DNA from: Squalus acanthias
Taxonomy: Eukaryota
Reading direction: 5' to 3'
DNA: 64,000 nt
Assembly: GCA_030390025.1 (NCBI GenBank)
Contig: CM059432.1
Location: forward strand, 69,566,001-69,630,000
In this document: piece by piece, positions 1 to 64,000 of the stretch
How positions within the stretch are numbered: the stretch's first letter is position 1
Layout: each line of letters begins with the position of its first letter
Position numbers and translations under genes: made by a program
The notes under the pieces: model-generated
Database searches by the model: none
What the model was told of the DNA's origin: nothing
Seen by the model: the letters and a program-made list of their open reading frames with translations, nothing else

Positions 1-42
1 ACATTCAATGTCATGGCATTTGGTGTAAGAGGACTTGGATGC

Positions 43-82
<40 letters not shown>

Positions 83-360
83 TTGCATCCAGGTCCACTC
101 ACATTAGATGCAATGCAGACAGGTCCTCTCTCACCAACATCCAGACAGTCTCTGAGACCAGGCAGTCAACAATGATGACATCATCAGAGGCGACTTTCAG
201 ACTGAAACCACTAATTAGTTCATGGGTTCCCACATGCTGCAACTCAATTGCCCAATTAAGTGAAAATTGCATCAGGCAGCCACATTAATCTGGAGTCGGG
301 CGGGGAACACGAAATGCGGATTACACGACCCCAACCCGACCCCAAGACAAAATCCAGCCC
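1..360. mobile_element. Harbinger-type MITE family E, right part (truncated by the window edge)
   Basis: Highly similar to 60650..61078 and to the end of 32681..33318; ends in AAAATCCAGCCC; internal (TC)n. Confidence 0.8.
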
Positions 361-465
361 ATTAACTCTGTTTCTATCTCCACAGATGCTGCCTGACCTG
401 CTGAGTATTTCCAGCATTTTCTGTTTTTATTTCAGATTTCCAGCATCTGCAGTATTTTGCTTTTG
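361..465 (+). repeat. Short repeat, probably a Penelope pseudo-LTR remnant
   Basis: ttaactctgtttctatctccacagatgctgcctgacctgctgagtatttccagc; same family as 8048..8165 and 50794..50940. Confidence 0.6.
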
Positions 466-957
466 TAAAAGTCCTTATCCTTGTCTATAAATCCCTCCAT
501 GGCCGAGCACCTCCCTACCTCTTCCAGCCATGTATCCCCTCCTCTCCCATCAACTCTCAAACTCTGGCTTTCTGTGCATGCCCACTCCCTTTGCCCCCAC
601 CATTAATGACACAGCTTTGAGTCATCTCAGCCATACTCTGGAATCCCCTTCCTAAATCCCGCTGCTTCTCTGTCTTCCTTCAACTCATGTTTTGACATAA
701 CCTTTCAGTCACTTCTCCGAACCTCTCTCTCCCATGGCTTCGCATCCGTTCCTCATTTCTCAGAAAAGTGCCTTGGTCTTCTAGTGCATATAAACACAAT
801 TTACTGTTGTTTTGGTTCATCCCTAGCTCTTAAGTATGATTGATAAATTATTTGTAATTTGTCTCTGTGCTAATCTTAGAGTTTCTGTTAATTCACTAAA
901 TAAGTTATGAAAAGAAAATTGATGTGCAAGACATTAATCTTAAGTTTTTACTTTCAG

Positions 958-1109
958 TGACTCAGTATGAGATCCTTGTTGTAACTGGAGATCTTTGGAA
1001 TGGTGGCACAGTAGCTAATGTCTTCATTATCATATATGGCAAAAGAGGTGACACAGGCTCAAGGCAGCTTATCAGATCAAATAATCCATTGAAGTTTCGG
1101 AAAGGCCAG
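958..1109 (+). CDS. RP1: RP1-like gene, internal exon A (PLAT/LH2 domain N-terminal part)
   Basis: tttcag|TGA...CAG|gtttgg; (V)TQYEILVVTGDLWNGGTVANVFIIIYGKRGDTGSRQLIRSNNPLKFRKGQ matches the PLAT-repeat pattern Y.V.V.TG....GT.ANV.I.IYG..GDTG; phase 1 to 0. Confidence 0.85.
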
Positions 1110-1304
1110 GTTTGGAATTTGAATTTTAAAATATACACACTATCTTACTATCTAGATACTGTGGACTAGATTTTCCCACTATCAGTAAATAGGTATATTA
1201 CTGTGATTTTAATTTGGTTATAGTGAGCAAAATGGGTTTCTGCAATGTTTGTGATTTACCCATCATTTCCCCAATGTTAATAGAAGTGGGGGAAACACCA
1301 CCAC

Positions 1305-1548
1305 CTCTAAGTTCCCCTTCAAGTCACACACCATCTTGACTTGGAAATATATTGCTGTTCCTTCGTTGTTGCTGGGCCAAAATCTTGGAACTCCTTACCT
1401 AACAGCACTGTGGGAGTACCTTCACCACACGGATGCAATGGTTCCAGAAGGAGGCTCACCACCACCTTCTCAAGGGCAACTAGGGATGGACAATAAATGC
1501 TAGCCTTGCCAACGGCCCCAACATCCCGCGAATGAATAAAAAAAAAAA
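1305..1548 (+). mobile_element. LINE 3'-end fragment with poly(A)
   Basis: Same 3' UTR (ctcaccaccaccttctcaagggcaa.tagggatgg.caataaatgc) as 18675..18900 (-) and 21295..21520. Confidence 0.7.
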
Positions 1549-2299
1549 CTCAGGCTCAAGGAAGAGAGCAGATTTAAAAGTGTGCAGGTCAGCAGTGCTG
1601 TAGACACACAATCTGATGTTTGAAGTAGGATGGTAACGCAAGTGGCAGTGGAAATCAATGACCTGGTATTTCCTTGTATTTTTGCTGTAACAATGAGATA
1701 TGTGCAGCGTAGTGCCGATTTTTAATGAGAGAACTCATGTGCAAGTGATTTCCGCTGCTTTTGTATTGAAACATCACAACATGTGAGTTCCCTTGCTCTT
1801 TTTGGCTGGTTTTACCACTCGCCCTTCAAAACCCTGTACCGCTCATTTCCATAGCTCTTCCTCCCCCACTCCCCACCCCCATCCACTGGTGCAGCTGATG
1901 GGCATTCCCTGCTTTAACACCACCTGACGTAGATTTACACCCGGATATAAGAGGCGCAGCATGCCCCCCGTCACCTAATTTGGATGTATCTGAAGAGCTT
2001 GGCACTGAAGAGTCCCCAAACATTTTTGCAGTTTGCTTGCAAGTTTCCGAGTAATTTTTAAAAAGGTTTTCTCAGTGAGACCTACACTATACATTACTAC
2101 AGTACTGTCAGTCTCACTACATCCAAAATTTCTTGGACCCCTTTCAACCCAACCCCCCCGCCCACGATCTACATGACTAAGCACCGGGTATGGGCTATCC
2201 AATTGGCATACCACTACTGTTTTATAATGGAGGAAGAGGAGTAGCCAAGGGAAGAGGCTATGAGAGTGAGGCATCATGGCAGAGGACAGCATCCCACTC

Positions 2300-2830
2300 C
2301 CTATTACCCCCTCCCAAGAGAGTGTTCAGGCAGCGCAGGTCATACCAAAACCTTTCTGAGGAGCTATGAGTCAGTAGACTGCGCTTCTCCAAGTAAGCCG
2401 TAGGCCACCTGTGCGACATTTTAGAAGAAGACCTCAAGCCACAGTCAACTGCATGCAATGCACATCATTATCTGTACAAATGAAGCTGAATTTTTATAGA
2501 TCCAAAGCCTTCCAGTCAGCTATGGAGGGTCTATGTAATAGCCAGGGGCTATAAGGGTCTGCATTCGCCAGGTGACAAATGCTTTTTTCTGAAGAGCACC
2601 TGACCATCAACTATGGCATGATGCACGCACAACAGAGAGACAGAGCCCATCAGCTCTACAGGCTCACTTGCTTCCCTTGGTAGCGGGGGCTATCCACGGC
2701 AATCACGTGGCTCTAAAGGCACCAACTTGGAGGTCACTGTCCTACATCAACAGGAAGAAGTTCCACTCGCTGAATGTGCAGATTGTTTGTGATGCAAAGC
2801 AATGGACACTGCACGTCAACACAGCATGCA
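2300..2830 (+). pseudogene. HARBI1-like Harbinger DDE transposase relic, N-terminal part
   Basis: RVFRQRRSYQNLSEEL*VSRLRFSK*AVGHLCDILEEDLKP and VAGAIHGNHVALKAP...YINRKKFHSLNVQIVCDA (degenerate GAIDCTH / NRKGFHSINVQ.VCD motifs). Confidence 0.8.
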
Positions 2831-3018
2831 GGAAGCTGCCACGACATACATGGGCAGAGCGCATAAAACAAACACTGAGGGAATTTGAGAAAGTGACATC
2901 ACAGTAAACACGGAGGTGGCGGCGTAAGTTACAGGTAAATATCAATTTAACCTACCTATAACTTAAACTAGACCAAGTAATTAGTTAAAAAATATAAGCG
3001 AAGTTGATTAAATACATA

Positions 3019-3904
3019 GGGGGAAAAATTCGGTTGGTTTGTGTCCCCGTTAGCACCTTAAGAGAGCGCTAATGGGGCGCAAAGCAACTAGCTCCTGGGC
3101 GCGGCGATGTTTGCGCCGCTCGCGAAATTGACCAGACATTTTGCGGCGGCGCTAAACATTACCGCCACGTCTCCTGCGCCCGCAGATCGTGACGTCAGTC
3201 GAGCGTGCAACGCCCCGGTAGCGCCCCGGACCGGATATTGAGTGGCGCCCCCTGCCTTACCGCCTGCCGCTAGCAACGACAGGTTGAGGGGAGCGTTTTG
3301 CAGTCGGAACGGACTGGGGAAGCGCTATTTAAAGGCGACCGCTTCCAGCCCTTTTTTGTCGGCGACATTTTTGCACCGCGCATTCTGAGTGAGAGAGAGA
3401 CTTCTGGAGATATTCAACGCTGTGTGAAGGAGTTTTGGGTACTGAGCAGCACTTTGCAGGTTCATTTTGATTTGATCTTCCTTGCATCGATTTAGAAGAG
3501 ACTATAGGGGCTGCACTTTGAGCTCTTTCCCTGGGCCTCTCCATTGTTCTTTCCAGCAGATTTGATGTAAAGGTCTCTCCAGGCCAAGATTCAAGGCTGC
3601 AATGAGCAGGGTTTGGATGGAGAGCAAGATCAACCCTCCCCTTTAAGAACTGGCCGGTGCCAGTGTGTCTGTGTTCCATTGCTGACTGACATCACATGAG
3701 CTTCGCCAGCGCTCTGAGGTAGTGCCTCGCTCCTCGGCGTTAGCACCTTAACAGAGGTGTGTAGCGCCTGATGTAGCGCTCCAATCACCTCCGGATGTGA
3801 TAGAAGCCAAGTTTGCAGTCGGAGGCAATAATTAGCGCCAAGCGCTAAACTTTGCGCCCGGCCGATAATTGCACCCCAACAGGGCGATACGGAATTTCTC
3901 CCCC
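3019..3904. mobile_element. Harbinger-type MITE family A, copy 1
   Basis: TIR GGGGGAAAAATTC / GAATTTCTCCCCC; 3-bp TSD ATA; colinear with 40781..41695. Confidence 0.88.
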
Positions 3905-3947
3905 ATAATCTTTAATTCATTAAACAAATAAAAAAGGTTTTATAGGG

Positions 3948-5108
3948 ATGACAGTGCAGGTGGTGTGTCGCAACTGCAGCATGTGGGAGTTTGTGGAGAG
4001 CATCGAGAGTAAGTGTCTGCATCTCGAGGAACTTCAGCTCAGAATTGTTGAGCTAGAGTCTGAGGTGCAGACATTGTGGGGCATCAGGGAGAGGGAGAGT
4101 TACCAGGACACTTTGATCCAAGAGGCAGTCACACCCCTTAGGTTAGGTAGTGGTATGGGTCTGGTTCGTGATCAGAGAAAGGAGAGTGTGACTGCAACTC
4201 AGGCAGGTAAGGGGATCCCAGTTGCAGTACTGGAGGAGCCTTGACCTTTACATAAGAACATAAGACGTAGGAGCAGGAGTAGGTCATTTGGCCCCTCGAA
4301 CCTGCTCCGCCGTTTAATAAGACCATGGTTGATCTGATCTTGGCCTCAACTCCACTTTCCTGCCCACTCCCCATAACCATTGACCCCCTTTACCCTTATC
4401 CAACAGATGAGGACAAAGTCTGCAGGGTGTCTGAGCAAACTGACCACGGCACCGTGGTACAGGAGGCCATTCAGGTGGGGGGGAGTGAAAAGGAATGTTG
4501 TAGTGGTAGGGGACAGTATAGTCAGGGGGATAGATACTGTTCTCTGCAGCCGCGATCGGGAGATCCGAAGGCTGTGTTGCCTGGGTTAAGGATATCTCCT
4601 CGCGGCTGGAGAGGAATTTAGAGTGGGAGGGGGTGGATCCAGTTGTCGTGGTCCACGTAGGAACCAATGACATAGGTAGAACTAGGAATGAGGTTCTGCT
4701 GAGAGGGTTTGAGGAGCTACGGTCCAAATTAAAATGCAGAACCTCAAAGGTAATAATCTCTGGATTGTTACCTGAGCCACGTGCAAATTGACAGGGACAA
4801 GCAGATCAGAGAGTTAAATGCGTGGCTCAAAGAATGGTGTGGGAGGAAAGGGTTTCGATTCATAGGGTACTGGAACCAGTACTAGAAAAAGAGGGAGCTG
4901 TTCCGTTGGGACGGGCTCCACCTAAACCGGGCTGTGACCAGTGTTCTGGCGAATTGAATAACTAGGGCTGTAGGGCTTTAAACTGAAAAAGGGGGTGGGG
5001 GGAGGGGTCAGGTGAGGGGAAATTTAGAAATCTAAAGAGAAAAGTCAAGGCAATGGAGCAGTGTAGCGATTTGGGTAAAGATACGCAGAGTGTGACAGGA
5101 AGGGACAG
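3948..5108 (+). mobile_element. CR1 LINE ORF1 relic (Cys motif, leucine zipper, SGNH esterase), interrupted by a short antisense CR1 3' end (about 4250..4395)
   Basis: CRNCSMWE; LEELQLRIVELESEVQTL; VVVGDSIVRG; VVVHVGTNDIG; frameshifted. Confidence 0.8.
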
Positions 5109-5109
5109 A

Positions 5110-5473
5110 GGCCTAGAACTTCGTAGCCGTTACGAAATCTGCCGGTGCCACCGCGGCCATGGGTTAACAGCTGCCGAAAATGGTGGTGTGGACAGAACTG
5201 AAAAATTGGCGCTGAGGACTAATGATTATTAGTCCAGCGCTAAACTCGCCGTATAATGCTCTCCTGGTGGCATTCGTCCCAGAATCAGGCCCCAATGTGG
5301 CATCCAGAAGCGGCACTGCAGCTTCGCACAGACTCTGAAAGCGAGGCTGTGATTTTGCAAAGCATTGTGGGATCTTAAAAGGGCAATGCATTGTCGTTTT
5401 CTTAAAAGGCCTTCTGAAATAACAAAAATAAAAATGATGTAAAAATATGCAGTTTTTTGCCCTTACAGCTTAA
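5110..5473 (+). mobile_element. Terminal fragment of a Harbinger-type element
   Basis: Starts GGCCTAGAACTT (cf. TIR at 49088); diverged homology to the reverse complement of 9400..9749. Confidence 0.55.
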
Positions 5474-5477
5474 GACA

Positions 5478-6485
5478 TGTATGTCCTTTCTTAGATAAGA
5501 AGACCAAAACTGTGCACAGTACTCCAGGTGTGGTCTCACCAAAACCCTGTACAATTTCAGTAAGACTTCCTTACTCTTGTACTCCAACCCTCTTTGAATA
5601 AAGGCCAACATGCATTTGCTTTCCTCATTGCTTGCTGTACCTGCATGCTAACTTTCTGTGTTCCCTGTACGAGGACACCTAAATCTCTCTGAACACCAAC
5701 ATTTAATAGTTTCTCGCCATTTAAAAAATATTCTGTTTTTCTATTCTTCCTACCAAAGTGAATAAACTCATATTTCCCCACATTATACTCCATCTGCCAC
5801 CTTATTGCCCACCTACTTAACCTGTCTATATCCCTTTGCAGAATTTTGTATATTCCTCACAGCTTACTTTTCCACCTTGCTTTGTATCGTCAGCAAACTT
5901 GGATACATTGCATTCGGTCCCTTCCTCTAAGTCATTAATATAAATTGTAAATACCTGAGGCCCAAGCACTGATCCTTGCGGCACCCCACTAGTTACAGCG
6001 TGCCAACTGGAAAATGACCCGTTTATCCCTACTCTCTGTTTTCTGTCCAATAGCCAATCCCCTATCCATGCTAATATGTTACCTCCAACCCCATGAGCCC
6101 TTATCTTGTGTAGCAACCTTTTATGTGGCACTTTATCAAATGTCTTTTGGAAATCCAAATATAGTACATCCACTGGTTCCCCTTTATCTACCCTGCTAGT
6201 TACATCTTTAAACTCTAATTTATTTGTTGAACACGATTTCCCTTTCATAAAACCATGTTGACTTTGCCTAATCATATTATGATTTTCCAAGTACCCAGTT
6301 ACCACTTCCTTCATAATGGATTCCAGCATTTTCCCGATGACTGATGTTAGGCTAACTGGCCTGTAGTTCCCTGTTTTCTCTCTCCCTCCTTTCTTGAATA
6401 GCGGTGTTACATTTGCTACCTTCCAATCCGCTGGGACCGTTCTAAAATCTAGAAATTTGGGAGATCACAGTCAATGCATCCATTA
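5478..6485 (-). mobile_element. CR1 LINE ORF2 (RT) fragment
   Basis: [49 protein letters not shown]; frameshifts. Confidence 0.92.
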
Positions 6486-6489
6486 TACC

Positions 6490-7024
6490 TTGGTCTCCTG
6501 ATCTGAGGAAGGATATACTTGCCTTAGAGGCAGTGCGAGCAAGGTTCACTAGATTGATTCCTGGATGAGAGGATTGTCCTATGAGGAGAGATTGAATAGA
6601 TTGGGCCTATACTCTCTGGAGTTTAGAAGAATGAGAGGAGATCTCATTGAAACGCATAAGATTCTGAGGGGGATTGACAGGGTTGATGCTGGGAGGTTGT
6701 TTCCCCTGGCTGGAGAGTCTAGAACTAGGGGTGTAGTCTCAGGATAAGGGGTAGGCCATTTAAAACTGAGATGAGGAGGAATTCCTTCACTCAGAGGGTT
6801 GTGAATCTTTAGAATTCTCTGCCTCAAAAGGCTGTGGATGCTGAATCGTTGAATATATCAAGGCTGAGATAGATAGATTTTTGGACTCTAGGGGAATGAA
6901 GGGATATGGGAATCGGGCGGGAAAGTGGAGTTGAGATCGAAGATCAGTCATGATCTTACTGAATGGCGGAGCAGGCTCGAGGGGCCGTATGGCATACACC
7001 TGCTCCTAATTCTTATGTTCTTAT
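6490..7024 (+). mobile_element. CR1 LINE 3' end with short-repeat tail
   Basis: LSYEERL..LGLYSLEFRRMRGDLIE; ends ttcttatgttcttat. Confidence 0.9.
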
Positions 7025-7029
7025 ACATC

Positions 7030-7388
7030 TTGTAGCATTCAGCCATCACACAGCTATTCAAGGAGCTGAATGGACAGATAGATCCTGGGGGACAAAGCAT
7101 ATCATACGTTTTCTAAAATGACGATTCAGGTGCCTGGACAAGTCAGCAGGTGTCTCCCAGTACGTGCCAGTTGGGATGCCAAAAATAATTGTGGCCTGCT
7201 GCATACTTCACAATTTTGGTTTACAAGAGAGGCTCAGTCTGGGCATACCTGGCAAGAAGGCCATTGCACCAAAAGATCCTGAGCTGCAGGCCCCGGACCC
7301 CGTGGATGATGCCCGCTCAGATGTGTTGTCACTTGAAGCTGTCAAAACTGTCAGAGGGTGGCTGATTACAGAGGTCTTCAGCACCTAA
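7030..7388 (+). pseudogene. HARBI1-like transposase relic, C-terminal part
   Basis: LK*RFRCLDKSAGVSQYVP...KIIVACCILHN matches LK.RFRCL...G.LQY.P...II.ACC.LHN. Confidence 0.82.
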
Positions 7389-7614
7389 TTACCTTCACCT
7401 ACAGAACGCAGCTTTCTCACCTTTTCCTACACTTGCTAATACAGATTATCTGAAACCAATACCCACCCAAGCACATGACAACACATCAGTCCTCTTTGCT
7501 CTGATATCACTATGCCAACTGTCATCACCTGGGTGAATAAGTATACACTGAGTGAGTGCACCCTTTCCTGTATGACTGAGCTCCATGATTAACAAACCAG
7601 AGAATAATGACTAA

Positions 7615-9749
7615 AGGTTTGGGGGCTTTACGCCACCTGTTACTGGCAAAAAATGGTGGGTCCTGTGGCGTCCTCCATTTTTGATGTCCCCATAGCGCTG
7701 CTGATAAATAGTACCGCCCTGCAAAAAAAATGGTGGATTGGTAACGTCGCACACCGACTTAACGTCACCACACCCAACTTCGACCCTAGCGCTGAGTTCA
7801 GAGTTGGGTCATAACCACGCCAGAGAAATCCAGCGTGCAAATAGACTGACAGAGGCGCTGTCAGCACCTCTTAAAGGGACACGCACATCTTTCAGCTAAG
7901 TTTGCATTTAAGCTTTTGGACTGGGTTTTTTTGATTTTATTGAAGTAGTGGCTTGCTGCAATAGATGTTAAAAGTTTTTTAAGTGTGTAGGAAGTGCGGC
8001 TGGACTCTTGCAAAGCCTTGGATGGTAAAGGAAGGCCTCTTGAGTAGACAGAAAATGCTGGAAATACTGAACAAGTCAGGCAACATCTGTCTCCGGTCGA
8101 GATGCTGCCTGCCCTGCTGAGTATTTCCAGCATTTTACGCTGTCATTTCAGATTTACAGCATCCGCTCGCAGAGGGAAGAGGAAGACACAGAAGAGGAGT
8201 AAGCAGAAGAGGAGGAAGCAGATGGAAGAATGCATCCCAGACAGCCCCTTTGTGGCCGGGATATCCGGGATGGAATCATCTGCCTGCTGACCCAGTGACA
8301 ACAACCCCAATTCCCCTTCCAACATCAGTCCCACACCTTACCTTCCCTCTGTTACTGACCATCACAGTGTCCTCTTGGTCATGATGCTGAAATAAAAGCC
8401 ACCACAAAGCAGACTTTCCAATCCAACTTTATACATCTATCCATCCAATATGATAGCAAGAAATCAACTCATCACCTTTATGCATTCTCTTAGTGACTGT
8501 CTTGTTTGTGCCTTTGCCTATCCTACTGATCATGTTACGCAGCATGGCTGGTGGAAGGCTGCTGACTTTCAGTGGGGGACACTGCAAATGACCTTGCTGG
8601 TCGACCTTGAGGAGTTGGTGGCTGGGAGTGTCAAATCAATCTTCTTCTATCTTCTTCTTCCCCTTCTTCCTCCATCTTCCTCCTCCTCTTCCTCCTCCAT
8701 CTCCTCCTCCTCCTCCATCTCCATCTCTTGGGTGTGTGAAATGAGGAAGGCACAAGGGCAGAGTTGTGGTGAGGGGAGGGCGGGAAAGCCGGAGGATAAT
8801 GTATGAGGATACCAGCATCTTGTATCCTTTCAGCCCCGCTGTTGGCCAAGGGCTCAGCCAAAAATGACCTGCACTGTCTCCTCCAAGGGGGTGAGCTGAG
8901 GCTAGGAATGGGAAATGTGCCTCGTGATTGGTACAGATTGTTGGTAGGTGACTGATTGGGGACAGGGAGTCGTGCATTGAGGAGTGTGTGTGAGGCTAGT
9001 GATGCAGTTGGTAGGAGATGGCTTTTGAAGATGCATTCACTGACCTTGACCACTGGCCTGAGGCCATCAAGCTTCTTTGGGCACTGGAGCCAGATGGCGG
9101 GGGCGACATTGCTGGCAGTGACGGCCTCGGTGATGTGGTCCCACATCCTTCTTTCTGGAGGGCCTCCTGGCCCCTGTGGGTAGAGGACCTGCCTTGCAAG
9201 TGTTGGCCCCTTGCACAAAGCTGGAGTGCTGCGTGCGAGACCCTGGGTGCCCCTTCCCTGGCTTGCTGAGCCATTCGTGTTAGTGCTGAAGCACTTTTCC
9301 CATTTTTGAGCTTCGGAAGGAAATTCAGCTTTAAGTGCTGAAGAATCCCATCTGGGACTTCGTTTTAATGGTAGTTTTTTTATTGAAAGGCAGTAAAGGC
9401 AGTAAGGGCTGAAAGCTGCAATTTTCAATGCATTGTCATTTTTATTAGTTTTGAACGCATTGCCCCTTTAATTCATAACCCCTTTAATTGCCCACAATGC
9501 CTTGTAAACTCCACAGCCTCGCTCCCAGAGGCTGTAAGGAGCTGCAATGCCGACTGTGGACGGGAGCTTCGGGTCGGAGGCCTGCATTAATGCCTCCCAG
9601 AGTGCGTTGCTCCGTATGTTAGCGCTGTCCTACACATCAGCCCTAGGTGCGAATTTTTGCCCAGTAGCACTGTGGCCATTTTCAGCGGCCGTTAACTCGA
9701 GTTGCCGGTGACACCGACAATTCTCTTGGTGTACACGAATTTTTCCGCC
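7615..9749 (-). mobile_element. Non-autonomous Harbinger element with Myb/SANT gene relic (boundaries approximate)
   Basis: WDHITEAVTASNVAP.IWLQCPKKLDGL; colinear homology with 49088..52998; flanked by TAA on both sides, left TIR unclear. Confidence 0.7.
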
Positions 9750-10139
9750 TAAATGCACATTCAACGTTAATACAAAAAATGCTAAAATATAAGCAAGTCT
9801 CCATAGAACAGAGTAAGTGTACATTGAAGCTTAATGCAGTGGCCAAAGGCAAACAGGCCTCCATCAATAGCTTAGAACAGAATAAGTGCAAGGTCAAACC
9901 ATAGTACAGTTATGGCAATGTACAACACAGCCTTCCTGAATAACTGCAAAAAAATTAAGTGCATTTGAACTTGACATGATCAATGGCCAGATGTATTCAA
10001 ACAGTCACCCTACTGTTTCCTAACATCATGCATTCCCCTGGTGCCTCGATTTGTCTTTCTATCAGCTATGCTGGTGCTCCGTCAATAGTGTCATGAGGGC
10101 CAGGAAGGTGGGAAGGGGTGGGCTGCTGATACTGGACTG

Positions 10140-10540
10140 AACAACAACTTGCATTTATTTAGCGCCTTTAACATCGTGAAATGTCCCAAGGCGCTTCACA
10201 GGAGTGTTATCAAACAATATTTGACACCAAGCCACGTAAGGAGATATTAGGACAGATGACCGAAAGCTTGGTCAAAGAGGTAGGTTTTAAGCAACGTCAT
10301 AAATGAGGAGAGAGAGGTCGAGAGGCGAAGTGGCTTAGGAGGGAATTCTAGAGCTTAGGGTCAAGACAGCTCAAAGTATGGCCACCAATGGTGGAGTGAT
10401 TAAAATAGGGGATGTGGAAGAGGCCAGAATTGGAGGAGCGCAGAGATCTCGGAGGGTTGTAGGGCTGGAGGAGGTTACAGAGATAGGGAGGGGCGAGGCC
10501 ATGGAGGGAATTCAAGACAATGATGAGAATTAGAATTGTC
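10140..10540 (-). mobile_element. L2 LINE 3' fragment
   Basis: SLHGLAPPYLCNLLQPYNPPRSLRSSNSG...; terminus aggcgctaataaatgcaagttgttgtt. Confidence 0.75.
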
Positions 10541-10665
10541 ATGGAACTGAAGTGGTGCTCAACTCATGGCAGCTGGCACTTGGCATGAGGCTGCTGCTGG
10601 CCACACCTCTGCAGGAAATCTCCTGGGCAGCCTGGTCTCACCTGACAGATTTTAATAGCATGGTG

Positions 10666-12478
10666 CTATAGAAGCAGGAGTAGGCCATTCGGCCCTTCGA
10701 GCCTGCTCCGCCATTCAATATGATCATGGCTGATCCTCTATCTCAATACCATATTCCCGATCTCTCCCCATACCCCTTGATGCCTTTTGTGTCTAGAAAT
10801 CTATCTATCCTTCTTAAATATATTCAGTGACTTGGCCTCTACAGCCTTCTGTGGTAGAGAATTCCACAGGTTTAACACCCTCTGAGTGAAGAAATTTCTC
10901 CTCATCTCAGTCCTAAATGTCCTACCCCGTATCCTGAGACTGTGAACCCCTCGTTCTCAACCCCCCAGCCAGAGGAAACATCTCCCTGCATCCAGTCTGT
11001 CTAGCCCTGTCAGAATTTTATACGTTTCAATGAGATCCCCTCTCATTCTTCTAAACTCTAGTGAATACAGGCCTAGTCGACCCAATCTCTCCTCATACAA
11101 CAGTCCTGCCATCCCAGGAATCAGCCTGGTGAACCTTCGCTGCACTCCCTCTATGGCAAGTATATCCTTTCTTAGGTAAGCAGACCAAAACTGCACACAG
11201 TACTCCAGGTACGGTCTCGCCAAGGCCCTGTACAACTTTAGTGAGACATCCTTGCTCCTGTACTCAAATCCGCTTGCAATGAAGGCCAACATACTATTTG
11301 CCTTCCTAACTGTTTGCTGCACCTGCATGTTTGCTTTCAGTGACTGGTGTACAAGGACACTCAGGTCCCTTTGTACATCAGCATTTCCCAATCTATCACC
11401 ATTTAAATAATACTCTACCTCTCTGTTTTTCCAACCGAAGTGGATAACTTCACATTTATCCACGTTATACTGCGTCTGCCATGTATTTGCCCACTCACTC
11501 AACTTGTCTAAATCGCCTTGAAGCCTCTTTGCATCCTCCTCACAACTCACAATCCCACCTAGTTTTGTGTCGTCAGCAAACTTGGAAATGTTACATTTGG
11601 TTCCCTCATCCAAATCATTGATATATATTGTGAATAGCTGCGGCCCAAGCACTGATCCTGCGGTACCCCACTAGTCACCGCCTGCCACCCCAAAAAAGTC
11701 CCATTTATTCCTACTCTCTGTTTCCTGTCTGTTAACCAGTTTTCAATCCATGCCAGTATATTACCTCCAATCCCATGTGCTTTGATTTTGCACACTAACC
11801 TCTTATGTGGGACTTTATCAAAGGCCTTCTGAAAATCCAAATACACCACATCCACTGGTGCTCCCTTATCTATTCTACCAGTTACATCCTCAAAAAACTC
11901 CAGTAGGTTTGTCAAACACGATTTCCCTTTCATAAATCCATGTTGACTTTGTCTAATCCCGTTTATATTTTCTAAGTGTCCTGTTATCACATCCTTTATA
12001 ATAGACTCTAGCATTTTCCCTACTACTTATGTTAGGCTAACCGGTCTGTAGTTCCCAGTTGTCTCTCTCCCTCCTTTTTTAAATAGTGGTGTTTCATTTG
12101 CCACCCTCCAATCTGCAGGAACTGTTCCATAATCTATAGAATTTTGGAGGATGACAACCAATGCATCCACTATTTCCATGGCTACCTCTTTTAGTACTCT
12201 GGGATGCAGATTATCAGGCCCTGGGAATTTATCAGCTTTCAGTCCCATTAATTTCTCCAGCACTATTTTTTTACTAATACTAATTTCCTTTAATTCCGCC
12301 TTCTCAGTGGACCCTTGGTTCCTTAGCATTTCTGGGAAGCTATTTGTGTCCTCTTCCTTGAAGACAGAACCAAAGTATTTGTTTAATTGCTCTGCCATTT
12401 CTTTGTTCCCCATTATAAATTCTCCCATTTCTGACTGTAAGGGACCTACATTTGTCTTCACTAATCTTTTTCTTTTTC
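10666..12478 (-). mobile_element. CR1 LINE ORF2 3' portion
   Basis: [37 protein letters not shown] and the CR1 3' UTR. Confidence 0.93.
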
Positions 12479-12727
12479 TCTGATGGGAAGGCCAGTCCTG
12501 GCATATGATGCTGTTCTGACAGGTATCATCAGACACTTGCGACTACAACTGCCATCTTTCACTTGGCTCTGGGTCTGCAGTCCTAGTCATTAGCTGGATG
12601 ATTGGTGTGATGGGAGCCACCAAATCCTTGTGTCCCAAAAGCTGGTGGTGAGTCTAGTGGGTCTGAGAGAGCACAGCAGCAAGGAGAAGGCGGCCAAAGT
12701 TTCCTACCTTTTAGCGCTGGACACAAT

Positions 12728-13444
12728 TGGCTGGAATTTTCTGAAGTAAGAGCGGGTGGGTTGGAGGCGTGGGGGGAAGTGAAAGTTGAAAAAATGTGAA
12801 CCCCGACTCCAGCCCGCCTCTAATCCGCCCACTTTCACCTTTCGCTCAGGTGGTGGGGGGTGGGTGGCTGCCAACCCACTGCAAAGAGGCGGGTTGGCAA
12901 TATAAATATTATAATGAGGCCCGAAGCCTCTACTTTAACCTGCTTTGCAGGTTTTACGGCAGACGGCTGGGGATCCTGGGGCTTGGGATTCCCGGCGGCT
13001 GCAACGAGGCGGCCTCAGCCTCGGGGAGCAATGCTTGTGGGCCGGGAGGAGCAAGAAAGCTTCCTCCTCTCCCCCCAAGCTTCCCCACCTGCAGCCTGGC
13101 CCTCCCCAGGTTCGAGGATCCGACCTCTCCAGGAATCGGGCCTGGAACACCCCCGCCCCCCGGGATTGCAATTCGGCCCTGGGGTCGGGGATCGGACAGC
13201 CCCTCCCTGGGGGATCGGACACCCCCCATCCTGGGCCTAGCACTTAGATGTTGCTGCGGTCTCCTGGTCCGCGTTCCCCACATGACTGGAAGCCAGCCTG
13301 TCAATCGGGCTGACTTCTGAGCGGGGAACCCGCCCCTGACGGCGCACATATGCTGTCGAGTTAAAACTCCACAGCGTGCTGGGAAACCCGACCTTCCAGA
13401 TTTCCTGCTGGGTGGTGCAGGTGGGACCCGGGAAAATCCAGTCC
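12728..13444. mobile_element. GC-rich Harbinger-type MITE
   Basis: Ends TGGCTGGAATTTT / GAAAATCCAGTCC; TSD AAT on both sides. Confidence 0.7.
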
Positions 13445-14035
13445 AATATGTTTTGGTGGCTAGAAAGCATTAGATTCCCATACAAAAATTGACCTATTGA
13501 ACAAATATATTCTTTTAAATCTGGCATTCTTATGCTGTGGCAAGGTGCCATAATGAGTTTTCTCTCAGTCACCAGAGACAGGCACTTCAGTTGTGCTATA
13601 ATTGGAATGGATGCACACCAACATCATGCAATTACCCCTGATCCAAGGATTTGGGACCGGGTCAGTGGTGCATACCTTAAAGTCTTTCCGCAGAATTTTA
13701 GCCACAGCATTTCTAAAATGGGACTATTTGCTACATGTTTACCAAAAGGCTGGTCTTATCTCCATCATAGTGTGTTATTTGTCTATCTCAGGAATCCCTT
13801 GCAATCCATAAAGTTTGTGCTATGTCCTTAGTGTTGAAAAATCAGGGAAAAGTTAAGGAAGACGATTCTGTTACTAGACAACAAATGGCAATTTGTTAAC
13901 CAGTGGTGGCTGTAGAAATAGTGAATCATGTGGTTTTTATATGCTTGTATTACTTTCAAAATGTTATATGATTGATTATCTATATTTTAGTTTTCTTATA
14001 GTATATATAACATATTTCTATTTAATTCGTTATAG

Positions 14036-14114
14036 ACTGATATCTTCTCATTGAAAGCTGTACACCTTGGCAAGCCACAAAAGCTTGTCATTGCCCATGA
14101 TGGTTTAGGTGCAG
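14036..14114 (+). CDS. RP1: RP1-like gene, exon B (PLAT domain)
   Basis: ttatag|ACT...GCAG|gtcaga; TDIFSLKAVHLGKPQKLVIAHDGLGA(G), the PLAT D.F...A..LG......I.HD motif; phase 0 to 1; absent from the ORF track. Confidence 0.85.
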
Positions 14115-14397
14115 GTCAGAAATTTTGCTTGGTTTTAAATTTTTAACTTTGACAGGTGTTTGTATTTCTATCAGACGTACTTCGCAACTGGGCAGTCTCT
14201 CTCAGAGATGTCAAAAGGATGGCTGGTGTTCTTCTGAGATTTGGGCTTAAAAGCGGAGAAGTGTTTCAATTTTTTTGAAGTTGCGAGGCATTTAAATTAA
14301 TAGGGCATGGGATAAGATCATTCACTAGAAATGTAGTACTATTTGTTTAGAGGGAAAAAGAGGCAGGTGATAATAAAACTTACAGGTAAGAACAACT

Positions 14398-14700
14398 CGT
14401 AGCCTAGTGGTTATGTTACTGGATGAGTAATGCAGATGCCTAGACTAATAATCCAGATAGCTCAACCACCCCCCCCCCCCCACCCCCACCACCACCATGG
14501 CAGTTTGAGAATATAAATTCAGATTAAAAATATGGAAATAAGAAATTGAAAGTGACCACGAGGTTGTCGTAAAATCCCACATGATTTATTGATCCTCTAG
14601 GAAAGGAAACCTGCGGTCTGGCCTATATGGGACTCCAGTTCCACATCAATGCTTAACTGCCCTCTGAAGTGGCCTAGCAAACCACTCAGTTGTATCAAAC
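14398..14700 (+). mobile_element. tRNA-derived SINE, degenerate copy of the 58898 family
   Basis: gtagcctagtggttatgttactgga head; body similar to 58898..59260. Confidence 0.6.
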
Positions 14701-14949
14701 TATGAACAGTTACTTTAACACCATGGTACTACTTACCACAAATAATTTTCAACGTGCAGCTATTTGTGTACAGAGTTTTTTGTTTCTTATCATTCTGTTT
14801 CCCTTTGGTGACTGTGCACTCTGTCATTAATCCTTTTCTGCTGCTCCATCTAGGGGCAAACTGAACGGTAGGGATGCTAGAGGTTTTAGCTATGCTGTAG
14901 GAACATTAGCCTCTTGAGAACAATGTGGCCCAGGTTTTGGGGCTACAGA

Positions 14950-15570
14950 TTAAATTTTACAGCACAGAAACATGCCATTCGGCCCAACAGGTCTATTCAC
15001 GTGCCTCCTCCCACCTTACTTCATCTCATCGTATTATCCTTCTATTCCTTTCTCCCTCATGTACTTATCTGGCTTTCTCTTAAATGGACCTATGCTGTTC
15101 GCCTCGACCACTCCATGTGGTAACAAATTCCACATTATCAGTACTCTCTGAGTAAAGAAGTTTCTCCTGAATTCCTTATTGGATTTATTATCTTATATTT
15201 ATGGCCAATGTTCCCTCTAAAATTTTGTTGTTGGGCACGGCCAGTTTTTGCAATGCGTGGCACCTTTAAATTTTTTGCAGCGGCTGCGCACCTGCAGTAT
15301 TTGAGAGCTTGTGAGCGGTCTACACGGTACCTTCAAGATTGCTGCGCGCACGCGCACAGCTTAAAGGAAACATTGTTTTTGACCTCTAGTTTTGGACTCC
15401 CCCACAAGTGGAAACATCTTCTCTATGTCTATCCTATCAAACCCTTTCATAATTTTCAAGATCTCTATCAGGTCACCTCTCAGCCTCTGTCCTAGAGAAA
15501 AGAGCCTCAGCCTGTTCCGTCTTTCCTGATAATTGTACCCTCTCCGTTCTGGTATCATCCTTGTAAATAA
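14950..15570 (-). mobile_element. CR1 3'-end fragment
   Basis: FTRMIP..RGYNYQER..RL.LFSL..RLRGDLIE. Confidence 0.8.
15206..15375. mobile_element. 170-bp hAT-like MITE inside the CR1 fragment
   Basis: TIR CAATGTTCCCTCTAA / TTAAAGGAAACATTG; degenerate 8-bp TSD TTTATGGC / TTTTTGAC. Confidence 0.65.
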
Positions 15571-15574
15571 CATT

Positions 15575-16268
15575 GCTCCATATTTTCCGATCGGAGGCTT
15601 CCTGCTTGCGGAGGCCTCCTATCTGGAAAAAATCTACACCCTTACCTGAGGGCTCCGGAGGTCCGGACATTTCTGCTCCTGGGCCGCGCGCGCAGAGGCC
15701 CAGGTATCCCAGGGACGCATGCGGTTCGCAAGCATCCCTGGGATCACGTGGGCCAAGGGGAACCAATGAAAGAAGGGTTAGACCTGTCAAAAGTATGAAT
15801 GGGGATCGCTCAAAAAACACATCAAAACATTAAATAATTTTTTTTTTTAAATCACGTTTTTAAAATTAGTTAAAATTACATTAAATTAAATATTTTAAAC
15901 AAAAATGTAAGTTTTTTATGGGGCTAAAAATAAAAGTAACTTTTTTTTAAAGTATTTTTAAATTATAAATTAAAAAAAAAAACTTTTTAAAACTCTTATG
16001 CTGGTAAAAGCAGGCCTTATGCCTGCTTTTACCAGGCGTAAGATTTGCAAGGGTTTTCAGCGGGCAGAGGTTCCGCAGAAAGCGGAACTCTCCACCCGCA
16101 GAGGCCCTTCTCCAGGGCAGGCAGAGGATCTGTCAGGAGGGTTCTTGACAGATTGGAAGTGCCGATTTTCAGCGCATGCGCTTCACATGCCTGAAACCGG
16201 CACTTGCGAGGTCCCTACGGGTGTGTACACAGCTCGTACCCACCCATGGGGGTCGGAAAATACGGGCC
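15575..16268. mobile_element. Harbinger-type MITE family D, copy 1
   Basis: Imperfect TIR ..CCATATTTTCCGA / TCGGAAAATACGGGCC; TSD ATT; GC-rich arms with an AT-rich core; similar to 34239..34994. Confidence 0.8.
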
Positions 16269-16847
16269 ATTGTGGCATAGGCAAGTACATATTGAATGGT
16301 TATTTCCTCCTTGCTAGTGTTGAAGAATTATCTTTTATTGGCATTCAATTTCCTGTCATTTGCTTTATAGTGGGGGGAATGCATTAGGAAATATTTAATT
16401 AAAATTACTGGTTTTTTTTAGGTTCAATATTAAATTGAAGCTATTTAATTAATTTTATGGAGGATTGGAAAAATGTGTACCCTTGCTGGTCATAGCTGAG
16501 CAATATCTTTGTCTTTTTTATTCAGCTAGTTTGATTTTGTTTTGCGTGTGTGCGCGGTGATTGCCGCTGATTTATGTAGTGTTAGAGTTCTTGTACATTT
16601 GTACGTATAAACTAAAAGAGGGAGATTGTTATTCCTTGTGCTGATGTTATTTTTAATATATTAGATATAAAGTCAATTATATTTAGTGTAAAAAATGAAG
16701 GGAAGGTTCAAGTTTTTTCATGTATCATTCTTCAACCATTTCAGATTATCTTCTATGCTATTTTGTAAATTTTCCACTAACATGAAAAGGCGTGATTGTA
16801 CACTGCTGCACTTACAACCAGTCTTACAGCTTCCTTTTATTTCACAG

Positions 16848-16926
16848 GAAATGGCTGGTTTCTGGAGAAGGTTACAATAACAGACTCAGTTAAAGACAGC
16901 AAAGGATTTATTTTTCCATGCCACAG
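16848..16926 (+). CDS. RP1: RP1-like gene, exon C (PLAT domain)
   Basis: tcacag|GA...CACAG|gtttga; (G)NGWFLEKVTITDSVKDSKGFIFPCH(R), the PLAT GWFL..V...FPC.R motif; phase 1 to 2. Confidence 0.87.
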
Positions 16927-17206
16927 GTTTGATTTAACTTACGTATGCATGCATTTATTTTTCTCTGTCATCAAAATGTACAACTTTTTGTACAAATTAA
17001 AACATACTACTACAATACTTTAGGTCTGCATTTATTAACTGCAAAGTATCTGATACTACACCACAAAGTCAAAGTTGTAGATAAGTATGACTTCAGTTTT
17101 GGGGACTGGGTGGTGTAACGGCTTAAAACAGTGCCATTTTACTTTCGGAACTTAGGTTTGCATCCAGCTCAGATTGATGAGATAAAAATCTTCTCTATCT
17201 GCTGGT

Positions 17207-17661
17207 AAAGAAAGACTTGCATTTATATCATGCCTTTCACGACCACTGAACATCCCAAAGTGCTTTACAGCCAATTAAGTACTTTTTTAAAAAGGTTTAG
17301 TCACTGTAATGTAGGAAATGTGGCAGCCAATTTGCACACGGCAAGCTCCCACAACAGCAATGTGACAATGACCAGATATTCTGTTTTAGTGATGCCGATT
17401 GAGAGGTAAGTATTGGCCAGGACACTGGGGATTGCTCCCCTGCTCTTCTTCAGAATAGTGCGATGGGATCTTTTACGTCCACCTGAGAGAGTGGACGGGG
17501 CCTCGCTTTAACGTCTCACCCGAAAGACGGCACCTCCGACAGTGCAGAACTCCCTCAGTGCACTGGAGTGTCAGCCTAGATTTTTGTGCTCAAGTCTCTG
17601 GAGTGGGACTTGAACCCACAACCTTCTGACTCAGAGGTGAGGGTGCTACCAACTATGCCAC
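17207..17661 (-). mobile_element. tRNA-derived DeuSINE (SacSINE1-like) with L2-type tail
   Basis: Minus strand: A box TGGCATAGTTGG, B box GGTTCAAGTCC, central gaagagcaggggagcaatccccagtgtcctggccaata (Deu-like), tail atataaatgcaagtctttcttt. Confidence 0.75.
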
Positions 17662-18674
17662 TGGATTGCTAGCAGTTATAGGACCGCAACGCAAAACTAA
17701 CACTGTGGAATATATTTTGTTAAAACTAGGGATATATTTGCAATCATACTGTCTGAGGCTTCAAGGTGTGGTAAAATGAAAATATCACACTCATGCAGAA
17801 GGGATGGTTTCTTGGACCCATGGCCCCGTGGATCAACCTGCGGTTGACTCTGCTCCTCCTTCACCTCCCTGAATCCACTGCACGATCCAGTTTCATTCTC
17901 TACCAGTACCTCTGCTGGTATTCTGCTCCAATGTTGGCTTTTTGATCTACCCCTTTCTTCTCCTGACTCTGAACGTGGACTTCTCTCTTTCACTGGTCAG
18001 TGCCTGCTTCAAGCTCTCCTCACTCCATCTACAAATGGACTGCAGCCCACTGCAGCTTCTTGGCCCTCAGGCATCAATTCTGGACTGATTACTTTTCTCC
18101 TTATTAAAACTACTACCTGCTTTCATATAATCTCTGCCATGGCCACGATATTTGCGGGAAGGGAGTGAGGGAGTGTGTTTGCTGGGGTGGGGGAATACCC
18201 GGAAATCCGGGAAGGTGGAAAATCCGGCTGGACCTCATTATCATTTTTTTTTACTCCATTTCCTCCCCAGCAGCAGGAAGAAGGCTGCAGCTGGGGACCA
18301 TAGGAGGCCGAGAAAGATTGTGGGGGTGTGGGGTGGGGAGTAGTACCAGCAATCAGGACGGAGGGGGAACTGAGAGCGATCGCGGGATTGGTGAGGGGGG
18401 GGGAGGTCGGACGGGAAATTGGGATGGAGGGGGCACCAGGAGAGATTGTGGGGTTGGAGGTGTGGGTGGTGGGGGGAGGGTTGTGTCAGATCAGCAATCA
18501 GGAGGGAGGGGAGAGCGGGAGAAATCATGGGTTTGGTGGTGGCGGGGTATCAGCTCAGGTTGGTTGGTGGTGGGGGCGGTTGGACTGGCAATCAGGAGGG
18601 AGGGGAGACCCGGAGAGATTGCAGGTTTGGAACGGGAGTCGGCCGATCGTGACAGAAGATTTGCTTGAGAGCCT

Positions 18675-20020
18675 TTTTATTATATTTGTTCCTGGGATGT
18701 GGGCGTCACTGGCAAGGCCAGCATTTATTGCCCATCCCTAATTGCCCTTGAGAAGGTGGTGGTGAGCCACCTTCTTGAACCACTGCAGTCCACGTGGTGA
18801 AGGTACTCCCACAGTACTGTTAGGGAGGGAGTTCCAGGATTTTAACCCAGCGACTATGAAGGAACGGCGATACATTTCCAAGTCAGGATGGTGTGTGACT
18901 TGGAGGGGAACTTGGAGGTGATGATGCTCCCATGCACCTGCTGCCCTTGTCCTTCTAGGTGGTCGAGGTCATGGGTTTGGGAGGTGCTGTCAAAGAAGCC
19001 TCGGCGAGTTGCTGCACTGCATCTTGTAGATGGTACACACTGCAGCCACGATACGCCGGTGGTGGAGGGACTGAATGTTTAATGTGGTGGATGGGGTGCC
19101 AATCAAGTGGTTGCTTTGTCCTGGATGGTGTCGAGCTTCTTGAGTGTTGTTGGGGCTGCACTCATCCAGGCTAGTGGAGAGTATTCCATCACACTCTTGA
19201 CTTGTGCCTTGTAGATGGTGGAAAGGATTTGGGGAGCCGGGAGGTGAGATATTCACCGCAGCATACCCAGCCTCTGACCTGCTCTTGTAGTCACAGTATT
19301 TATGTGGCTGATCCAGTTAAGTTTCTGGTCAATGGTGACCCCCAGGATGTTGATGTTGGGGGCTTTGGCGATGGTCATGCCGTTGAATGTCAAGGGGCAG
19401 TGGTTAGACACTCTCTTGTTGAAGATAGTCATTACCTGGCACTTGTGTGGCACGAATGTTACTTGTCACATATCAGCCCAAGCCTGAATGTCGTCCAGGT
19501 CTTGCTGCATGCGGGCATAGACTGCTTCATTATCTGAGGAGTTACGAATGGAAATGAACATTCTGCAATCATCAGTGAACATCCCCACTTCTGACCTTAT
19601 GATGGAAGGAAGGCCATTGATGAAGCGGCTGAAGATGATTGGGCCTAGGACACTGCCCTGAGGAACTCCTGCAGTGATATCCTGGGGCTGAGATGATTGG
19701 CCTCCAACAACCACAACCATCTTCCTTTGTGTTAGGTATGACTCCAGCCAGTGGAGAGTTTTCCCCCTGATTCCCATTGACTTCAATTTTACTAGGGCTC
19801 CTTGATGCCACACTCGGTCAAGTGCTGCCTTGATGTCAAGGGCAGTCACTGTCACCTCACCTCTGGAATTGAGCTCTTTTGTCCATGTTTGGACCAAGGC
19901 TGTAATGAGGTCTGGAGCCGAGTGATCCTGGCGGAACCCAAACTGGGCATCAGTGAGCAGGTTATTGGTGAGTAAGTGCTGCTTGATAGAACTGTCGACA
20001 ACACCTTCCATCACTTTGCT
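18675..20020 (-). mobile_element. CR1-group LINE 3' part (RT), a lineage distinct from the dominant CR1
   Basis: [42 protein letters not shown]-rich 3' end. Confidence 0.85.
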
Positions 20021-20529
20021 CCTCCTGTCCCACAAGCAATGCTGTAAAAAACACTTACTGCTGGATTTGGCTGCTCCTGCCTCCCTTTAACTGCCTGGTT
20101 TCCCTAACCCTGGGAAACGCGTGCAGGTGCATTTAATTTCAAATCGCTGCCAGAATATCAGGAACAGAGCCTCATTTAAATATAATTATGGACCCACCTC
20201 TCCAGAGTGGGTTACTCAGACTCCCCGCTATCCACTGCGGTTAAAACTGAATCAGGTGCGTGCGCGGTGGTTTGACGTTTTAACCTCCCCCCGCCACCCC
20301 CCCCCCCCCCCCATGACCCGCTCCTGCTTGTTGTGTGCATTCTGATGCACGTTTTGGCAATCACCCTGAACCCAAACTCACTATTTGCTTTGTTGCCTTC
20401 CTGACTGCCTGTTCTCCTTTCTCCTAATTTTCCCCTCACCTGCCATGCCACCTTTCCTCACTCCCCTATTAGGAATTTTGCACCCAAGGTCTTCTTTGAC
20501 AAGATCACTTACAGTTTAATCATAACTTC

Positions 20530-22282
20530 CTTGATGTGTACTCTGTTGTATTTGGATGGTCAGGCTTTTTTGTGTCTTGATCATTTCTGGATATGTTAAG
20601 TGCACCTCCAGCTGCCTCAGTCACCTTCCCACTCAAGTGCTGACCACCCAGCTCCTCTTCCTTGCCCTAAGTTGTCTGACATTGTCGGTGCTTCCGTCTC
20701 ACTCAGTCATCATCCCTCTCCTCTTCAAAACTGTTGTTATTACCCTGTCCTCAAAAAACACCTGCCCTATCTTCCATTACCGCCATCTCCAACCTCTCTT
20801 TTATTTCAAATTTCTTTGAACATGTCATTATCTCCCAGCTCAATGCCCATTTCTCCTGAAACTCCCTTCAGTGTAGTTTCTTCCCATCTCCCAGCACTGA
20901 AGCTGCCCAAATCAATGCCATGAACGACATTCTATATTACCATGGTGCTTTATCCCTCCTTGTTCTCCTCAGCCTCTCTACAGTGTTCAACACAGTTGAC
21001 TACAAACCTCCTCCAATGACTCTCATCTGTTGTCCAGCTCTGTTGGACTCTTACCTATCTGTACCTGGCCAGAGTATCTCTAGCAGTGGCTTGTCTACCC
21101 TCCCATGCGCCATCACCTACTCAGTCTGTCAAAGATTTATCTTTTCTTCCTCATTTATCTACTGCACCTTGGTAATATCATCGCAGATGTGGAGTAGCTT
21201 TCATATGTATGCGAATGATACCAAGCTCTACATCTTCACTGCTTCACTCGACCCCTCAACTCCCTCTATGCTGTCAGACTGCTTGGATGACTGCTTCTCA
21301 CACACCATCCTGACTTGGAAATATATTGCTGTTCCTTCATTGTCGCTGGGTCAAAGTCTTGGAACTCTCTACCTAACAGCACTGTGGGAGTACCTTCACC
21401 TCACGGACTGCAGTGGTTCAAGAAGGCGGCTCACTTCCACCTTTTCAAGGGCAATTAGAGATGGGCAATAAATGCTGACCTTGCCTGCAATGCCCACATC
21501 CCGTGAATTAATAAATAAAATTCCCTCCAACTCAACATCTGGAGGACTGAAGATTGCACAAGCCTCGCCACAAACTCCACTCCCTTAGCACTGATTTGAT
21601 CCTTCTCCACAACCATTCTTTAAGGCAGAATCAGAAAGTTTGCAAGCTTGATGTCCTGTTTCACCCTGAGCTGAGCTTTAGACGCCATATTCTCTCTATT
21701 ACGAAGACCACTTTCTTCCCCCACCACAGCCACTCCAGTGCTAATATCCTTATACATGCCTTTTTTACAGGTAGACTCGATTACTTCAGTGCTCTCCATG
21801 TGACCTCCCATGCTTCACCCTACATAAGCTCCAACTTGTCCCAAATTCTGCTGCAACTATACTGTCCCACACTAAGTTCTGCTCATCCATCGCCCCTGTC
21901 CTCTATTGGCTTCCTATTTCTCCATAGCCTCACACTTCCCTATCTCCACTCTGTCCTCCAACTCTTTATCCCTCCCCTAACCTGTCTGTTCCTCTTAAAC
22001 CAGCCTAGAGTGCACCCGCTCTAATCGCCCCACCATTGATGGCAGAACCATTAGCAGCCTGGGTTCTACTCTCTGACATTTTCCCTAAACCCCCCTCCAC
22101 CTTTACATTTCTCCACTTCACTTCCCTTCTTTAAAAGCGTCCTTTAAACCTGTCTCTCCAACCAAGATTTTGGTCACCCCTCCTAATCTTTCTTTTCCTA
22201 TCTCAGTGTTTATTTCTCATACACCATCTATGAAGCAACTTGGGTTGTTTATACATTGAAGGCATTATATAAATGAAAGCTG
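20530..22282 (+). mobile_element. Degenerate L2 LINE with a nested LINE 3' end (21295..21520)
   Basis: LLVLL.LS..F.TVD, FHMYA.DT.LY, LIHAF.T.RLDY motifs. Confidence 0.7.
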
Positions 22283-22289
22283 AAGTGTG

Positions 22290-22960
22290 TGGATATTGAT
22301 TCCAGTGGCAGGGGCACCGATCAAGCGAACTGCTCTGTCCTTGAGCTTCTTGAGTGTTGTTGTGACTGCACGTATCAAGACAAGTAGTGAGTATTCCATC
22401 ACACTCCTGACTTGAGCTTCATAGACCATGGAGAAGCTTTGAGGGGGTCAGGAGGTGAACCACTTATTGCAGAGTACTGAATCTCTACCCTTCTCTTGAA
22501 GCTACAGGGTTGATATGGTTGGTCCAGTTTAGCATCTGATCAGTGGTGACCCCCAAGACTGATAGTGGGGGACTCAGTGATTGTGGTGCTATTGAAGATG
22601 AGGGGGAAAAGCCTAAGGGAGATGGTCATTGTCTGCCACTTATGTGGTGCAAATGTTACCTGACACTTGTCGGTCCAAGTCCTGCAGTAGGTTGGCATGG
22701 GCTGCTTCATTATTGGAGGAGTTGTGAATGGAGCTGAACACTATGGAATTTTCAGTAAACTCCTGACCTTATGATGGAGGAAAAGTCATTGTGATGCTGC
22801 TGAAGTTGGTTGGACTGAGGAAGCTTCCCTATGGAACTTACAGTGATGTCCCAGGCTGTAATGACTGACCTGTGACAAACATAAGCATCTTCCTTTATGT
22901 CTGGTATGACTCCAGCCACTGGAGGTTTTTCCTTTTGACTTCCATTGATTTCAGTTTTAC
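22290..22960 (-). mobile_element. Degenerate copy of the 18675-type LINE
   Basis: Colinear similarity to 19080..19800. Confidence 0.6.
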
Positions 22961-24935
22961 CCGTGGATTTTAGGCCACATAATATCAATTGCATTTCCTC
23001 TATCCATTACTACCAGAACAGTTTTTAAAAACTAACAGGTAATTAAACATGACTGCCTCGAAACGCACGAGTCCTGCTCTGCAACTGTAACCATGGCAGA
23101 TTGGGACTTCGTCTGCTGGCCTTATTTGATTTTGTGAGGTATGGGGAATTTATATAAGGTGCAAGTGCCTATATCAATAGTGGTACAGATAGGGCACCCA
23201 CTATGGGGGTTGGGGTGGAAAGAGGAATTTTGCTGCAGAGGCCACAGGACTGCATGAAGAAGCTTCTTTCTGACAGTAATTGGCCCTTTTGAGAAAGGCT
23301 GGTACCCATATTACAGCCAATCGCACCACAGCCAGCTGTATAAGAAAACCAGCCTTTCAAAATCTAATGGAACCCACTTCTACCAGGATGCAGTCATGGC
23401 AAGTAATTTCTGTCTGCTTCATGCAAACATACATTACACTGGGGGCAGCAGAGGCAGAAATGGTGGGAATTCCGATGGATGCTGTCATTCCACAGTCTCG
23501 CCTCTTTTCCTCACATCATGAGTAACAGGGCGGGTGCAAGATGAAGTTGCTCCCACTGCCTGAGGAAACTGGCATATGTCAAACAGGGCGGATCCCCGGC
23601 AGAATTGATTCCCTCCCAAAATCTGCTGCCGCTCAGATCCACAAAAAGATTGTGGATTTTCTGCCCCAACTTTCCTTTCCTGAATCTATGCTGTCTATCC
23701 TTTAACAAGCCAAGCGTTTCCAAGTGATTACCTAGTAGATCTGTAAAGATCATTTTAAAGATGTTTCTACAAGTGTGAAACTTACTTGGTTATAATTTCC
23801 AGGGATGTCGCTTGCAAGTTTTTAAAAATGGGGTTTCTGTTAGGAACTCACAATCCTAAGGAAACTGTCTCCAATTTATCAATCTTACAAGAATGTCAGC
23901 TAAAGCTTTACTGGTTTCATTACCTATCCTTAAGATTTAAGGCTAGAAATTATCTATTATCTATTTCAAGAGCATTTAAACTTCTTATAACCTTCTTATA
24001 TTCTTTCTTATTTGCATTTTGTCCAGTTCTTCCTGTTGTTCCTGGAAATCTGACACCTGTTTTCATTCCTCTTCCTGAGCAAAGATAGATGTAATAGAAT
24101 TATTTAATGATTCTACTGTCCCTGGATTCGAGTTTCCCACTACAATTTTTAAGTGAACCAAAATTTTCTTTCATCCTTCGTTTACTGTGATTATATTTGG
24201 AAAGTATTTGCTATCTGCGACGCTCTCAACAGTCATTTGGGTTCTCCTAATTTTTCATCTTGCTTTTACTTGTCTTTATAATTTATCCAATGTTTCTGTC
24301 TACTGAATTCCTTGGAAGCCTTTTGGTTATCCTAATATTACATTCTATATCCCTACTTAACAAGATGGGTCAAACTTAGTCGATTTTGATTTGGCTGAAA
24401 CAAATTTTGATTGTAATCTCATCAACAATTTCTTAAACACTTTCTATTTTTCTAATGTATTGCTGCCATTATTTTTTTCTAATTTTTAAAGTTCATTTTG
24501 CATTCTCTCAAAGTTTGCTCTTTTTAAAAGCAATGTTTTGTGTCACTCATGAGTATTTCAGTTTGAATAATATTATTATCACTGTATCCCAGGTGCTCAT
24601 CTGCTTCTACCTTATCTACCATACCTGGAAAATTACTAAAGATTAGATTTAAAAATCTAAAATCTAAAAATTTCAAACAGTTTTTGGGAGAGGGTTTATA
24701 ATTTATGCATACTTTGCTCCCCTTTCCATCAAGTTTTCTTATTTTGTTCATGGATCTACTCATATTATACTGGTTTGGTGGTAGAGCAGGAAAAAAAATG
24801 ATTAATGTGTGACGGACATGTTATATATTTGCCCCATTACATTTTTTCAACTGCCCTACAGATTACTATCCTTCTGCCAGACGTTAATTTTAACACATTG
24901 CAAATAGTGTATAGTATATAATTTTCTTTTGACAG

Positions 24936-25012
24936 ATGGCTGGATCAGGGAGAGGATGATGGCAAAATTGCACGGGAACTATACGTTGCAGACAACTTCA
25001 CCTTTCCGGCAA
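24936..25012 (+). CDS. RP1: RP1-like gene, exon D (PLAT C-terminus)
   Basis: tgacag|A...GCAA|gtaagt; (R)WLDQGEDDGKIARELYVADNFTFPA, the WL...EDDG...REL end of PLAT; phase 2 to 1. Confidence 0.87.
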
Positions 25013-25148
25013 GTAAGTGCCTAGACAATCCAGTACCAACTTCACCAGATGGCTTCTTTTGTGAATAAGCAGTGCTCTGTTATCATTATGAACAGACGCT
25101 TCTGCATTTTGCTTAATGGAAACTGATGTCATCTTTTTATCTTTACAG

Positions 25149-25180
25149 AACATGAGCTGGAATTCAGAAGAAAGGAAATT
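25149..25180 (+). CDS. RP1: RP1-like gene, 32-nt linker exon E
   Basis: ttacag|AA...ATT|gtaaga; (K)HELEFRRKEI; phase 1 to 0, needed to join exon D to exon F in frame. Confidence 0.75.
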
Positions 25181-25364
25181 GTAAGAAACCCTTTTTCCCT
25201 TTCATGAATTAATTTCACGTAAACATGTTGAAAGCCCATTAGATTTTGCAGAAGCATCAAACAGTTAAACACAGATTGTATTTTTAAAAGTCTGTGTTTG
25301 TTGACTTAAATCTTACTTCCCTGATCGGCCCATAAATTAGTAGTGCTTTTATCTCTCTAATCAG

Positions 25365-25494
25365 TGGGCTGCTGAGAGGTGGAAGTTCAAGGCGGGGAGG
25401 ATTTTGCAGTTTTACTGCAAACCAACAGGAAAGTTCATACGTCTGATGCCAGATGGCACTGTGGATGCTATTGCAGAGAAGGACGATCACAATG
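25365..25494 (+). CDS. RP1: RP1-like gene, exon F (start of beta-trefoil-like region)
   Basis: aatcag|TGG...AATG|gtatga; WAAERWKFKAGRILQFYCKPTGKFIRLMPDGTVDAIAEKDDHN, similar to the FGF-type LYC..G.FL.I.PDG.V motif; phase 0 to 1. Confidence 0.82.
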
Positions 25495-26262
25495 GTATGA
25501 AAGATTAGAATGCAATGTTGCTATATAATTGGTAATGGAGCATGCTGAATTTTTATTAACATTTTATCAATTTTCCCTTAGTCTGAGTGGTAAGGAGTTC
25601 TAGGAATGAACAGTATCAAAATACCAAATCACAAGAAGTTATATACTATTTATATTCTGAGCTAGCAAAATAATTATAAGACTTGCCAGTAGTTACATCA
25701 ATTTCCTAATGTAAACTAATTAATGTACCTGTCAACAGTTTGGAATAATAACATTGACTCATTCACAGTAAAAAATGTCTGAAATTCCCAACACTCATTT
25801 CATTATTCTGTTATTACAAATTTTACAGCTCATCTACAAATTAGACATTGTTAAAATCAAAGTTACTCAGCTATTGATCTTCTTAAAAATCTTTGTGCAA
25901 AACAAGATAAAATATAAAATACTATTAACATATTCTCACTGCAGAAGTATTACATGTGTGCAACCATAGAATTATATATTTAGTAAATGCCATAGCATAG
26001 AAATTACTGTTTGCGATAAGATATGAATAGCTAACATTTTAAACATTTGTAAATTAAACAAGTTTATTTCCTGTTGGTGCTGATCACAGATTTATATATT
26101 CTTATACCTCTCCCTGGTGCTCCCCAGTGCGCACCACATCGTAATTAAAAGTTCAGCAGTATCATTAGTTGATGGGACTCTACAGCGCTACATCTCACAT
26201 TTACATCGACACAATTTCTCGGGTCTTGGGGTAGAGTGCTAGTTTCAAAGAGGTGCGAGAAG

Positions 26263-27517
26263 ACATAGATACATAGATACATAGAAGATAGGAGCAGGAG
26301 TAGGCCATCCGGCCCTTCGAGCCTGCTCCGCCATTTAATGAGATCATGGCTGATCCTTCAATTCAGTATCCCGTCCCCGCCTTCTCTCCGTAACCCTTAA
26401 CCCCTTTTGCCTGTAGAAATATATCTAATTCCCTCTTAAATATATTTAATGAGCTGGCGTACACTGCCCTCTGTGGCAATGAGTTCCACAGGTTCACCAC
26501 TCTCTGAGTGAAGAAATTCCCCCTCATTTCTGTCCTAAATGGTTTAGCCCTTATCCTTAAATTATGTCCTCTAGTTCTGTTCTCACCCGCCAAGGGAAAC
26601 ATTCCTTCTGCATCTAATCTGTCTAGACCTGTCAGAATTTTATACACTTCTATGAGGTCCCCTCTCAATCTTCTAAACTCCAGTGTGTACATCCCTAAAC
26701 TACATAGTCTCTCCTCATAGGTCAATCCCGCCATTCCTGGTATCAGCCTGGTGAATCGCCGCTGCACCCCCTCCATGGCAAGAACATCTTTCCTCAGATG
26801 AGGCGACCAAAACTGTACACAGTACTCGAGGTGTGGTCTCACCAGTGCCCTGTACAGCTGCAGCAAGGTATCCCTGTTCCTGTATTCCAACCCTTTTGCT
26901 ATGAAGGCCAGCATACCGTTTGCCTTCTTGACCGCCTGTTGCACCTGCATGCTCGCCTTCAGTGACTGGTGTACAAGAACACCCAGGTCTCTCTGTACTT
27001 CCCCCTCTCCCAATTTATTGCCATTTAAATAATAATTTGCCCTCCCGTTCCTGCACCCAAGGTGGATAACTTCGCACTTGTCCACATTATAGTGCATCTG
27101 CCATTTATCCGCCCAATCACCCAGTCTGTCCAAATCGCTCTGGAGCTTCCTGGTCTCCTCCTCTGAGCCCACCCCCCCTCCTAGTTTAGTGTCGTCTGCA
27201 AATTTGGAAATGCTGCATTCGACTCCCTGATCCAGGTCATTAATATAAATTGTGAACAGCTGGGGACCCAGGACAGATCCCTGCGGTACCCCACTTGTTA
27301 CTGCCTGCCATTCAGAAACTGAGCCGTTTATTCCAACTCTCTGTTTTCTATCTGACAGCCAGTTCTCTATCCACGTCAATACTTTCCCCTTTATCCCATG
27401 AGCTTCAATTTTCCATGCTAATCTTTTATGTGGGACCTTATCGAAGGCCTTTTGGAAGTCCAGGTACACCACATCTACTGGCTCTCCCCCATCTATTTTA
27501 CCAGTTACTCCCTCAAA
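26263..27517 (-). mobile_element. Young 5'-truncated CR1 with intact 369-aa ORF2 C-terminus and (TATGTATC)n tail
   Basis: ORF 26363..27472 has no disablements; octamer tail reads acatagat-acatagat-acataga on +. Confidence 0.95.
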
Positions 27518-28163
27518 AAGACAGATGAGGATGTGAAATAAGGTGGGACTTAGAAACAGCAGGCTTCCGCCCCGAAGATCTAAGTCTGAGAATTCCTGCT
27601 AGGGGCAGGAACAGTGCGATGGAACTTACATTCACCTGATTAAAAACCTGATGTGTAAAAAGAAGGCAGAGCCGGCGGGATGTCATCATCCATGGATCCC
27701 TCACTGCTTCCATCTCCTCTGCCCTAAGTGTCCAGGCTACCGGCAATATACTGGCATTCAGTTCAGTGGCAGAAGTGGGTCCCACAGGGGATGTCTCAGC
27801 CAGGGTCGTAGGCCTGGAACACCCCAGAAGAATAAAATGGGCCTCTGATCTCATCAATTGTGGCAGTTAGAAAATCATGCTGCAACCTTATCACTTAGGC
27901 AGTTTTTCTGCACTCCATCCTGCTGCCCGGCACCCCCTCTCCCAGCTGATGGATAGGGTTCATTCTGGCACGGGTGTCCACCAGATTTATTAAAATTTCC
28001 TGACCCTACTTTGACCCTGGATATTCCAGCACAGTCAGGTTCTAAGTACACTGGTGGGGCATGATTGCCACTCTGCCATAGTTATGGTGGTGGAGTGGGG
28101 TCATGGGTATTTGGCCTCAAGCCTTTAATTACTGTGGGTAGGTAAACCTATCCAAACAGTATA

Positions 28164-28562
28164 CAGGAAACTCTTTATTAACCGGCACCGACGGGACCGG
28201 CGTGGTGCCGGTTTATCGAAAGTACCGAATAACAGAGAGTTATATCTACCGAGGCTATTTTTAACAAAGAAAAATAAATAAATCAAGAAATGTGCAGTAT
28301 ACTTCCGACAGCGCCAGGAGGCCGAGTAGTGGCACTTTTGAAAACTACCCCTACTGACTAAATCGGCGTTCGCGGACTCGGACTCGGGATCGGTAACATT
28401 GCCGGTTATTTGAGAGGAGTTTTCAGAGTACTCGGCGTTCGCGGAGACTCGACTGCGACTCGGCAACATTGCCGGTTATTTGAGAGGAGTTTTCGGACGA
28501 TTATTTTTGCCGGTTAAGCGAGAATTCCGGATATTTGGGTGCCGGATAAACACAAGTTTCTG
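28164..28562. mobile_element. pogo/Tigger-like (Tc1-mariner) MITE, copy 1
   Basis: TA flanks; imperfect ~24-bp TIR CAGGAAACTCTTTATTAACCGGCA; CpG-rich; internal repeat aacattgccggttatttgagaggagttttc. Confidence 0.8.
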
Positions 28563-29766
28563 TACTGTGAAAGAGGTCCCATAATAGTTTATTTTCTAAT
28601 TTCTCATCAGTGCACCTAAACCTATCAGCCATCAAACAGGGCTTTTGAGTCCTGCACTACTTCAACACTTGCTCCTTATTTGATTGGTTGCATAGTGGAT
28701 GCGCTACTGTATGAGGTGGCTGAGAGGAGGATTACTCTTTATGGCAATCCAGGGTACTCTCCTCAGAGGGCAGCAGTGGCAGGAGGTGCCAGTCAAGATC
28801 TATTCTGTTTTTAGTGCCTGCAGGATCTGGGAACAGATGCAGAAGAGAGCGAGTTTAAGAAAGCAGCTAAGATAGAGCTACCCAACCCAGGTAGATTGCC
28901 CAAGTATGTACTCCACAACGTGTTGCTTGTCAACCTGTTACTCATTTACTGCTGGTGCAAGCAAAGCACTCAAGACAACCTTACTACTCTTTCCATTGCT
29001 TATCATACAAGGGACACATCCAAGCTACAACCTACACTGAAGCCCTTGGCACATGGATACGGTAAAAAGGTTCCATACAACAAATCATTCTATTATAACT
29101 AAGCTGCATCATCACTTACAGAAACACAGGATGAGCTACAGGTTGGTATGTGCTGTTGCAACTTACAGCGTCTCAAGACTATTGCACATAATACAAGAAC
29201 TGGAGGAGGCCCAGAAATTAAAATCCTTTAACTCCCTTTGAGGAGCTCACCGTGGACACCTTGTCTGGATGAGCACTGAGGCAATAGGGGAAGATGAAGA
29301 TGTAGGCCTGTCAAATCTCGGGGTTGATGCTGTCCGTTTCTTGTTATGATTTGTCTACTCACTGACAAACAGGAATATACAGAACTACAAAAATATCACG
29401 CACATTATCATACTTTTGTATGGAGCAAGCCTTTCAACATTTGAAGGGGGCAAAATTTGGTAGCCCCTGAAAACGGGTGCGGGGATCACGATTAACCCGC
29501 GCCCGTTGCTTCCAATGCAGGCAGCACGCCAACCTCGTGCAGCCTGCTAAGTAACATGATTGCAGCGTGCAGCCAGCGCTAATCACGCTGTTGAGTGGCT
29601 CCACACCTCAGCAGGGGGCACAAGATTGTGCGAGGCTAGCACCAGTTAAAGCTAGCCTGCACTACGTAAAGCCAGTCTGCACCTCTTAAAGGGGAAGTGC
29701 ATTCTGGCTGGAGCAGGTGCTGGAACTGTTTGTGGAATAGAGTCTGAGCAGGAAGAAGAGTGAATT

Positions 29767-31170
29767 ATGGCACAACAGGGGAGAGAGCATGCTTCAAGGT
29801 TCTCTGGTGCTGCACTGGAGGCCTTGATGGAGGAGATGGAGAGGAGGAGCAAGGCCCTTTATCCACAGGGGGCCAGGAGGCCCTCCAGACAAACTCTACG
29901 AAGGCAGTGGGAGTAGATAGCCGTGGCGGTCAATGTCAGGAGTCAGTCCCGAGGACCTGGATGCAGGGCTGCAAGAGGTTCAATGACCTCACACAAGTGG
30001 TCAAGGTCAGTGAATGTATCTTCAAATGCCATATCCCACCAACTGCATCACTAGCCTCAGCAACTGCTCAATGCACCACACACCCATCACTCAACTACCA
30101 ACAATCTCTATCAATCACAGCTCATATCTAACATTCAAAGCTTCACCACTCTCACACTTAGCACTGCTGCAAGCCTCACACCCACATCTCACAGCTTGCA
30201 CACACTGCCAGCTATTCAACCATGACAGGCACATCACCCAAACAGATTGTACCATACTCACTGACACACTTCCCTCTCTCTTGCAGGGCAAGTTGGCGCA
30301 CAACCGGAGGCAGCCGGAGCTAACCGGTAGGGGACAAGCACGGCTGCATGTCCTTACCCTGATGAAGGAGACGGTGGTCGCCATCATTGGAGTGGTCATT
30401 GCTGAGCCCGTGGCCAGTGGTGGAGCTGAAACCATTGATGATAATGGTATCCTCCTTCTCATATCTCACTTCTCCCTATCTCTTCTGATTTACAAGCTGC
30501 AGATGGTGTAAGCATGCACCTCTTGCTTTCACCCCCTCCCCAAACCACAACACTAGTCTTGTGTCTTTCTCCTTTCAGATACCCAAGAACTGCAACCTGG
30601 CCAGGCAGTGGTGAAAGAGCAACAGGTGGAAGAGCAGGGAGACAGTGATGAAGAGGAAACACTGTCGCTCGATTTCGCACATACAGCCAACAGCTTGGAT
30701 AGCTTAAAGGAGGGATCTGCACGTGGTGAGACACCGGGCATGAGTGGCCTGCAGCCAGGGCAGGGGACAAGGGTAGCGCAGGTGCCAGCTCGCTGGGGGC
30801 AAGGTCGCACACGAGTACTGCTGCAGAGGACTCAGATGAGCACATCAATGGGGTGGGCTACAGAAGAAGGCTGATGGGTCTGCCCAATGAAATACTTGGT
30901 GCATTGGTAGGCCTGCAGGAAAGCCTGCGTGCAATGTGAAGGAGCATGGAAGAGTCCGGCACCAACTTGGCACAGGGTTTTGCGCAGAGCTTGGAGCCCA
31001 TCCTTCCTAGCATGGAAGTGGTGGCCAACTCTGTTAGCACGCTTGCGGACTCAACCATGATGCAGCGTCGGATGTCTCAGTTTCCATTGCAGCACAAGCA
31101 GAAACCACCCAACATCTGGGTGCTGCAGTGGAAGCTCAGACTTCTGTCATGCAAGATCAGCTTGCTGCCA
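29767..31170 (+). pseudogene. Harbinger-derived spliced Myb/SANT (MSANTD/NAIF1-like) gene relic
   Basis: Exon 29767..30005 MAQQGREHASRFSGAALEALMEE...QWE*IA...RTWMQGCKRFNDLTQVVK|gtcagt; exon 30287..30446 GKLAHNRR...TG.G; third exon from 30579; stops and frameshifts. Confidence 0.78.
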
Positions 31171-32416
31171 CGGAAGCTCAGGCAGAGTGGCGGGCTGATC
31201 GATCGCGGGCAGGAACCCGCGGAAAAAACGAGAACAGGAAAGGCAAGTTTTTTTTCCACTTACCTTGGCCACCTCGTCTTTAATCATCGCCCCCGAAGCG
31301 GCCGGCTGCCCGATGCACGCCTCCTGCAGCTGTCGGTGTTTTCGCCCGGCACTGTTGCAGGGGGTGGAAGTCAATTTCGGGTCCAGGGCGATGCGCACGC
31401 CGATGACGTCACGATCTCCGGGCGAAAGAGATCGGGGCGCAACGCCGTAGCGCCGCCGCAAAACTTCTGCCGAATATAGCAGTATAGCAGGAGTCGATGT
31501 CAGCGCCGCAACCAGTTGCAAAGACATTTGCGCCCCGTTAGTACCCCAGGTGGCGCTAATGGGAGGCGCAAAGGCACCCAATTTCACCAACTAACACTTT
31601 AACCTCCCACCCGACCCCAACCCAACCGTTTTTTAGAGTTAAAATTCCTCCCACTGTTCCTCACTGAGGTTCAGGTAGGAAAATTGCTCCCTGAAAAGCC
31701 TGGGCCGATATGGCCTCCTGCCGAGAGTATTCTCTTTCTCCTCCTCACTCTGCTAGCATCTTGTCATGCTCTGTGTCACTTCAGCTCATTCTCCCTGTCA
31801 TGCTGTAGTCCAAGTAGAATGCCTACTACTGCACCAATGTCTGGGAGCAAGTGATTTGTGCAGAATCCATGAAGTCAGGACTAATCCTTCAGCACCTGCC
31901 ACACCACTCCCTGTAGACTTTTAGAAACTTTAGAGAACTCTAGAAACCACCAAACACTTCTACAATCATAGCAACAGCCAGTAGAAATCAGTCAGCAACT
32001 AACCTGTAAGTAGTTGATGATCCCTTTAAATAGCGCTGTTGGGGGTGTTCCTTCCTGCTGCTGAACACATGTTCAGCTGTGCGTGTTTAAGAGAGGGTGT
32101 TAGCTGGAGCGTTGATTTCCAAAATGGCAGCGCTGATGTCACGACCTGCCTACTCTGCATACCTCCGGTGCACACTCCCTGCGCATGCGCTAATGCACTC
32201 ACCAAGATGGCGTCCAGCACGGCTGGCACCAGAAGTGCGCGCGCACACACCGCGGACACCGTTTTGGAACCTAAATGGCACTCGTAGCATCCAAACAACA
32301 TGCGCTACGGAGCCGAATTTTGCGGCCGAAGTCAATGGAAATGAAACTCGGGAGATATGCGTGATGCTGGCAAGGCAGCATTTATTGCCCATCCCTAGTT
32401 ACCCTGTGGACATTAA

Positions 32417-33874
32417 GGGCTCGATTTTGTCAATGGGGACGTGATGGACGCGGGACTCCCACTTTTTGGGTTGTAGTCCCGCCTCCATCGATTTGTGGTC
32501 AACCCATGCTACTTTCCCTTGATTAACCTTGTTAAGCCCGTCCAGCGGGCTCAGCAGGCCAATTAAGGGACACCTGGATACTGGTGACGTCAGCGATTGA
32601 CATTTCATCTGTCGAGAGCTTTTGACAGATGAAATATCAGCGTTTGACAGCTCTGTGAAGCTGTCAAACACTGACAATCTGGGCTGGATTTTCATTGACC
32701 CGTGGAGGCGGGTTTGGAGGCGTGTGGGGGGTTAAAATTGCGAAAACTGGCGGGCGGACACAAGTCCGCCTCCACGCAATTTTCATGAAATCGTGTCTGC
32801 TGGTCCCGACTGCGTCCCGCCTTTAAGAGACAGGATAGGCTGTTAAGGCCCTTAACAAGCACTAAATTGGCTCTATAATGCCAATATGAAAGGCCTTTGT
32901 GATTTTAACCCTTGTTCTACGTGAAGCACGCCTGTTCTGAACCACGATTCTGAAACCTGGCGGGAGCACATTTGGCTGGATCTCTCTCTCTCTCTCTCTC
33001 TCTGTCTGTCTGTCTGTGGTGGTGTAAAAATATCTCGGCGCAGACTTAGGGCTGCTGCTGCTCATTTTGTATCCAGGTCCTCTCACAGCAAAGGCCAGGC
33101 AGTCTTTGCAGACCTTCAATGCAGTAGCAATGATGACATCATCAGAAGCGACGTTCAGACTGAAAACACTAATTGGTTCATGGGTTCCCACATGCTGGAA
33201 CTCAATTGCCCAGTTAGGTGAAAATCGCATCAATCTCCCACATCCAATTGCAGTCGGGTGGATAACACGAAAAGTGGATGACACGACCCCAACCCGCCCC
33301 AGTATCAAAATCCAGCCCTCTGTCTTCTAACTTGAGTCCTTCTACTCAGACTCAGTTGGAGAGCTCTCCAGACCAGCTTTTGACAGCTCAGCGGCCATTC
33401 TGCTTTCTGTGCCGGTGAGCTGAGGGACTCCCGAGACCTGAAGGGAGGAAGCCTGGAGGAGAAAGTAAAAGTAAGTAAAACTTATTAAAACACTTTATAC
33501 ACACCAAACACACTTACCTCTGCACTCATGCACCCATCACTCACCTGTACACCGGACATCTCGACCCCTCCAAGCCCTGCAGACCGATGGTCCGCCTCGC
33601 TAACTTGGATTGGTTTGGAGCCGTCGGGCAGCCCACACTTCAGGGCTAAAAATAGGGATTAGCCAAAAAACTGCCTGTTAACTACCTGTTAACAGGCAGT
33701 TAATTGGCACTAATCCCCTTCCCGCCTCGGGGAGGTGGCTCCCAGCACAGGTTGGGTACCTGCCTCCTGGGACATTGGCATGGGAGCAGGATGGGTACGT
33801 GCCCCCCGAATCTGCAATTTTCACACCACTCCCGCCTCCAAACCCACCTCCACGGGGCTTGGAAAATCGAGCCC
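32417..33874. mobile_element. Harbinger-type MITE hosting a family E copy
   Basis: TIR GGGCTCGATTTT / AAAATCGAGCCC; TSD TAA. Confidence 0.88.
32681..33318. mobile_element. Harbinger-type MITE family E
   Basis: TIR GGGCTGGATTTT / AAAATCCAGCCC; TSD TCT; internal (TC)n(TCTG)n. Confidence 0.88.
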
Positions 33875-34238
33875 TAAGAGTCAACCACATAATGTGGGGC
33901 TAGAGTCACATGTAGGCCAGACCAGCTAGGGCATGACAGGTTCCCTTCCCTGAAGGACTTTAGTGAATCAGTTAGATTTCTATGACAATCAAGCAGCTTT
34001 TATGGTCAATCAATGGAATTTTCCCATTTTTAAAACTACTGTTGAGAGCCCACTATAAAAGATTATAATCCAGTAAATAAACTAAAATACTGTAGTGTAA
34101 TTACCTTCACAGTCCATGGACCAAAAATAAATTCCATAGCTGCATTACAGTATATTCTGTGTTTTAATTTCACATCAAATACTATTAAGACCTCAGACAG
34201 GTCCATTGGAGGATCAAAATATGTCAGTAGAAGATAAT

Positions 34239-34994
34239 TGCCCGTAATTTCCGATAGGAGGCTTCCTGCGTGCGGATGCCTCCTATCGGAAAAAAATCTA
34301 TGAACTTACCTGAGGGCTCCCGAGGTCCGGACACTTCCGCTCCTGGGCCTCTCCACAGTCGAAATGCGCAGGGCCCACGTATCCCAGGGGCGCATGCAGT
34401 TCGCAAGCATCCCTGGGATCACGTGGGCCAGGCCAGCCAATAGAAGAAGGGAATCTCCCTTCATACTTTTGACAGATAGACTTGTCAAATATATGAATGG
34501 AGATCACCTCAAAAACACAGTAAAACATTAAATAAATTGTTTTTTAAATCACGTTTTTAAAATGAGTTAAAATTACAATAAATTAAATATTTTAACCAAA
34601 AATTAAATTTTTTGAAAAAAATAATTAAAGTTTTTTACTGGGCTAAAAATAAACGTAACTTTTTTTAAAGTATTTGAAAATTATAAATGAGTGAAATTTT
34701 TTTAAAACTTTTTTTCAACTCTTATGCTGGTAAAAGCAGGCCTTACGCTTGCTTTTACCAGGCATCAGATTTCTAAGGGATTTCAGCGGGCAGAGGTTCT
34801 GCAGAAAGTGGAACACTCCACCCGCAGAGGCCCTTCTCTATAGCAGACGTCCAATCTGTCAAGAGCATTCTTGACAGATCGGAAATGCCGGTTTTCAGCG
34901 CATGCGCTTAGCATGCCTGAAACTGGCATTTCCGATGTCCCTACGGGTGTGTACACAGCCCGTACACGCCCGTAGGCATCAAAAAATACGGGCC
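34239..34994. mobile_element. Harbinger-type MITE family D, copy 2
   Basis: TGCCCGTAATTT / AAAATACGGGCC; TSD AAT. Confidence 0.82.
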
Positions 34995-35492
34995 AATACT
35001 TATAAACTTAATTCAAACTATGTAGTGCATCAGATTGGTACATTAAGGGTAATTTATCTACTTTGCGCATTCTTGAATTTGTGATATGTGCTGCCACGAG
35101 GCGAAGCTTCCTCCCAGCAGGGCAAAGTTAGAAAATTGCCCATGCTGTTCTTACTGCTGCAACCTAAGATTGAACCTAACTCTGACTGAGGGATGATTGT
35201 CATTGTCATTTGGCTGTAAGGGCACTATGTGATGGAGGTAACGCAGTTCCTCATGGGAACCTCACTCTGAAAGGCCACAAGGATCGTGGGTTTGGGATGT
35301 GAGAAAGAAGTGTTGCAAATGGTGCCATGGGAGTGATCTGTAATTGGGGCTAATTGTCGGGGCAGAGTAGATGGATCTTTACTCTGTATACTATATACTA
35401 GTCATGATGCGGAGATGCCGGTGTTGGACTGGGGTGGACAAAATTGAGAGGTCGCACAACACCAGGTTATAGTCCAACAGTTTTATTTGAAA

Positions 35493-35534
35493 TCACAAGC
35501 TTTCGGAGCTATCGATTGCTCCTTCCTCAGGTGA
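35493..35534 (-). ncRNA. Minimal hammerhead ribozyme, mirror copy
   Basis: Exact reverse complement of 37651..37692. Confidence 0.85.
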
Positions 35535-35866
35535 AGTAAATTAGATACAGAATCGCCAAAGCATATATAGATAGAAAACAAAGCATGTGTACTTTACAAT
35601 TGCAGACCAATAAATTAAATCATCCTGACTATCTGCCGAGGTGTGATAAAGTTAATTAAGTCAGCCAGGAAGGTACCACATCAAAGACATAGCAAGATAC
35701 AACTGAGACAATGAGGTGTAGTCGCAGGGGTTCTAACGTGTCAAAAGCTGCCGTCTGTATGTAAAACGAAAAGCTTTAACATTTTTTTACTTTTTTACTG
35801 GGAAAATTTTTACTTTTTTACTGGGAATCACATCTGTGAACAAGCTAACGACGACTCGAGTCCGGA

Positions 35867-36599
35867 TCACGTCATGTATCGTGACATAAACCCAAGATCC
35901 CGATTGAGACCGTCTTCATGAGTGCGGAACTTGGCTATCAGTTTCTGCTCGATGATTTTGCGTTGTCGTGTGTTTCTAAGGTTGCCTTGGAGAACGCTTA
36001 CCCGCAGATCCGAGGCTGAATGTCCTTGACTGCTGAAGTGTTCCCCGACTGGGAGGTAACAATCCTGCCTGGCGATTGTTGCGCGGTGCTCGTTCATACG
36101 TTGTCTCAGTGTCTGCATGGTCTCGCCGATGTACCATGCCGCGGTGCATTCTTTCCTGCAACGTATGAGGTAGACAACGTTGGCCGAGTCACATGAGTAT
36201 GTACCATGTACCTGGTGAGTAGTGTCCTCACGTGTGATGGTGGTATCTGTGTTGATGATCTGGCATGTCTTGCAGAGTTTGCCATGGCAGGGTTGTGTGG
36301 TGTCGTGGTCGCTGTTATCCTGAAAGCTGGGTAATTTGCTGCGAACGATGGTACTTCTGAGGTTAGGCGGCTGTTTGATGGCAAGTAGTGGAGGCGTGGG
36401 GATGGCCTTAGCGAGGTGTTTGTCGTCATCGATGACATGTTGAAGGCTGCGAAGAACATGGCGTAGTTTCTCCGCTCCGGGGAAGTACTGGACGACGTAG
36501 GGTACCCTGTTGGTTGTGTCCCGTGTTTGCCTTCTGAGGAGGTCTATGCGATTTTTCGCTGTGGCCCGTCGGAACTGTCGATCGATGAGTCGAGCGTCA
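35867..36599 (-). pseudogene. PLE polyprotein C-terminus: linker, Cys motif and GIY-YIG endonuclease (RT lost by 5' truncation)
   Basis: DARLIDRQFRRA...PCHGKLCKTC...NVVYLIRC..C...WYIGET..TLRQRMNEHR...E..LI..F.T...GLN; uninterrupted frame. Confidence 0.9.
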
Positions 36600-37318
36600 T
36601 CGATCGACAGTTCCGACGGGCCACAGCGAAAAATCGCATAGACCTCCTCAGAAGGCAAACACGGGACACAACCAACAGGGTACCCTACGTCGTCCAGTAC
36701 TTCCCCGGAGCGGAGAAACTACGCCATGTTCTTCGCAGCCTTCAACATGTCATCGATGACGACAAACACCTCGCTAAGGCCATCCCCACGCCTCCACTAC
36801 TTGCCTTCAAACAGCCGCCTAACCTCAGAAGTACCATCGTTCGCAGCAAATTACCCAGCTTTCAGGATAACAGCGACCACGACACCACACAACCCTGCCA
36901 TGGCAAACTCTGCAAGACATGCCAGATCATCAACACAGATACCACCATCACACGTGAGGACACTACCCACCAGGTACATGGTACATACTCATGTGACTCG
37001 GCCAACGTTGTCTACCTCATACGTTGCAGGAAAGAATGCACCGCGGCATGGTACATCGGCGAGACCATGCAGACACTGAGACAACGTATGAACGAGCACC
37101 GCGCAACAATCGCCAGGCAGGATTGTTACCTCCCAGTCGGGGAACACTTCAGCAGTCAAGGACATTCAGCCTCGGATCTGCGGGTAAGCGTTCTCCAAGG
37201 CAACCTTAGAAACACACGACAACGCAAAATCATCGAGCAGAAACTGATAGCCAAGTTCCGCACTCATGAAGACGGTCTCAATCGGGATCTTGGGTTTATG
37301 TCACGATACATGACGTGA
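36597..37318 (+). pseudogene. Mirror copy of the PLE GIY-YIG ORF fragment
   Basis: Same protein as the minus-arm copy apart from F/I at LLA(F/I)KQ. Confidence 0.9.
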
Positions 37319-37650
37319 TCCGGACTCGAGTCGTCGTTAGCTTGTTCACAGATGTGATTCCCAGTAAAAAAGTAAAAATTTTCCCAGTAAAAAAGTAAAA
37401 AAATGTTAAAGCTTTTCGTTTTACATACAGACGGCAGCTTTTGACACGTTAGAACCCCTGCGACTACACCTCATTGTCTCAGTTGTATCTTGCTATGTCT
37501 TTGATGTGGTACCTTCCTGGCTGACTTAATTAACTTTATCACACCTCGGCAGATAGTCAGGATGATTTAATTTATTGGTCTGCAATTGTAAAGTACACAT
37601 GCTTTGTTTTCTATCTATATATGCTTTGGCGATTCTGTATCTAATTTACT

Positions 37651-37692
37651 TCACCTGAGGAAGGAGCAATCGATAGCTCCGAAAGCTTGTGA
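37651..37692 (+). ncRNA. Minimal type I hammerhead ribozyme in the PLE pseudo-LTR
   Basis: TCAC-CTGAGGA-A-GGAGC(aatcgata)GCTCC-GAAA-GC-TT-GTGA: stem I, CUGANGA box, stem II, GAAA box, minimal palindromic stem III, UH site. Confidence 0.85.
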
Positions 37693-38123
37693 TTTCAAAT
37701 AAAACTGTTGGACTATAACCTGGTGTTGTGCGACCTCTCAATACTATATACTAACCATAGTTTGTATATTGCACTAAGCTGTGCACTGTAAATGCTCTTC
37801 CGTTTTTCTCATTTTCTTTTCATGCATTCTTTATTGCTTCCTCTTTTCTACTCACTTTTCTTCTCTTTTTATTCTTTTCTTCTCATTTTTACTTTCTTCA
37901 CTTTTCTTCTCATTTTCTTCAATCCTGAGTGTAATTGTTGAAAAGTTAAAGGGCCCAATTTAATCAGCCTAGACAGTTAGAACTGAATCCACAGGCAGCC
38001 GCTGGGCTCAAAGACACTACGTGACTCCTCTTAGCAATGAAATCTATTGACAGAAGTGCATTTTGATTCTTTTCTGATCGTTATGATTTGACTATATTAA
38101 CATAATTTCACTTTGTTTTTAAG

Positions 38124-38227
38124 CTCTTTTTGAAGTTTCTGTCAAAAAGAAAGGCATTCAAGTATTCAGCAGTGTGGTTAACCCAACTCTAGCTCTTGCT
38201 ATTGATCATAATCGAGTCAATGGTTCG
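38124..38227 (+). CDS. RP1: RP1-like gene, exon G
   Basis: tttaag|CT...TCG|gtaaga; (A)LFEVSVKKKGIQVFSSVVNPTLALAIDHNRVNGS; phase 1 to 0. Confidence 0.78.
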
Positions 38228-39557
38228 GTAAGAAAATTCAAGACGTTTAGCCATATTGTATCAGTGATTAGTAAAGCAGAAGACAATAAATTGTAATCCA
38301 ATTTCACATGTTTTGGGAAGGTCATTTAGGGTAGGAAGGCAGAGAAAGCTGAAAGGTCGATAATGAAAGAAATTATCGACCTACGCTTGACTGATTTATT
38401 TGTGTTTTTCGGTCGCATTTTGCGTTGGAACCCCAGCTGTTTTGCAGGCAAAAGTTGTATAACTGTTCTGTCAGAATTCGAGTCAGAACCATTCCTACAG
38501 ACTCTGTAAATATGCAGCTGCCTAAATATTTGCATGTATTCATTAACAACTTGCATTTATATAGCAGCTTTAACATAGAATAACACCCAATGCACTTCAC
38601 ATAGACATAATCAGATGCTAAGCCAAAAAAGGAGATATTAGGAGGGAAGAGGTGGATTTTAATGAGGGTCTTAAAGGAGGAGAGGGACATGGAGAGGTAG
38701 ATGGGCTTAGGTAAGGAATTCCAGAGTGTGGGGCCTATGTAGATAAGAGTATGGTTACCTATGGTGGGACAAGATGGGCGGGGGAGGGGGTGACAAGAGG
38801 CCAGAGTCAGAGGAGTGGAATTTAGGGGCTTGCAGGGGTAGAGGAGGTTACAGAGATAAGTAGGGCAAGGCCATGAAGGAATTTAAACATGAGGATGAAA
38901 ATTTTAAATTGGAGGCATTGTATGTCAGGGTTGATAGGTGAGTAGGATGGTGTGGGATATGATATGGACAGCAGAGTTTTGGATGAGATGAAGTTTATGG
39001 GGGGTTGGGGGGGGGGGGGGGGAGAGTGTTGGAGAATGGGAGGCCAGCCATGAGTGCATTGAAATAGTTGAGTTTTGAGGTGATAAACGTGTAGATGAGG
39101 GTTTCTGCAGCAAATGGGCCGAGTTAGAGGCAGAGGTAGGCAATATGACAGAGGTGGAAGTATGCGGTCTTTGTGATGGAAAGGATATTTGGAAGCTCAG
39201 CTAAGGGGCAAATAGGATGCATAGGTTGTGAACAGTTTAATTCAACTTGAGACAGTGGCTGGGGAATGGATATGTTGCAATTAACAAGGGGATGGAGTTT
39301 GTGGCAGGAAACAAAGTTAATGACTTTGGTCTTCCTAGTGTTTAAATGGAGGAAAATATGGCTCATCCAAGACTGGATGTCTGACAGCACAGAAGCAATG
39401 GATGGGTCGGGAAAGGTGGTGGAGAGATAGAGCTAGGTGTCGTCAGTGTACATGTGGAAGCTGATCCAATATCTACAGATGATGTTGCTAAGGGGTATGT
39501 AGATGAAGAAGAGGTGGGGGCAAAGGATAGGTCCTTGGGGGGATTCCAGAGATAATG

Positions 39558-41712
39558 AGGGGGTGACTAGGTGTGTGGATGAGGGTAACGCAGTGGATGT
39601 GGTATACATGGATTTCAGTAAGGCCTTCGATAAAGTCCTGCACAGGAGACTGGTCAAGAAGGTAAGAGCCCATGGAATCCAGGGTGCCTTGGCACATTGG
39701 ATGCAAAACTGGCTCAGTGGCAGAAGGCAGAGGGTGATGGTCGAAGGTTGTTTTTGTGACTGGAAGCCTGTGGCCAGTGGGGTACCACAGGGATCGGTGC
39801 TGGGTCCCTTGCTGTTTGTGGTCTACATTAACGACTTGGATATGAATGCAAAAGGTATGATCAGTAAGTTCGCGGATGATACAAAAATTGGTAGGGTGGT
39901 AAATAGCGAGGAGGGTAGCCTCAGTCTACAGGACGATATAGATGGGTTAGTCAGATGGGCGGAACTGTGGCAAATGGAATTTAATCCGGAAAAGTGCGAG
40001 GTGATGCACTTTGGAGGGACTAACAAGGCAAGGGAATACACAATGAATGGTAAGACCCTAGGCAAGACGGAGGGTCAGAGGGATCTTGGTGTGCAAGTAC
40101 ACAGATCCCTGAAGGCGGCGGAACAGGTGGATAAGGTGGTAAAAAAGGCATATGGGATACTTGCATTCATTAGCCGAGGCATAGAATATAAGAGCAAGGA
40201 GGTTATGATGGAGCTGTATAAAACACTGGTTAGGCCACATCTGGAATACTGTGTGCAGTTCTGGTCGCCACACTACAGGAAGGATGTGATCGCTTTGGAG
40301 AGGGTGCAGAGGAGATTCACCAGAATGTTACCCGGGCTGGAGTGCTTCAGCTATGAAGAGAGACTGGGCAGATTGGGTTTGTTTTCCTTGGAGCAGAGGA
40401 GGCTGAGGGGGGACATGATTGAGGTGTACAAAATTATGAGGGGCATAGATAGGATGGATACTAAGGAGCTTTTTCCCTTAGTAGAGGGGTCTATAACAAG
40501 GGGGCATAGATTCAAGGTAAAGGGCGGGAGGTTTAGAAGGGATTTGAGAAAGAACTTTTTCACCCAGAGGGTGGTTGGAGTCTGGAACTCACTGCCTGAA
40601 TGGGTTGTGGAGGCAGGAACCCTCACAACATTCAAGAAGCATTTGGATGTGCACTTGAAATGCCATAGCATACAAGGCTACGGACCAAATGCTGGAATAT
40701 GGGATTAGATTAGACAGGGCTTGATGGCTGGTGCGGACACGATGGGCCGAAGGGCCTCTATCCGTGCTGTATAACTCTATGGGGGAAAAATTCAGTTGGT
40801 TGCGCCTCCCGTTAGCGCCTTAAGAGGGCACTAATGGGGCGCAAAGCATCTGGCGCCGGGGCGCAAAGCATCTGGCGCCCAGGTGCGACGAAGTTTGCGC
40901 CGCTCGCGAAATTAACTAGACATTTTGTGGCGGCGCTAAACACTACCGCCACGATCTCCTGCACCGGCAGATCGTGACGTCAGTCGAGTGCGCAACGCCC
41001 CGGTATCGCCCCGGAGCGGGTATTGAGTGGCGCCCCCTGCCTTACCGCCTGACGCTAGCAACGACAGGTTGAGGGGAGCGTTCTGCAGTCATGAAGGGAA
41101 AGGGGGAGCGCTATTTAAAGGTGACCGATTCCTGCCTTTTATTGTTGGTGCCATTTTTGAACTACGCATTCTGAGAGAGAGAGGGAGAGACTTCTGGAGA
41201 GATTCAACGTTGTGTGAAGGAGTTTTGGGTACTGAGCAGCACTTTGCAGGTTCATTTTGATTTGCCATTCCTTGTATCGATTTAGAAGAGACTCTGGGGG
41301 CTGCACTCTGAGCTCTTTGCCTGGTACTCTCCATTGTTCTTTCCAGCAGATTTGATGTGCAGGTCTCTCCAGGCCGAGATTCAAGGCTGCAATGAGCATG
41401 ATGTGGATGGAAAGCAAGATTAACCATCCCCTTTAAGAACTGGCCCGTGCCATTGTGTGTGTGTTCCATTGCTGACTGACATTACATGAGCTTCGCCAGT
41501 GCTCTGAGGTAGCGCCTCGCTCCTCGGCCTTTGCGCCTTAAGACAGGTGTGAAGCGCCTGATTTAGCGCTGCAATCACCTCCAGGGTTGATAAAAGTCAA
41601 GTTTGCAGTCGGTGGCGATAATTAGCGCCAGGCGCTAATCTTTGCGCCCGGCCGATAATTGCGCCCCAAATGGGGCGATACTGAATTTCTCCCCCTATGA
41701 CTCTATGACTCT
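39558..41712 (+). mobile_element. Young 5'-truncated CR1 (intact ORF2 C-terminus to 40708), tail interrupted by a MITE
   Basis: Uninterrupted RT frame; TSD ATAATG at 39552..39557 and 41713..41718; (ACTCTATG)n tail. Confidence 0.93.
40781..41695. mobile_element. Harbinger-type MITE family A, copy 2
   Basis: TIR GGGGGAAAAATTCAG / CTGAATTTCTCCCCC; TSD TAT; sits inside the (ACTCTATG)n tail of a CR1. Confidence 0.9.
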
Positions 41713-43044
41713 ATAATGGTGTGGGGGTGGGAAGAGAAGCCATTGTTGGAGGTGCTCTGGCTGCGATCAGATAGGTAAGAGTGGAACCAAGTGAGGGTAG
41801 CCCCACCGACCTGGACAACAGAGGAGAAACATTGGAGGAGGCTGGTGGGATTTATCATATCAAAATCTGCGGAGTGGTTGAAGAGCATAAGGAGGGATAG
41901 TACACCACTGTTACAGTCAGAGACTGTCATTTGTGACTTTGGTTAGTACTGTTTTGGTGCTGTTGAAAGGGCTTAAACCTGATTAGATAGTTTCAAGCAT
42001 AGAGATGTGGAGGTGACAACGCATTCAAAGACTTGAGAGAAAATGGGGGTTGGAGTTGGGGCAGTAGTTTGCAAGGTCAGAGGGGTTGAGCATGGATTTT
42101 TTGAGGCCGAGTAATGATGGCAATTTTGAAAGAGAGGGGGACAGTACCTGAGGCGAGGAACCATTTACTATGTCAGCTAGGGCTGTTAGGTGGGTCAGTT
42201 TAGTGGAAAAAGGGTCAAGGGAGCAGGAGGTGGGTCTCATGAGCAAGGTGATGTTGGAGGGGGCATGAAGAGAGATAGAGAAACTAGAAAAGACATGGGT
42301 TGAGGGCTGGGCAAGGGGGAGCTTGGGGGGAGGTTTGGTTAGGTGGGCATGGGGAAGGGAAGGAAGCAGCAGAGGCAGCGGAACAGATGGTCTCAAAGAG
42401 GTCCATGATCTCCTCGCAAATGTTGGAGGTGAGGACCGAGAGGGCAGGTGAAAAGTGTTTAAGGAGACTCAGATTAATAATTCATAAGTGCAACCGTAAC
42501 ATTACAAATTTGGAACGTACATTTATTGTGAAAATAGCAATAACAGATTGTATTGATGTGAATTTGATCTGTTTTGCATGTGCAAATTAGGTAAATGCTT
42601 AACTTTGCCCAATAACTCAAAACTTACTAGTCCTATATTTGTGGAATGTAGACAATTATTAATTATGCTGAAAGCATAGATTTGAAGTATGATAATTAAA
42701 TCTCGTGTGCACAAATTAGCTTAATTGCTGATATATTTTCTCCATCTCATAAACTATAAGTCTTATCTTAGGTACTCACCATATTAAAAGGGAGCCAAGT
42801 TAATATACCAAGTTATATTAAATTTAATTTGAGTGTGCAAATTAAACTAAATATAAAATACTTTTAACTGTCTTACCAAAAGTTGCTGCTACTCTAATTT
42901 ATATCAAGACAGAGTGAGAGAGAAAGAGAGTATCATCCATTTTGTATATTCCTGTGCCATATATTGTATAATTTTTAATACTCTATGTTAGAAATGTACT
43001 TCAAGGGTCAAACTATCATACTGATCAAATATGTTGTGCTGCAG

Positions 43045-43221
43045 GAGAAAACTGGACCTCTTTGTGAATTGACGGTTCACCCTAAGACCAATCGCTCTGT
43101 AATACTAGAGTCTGTTCAAATTCCGGGACAGATAATTGCATTCAACTCAGAAGGAAGGCCTGCTAATGCATCATCTAAGGAGTATTCAGAGATTATCAAA
43201 GATTTTGTTGTCCATGTTAAG
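43045..43221 (+). CDS. RP1: RP1-like gene, exon H
   Basis: ctgcag|GAG...AAG|gtactg; EKTGPLCELTVHPKTNRSVILESVQIPGQIIAFNSEGRPANASSKEYSEIIKDFVVHVK; phase 0 to 0. Confidence 0.8.
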
Positions 43222-44500
43222 GTACTGGTAAAAATCAGAAAGTCTTGGTAATGTTATTATTAATATCAAGTATAATGAAGATAGTATGAATAATTAAATA
43301 ATTTCACAACCAGAGGTGGTAGTTTCCTTGAAGTCACAGATGAATTTATCAGCAGTGTCATAAATAGTTTTGTGCAAAAACCTGAATTTTCCTTCAGTGG
43401 TAGAAACACAATTTGATATGCAAATAGTCATTTTACTTTCTAAACAACCACTTTGAATTGCACTAGTAGTTAGAATTTTGAGGTGCGAGAGGCCAGGGGA
43501 GTGTGAAAAGCCAGAAGAATGTGCAGTTTAATGAGAATGATTGTGACATAAATATTGAAATTTTCATTTATATATTTTACTGTGTTTTGAATTTAAATGT
43601 ATTTTAATTTACTTCATTTTAACTGTTCAAAACCAGGCACTGTTTATAGTTGTTTATTTGATGTCTTAATTAAGAACTGTTTTGAGGCACTAATAAGTAA
43701 TTAATAGGCTATAAACGAGGTCTATTTAGCTGTTCTTTGATTAGCAGTTTTTTCTTGTGACAGTTGGGCTATAAAACAGTATAAATTTGAGCTGAGTAGA
43801 GACCGCTCAAACTCAATCTATGATAGGCCGGTGTAGTATGAAAGGCTAGAAGAGTGTGTAGTTTAGCTTCAGCAAGCATTCAGCCTTAGAGGGAGCTCAA
43901 CCTTGAATTGTCATTGGACAGGAATTTTTCCCCCCTAGAATATTTGTGTGAAGTGAGTAGGAGGAATTTAACTCTTGTGAATATGGTTCTAGTGAGAGTT
44001 CAAGCTAACATTATCTATATTTTTAAAGTTAAATACAAGAATATCAGTGGAAGGAACCCTATTGGTGGGCCGTAGAATTCTATGATTCTATCACGGATCC
44101 CCAGTTTATTCAGGGGCAGCACATTTGCATTACGCGTCAGTAAATTGAATCTCTGGAGCGGAGGATCGCTGCTGGAGCAGCAATTTTCCACACTGCAGCA
44201 TTAGTTAGGATGGGCGGTTTCTGTAACATAGGCCGCGATTCTGTTCTTGGAGGCGGGTTGGCGTTGGGAACGGAGCTCGGCGGATTCCGGACCCCCTGCC
44301 GACACCAGCCGGCCTTCTGACACAATTTTGGTTTAATTGGGCTAATTGAGCCCGCCGTGTGGGTTACCCGCACTCATCACAAGATGCGCGTCTGTTCAGC
44401 TGCTCTGCTGGCGCGTGTGCAGCCAGAGTACTGAAGGGGGCCATTCCACAGTTACATCTGAAGTCGTTTATGCTGCTCCTGACTGCTGCTGGTCCTCAAT

Positions 44501-46643
44501 ATGTCTGCAGAGAGACAGAAGGCAGCTCCCCGGTTCAATGAGGAATCCCTGCATGTTCTTGTTGAGGGAGTCAGAGCTCGTCGTGAGGTCCTGTACCCGG
44601 GAGATGGAAGAAGGAAACCTCCTCAGCAGACGAAGGCAGCCTGGCTGTGAATAGCTGGAGAGGTCAGTGCCAGGTCAATGGTAAGATGCACTTGGATTCA
44701 ATGCAGGAAGAGGTTCAATGATCTCCGGCGTACAGGAAAAGTGAGTATAAAAGCACTATTCCCTTAATTCTGCTATGCCTGCCATCACATCCGCATCACT
44801 TTGCATTGTCAACCCTACTCCTGCACATCCTAACTCAACCCAACATCACTTGCACCATCAACCTTCCCTCTCTCCCTATGTACAGAATCACTTTCCCATC
44901 TAACAATGCACCCCTCACACCCACCCTCAAGGTTATGCAATGACAACTAGCAACTCAAAAGGAGGGAACTTGGTAACTCCATCGTAGTCTCCCTCCAAAC
45001 ATCTATCCTATCCATTCTATACACTCATTCCATCACTCTCACTGAAAATCCAATTCTTTCCCTCATTGCAGGAAAAGAGAGCCCACAATAAGAAATGTCT
45101 TTACTCAGAGGGTGGTGAACCTGTGGAATTCTCTACCACAGAAGGCTGTGGAGGCCAAGTCACTGAATATATTTAAGAAGGAGATAGATAGATTTCTAGA
45201 CACAAAAGGCATCAAGGGGTATGGGGAGAGAGCGGGAATATGGTATTGAGATAGAGGATCAGCCATGATCATATTGAATGGCGGAGCAGGCTCGAAGGGC
45301 TGAATGGCCTACGACTGCTCCTATTTTTCTATGTTTCTAAGAGGGAGAGGGGGAGAACAGGAGGAAGACCACCATCCGTGGCGCAGCTGACCAACGCTGA
45401 GGAGGCGGATCTAGACATTGCTGGAGGTCCTGAGGAGCTTGAAGTGAGGGACGGAGAGACGGGCTCAGTCAAGCAACCTGATGACAGAATTATTTTGCAG
45501 ACATCTGATTTGGCATTCATGAGTGACAAATATGGGATCTGATGTTCATATTAATGTAGTCATGATCATGTGCACAATGTGTCTGCAATCTACATATCAC
45601 ATGTGTAACTCATGTCGTTACTCTCCCACAGGACCAGCAAGAGCCCCCCTCCCTACTGTCCAGGAAGAAGAGCAGGAGGACTCCTCAGAGGAACCTCCAT
45701 CCTCTGAGGGAGCAGCATTAGCAGAAATGAGTGCACCCAGCACCAGCGCAGAGACGCACACCTCGGTGGGTAGTTTGCGACATAGAGTAGTATTGTCACC
45801 TGGCGTTTCACATCTCACAAGTGAGCAAGAGCAGATGGTGGAGACAGGGACAGCAGTGGAGAGTCCTCGTCGGAGGCCGCAGGATGCTCCTAGCTCTGCT
45901 CAGCTGCATGTAGATGCTGAGCCTCTGGGGCCATCCAGAAAGAGAGCGGTGCTGGACCTTCAGGAACAAGTGCAGGAGGCTCTGACTGGCTTTGCAAGCA
46001 CAGTGACTGCAAGTGTGCAGAGAATGGAGGAGTCCATCTCAAACATGAGCAATGCCATGGCGCACGCAATGGCGAATGTGGGTTCTGCAATGGAAAGGAT
46101 GGCAACCTCCATGGAGGACATCATTCACCAGAATCAAAACAACCTGGTGACTCTTCCAGATAGATTGTCCACTATGGAGCATAGAAGGGCATCTATTGTG
46201 GAGAGGAACCAGAGGTACATGGATGTCCCCGTTATGAGGACTGTCAGTACAGAGACGGGTCCACATGGCCCCACTGATGTGCAGCAAGGTGCTCTCCAGC
46301 TACTTGCTAGCAGAGAAGTGCGAGTGCCCCATGAGAGGGATGATGGTGGGAGGGGACATGCAAGTGACGGCTCCTCTCCAAGCGCTCAAACTTCCATCCC
46401 CTTGCCAACCGTCGGTCAGAGCCCCAGATGAGCACCCAAGCAGTGATGGCCGAGTCTGCCTCTGTGCAGCCGCAGGAGGAGCAGACTTTGGCGGGGCCTT
46501 CACATGCTCCAAAACGCAGAGGACGACCGCCAAAGGTGTCTAAACAGGCACAGCGGGGAAGTAAGCAGACTGTCTCTACATCTGCTGAAGTCACAGGGGG
46601 AGCACAACATAGAAGCATGCGTAAGAGAAAGATGACACATTAA
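44501..46643 (+). pseudogene. Myb/SANT DNA-binding protein gene of the Harbinger element
   Basis: Exon 1 44501..44740 MSAERQKAAPRFNEESLHVLVEGV...AWL*IA...TWIQCRKRFNDL|gtgagt; exon 2 from 45072 (EKRAHNK.RER.RTGG); exon 3 from 45631; C-terminal KRRGRPPK after a frameshift. Confidence 0.85.
45094..45337 (+). mobile_element. Short CR1 3' end inserted in Myb/SANT exon 2
   Basis: Matches the reverse complement of 10670..10890; TSD TAAGA (45089..45093 and 45338..45342). Confidence 0.88.
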
Positions 46644-47284
46644 TAAACACAAGGGTTCTCACTTGGGTGTTCTGATAGATTTAATTGTGAAGTTTCTGTT
46701 CTTTTCTTATGTTGGAATAAATCTATGTTGAATGAAGGTTTGCCATCATTGCCATTTGTGTGCTGACAATTTGAGGTGGCACAGTGAAGGGTAAGTGCGC
46801 CTTTAAAATCCAGCAATGCAGGTGACCGTGGATATAGAATGAACACCACATACTTGCAGCCTAAACACAGAATGTGTCTACCAAATTGTTCAATTACCAA
46901 CCTCTGACATTTGAAACTGACCAGATTTGAGAGTGCAGCTTTTAGACTGCAGTTGCAGCTGTGAAGTTTCCAGCTCATTGATGTTCCCGACACACTTACC
47001 TGGCGTGTTCTCCAAAAAAGTAGGAAAATTGAAAAATTGTGTCAAAATAGCTTTAAAAAAGCACTTAACAAGCAGTTAAGTGCCTTTAATCCCCTACCCG
47101 CCACTTGGTGTGGGGTCTGTTTTTAAATCGCAGACCCGACACTTGGGAAAGTGGCGTGGAGGCGGGTTCGCAGCGGGTTTGGAACCTGCCATCAATCATT
47201 TCGGATTTAACCCCTGACCCGCCTCCAAACCCGCTCTCTGAGCGCCGGCAGAATCGCGGCCATAGACTCCAGAATGCAGTCATG

Positions 47285-47770
47285 CAAGAAGTATAAAGAT
47301 TTAGCATAACATCCTTGCTTTTGTACTCTATTCCTCTATTTATAAAGCCAAGGATTCCATATGCTTTTTTAATAGCCTTCTCAACTTGGCTTGCCACCTT
47401 CAAAGATTTGTGTACAGCCCCCCAGGTCTTTTGTTCCTGCACCCCTTTAAAATTGTACCATTTAGTTTATATTGCCTCTCCTCATTCTTCCTTCCAAAAT
47501 GCATCACTTCACACTGCTCTGCGTTACATTGCATCTAGTATGTGTCTGCCCATTTTACTATGTCCTCCTGAAGTCTGTTGCTATCCTCATTGTTTACTAT
47601 ATTTCGGAGTTTCGTGCAAGCTTTGAAATTATGACCTGTATACCCAAGTCCAGGTCATTAATATATATCAAATGAGCAGTGGTCCGAATACCAATCCCTG
47701 GGGAACATCACTGTGCACTTCTTTCCAGACTGAAAAACAACCGTTCACCACAAATCTCTGCTTTCTGTCA
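47285..47770 (-). mobile_element. CR1 RT fragment
   Basis: VHKSLKVASQVEKAIKKAYGILGFINRGIEYKSK. Confidence 0.75.
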
Positions 47771-50700
47771 TGCTTTTTGCATGTAGTCAAAGTAGACTGC
47801 TTCTTTGCTCAGTAAATTTTGAGTTCAACAAGGAAATAAGAATTGTTTTATTTAGTTGTTGTAAATTAAGTGAGGCAAATATGTGAGAGTAAGAGCAATT
47901 GGGAAATAGTGACTAAAGCGTTGTTAGAAATGACTATTGAGCCAACGATAAGGCTGCTTGACTAGAAAAAGGCAAAATTTTTACATAAAAGGGGATCTGG
48001 CCCAAATGAATTGGGCAGAAAAATTATCAAATAGGCCAATAGATCATCACTGCAGAATATTCAAATATAAGATACATGGAATGCAAAATAAATAATTTTT
48101 TATAAGGTGAAAAAGTGATGCATCAAAAAATAGAGTTCCATAGATCAAAAGTTTGGCCGAACAGTATTAAAGGTTATTGTGAAGAATATAGAAAGTGTAA
48201 TGGAGAGGTGAAAAGGGAGATTAGGCTAAAAGGGAATATTAAAAAAAAAAGCAGATAATATACAAATAATTAGTAAAGACTTTTATAAGCATATAAAAAG
48301 TAAACAAATAGTTAGAGAGGATAGGACAACTCCAAGATGAAGAAACCATTGCATCTTTTAAGAACAAATTGGAAAATTTAAAGCAGAGGAAGATACAGAG
48401 CTATGGGGAGAGTGCAGGGCACTGAGATTATTTTTGTGTTGCTCGAGCAAAGAGCCAGCACAGGCACAATGGGCTGAAAGACCTGCTTCTGTGCTGTAAG
48501 CTTCTATGGTTGTATATATATATTTCATCATTTTATAGAAGTACATGTAAAATTAATAGTATGCTTGTTTTATGCCTTCATCAGTGGATAGTTTATACTT
48601 CTTGACAGAGAAAAATCATAAGCTTGATAAATTGTACCACTAATTCAAACATTCCTCCATCGTAAATTGATATGTGGCATCAGTAGCAATATTCTTTGCT
48701 GTGATATCCAACAACATTCCTCACTGCAGATGCTTGTTTACAGCTCATATGTGATCACTCCTTAGCAAATCAGGATTAATCTCCCAGCCCAAAGATATAA
48801 CAAACAAGTAATATTGATACTGGGCTTTTAATTTTGATTTTTATTATGAGGTTGGAGACTCCACACCATTAATGATACAGCAAGAATTAAGTAGCTTTGC
48901 TTACAGCACTGTGAGGCAGGAGTGACTATTTTTCTGCATTTTATTAACAGTTTTTCCCTTTGATGATTGAATCTCATTTTAATGCTGTATGTGGTTTGAG
49001 TATTACCATCTACATTAACAGCAGTATGTGCTATTGTAAAAAGAACAAAAATATATTTAAATGTCAGAATGTCAGCAAAAAGATCTTGGCCTAGAAATCT
49101 GATAACGGGGGAAAATGGGCAGTGCCACCACGGAGCGAGGTTAACTCACGCCCGTTAAAAGAGCATAGCCAGCACCATTAGTTTGGTGCTGCGTGCTGAT
49201 TTAAATGATTGGTGCGCAGAACCTACCATGCAACACACTGTTTCAGGTGGTACGCTCAGCAGGAGACCTATGTAATGTGGCCGTACCATCCCTGGAGTGA
49301 GGTAGCATTGTCTTAAAGCTAGGCTGTCATTTTAGTAAAGCAGTCTCAAGCCCTTAAAGGGGAACGAACTGCCTTCCAAAATGATAAAAATGAATCATTT
49401 AAAAATAGGCTGTCTTTAGCCCTTACAGCTTAACTGCCTTCTGAAAAAAAGCATTAAAAATAATTCCAAAATGGCAGTCTCCAGCTCTTAAAGCTGAACT
49501 GCCTCTGCACGTAAAAAATGGTAAAAGTGCTTCACCACTAACACAAATGACTCAACAAGCCAGGGAAACGGCGCCCAGGGTCTCTCACGCAGCACTCCAG
49601 CTTTGTGTAGGGGGTCAGCACTGGAAGAGAGGTCCCACAGGGGGCCAGGAGGCCCTCCAGAAAGAAGGATGTGGGACCAGATCACCGAGGCCGTCACTGC
49701 CAGCAGTGTCGTCCCCAGGACCTGGCTCCAGTGCCCAAAGAAGTTTCATGACCTCCGACTAGTGGTCAAGGTCAGTAAATGCATCTTCGAAAGCCGTCTC
49801 CTACCAACTGCATGACTAGCTCAATGCACGACCACCCCACCCCCCATCACTCGCCTATCAACAATCTGTAGCAAACACGAGGCACATCTCACATTCCTAG
49901 CTTCTCCTCACTCCCTTGGAGGAGACGGTGTTGGCCATTCTTGGTAGGGGCACGGCTGAGCCCTTGGCAAGATGCTGGTATCCTCATACGTTATCCACCT
50001 TCTCACATCCCCTTCCCCCTCATCCCACAATCTGTTCTGATTTACAAGCTGCGCATGGTGTAAGCATGCAGCTCTTGCTTTCCCACCCTCCCCTCACTAC
50101 AAGCCTACCCTTGTGTCTTCCTCATTTCAGACACCCAAGAAATCCAGCCTGCCCAGCCAGTCGTCGACCAAGAAGAGGGAGAGGAAAGTGAAGAAGAAGA
50201 AGAAACACCGTCACTTGATTTCACACACCCAGCCAACACCTCGAGAGGTCATTCTGCAAAGCCATTTGCAGTGTCTCCCACTGAAAGTCAGCAGCCTTCC
50301 ACCAACCATGCTGCAGCCACTAGGGGAGCATTGCGTGACATCAGTAGGATAGGCAAAGGCATACACAAGACAGTCACTAAGAGAATGCACAAGGGTGATT
50401 AGTTGATTTCTTGATGTCATATTGGATGCATATATGGATAAAGTTAGATTGAAAAGTTAGCTTAGTGGTGGCTTTTACTTCAGCATTATGGCCAACTGGA
50501 CGCTGTGAAGGTCAGTAACAGAGGGAAGGGAAGGTGTGGGACTAATGTTGAAAGGGGAATTGGGGTTGTGGTCACTGATACTGCATGCGGATGATTCTAT
50601 CCTGGAAATCCCAGCCAGAAAAGGGCTTGTCTGGGTTGCATCCTTCCTTCTGCTTCCTTCTCTTCTGCGTCTTGCTCTTCTGCTTCTTCCTCTTCCCTCT

Positions 50701-50793
50701 GCGAGCAGCTTGTCCCCTTTGCTGCCTCTGTTTCATCTCCATGTGCCCCCCCCCCTCCCCCCAGGACTGTGAGCAAGTGGTCTTCTCAGAGGC

Positions 50794-50940
50794 AAAATAC
50801 TGCAGATGCTGGAAATCTGAAATAAAAGCAGAAAATGCTGGAAATACTCAGCAGGTCAGGCAGCATCTCGAACTGAAACGTTAACTTGTTTCTCTCTCCA
50901 CAGATGCTGCCTGAGCTGCTGAGTATTTCCAGCATTTTCT
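50794..50940. repeat. Mini palindromic Penelope-type insertion
   Basis: Inverted arms cagaaaatgctggaaatactcagcag...ctgctgagtatttccagcattttctg; 14-bp direct repeat GTCTTCTCAGAGGC at 50780..50793 and 50941..50954. Confidence 0.7.
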
Positions 50941-51027
50941 GTCTTCTCAGAGGCCTTTCTTTACCATCCAAAGCCTTGCAAGCGTCCAGCAGCACTCCCT
51001 GCACATTTTAACAACTTTTTAAAGGTA

Positions 51028-51452
51028 CAGGAAACTTTTGTTTATCCGGCACCCAAATATCCGGAATTCTCGCTTAACCGGCAAAAATCATCCTCCGAAA
51101 ACTCCTCTCAAGTAACCGGCAATGTTGCCGAGTCGCAGTCGAGTCTCCGCGAACGCCGAGTACTCCGAAAACTCCTCTCAAATAACCGGCAATGTTGCCG
51201 ATCCCGAGTCCGAGTCCGAGTCCGCGAACGCCGATTTAGTCAGTAGGGGTAGTTTTCAAAAGTGCCACTACTCGGCCTCCTGGCGCTGTCGGAAGTCCGA
51301 AACACTGCAGTAGCAGGAGTTGATTCTCCCGCGCTGCCTGGAGTCTCTTTGTTAAAAATAGCCTCGGTAGATATAACTCTCCGTTATCCGGTACTTTCGA
51401 TAAACCGGCACCACGCCGGTCCCGTCGGTGCCGGTTAATAAAGAGTTTCCTG
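51028..51452. mobile_element. pogo/Tigger-like MITE, copy 2 (opposite orientation)
   Basis: TA|CAGGAAACT...AGTTTCCTG|TA; near-identical to the reverse complement of 28164..28562 over most of its length. Confidence 0.82.
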
Positions 51453-51456
51453 TACC

Positions 51457-52602
51457 CCATAATAGACTGATGAACAAGGTCAGAGAATGCGGAGTCAGGG
51501 GACAAGTAGCAGAATGGATAGCTAGCTGGCTTCAGTAGAGATGGGGTAAAAGGCAGCTATTCACAGTGGCAGAAGGTGGGTAGTGGTGTTCCACAAGGAT
51601 CAGTGTTGGGACCACTGTTGTTCACAATTTATATTAATGATTTAGACTTTGGAATCAAAAACACAATTTCTAAATTTGCAGATGACACCATAGGGGCAGA
51701 TAGTCAATACTGAGGAAGACTGCAACTAATTACAGGAGGACATTAATAAACTTGCAGAATGGGCATATAATTGACAAATTAAGTTCAACACAGATAATTG
51801 TGAGGTATTACATTTTGGTAGGAACAATAAGGAGGTCACTTATTTCTTGGAGGGTGCAAGTCTAGGTGAGGTAGAGGAATAAAGGGATCTCACGGTACAA
51901 ATACACAAATCACTAGAAGTTGTGACACAGGTTAGCAAGGCCATAAAAAAAGCAAACCAGGCACTAGGGTTTATTTCTAGAGATATAGAATTGAAAAGTT
52001 GGGAAGTTATGCTAAACCTGTATCGAACCTTGGTTAGACCACACTTAGAGTATTGCATACAGTTCTGGTCACCATATTATAAAAAGGATATAGAGGCACT
52101 GGAGAGGGTGCAAAGAAGATTTACAAGGATGATACCAGAAATGCGAGGGTATACCTATCAGGAAAGGATGAACAGGCTGGGTCTCTTTTCTCTTGAAAAA
52201 AGAAGACTTAGGGGTGACCTAATAGAGGTCTTTAAAATTATGAAACGTTTTGATAGAGTGGATACAGAGAGAATGTTTACACTTGTCGGGAAGAGCATAA
52301 CTAGAGGCCATCAATATAAGATAGTCACCAAGAAATCCATAGGGAATTCAGAAGAAACTTCTTTACCCGAGAGTGGTGAGAATGTGGAACTCGCTACCAC
52401 AGGGAGTGGTTGAAACAAAAAGTATAGATGCATTTAAGGGGAGGCTAGACAAGCATATGAGGGAGAAGGGAATAGAGGGTTACGCTGATAGATTTAGATG
52501 AGGAAAGATGGGAGGAGGCTCGAGTGGATCATAAACACCGTCATGGACTAGTTGGGCCGAATGGCCTGTTTCTGTGCCGTATATCGTTTGTAATACTATG
52601 TA
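51457..52602 (+). mobile_element. CR1 LINE 3' fragment
   Basis: [26 protein letters not shown]; stops. Confidence 0.88.
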
Positions 52603-54366
52603 AATGTATTGCACCAAGACACTATGTCAATAAAACAGTCCAAAAGTTGAAATTCAAACTTGCCTGAAAGATGTGTGTGTCCCTTTAAGAAGCACTGACA
52701 GCGCCTCTGCAGGGCTGCTTCACGCCCATTTTCTGTGCGTATTTAGGACAGGATGTTATGGCGTGCAAGAATGTCCAAAATAGCAGTCATGGCGTCAAAT
52801 CAGGCGTTGCACGCCGATTGACATCACGATCTGCTCATTTAAATTTGAGAGGCCAGCACCGGCAACGGCAGCGCTATGGCCCTCACCAAAATGGCGGACG
52901 CTGTGTCCCATGCCGGAAGTGGACGGAAGCGAGGTGGCTGTCATTTTTCAACAAAACCGGCCTTAACATCTGGCGCTACAACGGGGAATTTCTAGGCCCT
53001 TAAATTTAAAATTGCTGAATTAATTGAACCATCTACCTAGCCTGAAACATTAATCTAGTAGTTATTCTGATACTTAGCTGGAAAGATTAGAAACAGAAAG
53101 GTAATTGTGACAAAACTATGAGCAGAATCATAATATTTATTGATTATTGCCGGAACTGCTATATTAAGATAGCTGTTAGTTTTTTGACATTTTGAGAATA
53201 ATCCCAGCTGCCATCCTAGTGCCTCCATCTTTTGCTCTCCCTTCCTGGTGTCTGTACCTCAGATGTTTTCCTGCCTGCTCAATGCGTACTTCATTGATAA
53301 AAGTTTGAAGCATATATTTAGCAACCAGGAATGATGAGACATAGTTCGGAGATCAGAGCTGGAGAAATCAGGTGGGGAACTGGATTGAGCGGAATTCAGA
53401 GTGATGGGGGATTCTTACAGAAGGGAAAATCGGAGCCAGAGGTGTAAAGGAAGATCTTAGAGACTGGAAAGGGATAATAATTTATAGGGTGCAGAGATGA
53501 GGGGGACTCACAGAAATGCAGAGATCTGAATTTCTGTCCCAGTTTTCAGGTGCAAAGTACTGCCGGGGGGTGGACATGTGCCTGGGATACATCGGCCTGA
53601 TTTAAGTGAAGTGGGCCCACTAATATTGCCAAGTTCAGATCAGGTCAGGGGGTGCATACTTCAGTTTTGCTCCACCTGAATTGCATCTAGACAGAAGGTG
53701 GGGAAGAAAATTAGTCCGTATGTCTGTGATCTTGTCATGTATTTCTCCACACCTTCTTCTGTATTCTATAAATGTGTGAATGATGGAGGGAGACAGTGAA
53801 AGACAAGGAAAAGAGAGAAGAGAAGAATCTTCATCTAATTACAAATTGAAAAGTAGCACACTAACTATATTTATTTTTCTGTTTATAATTTTATGTTAAC
53901 AGCAGGGGGCACTCACTACGTATAAGAATGAAAAGCTGAGGTTTTTTCAATAGATAGTGGTTCTCAGTTCAGTATCAGTGGAAGAACACTCCCACTAACC
54001 AGATGGCTGAGAACTCTGACATACGATCACACATGGCTGCAGACTGAACACAGCCTGTGCCAGGATTCAGACCTGTATGTTGTGCTTCCATACTCTTCCA
54101 ATGATATGCTATGAGGGAACTTGCTACCACATGTAACTTTGAACCGACTAGTTTTGAATGTGTGATCAAATGTAATATGCTGAAAACTTTTCAAGCAATA
54201 TTTGTAATATAATAGTAAAGTAAATATATATTTATCTTGTAGTTTAGCTCCATGAAAAGCAAAGACAACTGTTAGAGTTAAAAGAGCAGTAATACGATTA
54301 GGGATATTTTCTTGTCAAACACTAATATCTTGACAATAATTTGTCTCAAACAGAGACAAATATAAT

Positions 54367-55848
54367 GAGCTGGATTTTGCGTGCGAATAGTGCCAGTCGT
54401 TCATTGCACTTGCACTGGCCCAGACTTTATCAGATTTTGCAGTGGAACTTACTGTAATTAGAGAGCCAAAACACCATAGCGCCCTCTATAGGAGATCTGA
54501 GACATGTGTAAGCAGGGCAAGCAACTGTGTATTTCCTTAACCAATGATATTAAAAAATTATTAATGAGCAGTGCAGAGTTTGAATCAGGAAATGTCCGTT
54601 AAAAGATTTAATCCAATGCCAAATATGTACAGAAAGCAAATTAGAGAGGTAAAGAAAGATGGGATTAAGAAAGAGAGACAAAAGAGACAGAAAGAAGAAG
54701 TAAAACAATGGCCCAGAAATTCGGGTCGGAGGCTTCCCGCGGGTGCAAGCATAGCAGGTGCACTTACATAGCGCGCCTGCCGTTGTGCTGTGGGCCCGCG
54801 TGGGATTCCGATCCTGGGCCTCCTCCAGCTGCCGGTGTGCAGTGCTCGCGTATCCCAGCGGCGCAACTAGTTCGCACCGTCCCCTGGAATCACATGGTCC
54901 ATGGGGAGCCAATCGGAGCAGGGAATCTCCATTCATCGATTTGACTGGAAGACCTGTCAAATCTATGAATAGAGATCGGCCCCAAAACCTAAGTAAAACT
55001 TCAAATATTTTTTTTTAAATCACATTTTTAAAATAACTATAAATTACATAAATTAACTATTTTAAACAAAAATTAAATTTTTGAAAAAATGTATTAAAGT
55101 TTTTAATGGGGCTAAATAAACTTACCTTTCTTTAACGTATTTAAAAATGATAAACCTGTGGAAAAAATGTTTCAATTTTACTTAATTCACCTCTTACCTT
55201 GTTAAAAGCAGGCCTTGTGCCTGCTTTTTCCACGCGCAGCTGCTAGGGACTTACCCGCACGGAGAAACCTGTAAAAAAAAAAAAAGCGGAAGTTCGCTGC
55301 GTACGCGCTGCCTCTCCCACGCACGCGTTTGACCTGCGAACCCCTTCCTTCAAGAGACCGGAAGTTCCGGTTTCCCGTGCTTGCGCGAAACCGGCACTTC
55401 CGGTGGCCCTACGGGTGAGTACACAGCGCGTACTCACCCGTGGGGACCCGAATTTCTGGGCCAATATTTATTTTAATTTTAAAAATGTTTTTAAATCTCC
55501 AACAATAATTAAAATCTGAAGGAATGAGACACCACACTTGTAAAAGTTCATTTTCAGTGCCGGAGAGGTTATCATGCCTCTTTACTTACACTGGAATGGA
55601 CAAGCACTAACCTTTTCTGGCAAGTTTAGTGGGCAACTTCATACCGTTCTATATATTTCAATGCCGAGTCGCTCGGCGAGATACTGTTATAGCGAAGCTT
55701 CTGGAGGAGCAGGGCAACTTGGACAGTAATTTCCTGATTTCCGCGTTTAACTGCGCATGAGTGGTTGCCGGAAGTTGCTGTTGGATTTACTCTTTAATAA
55801 TGGTGAACGCTGTTAGCTCACCATTATTTCGAGAGCAAAATCCGGCCC
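54367..55848. mobile_element. Older Harbinger-type MITE hosting 54710..55462
   Basis: GAGCTGGATTTTGC / GCAAAATCCGGCCC; TSD AAT. Confidence 0.72.
54710..55462. mobile_element. Harbinger-type MITE related to family D
   Basis: Perfect 18-bp TIR GGCCCAGAAATTCGGGTC; TSD AAT. Confidence 0.88.
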
Positions 55849-55983
55849 AATATAACAACTCTACAAAATAGGATTTTTTTTCATCTTGAGATTTATTAAT
55901 GTCTACTATTTTGGGCTGAACATGTTATATACCAGTAATGTTTTCTACTTTTATCATTCACTCTTCTCTTTATTGACTTTAAG

Positions 55984-56196
55984 GATGCATTTAAAAATGG
56001 TACAGTAGTTTTGCTGAATACTAGTCTTTACCAGAGTCTGTACATCACTTCTGATGGAACCTGCTTCGGAACAGGAAAACAATTTCAAATGTCATATTTG
56101 CGGGTGCATGAAGTCAGTCCTAAGGTTTACATGTTTGAGAGTGTACAGAATCCACAAAAGTTCATACAAATCAGGGATGGCAAATGTGATGGACTG
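55984..56196 (+). CDS. RP1: RP1-like gene, exon I (second beta-trefoil-like unit)
   Basis: tttaag|GAT...CTG|gtgagc; DAFKNGTVVLLNTSLYQSLYITSDGTCFGTGKQFQMSYLRVHEVSPKVYMFESVQNPQKFIQIRDGKCDGL; phase 0 to 0. Confidence 0.82.
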
Positions 56197-57848
56197 GTGA
56201 GCATTTATTTTTACATATTTTTAAGAATGCATAAGTTAAGCTGAGATATTTGTAAAATTTAAAATTGTGTGGTCAAAAAGCTTAAAAGTGTGAAGGTTGA
56301 AATTATGTGTGTTATTAGTAATAAAAAGGCTTGCCCCGATCATCCATGGGCCTTTCATCCAGACAAAAGTGCTGGGATCCACCCACTAGGAACCCCTACC
56401 GCTGATCCTGCCAGAGAGTCAGGGGAAGTTTCCTTCAGTTACATGAAACTGGTGGGTGCCGCTGCCACAATGGGTGCATCTTGGATGCCGGCCTGCGCAA
56501 AGGCCGGGAGGAGTAACATTGCTGAAATACTCACTGCTACGTCCGCAGTCCCAGCCCACCAACAATTTCTCGAAGGAGCTTTTGCCTGCCCTGTTAATAC
56601 GATGCTTTCTCCCATCTATTGCCTGTGTTTGGGAGTCCAGGGTAGAACCCAGGCCTCAACCCCACACAAACCCCACATCTACCAGCTGGGAGTCCAAAAT
56701 GCCTGCTTTCTCTATTTCCCACATGGCAGAACCAAGATCAACGCTGAAGGAACTCCCAGCCTGGAAGTTCCCTCCTCCTAACCATGCTCCGCTGACCTAG
56801 GGAACCATTTTTTGGGGCAGACGGAGCTTTCACCCCAAATAGACCACCCAGAATTAATGGCCTAGAAATAGGTTGATGCCGTATCCATTTCACAGGCATA
56901 AAATGGGCAGCAAAGCATCCAATATGACAGGTGGATTGCACACACACGTTCCATGGTGGAAGTGCATCGCCCACCATATCGGTTAAGGCAGAAAAGGGCA
57001 CACACCTGAAACAAGTATTATATCGGGTGTGCCTCTGGCCTACCCTTCCCGGCACAGGGATTTCTATGCCAATGAGCGCAGACCGGGCCCTGGTGTTTCT
57101 AGGACCCAGCCTAGTTCATAGACCCTCCGTAACACTCCCAGGGACTTACACCAGGAATGTATTGCATAGGTCGGTAGATTTATGGGGTACTTAACTCATT
57201 TGTATTAAATTCGTTTCTGCCCTATTTAATGAAGGTACTCGACCTTGGATTAAATAATTTGCTACTAGTATATCATAGAATATATCTTCAAACTGGTAGT
57301 GTTACAGACAAACTGGGTCACTCCACATTGACAAAGTCATCGTGGGCGGTAATGCAAACTGGGCAATAGCGAAACGTCAGCCTCTTTTACACAGCCCAAA
57401 TTTCTTTTGAAAATCAGACGGAGTAAATCAGGCTGCTGATTCGCTATCACCCTTTTTGCACTACCACCCAAAATAAATTTCACCCCTAATGTATGATGAA
57501 TTCATTTAAACGTCTTGTTTTATGCACTTGAATTATTGCCACTTATATCTGTGAATTTTTTGTTCAAGGAATAATTATTGCCTTTGTTTTTATTTGTAAT
57601 TGTACAATTTGTTTTGGGAGAACTAGTTTACAAAATGTCTAGAAAATGGATTATTAAATATATTAAGGTGTTTCCATTTTGTGCCGACATAGGGCAGGCA
57701 GCAGACCTACTGGTTAATTAAATGAAAAGAAAGGCAGTCTGATTTTTGAAATTAATATACATGAAAAATTGATTCCAACACTAACAAAGCAAAAAGTGCA
57801 GAAATGAATAGAGGACCTGTAGTTTATTGAGTTTTTTTTCCTGCAAAG

Positions 57849-58026
57849 GGCACAGGAGATGAGTACTGTCACTTTAAGGTGCAAAGAAATTTAGAAAATG
57901 CAACTGTAAGCCTGGAATCTGTGAAAAGCCCAGGAATGTATCTCGGTCTTCTCTCAGATGGACATACAAACCCATTCGCACACACTGGAGAAAGCAATGT
58001 CATGTTCTACCCGCAGGCTATCAACA
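57849..58026 (+). CDS. RP1: RP1-like gene, exon J
   Basis: gcaaag|GGC...AACA|gtgagt; GTGDEYCHFKVQRNLENATVSLESVKSPGMYLGLLSDGHTNPFAHTGESNVMFYPQAIN; phase 0 to 1; the gene continues beyond the window. Confidence 0.82.
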
Positions 58027-58897
58027 GTGAGTAATTAATAGATATAAATACAGATAGCAATCATATGATATTTCCAAAAATAATATTTCTTTCCTTCTTT
58101 CTGGGGAAGCCCGCGAGATGAAGGGGCTGATGATGTGGTTCCACCGCAGTGGCAGCAGGAGCACTTCTGCTTGGTTGCCATGTGCATCGCAAGCTGATTT
58201 CATCAGCTCATTAACATTTTAGCTGCTGATCCTGGCGCACAGCGCATTATGTGCTGGGAGTGTAGAAGGGAAAAGAAGAAGGATTTGACGTGAAATGTCT
58301 CTGGAAAGCCTGCTGCTCTCTCTTAATGTTGTGCTGCAAAAAAAAGAGGGAGAGAAATGGCAGCAACGCACCCTATGCACTAGGGAAGCACTGGACGACA
58401 CCTGCACCAAAACTATTAGGGACCATAAAAAGTCGGATCACTGATACTGTTCCATCTGCTGACAGCTGTTTTGCTATATAGCAAATTAACTTAGCTGGTG
58501 AGAAATGCTATTGTACTCAGAGGTCCTGATGTAAAGCTGAGGCACCGACATCAGCACTTAATTCAGATTGGATTTTGGACGCACGGGAAAAGAACTGTTG
58601 TGTGCTAATTGAATCCTGTAGTTAGTTGAAAGTGTCATTAGAGACTATTATTACTCCAACTAAGTAGTGGCTTATTTAGGCAAACATATCTTCTGGCTGT
58701 TGCTTGGGGTCACCTTCTGCGATTGATTTGTGTCACATGTCTTCTGTCGGCCCCTTTGCATGGCGAAGTTGTGTAAAGTGCAGGAGGCTGTAATAATTTT
58801 GGATACCTTTGTCACTTCGTACTGCAGCACTACTCTGATCTATCAATGCATCTGATCTTTTTATGACAATCCATCAGTTTAACAATAGTAACATTGG

Positions 58898-59259
58898 GTA
58901 CGGTAGCATAGTTGTTATGTTACTGGACTAGTAATTCAGAGGCTTGGACTAATGATCTGGAGACGTGAGTTCAAATCCCACCATGGCAGCTGGGTAATTT
59001 AAATTCAGTTAATTAAATAAATCTGGAATAAAAAGCTAGTATCAGTAATGGTGACCATGAAACTATCGGATTGTTGTAAAAACCCATCTGGTTCACTAAT
59101 GTCCTTTATGGAAGAAAATCTGCTGTCCTTACCTGGTCTGGCTTATATGTGGCTCTTAACTGCCCTTTGTGGTTCAAGAATGCAGCTCACCACCATCTTC
59201 TGAAGGGCATTTCGGGATGGGCAGTGACAGCCACATCCTCTGAACGAATAAAAAAAAAA
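58898..59259 (+). mobile_element. tRNA-derived SINE with LINE-derived 3' end and poly(A)
   Basis: Head gtagcatagttgttatg...gagttcaaatccc (A/B-box-like); tail ggttcaagaatgcagctcaccaccatcttctgaagggca...gaataaaaaaaa. Confidence 0.7.
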
Positions 59260-59379
59260 CACAGCCTACAACCAAACTCTGCCTGTAGATTATATTATAG
59301 TAACTAGTCCAGTAGTACGTAAGGCAGATGAACCCTGTTTCTGAATGAGATGCTCGGGGGTGGGGTGGTGGTTAGCACA

Positions 59380-59570
59380 CCTGGTGAGGTCATTGAATTT
59401 CAGGTGCTGGTGTACATGCTGCTGGCAATGGCATGCTATGCAATCTCCTGCCAAGACCATTCCCCATCTCGCAGTGAGACATACCAACCGTCCAAGGAGA
59501 AGAGAATGTCCCTCTTTTCCCCAACTTCCTCCACCAAAATATCTACGACTGTGTCCAAAAACCTAGGTGT
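59380..59570 (-). pseudogene. Degenerate Myb/SANT exon relic
   Basis: TPRFLDTVVDILVEEVGEKRDILF...WQEIA...KFNDLTR. Confidence 0.6.
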
Positions 59571-59932
59571 CCTGTCCCACAACTGCCAGCAGACATGTTT
59601 CATGCCTCCTTCCTGCTGTTGCCAGATAAAACTGCATTGACTATTTAAGATGCTGCAGGTTTTTAAGACCTGTGTTCCCATCCCCAAATAGGCAAGCTGT
59701 CATGCTTGTAGTGAGCCCAAATTATCTTAAGGTGTGCGAACGAGGAAACTGCCAAATTCCACCTGTTCATCACAGCAAGCCCACCTCTTGTCCAAGTTCT
59801 ACTCATAGGAATAAAACTGGCCCCATAATCTTTCTTTCACACAACAAGACATATTGGGCTGGATTTTCCTGTTCTTGGCAGTGTAACAATAGAGTGGGAC
59901 CTCTGCCGACCATTTGACACTGCTGCAAACCC

Positions 59933-60714
59933 AACATAAGAACATACGACGTAGGAGCAGGAGTAGGTCATTTGGCCCCTCGAGTAAGATCATGGCTGAT
60001 CTGATCTTGGCCTCAACTCCACTTCCCTGCCCGCTCCCCATAACCCTCGACTCCCTTATCGTTCAAAAATCTGTCTATCTCCACCTTAAATATATTCAAT
60101 GACCCAGCCTCCACAGCTCTCTGGGGAAGAGAATTCCAAAGATTCACGACCCTCTGAGAGAAGAAATTCCTCTTCATTTCCGATTTAAAAGGGTGCCCCC
60201 TTATTCTGAAATTATGCCCCCTAGTTCTAGATTCCCCCACGAGGGGAAACATCGGGCTGGATTTTGAATGACCCATGGAGTCGGGTTTGGAGGCGTGTGG
60301 GGGGTTAAATTTGCGGGGTCGGGGTTTCCGACCCCATCCCGACTCCATCCCGCCTCCACGCAATTTTGACAAATCAGTCGCGGGGTTCCCGACTCCGTCC
60401 CGCCTCCAAGAGGCGGGAGAGGCCATTAAAGCCCTTAACAAGCCCTAAATTGGCTCTGTAATGCCATTTTGAAACGTTGTAGCTAGTTTAACCCTTTTCT
60501 GACGTGAAGCACGCCTGATGTGAAACACTCCAGTGAAACCTGCCGGGAGCACAAATGGGTAGCTGACTATCGGCTGCAGGTCCACTATTACAACGGAGAT
60601 GTGATGAAGGTAGTAGTAGTATTAGGTGTGAAAGTCGCCTCTGATGCTGCTGCATTGAATGTCTTCAGAGACTGCATGGCAATTGGTGTGAGAGGACTTG
60701 GATGCAAAAAAAAA

Positions 60715-60801
<87 letters not shown>

Positions 60802-62706
60802 GCATCCAGGTCCACTCACATCAAAAGCAATCCAGGCAGGTCCTCTCTTACCAACAGCCAGACAATCTCTGCGAGCAGGCAGTCAGCAATGATGACATCA
60901 TCAGAGGCGACGTTCAGACTGAAACCACTAATTAGTTCATGGGTTCCCACATGCTGCAACTCAATTGCCCAATTAAGTGAAAATTGCATCATTCATCCAC
61001 ATTAATCTGGAGTCGGGGGGGGGAACACGAAATGCGGATGACACGACCCCAACCCGACCCCAAGACAAAATCCAGCCCATCCTCTCTGCATCTACCCTGT
61101 TAATCTCCTTCAGAATCTTATATGTTTCAATAAGATCCCCTCTCATTCTTCTAAACTCCAATGAGTATAGGCCCAACCTGCTCAACCTTTCTTCATAAGA
61201 CAACCCCATCAACCTCGTGAACCTTCTACTTGCCTCCAGTGCAAGTATATCCTTCCTTAAATAAGGAGACCAAAACTGTACACAGTACTCCAGGTGTGGT
61301 CTTACTAACGCCCTGTACAGTTGTAACAGGACTTCCCTACTTTTATACTCCATTCCCTTTGCAATAAAGGCCAACACTCCATTTGCCTTCATAATTACTT
61401 GCTGTACCTGCATGCTAACTTTTTGTGATTCATGTACAAGGACCCCCAGATCCCTCTGTACCTCAGCATTTTGTAATCTCTCCCCATTTAAATAATAATT
61501 TGCTTTTTTATTTTTCCTACCAAAGTGGATAACCTCGCATTTTCCCACATTAAACTCCATCTGCTAGATTTTTGCCCACTCACTTAGCCTATCTATATCC
61601 CTTTGGAGTTTCTTTGCGTCCTCCACACAATTTGCTTTCCCACCTATCTTTGTATCATCAGCAAATCTGGCTGCATTGCACTCAGTCCCTTCATCCAAGT
61701 CATTAATATAGATTGTAAATAGTTGAAGCCCCAGCACTGATCCCTGCGGCACCCCACTAGTTACAGTTTGCCAACTGGAAAATGACCTATTTATCCCGAC
61801 TCTCTGTTTTCTGTTAGTTAGCCAATCCTCTATCCATGCTAATATATTACCCCCAACCCCGTGAGCTCTTATTAGTAACCTTTTATGTGGCACCTTATAA
61901 AATGCCTTCTGGAATTCCAAATACACGACATCTACTAGTTCCCCTTTACCCACCTTGCTCATTACATCCTCCAGCAAATTTGTCAAACATGATTTCCCTT
62001 TCATAAAACCATGCTGACTCTGCTTGACTGTATTATGATTTTCTAAATGTCCTGCTATCACTTCCTTAATGATGGACTCCAGCATTTTCCCAATGACAGA
62101 TGTTAGGCTAACTGGTTGATAGTTGACTTCTTTCTGTCTCCCTCCTTTCTTAAATAGGGGTGTTACATTTGCGGTTTTCCAGTCCGCTGGGACCTCTCCA
62201 GAATCCAGGAATTTTGGTAGCTTACAACCAATGCATCCACTATCTCTGCAGCCACCTCTTTTAAGACTCTAGGATGCAGGCCATCGCGTCCAGGGGACTT
62301 GTCTACCTTTAGTCCCATTAGTTTGCCTAGTACTTTCTCTCTAGTGATAGTGATTGTTTTAAGTTCTTCCCCCCCCCCACCCTGATAGCCCCTTGATTAT
62401 CCATTATTGAGATACATTTAGTGTCTTCTACCATGAAGACCGATACAAAATATTTGTTCAAAGTCTCCGCCATTTCCCTGTTTCCCATTATTAATTGCCC
62501 AGACTCATCCTCTAGGAGACCAACGTTTACTTTAGCTACTCTCTTCCTTTTTATATACCTGTAGAAGCTCTTACTGTCTGTGTTTATATTTCTTGCTAGC
62601 TTACTCTCATAAGCTATCTTCTCTCTCTTTATCATTTTTTTTAGTCGTCCTTTGCTGGTTTTTAAAAATTTCCCAATCCTCTGGCCTTTTACTATTCTTC
62701 GCAACA
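59933..62706 (-). mobile_element. CR1 LINE ORF2 3' 1.9 kb (plus nested MITE)
   Basis: [43 protein letters not shown], 3' UTR. Confidence 0.92.
60254..61078. mobile_element. Harbinger-type MITE family E inside a CR1
   Basis: TIR GGGCTGGATTTTG / CAAAATCCAGCCC; TSD ATC; removing it restores the CR1 frame ERM|FPL. Confidence 0.92.
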
Positions 62707-63185
62707 ACGTGAGTCAGGGGACATTTGCCATACAGCGCTGACTCCAGGCAGGATCCTGGCTACTAAGATGGAGCATGCCTTTGCCATTCAGCAAAATCCC
62801 AGTGGCACTGCAGTGGGACTGATACTGCAGCAGCAGAAGAGACAACTAGGCATTTAAACTGGCAGAATAGTCCTAAAGAGGAGAAGGCAACAATGTTTTT
62901 TAGGTTTTGGCCTGAGACCAAGGCAAAATAGAGAGAGAGGAGGTCTTTACTAAACCCTTAACATCCAGCAGAAGATCTTGGGGTCATTCCTGCCACTTCC
63001 CTAAGCCTACCGCCATCTTCCACTAGGCAGTCCTGGGGGGGAAGCGATAAGAAGGGTGGGCGGGAGGGAAATAAGCCGCTGGGCCATGCTTCCCTGGTGG
63101 CATTTACATGAGGCAGACAAGGATGAAGTGGCCAGCAGTTGGCTAGCAAGTTATTAATTAATTAATTGAGATGGGAGACCAGGAA

Positions 63186-64000
63186 ATGTGTTGTTGTTGT
63201 TGCATGTGGGAGCTGGTGGACACCATTGAGGTCCAAGGCGACCACATCTACAGCAAATGTTGGCTGCTTGAGGAACTTCGGCTCAGTGTTGATGAGCTGG
63301 AGTCCGAGCTTCAGACACTGACACACTAGGGAGGGGGAGCGTTACCTGGACGCTAAGTTCCAGGAGGCAGTCACACCCACTAGAGTAATTACTTCCAATT
63401 TGGCCCATGGTCAGGGAAAGGTGGGTGTGACTACAAGCGAGGCAGGTATTGGGATCCAGGAGGTAGTGATGGAGGAGCCTCAGCCCTTGGCCTTGTCAAA
63501 CAGGTACAAGATTCTTGCTCCCTGTGTGGACGAGGGCAAGGACTGCAGGGAGGATGAGCAATCTGACCACAGCACCGTGGTACAGGGAGCCATTCAAGTG
63601 GGGAGAGTAAAAAGAAATGTTGTAGTGATAGGGGACAGTATAGTTAGGGGGATAGATACTGTTCTCTGCAGCCGAGAGCATGAGTCCTGAAGGCTGTGTT
63701 AAGGGTAAAGGACATCTCTGGGCTGAAGAGGAACTTGGAGTGGGAGGGGGAGGATCCAGTTGTCATGGTCCATGTAGGCACCAATGACATAGGTTGGACA
63801 AAGAAAGAGGTTCTGCTGAGAGAGTATAAGCAGCTAGGGGCTAAATTAAAAAGCAGAACCACAAAGGTAATAATCTCTGGATTACTACCTGAGCCACGAG
63901 CGAATTTGCATAGGGTAAATAAGATCAGAGAAATGAACCAGTGGCTCAAAGACTGGTGTGGGAGAAATGGGTTTCGATTTGTGGGGCACTGGCACCATTA
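63186..64000 (+). mobile_element. CR1 LINE ORF1 relic (SGNH esterase), runs off the window
   Basis: LEELRLSVDELESELQTL; VIGDSIVRG; HVGTNDIG; homologous to 3948..4900. Confidence 0.82.

Follow-up and report, generated by a model that had tools for sequence, protein, structure and literature searches.

The closest described systems are the canonical endonuclease-bearing units of Penelope-like elements (PLEs), represented by Penelope/Poseidon, Neptune, and Naiad and by Pen2a of Adineta vaga (available text of PMC3846280 and PMC8557442). Self-priming with an antisense template was inferred in 2013 from palindromic PLE junctions, according to the accessible parts of PMC3846280, and the formation of the second strand and of inverted copies is stated to be unresolved in those of PMC11167929 and PMC8557442. 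In another system, "snap-back" is a named class of 5′ junction among the insertions made by avian R2 proteins (PRINT), as described in the available portions of PMC11371274 and PMC11331408. In the literature that we searched, no paper was found in which PLE apices are traced to template-encoded microhomology or the snap-back of PLE cDNA is put to a test, and such work may be in print. A search by terms of the accessible text of the retrozyme paper 10.64898/2026.07.22.740005 returned nothing on inverted copies, and a literature search on polymerase theta self-priming gave nothing.

The window, which is the whole stretch of 64,000 nucleotides (nt) of Squalus acanthias DNA that was analyzed, contains a single PLE insertion at positions 35401 to 37742 in the form of a 2.3-kb palindrome. 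Its two head-to-head, 5′-truncated arms of 1146 nt each enclose an 8-nt loop and differ from each other at only 2 of the 1146 positions, which are 36379/36806 and 36218/36967 when walking outward from the loop. The innermost four pairs of the arms are formed by ATGA (36585-36588) with TCAT (36597-36600). An initial annotation of this DNA had described the palindrome, its 8-nt loop, and the ATGA/TCAT closure, and all three were found as it claimed. The palindrome is far beyond chance, and the next-best inverted repeat in the window (within 200 nt) covers only 72 nt at 71%. Taken alone, the ATGA/TCAT closure is simply the inner end of the palindrome, and establishing its encoding by the template needed outside data. 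The features of the insertion are as follows.

35388..35400, no strand: left copy of the target-site duplication, 13 nt, identical to the 13-mer at 37741-37753
35401..35442, minus strand: tail on one side only, being the element's extreme 3′ end, which the right copy lacks
35443..36588, minus strand: left arm, comprising the 3′ portion of the PLE (ORF end and pseudo-LTR)
35497..35530, minus strand: putative minimal hammerhead ribozyme motif in the pseudo-LTR of the left arm, by pattern match
35867..36598, minus strand: C-terminal 243 codons and stop of the RT/GIY-YIG ORF, read through the loop (DARLID...)
36585..36588, plus strand: ATGA, belonging to the family sequence, presumed side of the 4-bp stem on which the cDNA end landed
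36589..36596, minus strand: 8-nt loop, with the family sequence of the minus-strand copy
36597..36600, plus strand: TCAT microhomology, with which the template-derived sequence of the left copy ends and the right arm begins
36597..37742, plus strand: right arm, inverted and tail-less, ending at the mirror of 35443-35445
37655..37688, plus strand: putative hammerhead motif of the right arm
37741..37753, no strand: second (right) target-site duplicate, which has its initial AT (2 nt) in common with the arm end

The duplicated 13-mer occurs twice in the window, both times at the ends of the PLE insertion, and the target duplication is 11 to 13 nt long, depending on the 2-nt AT overlap with the right arm end. 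The tail is 42 nt long, or 44 nt if the shared AT is assigned to the duplication, compared with 30 to 40 nt described for PLEs in the available text. The duplication together with the one-sided tail indicates one insertion. The CpG observed/expected ratio is 1.0 in the arm ORF versus 0.43 for positions 1 to 35000, which is in line with a young insertion. The layout of the insertion is already known and is standard for PLEs, and the window copy is a further example. As far as the canonical unit is described in the accessible text, the window copy resembles it in the inverted, 5′-truncated copy placed head to head, the palindrome at the junction, the one-sided tail, the short duplication, and the hammerhead in the pseudo-LTR; unlike that unit, it has both copies truncated at the same point inside the ORF and not at the pseudo-LTR.

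The end of the ORF is 88% identical to a predicted Heptranchias protein over residues 402 to 643, and other close matches come from Mustelus, Scyliorhinus, and Chiloscyllium; these matches mark the host as a cartilaginous fish. Its GIY-YIG match (PF01541; E = 4e-4) reaches 21 bits, just below the Pfam cutoff of 22.6, and a WYIGET motif is aligned in its homologs. The RT is absent from the truncated window copy, and RVT_1 was found in all three of the longer relatives that were scanned, one of which is 88% identical over the common part. The hammerhead core motif with stems I and II is present in both arms (pattern and predicted fold), and these pseudo-LTR motifs are putative ribozymes; the pattern has 3 matches in the window versus 1.07 expected, which makes it weak alone, and an Rfam search gave no hammerhead match at E values up to 10. 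The combination of an RT with a C-terminal GIY-YIG domain, a hammerhead, a one-sided tail, an inverted truncated copy, and a short duplication is what the available text of PMC3846280 and PMC8557442 describes for endonuclease-bearing PLEs, and on its sequence features and its longer relatives, the inserted element is taken as one. No second PLE copy was detected in the 64,000-nt window by blastn or tblastn. A 21-nt pseudo-LTR pattern had 0 matches in viral contigs and 0 in metagenome contigs, and a protein-based scan for PLE copies found none among 29 candidates from prokaryote genomes or 25 from viral contigs; of the 144 from metagenomes, one was retained, a 1068-nt contig. Pieces of the PLE endonuclease region are carried by the shark gene models P0011, P0013, P0014, P0018, P0020, and P0024, labeled cytochrome P450, septin, XRCC5, and others, and these are probably misannotated or exonized fragments.

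Other repeats are present in the window. Three copies of an AT-rich repeat, 71 to 78% alike and with internal inverted repeats, lie at 34400-35003, 15725-16269, and 54882-55471; the first of these lies to the left of the insertion, ending about 400 nt away from it, and does not extend over the target site. A related pair of short hairpin repeats with 37- to 40-nt arms and a MITE-like shape is located at 50829-50941 and 8052-8136. A decayed long repeat family, probably a LINE, has four copies with ORF remnants on the minus strand (5471-6458, 10650-12143, 26270-27519, and 59933-62214). In addition, a 401-codon open frame on the plus strand (39503-40708) lies in a strongly G-skewed region and is weakly similar to inverted copies of the long repeat.

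At the apex of the palindrome, the minus strand reads D-A-R-L-I-D through the loop and the plus strand reads E-S-S-V-I-D; the annotation had given DARLID and SSVID, and the translations bear out both. It had also proposed that a family consensus would read GYDARLID or similar. A total of 144 homologs were aligned (24 from a first search and 120 of the 182 from a second), 85 of which span the apex. Among the 60 spanning homologs that are at least 60% identical to P0003, the apex columns have G in 51, Y in 53, D in 32, A in 49, Q in 36 or R in 16, L in 53, I in 52, and D in 44, and one protein among the closest matches, P0033, has exactly GYDARLID. The plus-arm reading ESSV was found in none of the 85 apex-spanning homologs. 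The homologs thus agree with a GYDARLID-like reading, and the loop is the family sequence of the minus-strand copy. P0015, the sole one of the 144 proteins that matches both arm strands, was considered as a read-through of the apex and was rejected; its appearance is that of a spliced gene model, and it provides no junction.

Logan contigs from four public runs were compared with positions 35200 to 36640, a stretch that ends before the right junction. Among the matches listed, 21 X2 contigs keep to the plus strand across the loop and TCAT and turn into a loose end directly behind 36600. These loose ends, from an X2 listing of 24 rows with 1242 further ones, have a median length of 16 letters and an agreement of 0.79. 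They start with A where the window has C, and translated from the opposite strand, their first 20 letters give ALVRTG, a continuation (ALVRTG-Y) that matches the homolog P0003 (ALVRTGYDARLVD). The Tyr codon in the family is TAT, and in the sense strand, ATGA combines the end of the Tyr codon with that of the Asp codon. Because the family contigs leave the window exactly after 36600, the ATGA/TCAT stem pre-exists in the template, as the annotation had supposed, and the joint has a 4-nt microhomology with no filler. On this comparison of sequences, the loop and its stem are template encoded and filler is absent from the joint. Relatives reading GYGARLID would have a shorter stem, and the stem may not be constant in the family, of whose 80 variant rows 40 are listed.

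The same contigs place the other end of the left copy. Many have loose ends before 35400-35404 (52 and 63 in X5, and 6 and 19 in X12, perhaps an RNA run, among the matches listed), indicating that the tip of the tail is the usual 3′ end of the family. In line with the annotation's claim that the minus-strand copy is the primary one, the loop has the family sequence of this copy, and this copy bears the tail end common to many family copies. One 472-nt X2 contig (depth, 8.7) spans the left flank and the tail (35200-35423), which does not count as independent support since X2 may be the sample behind the window assembly; the X5 left-flank contig listed ends at 35338, and no contig spanning the window apex appears among the matches listed. 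Both arm differences are private to the left arm, and the family sides with the right arm in more than 99.8% of the X2 depth; as changes or errors peculiar to that arm, they say nothing about the mechanism. In the family, 80 variable places were found, 40 of which are listed, and the arms differ at only 2 positions, which indicates one template or source for both arms; no private variant common to both arms occurs among the 40 of 80 rows listed.

The short stem at the apex is infrequent among the points at which the cDNA might have stopped. On the plus strand of the left arm, a terminal stem of at least 4 bp is available with a loop of at most 8 nt at 28 of 1081 stop points (2.6%) and with a loop of at most 30 nt at 113 of 1081, and random pairs of stop and landing sites within 30 nt give at least 4 pairs in 0.3% of cases. 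It is very likely that microhomology guided the joint. The 4-bp apex hairpin is predicted to have a free energy of about +0.1 kcal/mol and a pairing probability of at most 1%, and a competing neighboring hairpin is predicted at -5.2 kcal/mol. The apex may also sit in the loop of a larger, imperfect template hairpin (36540-36600), a weak hint that comes from modeled pairing: for the 20 bases that follow the apex in the family, pairing to 36540-36584 is matched or surpassed at only 4.3% (DNA) or 2.7% (RNA) of 1110 positions with the same geometry, in a post hoc test of a pairing first spotted by eye. A microRNA at the apex was rejected as a candidate, since the Rfam matches are below gathering scores and reflect the perfect hairpin.

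We consider, with moderate confidence, that a snap-back of the first cDNA is the best reading of the apex. One insertion unit, a template-derived end point, a 4-nt stem, and a left tail are seen directly. In the proposed sequence of events, the GIY-YIG endonuclease would cut an AT-rich site with a stagger of 11 to 13 nt, as suggested by the length of the duplication, and the 3′ end of the left flank would prime the RT at the tip of the tail, so that the plus strand from 35401 to about 36600 would be the first-strand cDNA (the junction is present in one contig). Synthesis would then halt between the thumb and endonuclease regions, within or just past TCAT, an end point that is taken from the family sequence. 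The 3′ end of the cDNA would pair with the ATGA located 8 nt back and extend on itself to form the right arm, and for a stem this weak, the end would need to be held by an enzyme, either the RT of the element or a host repair polymerase. Finally, the 3′ end of the right flank may have been joined at the tail boundary through the 2-nt AT overlap and the remaining strand filled in, and the outcome would be a dead 2.3-kb palindrome without an RT. The best argument for an intramolecular fold is that the stops of the two arms lie no more than 12 nt apart and that the arms have one sequence in common in a variable family; a single folding strand accounts for these stops with no need for coincidence.

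Several observations weigh against snap-back. The hairpin is marginal and has the -5.2-kcal/mol competitor, and there is a single junction, whose 4-nt microhomology would equally be left by the end joining of two strands. The end of the right arm at the tail boundary is not explained by snap-back itself, and in Poseidon of Anolis carolinensis (PAc), this boundary is an RT start site, according to the accessible text of PMC11167929. In addition, the five inverted joints found in contigs among the matches listed (15 of 16 joints) are offset by 70, 121, 228, 514, and 971 nt and are not short loops. Each of these is present in one contig with 25 to 44 letters on the short side, and three of the five lie 3 to 9 nt from a GATC; four other X5 joints lie at one GATC site (0 to 1 nt). 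The nearby GATC sites suggest that the contig joints are possible ligation chimeras with no survey value.

The alternative that survives best is twin target-primed RT, which we regard as rather unlikely. Both nicked target strands would prime cDNAs, the left one at the tip of the tail and the right one at an internal, tail-less site, and the 3′ ends with TCAT and ATGA would anneal and prime each other; one or two element RNAs might serve, no hairpin would be involved, and neither arm would be a "second strand." PAc cuts and extends both target strands and is modeled as a dimer, with two start sites that delimit the tail (available text of PMC11167929), and the right arm of the window copy does end at the tail boundary with a 2-nt target overlap. 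The tail-less end (35443-35445; mirror, 37740-37742) also falls in the apical loop of a predicted stem-loop that is not significant against shuffles. It recalls the internal start site of PAc, which lies in a stem-loop, as far as the accessible description goes. Against twin priming, two cDNAs from the same source (the arms are 99.8% identical in a variable family) would each have to run for 1.2 kb and then end no more than 12 nt apart, which requires something that halts both, for example a broken RNA end or a strong pause. The final sequence would be identical to the snap-back product. The annotation had called the apex a direct footprint of hairpin priming, a claim that is not sustained, because two target-primed cDNAs joined by the same 4 nt look identical and the stem alone is unstable; from its proposal of snap-back priming, the template-encoded 4-nt microhomology and the lack of filler hold, and the intramolecular joint does not follow from the sequence, which twin cDNAs would also give.

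It is improbable that the hairpin was formed before integration, either by an antisense RNA self-primed at its 3′ end or by a palindromic copy transcribed whole and reinserted. This route was proposed for head-to-head PLE junctions (accessible text of PMC3846280) and would give the same results at the apex; against it, PAc uses sense RNA by target priming in vitro (PMC11167929, in its available text), and there is no sign of other copies with the same apex, in a depth over 36601-36640 that mirror mapping confounds. Duplication of an already inserted, truncated copy by a later genomic fold-back or a template switch in replication is highly improbable; microhomology-primed fold-backs are described at yeast DNA breaks and at breaks made by L1 (available parts of PMC11724301 and 10.1101/2024.12.14.628481). 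Against such an event here, no second copy of flanking DNA is present, the mirror image ends within the element, at the tail boundary, and a single target duplication encloses the whole unit. An assembly or long-read fold-back artifact is scarcely credible: near-perfect palindromes are a known artifact class, no listed contig is shown across the apex, and the right junction lies outside the compared stretch, but the loop is family sequence and not an adapter, the unique flanks differ and carry the 13-nt duplication, the tail is at one end only, the arms differ at 2 sites, and a read chimera would mirror the flank too.

For head-to-head PLE insertions in general, we tentatively offer a reading that may well not hold throughout, in which the first target-primed cDNA would stall at small template-encoded hairpins, fold back, and copy itself, and the second target end would be captured at the tail boundary. 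If true in general, this would replace the idea of antisense-RNA self-priming and supply the missing second-strand step of PLEs, and it would be readable from the many young copies of the shark family. With the layout already described for many animals, a single junction contributes little by itself. Copies of the family are young and very numerous, so that surveying loop lengths and microhomologies across one shark assembly could discriminate snap-back from twin priming.

As a clean, base-resolved case, the window copy fits cDNA snap-back; comparison with the family sequence fixes its junction to the base, a resolution not given in the accessible text of PMC3846280 and PMC8557442. Like PAc (PMC11167929, available text), the element has an RT, as seen in its longer relatives, and a GIY-YIG domain at its C terminus, together with a hammerhead, a tail, and an AT-rich target. 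The accessible PAc work leaves second-strand synthesis and inverted copies unexplained, and its two-strand priming underlies the rival twin-priming explanation. The apex is also like the fold-backs at yeast HO breaks and L1-induced breaks, in which a 3′ end self-anneals on an inverted microhomology of 2 to 10 nt and is extended (PMC11724301 and 10.1101/2024.12.14.628481, in their available parts); those fold-backs duplicate flanking genomic DNA through host polymerases, whereas the window copy duplicates element sequence only. As in R2 snap-back, the 3′ end of the cDNA appears to prime on the cDNA itself before the 5′ junction forms. In the accessible descriptions, R2 snap-back is a minor class of junction, seen in human cells with an engineered, site-specific non-LTR system, whereas the window holds a natural PLE, and unlike in R2, the second arm runs nearly the whole way back and ends at a fixed landmark.

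Follow-up and report, generated by a model that had tools for sequence, protein, structure and literature searches.

A minimal hammerhead ribozyme in a young two-armed PLE insertion of a Squalus acanthias intron: a probable passenger, predicted to be inactive in the host pre-mRNA

The window analysed here, a whole stretch of 64,000 nucleotides from Squalus acanthias (contig CM059432.1, positions 69,566,001 to 69,630,000), carries exons of a host gene on its plus strand. The exon at 55987-56196 matched two proteins among nine candidates, both from sharks (91% and 81%), which are named lipoxygenase-homology-domain-1-like and carry PF03607, PF01477, PF00167 and PF24938. We take the host gene to be of the RP1 type, with a doublecortin, PLAT and trefoil architecture. 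When the two shark proteins were aligned by tblastn the exons fell in plus-strand order, and the upstream host exon and exon G (Table 1) were consecutive; the placement is that of tblastn, two crude exon finders having missed exon G, and splice sites were read for the upstream exon. Since the two exons are consecutive and on the plus strand, the motif studied here lies on the sense strand of the intron between them (25495-38123, 12,629 nt).

The preliminary description had placed a minimal hammerhead followed by an AATAAA hexamer in this intron, with an identical hammerhead on the opposite strand. All letters of both motifs and of the opposite-strand copy were confirmed in the sequence, and the hexamer, put at about 420-430 nt before exon G, was measured at 420 nt. 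The motif contains the boxes CUGANGA and GAAA...UH as CUGAGGA, GAAA and U16.1-U17, an extra base between positions 9 and 10.1 (A37662), the G10.1-C11.1 pair, and the palindromic 15.1-16.1 word AGCT standing in for helix III. Because the exact 42-mer matched the genome 3,570 times and the relaxed core 27,138 times, while the reversed control pattern gave no match in either search, the hammerhead is not a chance match. Folded in isolation, it had only a modest advantage over shuffled sequences (z −1.89, with 7 of 200 shuffles equally good); stems I and II were predicted with pair probabilities of 0.65-1.0, and helix III was absent from the predicted monomer fold. The preliminary description had named an Infernal search as a check of the motif. 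With the Rfam models, scanning positions 30000-45000 at E values up to 1 returned seven matches, none of them to a hammerhead family, a miss that we attribute to the absent helix III. Both a model match and a stable helix III, by which a canonical hammerhead is defined in Rfam, were thus absent. The two best Rfam matches were miRNA-precursor models on the hairpin centre, and were rejected as both lay under their gathering scores.

Table 1. Positions of the hammerhead, the insertion that carries it and the neighbouring host exons in the window
Feature	Positions	Strand	Basis or remarks
Upstream host exon	25365-25494	+	tblastn, 91% to P0002 residues 541-585
Left TSD copy, 13 bp, ATACTATATACTA	35388-35400	.	
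Left arm	35401-36600	-	second 5'-truncated copy, ends at long site (+133)
42-nt tail	35401-35442	-	left arm only
Palindrome arms	35443-36588 / 36597-37742	- / +	1146 nt, 2 mismatches, 99.8% identical
Second hammerhead, identical	35493-35534	-	antisense partner of 37651-37692 on the host transcript
Mirror of candidate promoter	35535-35569	-	antisense to host
Centre	36589-36600	.	8-nt loop of element sequence and 4-nt microhomology
Right arm	36597-37742	+	5'-truncated PLE, putatively Neptune-type; ends at short site (+91 from hammerhead start)
ORF remnant of right arm	stop at 37318	+	zinc-finger-like linker and GIY-YIG domain
Candidate promoter, facing exon G	37616-37650	+	TATA-like and initiator-like motifs, sequence only
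TATA-like TATATAT; initiator-like stretch	37616-37622; around 37648	+; +	
Minimal type-I hammerhead	37651-37692	+	sequence, pair probabilities, covariation
Stem I (TCAC/GTGA)	37651-37654/37689-37692	+	sequence
Core CUGAGGA; extra A	37655-37661; 37662	+; +	sequence
Stem II (GGAGC/GCTCC)	37663-37667/37676-37680	+	8-nt loop including ATCGAT
GAAA; self-complementary AGCU	37681-37684; 37684-37687	+; +	sequence
Predicted cut site	between 37688 (U17) and 37689	+	sequence
AATAAA of element leader	37698-37703	+	pairs with 35482-35487 in the hairpin
Right TSD copy	37741-37753	.	first 2 nt overlap the arm end
Exon G	38124-38227	+	tblastn, 91% to P0002 residues 584-618

Conservation or covariation of the two stems across family copies had been proposed as a mark of a genuine ribozyme, and both stems were found to be kept and to covary. 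The alignment comprised 19 family rows picked by hand from the sampled loci, with recurrent variants favoured; most one-off variants, five rows of a second family and one mis-cut row were left out. Its 171 cells were 98.8% paired, as compared with 16-51% in slid controls, the rows being hand-picked and related by descent, the shuffle control lenient and its counts not probabilities. Two of the nine stem pairs had changed on both sides and two more on one side, and the core columns were invariant in all 19 rows. A search pattern altered at the second pair of stem II gave 499 matches, mostly mutated copies, with 374 for the control, and revealed the second minimal-hammerhead family, located at L170:292-328, L231, L234, L251 and L255. 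In its five structure-aligned rows nearly every pair differed and the stems were kept in 5/5, as was the self-complementarity of the helix III word, ACGT in place of AGCT; stem I reads AGTT/GACT, and no AATAAA occurred within 110 nt downstream. At the cut position, C replaces U in about 3,160 copies (3,482 minus 318). The palindrome ATCGAT noticed in the stem II loop is present at this locus, but it is limited to some subfamilies: others carry AGC, AGCA, AGCC, GATA or TGTA instead, the full-length tandem units having GATA. Two hammerhead copies were predicted to co-fold through ATCGAT with −35.3 kcal/mol; as the loop varies among subfamilies, a loop function as a family feature was ruled out.

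The hammerhead and its opposite-strand copy lie in the arms of a 2.3-kb head-to-head palindrome, at the centre of which both arms have in common the microhomology TCAT (36597-36600). The right arm was 98.6% identical to full tandem units of the element at L277, and its GIY-YIG domain gave a weak Pfam match just under the cut-off (E 3e-4). Only two positions differ between the arms, so the insertion is young. Such close identity is also what a fold-back read in the assembly would produce, in which case the antisense copy would be unreal, a reading to which we give a negligible probability: the palindrome has a 13-bp TSD, a tail of 42 nt on one side, two differences between its arms and a centre made of element sequence; its outer junctions were both found in independent short-read contigs (the right one in X1 and X2, the left one in X2, perhaps the source sample); and the identical layout was present at 130 sampled two-armed loci, the window's included. 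The element junction is carried by contigs X1 and X2 although their flanks depart from the window at 37850, 38007 and 38245, so the insertion may not be confined to a single haplotype. In two further organisms (B and C), contigs matched each flank and then continued with different sequence, the left-flank match stopping at 35389, and none of those listed bridged the site. Being young and joined to neither flank in these two organisms, the insertion is not a conserved host element.

Full-length units of the element were found at L277 (G000:C2:211212500-211222400) and L278 (G000:C1:223719500-223729400) as 3,138-bp head-to-tail tandems with open 892-aa ORFs, in which hammerheads lie 3,138 nt apart on one strand; at L278 a further copy lies inverted. 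The family seems to have been active recently. The single ORF combines a reverse transcriptase domain above the cut-off (RVT_1, E 2.7e-8) with a C-terminal CX4CxxC linker (C-HGKL-C-KT-C) and a GIY-YIG-like region, which is the composition of EN+ PLEs, as are the tandem and inverted layout, the tail and the TSD. A CX2-5CxxC linker before the endonuclease defines the Neptune/Nematis type (PMC8557442, from its available text), and its presence here points to an element of that type, a clade label that goes by the linker motif. In both L277 and L278 the hammerhead precedes the 892-aa ORF: within the leader it is followed by the AATAAA and then by the ATG, 82 nt past the start of the hexamer, which 282 of the 283 arm matches contained, duplicates included. 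The leader position in full tandem units supports the assignment of the motif, made in the preliminary description, to the minimal hammerheads of PLE pseudo-LTRs. Near-identical TSDs recurred in separate insertions, being of the CCACAGGG(G/A)(A/G)GT and TT(C/T)ATAAATAGA types (L033, L046, L062, L070; L041, L047, L051, L056, L070, L072, L079), which suggests preferred target sites within other repeats. Two loci 114 kb apart on contig C1 (L058 and L059) have identical arm ends and reverse-complementary TSDs, and are probably an inverted segmental duplication.

The layout of the palindrome was compared in two samples, the first of 82 stretches (the window plus 81 loci that take in the first 100 exact matches along contig C1) and the second of 148 loci obtained with other patterns. 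A long end was paired with a short end in 34 of 40 two-armed units of the first sample, six having an end outside both classes, and in 85 of 90 units of the second, five having one unclassed end; there were thus 119 long-short pairs among 130 units, and neither a long-long nor a short-short pair among them. In the 34 pairs of the first sample the short arm reached further 5' in 16, the tail arm in 12, and both equally far in six. Because the short arm reaches further in 16/34, a single cDNA primed at the tail and folded back is insufficient, and the end pairing and the arm reach both fit priming at two fixed sites, from either end of the target. In such a scheme the endonuclease would make a staggered cut of 13 nt, reverse transcription would likely be primed by both target ends, starting in one case at the tail site (+133) and in the other at the short site (+91), and the resulting pair of cDNAs would be joined at the 4-nt microhomology. 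The centre of the window's insertion, taken alone, also fits snap-back self-priming, and a snap-back at the centre is possible as the joining step.

Arm ends were also counted by position. Among 325 distinct ends at the sampled loci, 181 were within +82..104 and a further 134 within +118..133, measured from the start of the hammerhead, so that 315 fell at two fixed sites downstream of the AATAAA; eight more lay at +60..81, none of them followed by an A-run, and two between the main sites. Poly(A) templates were ruled out, as an A-rich stretch followed only four of the 325 ends, all at the normal sites. As genomic copies run through both motifs, the template RNA was uncut at its last hammerhead and was not polyadenylated after the hexamer. 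Hence, the AATAAA to which the preliminary description had drawn attention is indeed there, but it is a family-wide leader motif that the template RNA reads through; it may end some transcripts of the upstream tandem unit. Genomic copies grouped by their first matching base at +37, +38 and +39 were estimated at about 31, 95 and 71 per flanking letter (200 x 14/30 over three letters, 318 x 18/30 over two and 493 x 13/30 over three), several of the joints at +38, the cut-site position, being microhomologies with the antisense of stem I. Some hammerhead cutting may occur in the element's own RNA.

Upstream of the hammerhead, 5' ends of arms were concentrated between −7 and 0 (18 of 107 in these 8 nt, the three 8-nt bins upstream holding 4, 4 and 6). 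This pile-up and the promoter-like motifs (Table 1) suggest the position of the element's start site, and a promoter may face outward from either arm, in the right arm toward exon G and in the left arm antisense to the host. An RNA begun in the right arm would bear the ribozyme but not its antisense. It might accordingly be supposed that the relevant activity is that of the arm's promoter, with RNA starting at about 37648, carrying an unmasked 5' hammerhead, running into exon G and perhaps dimerising in trans with RNA of other copies. We consider this quite improbable: the TATA-like and initiator-like motifs are correctly spaced and the 5' ends pile up at −7..0, but the motifs are a consensus match only, the pile-up could reflect a reverse transcriptase that stalls at the hammerhead, and the arm sample was conditioned on the whole motif being present. 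A palindrome of 2.3 kb is, moreover, a likely silencing target. Pseudo-LTRs of PLEs have been described as promoters of downstream copies (PMC6765202, PMC3846280, in their available text), which speaks for such an activity.

With respect to the host transcript, the preliminary description proposed that the antisense copy lying upstream in the same molecule could mask the ribozyme. Masking is strongly favoured energetically, the duplex of the hammerhead with its antisense being predicted at −84.4 kcal/mol and the monomer at −12.2 kcal/mol, and opening of the outer hairpin with both strands folding alone at a net cost of about 149 kcal/mol; these values are predicted for equilibrium and leave bound proteins and editing out of account. 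It is, however, automatic in a head-to-head insertion and not a special arrangement. Likewise, the ribozyme does stand on the host sense strand, but this too is automatic, as transcription of either strand reads an antisense copy first. Next to its 40 two-armed units, the first sample had 49 arms scored as single, a figure that takes in a wrongly parsed pair, a duplicated locus and some bystander copies; insertions with one arm, which are unmasked, are about as frequent as two-armed ones. Since masking is automatic and unmasked insertions occur about as often, there is no indication of a host role.

The reading that we hold with high confidence is that the hammerhead is a passenger, the standard pseudo-LTR ribozyme of a young two-armed PLE insertion, and that it is predicted to be inactive in the host pre-mRNA. 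Once the host polymerase reaches the far side of the centre, the right arm would pair progressively with the left one, and the hammerhead and the AATAAA would emerge at the growing end of a duplex of about 1 kb. Even unmasked, a single copy that has no helix III would need a second copy on the same strand, or help from a protein, and the two-armed insertion holds no second same-strand hammerhead. The likely working place of the hammerhead is the tandem element transcript and not the host RNA. The near-perfect intronic RNA duplex of 1.15 kb (35443-37742) is the kind of structure on which A-to-I editing or the production of small RNAs would likely act.

It could still be argued that, before the hairpin closes or after it opens, the ribozyme cuts, or the AATAAA ends, a share of the host transcripts, in which case the RP1-type transcript would be lowered or shortened. 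The core is intact on the sense strand, and the GU-rich stretch that follows the hexamer (about 37722-37732) would give the two the appearance of a usable poly(A) site in single-stranded RNA; intronic hammerheads of amniotes have also been proposed, as an unproven effect, to affect pre-mRNA processing (PMC6765202, in its available text). We regard such an effect as very unlikely, given the predicted 149 kcal/mol in favour of masking, a hammerhead with neither helix III nor a same-strand partner, and an insertion that is young and unjoined to the flanks in the contigs of organisms B and C. Nor is the hexamer alone in the intron, whose sense strand holds nine AATAAA (4.4 expected from composition), the eight others all upstream. 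Positions 37640-37663 on the plus strand comprise, as read by eye, a branch-point-like CTAAT, then pyrimidines and AG dinucleotides inside the hammerhead core, which if single-stranded could act as a cryptic 3' splice site before the hexamer. An unlikely extension of these thoughts is that both the ribozyme and the AATAAA act on any host pre-mRNA in which they are single-stranded, and that two-ended priming serves as a built-in silencer: a two-armed insertion would mask its ribozyme and poly(A) signal on transcription of either strand, and selection would be such that it purges one-armed sense intronic copies while tolerating two-armed ones; were it true, tens of thousands of shark copies would be a natural test of minimal hammerhead cutting in vivo.

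Dimeric PLE hammerheads are reportedly the subject of work by Lunse et al. According to the available text of Cervera and De la Pena 2014 (PMC4209133), cleavage was low in dimers of minimal PLE hammerheads and not seen with single ones, and tandem units such as those found here are the layout proposed to permit dimers (PMC4209133; PMC6765202). For the anole Poseidon hammerhead, the available text of PMC11167929 reports that a protein was needed, that the ribozyme was dispensable for insertion and that no RNA-seq read ended at the cut site.

As described there, the minimal hammerheads of metazoan PLEs (PMC4209133) are, like ours, of type I with a helix I of 4 bp and no helix III, and have the extra base between A9 and G10.1, the G10.1-C11.1 pair and a palindromic 15.2-16.2 word; they share, too, the pseudo-LTR location, the thousands of scattered copies and the close opposite-strand pairs. 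Helix II differs, being 5 bp in the window, and the 27,138 relaxed matches outnumber the roughly 4,000 of the coelacanth and 9,000 of Xenopus, though by differing search methods. Sharks are unnamed in the results and discussion of that paper, whose supplements may list shark motifs. Unlike domesticated amniote intronic hammerheads, which occupy a conserved orthologous position in single copy, the present one has 3,570 exact copies. In a literature search that covered few subscription journals, we found no paper on shark PLE palindromes and none on antisense masking of intronic PLE hammerheads. Minimal PLE hammerheads and the two-armed layout are already published. The hammerhead of the window is most likely a silent passenger. 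As one of thousands it matters little by itself, and the family offers tens of thousands of natural hammerhead variants, masked and unmasked, for the question of cutting in vivo.

The insertion resembles two-armed insertions of EN+ PLEs, as far as the available text of PMC3846280 and PMC8557442 describes them, in having arms placed head to head, a tail on one side, a TSD, a short palindrome where the arms join and a CX2-5CxxC linker of the Neptune/Nematis type, with a tail of 42 nt here and of 30-40 nt there. PMC3846280 reads the joint as self-priming, whereas the further reach of the short arm in 16/34 pairs fits two-end priming better. The closest parallel to the arm ends is the Anolis Poseidon element PAc (Frangieh et al. 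2024, PMC11167929, in its available text), in which two reverse transcription start sites bound the tail and likewise lie downstream of an uncut hammerhead. PAc, of the Poseidon clade, has an ORF that begins within the hammerhead, while the ATG here follows about 90 nt after it, and the main text of that paper gives no model of inverted two-armed insertions. The strict rule of one tail and one short end would be a genomic record of the integration step that the same text leaves unvalidated. In vitro, both target strands of PAc were cut and extended (PMC11167929), which matches the two-end priming that we infer from the shark copies.
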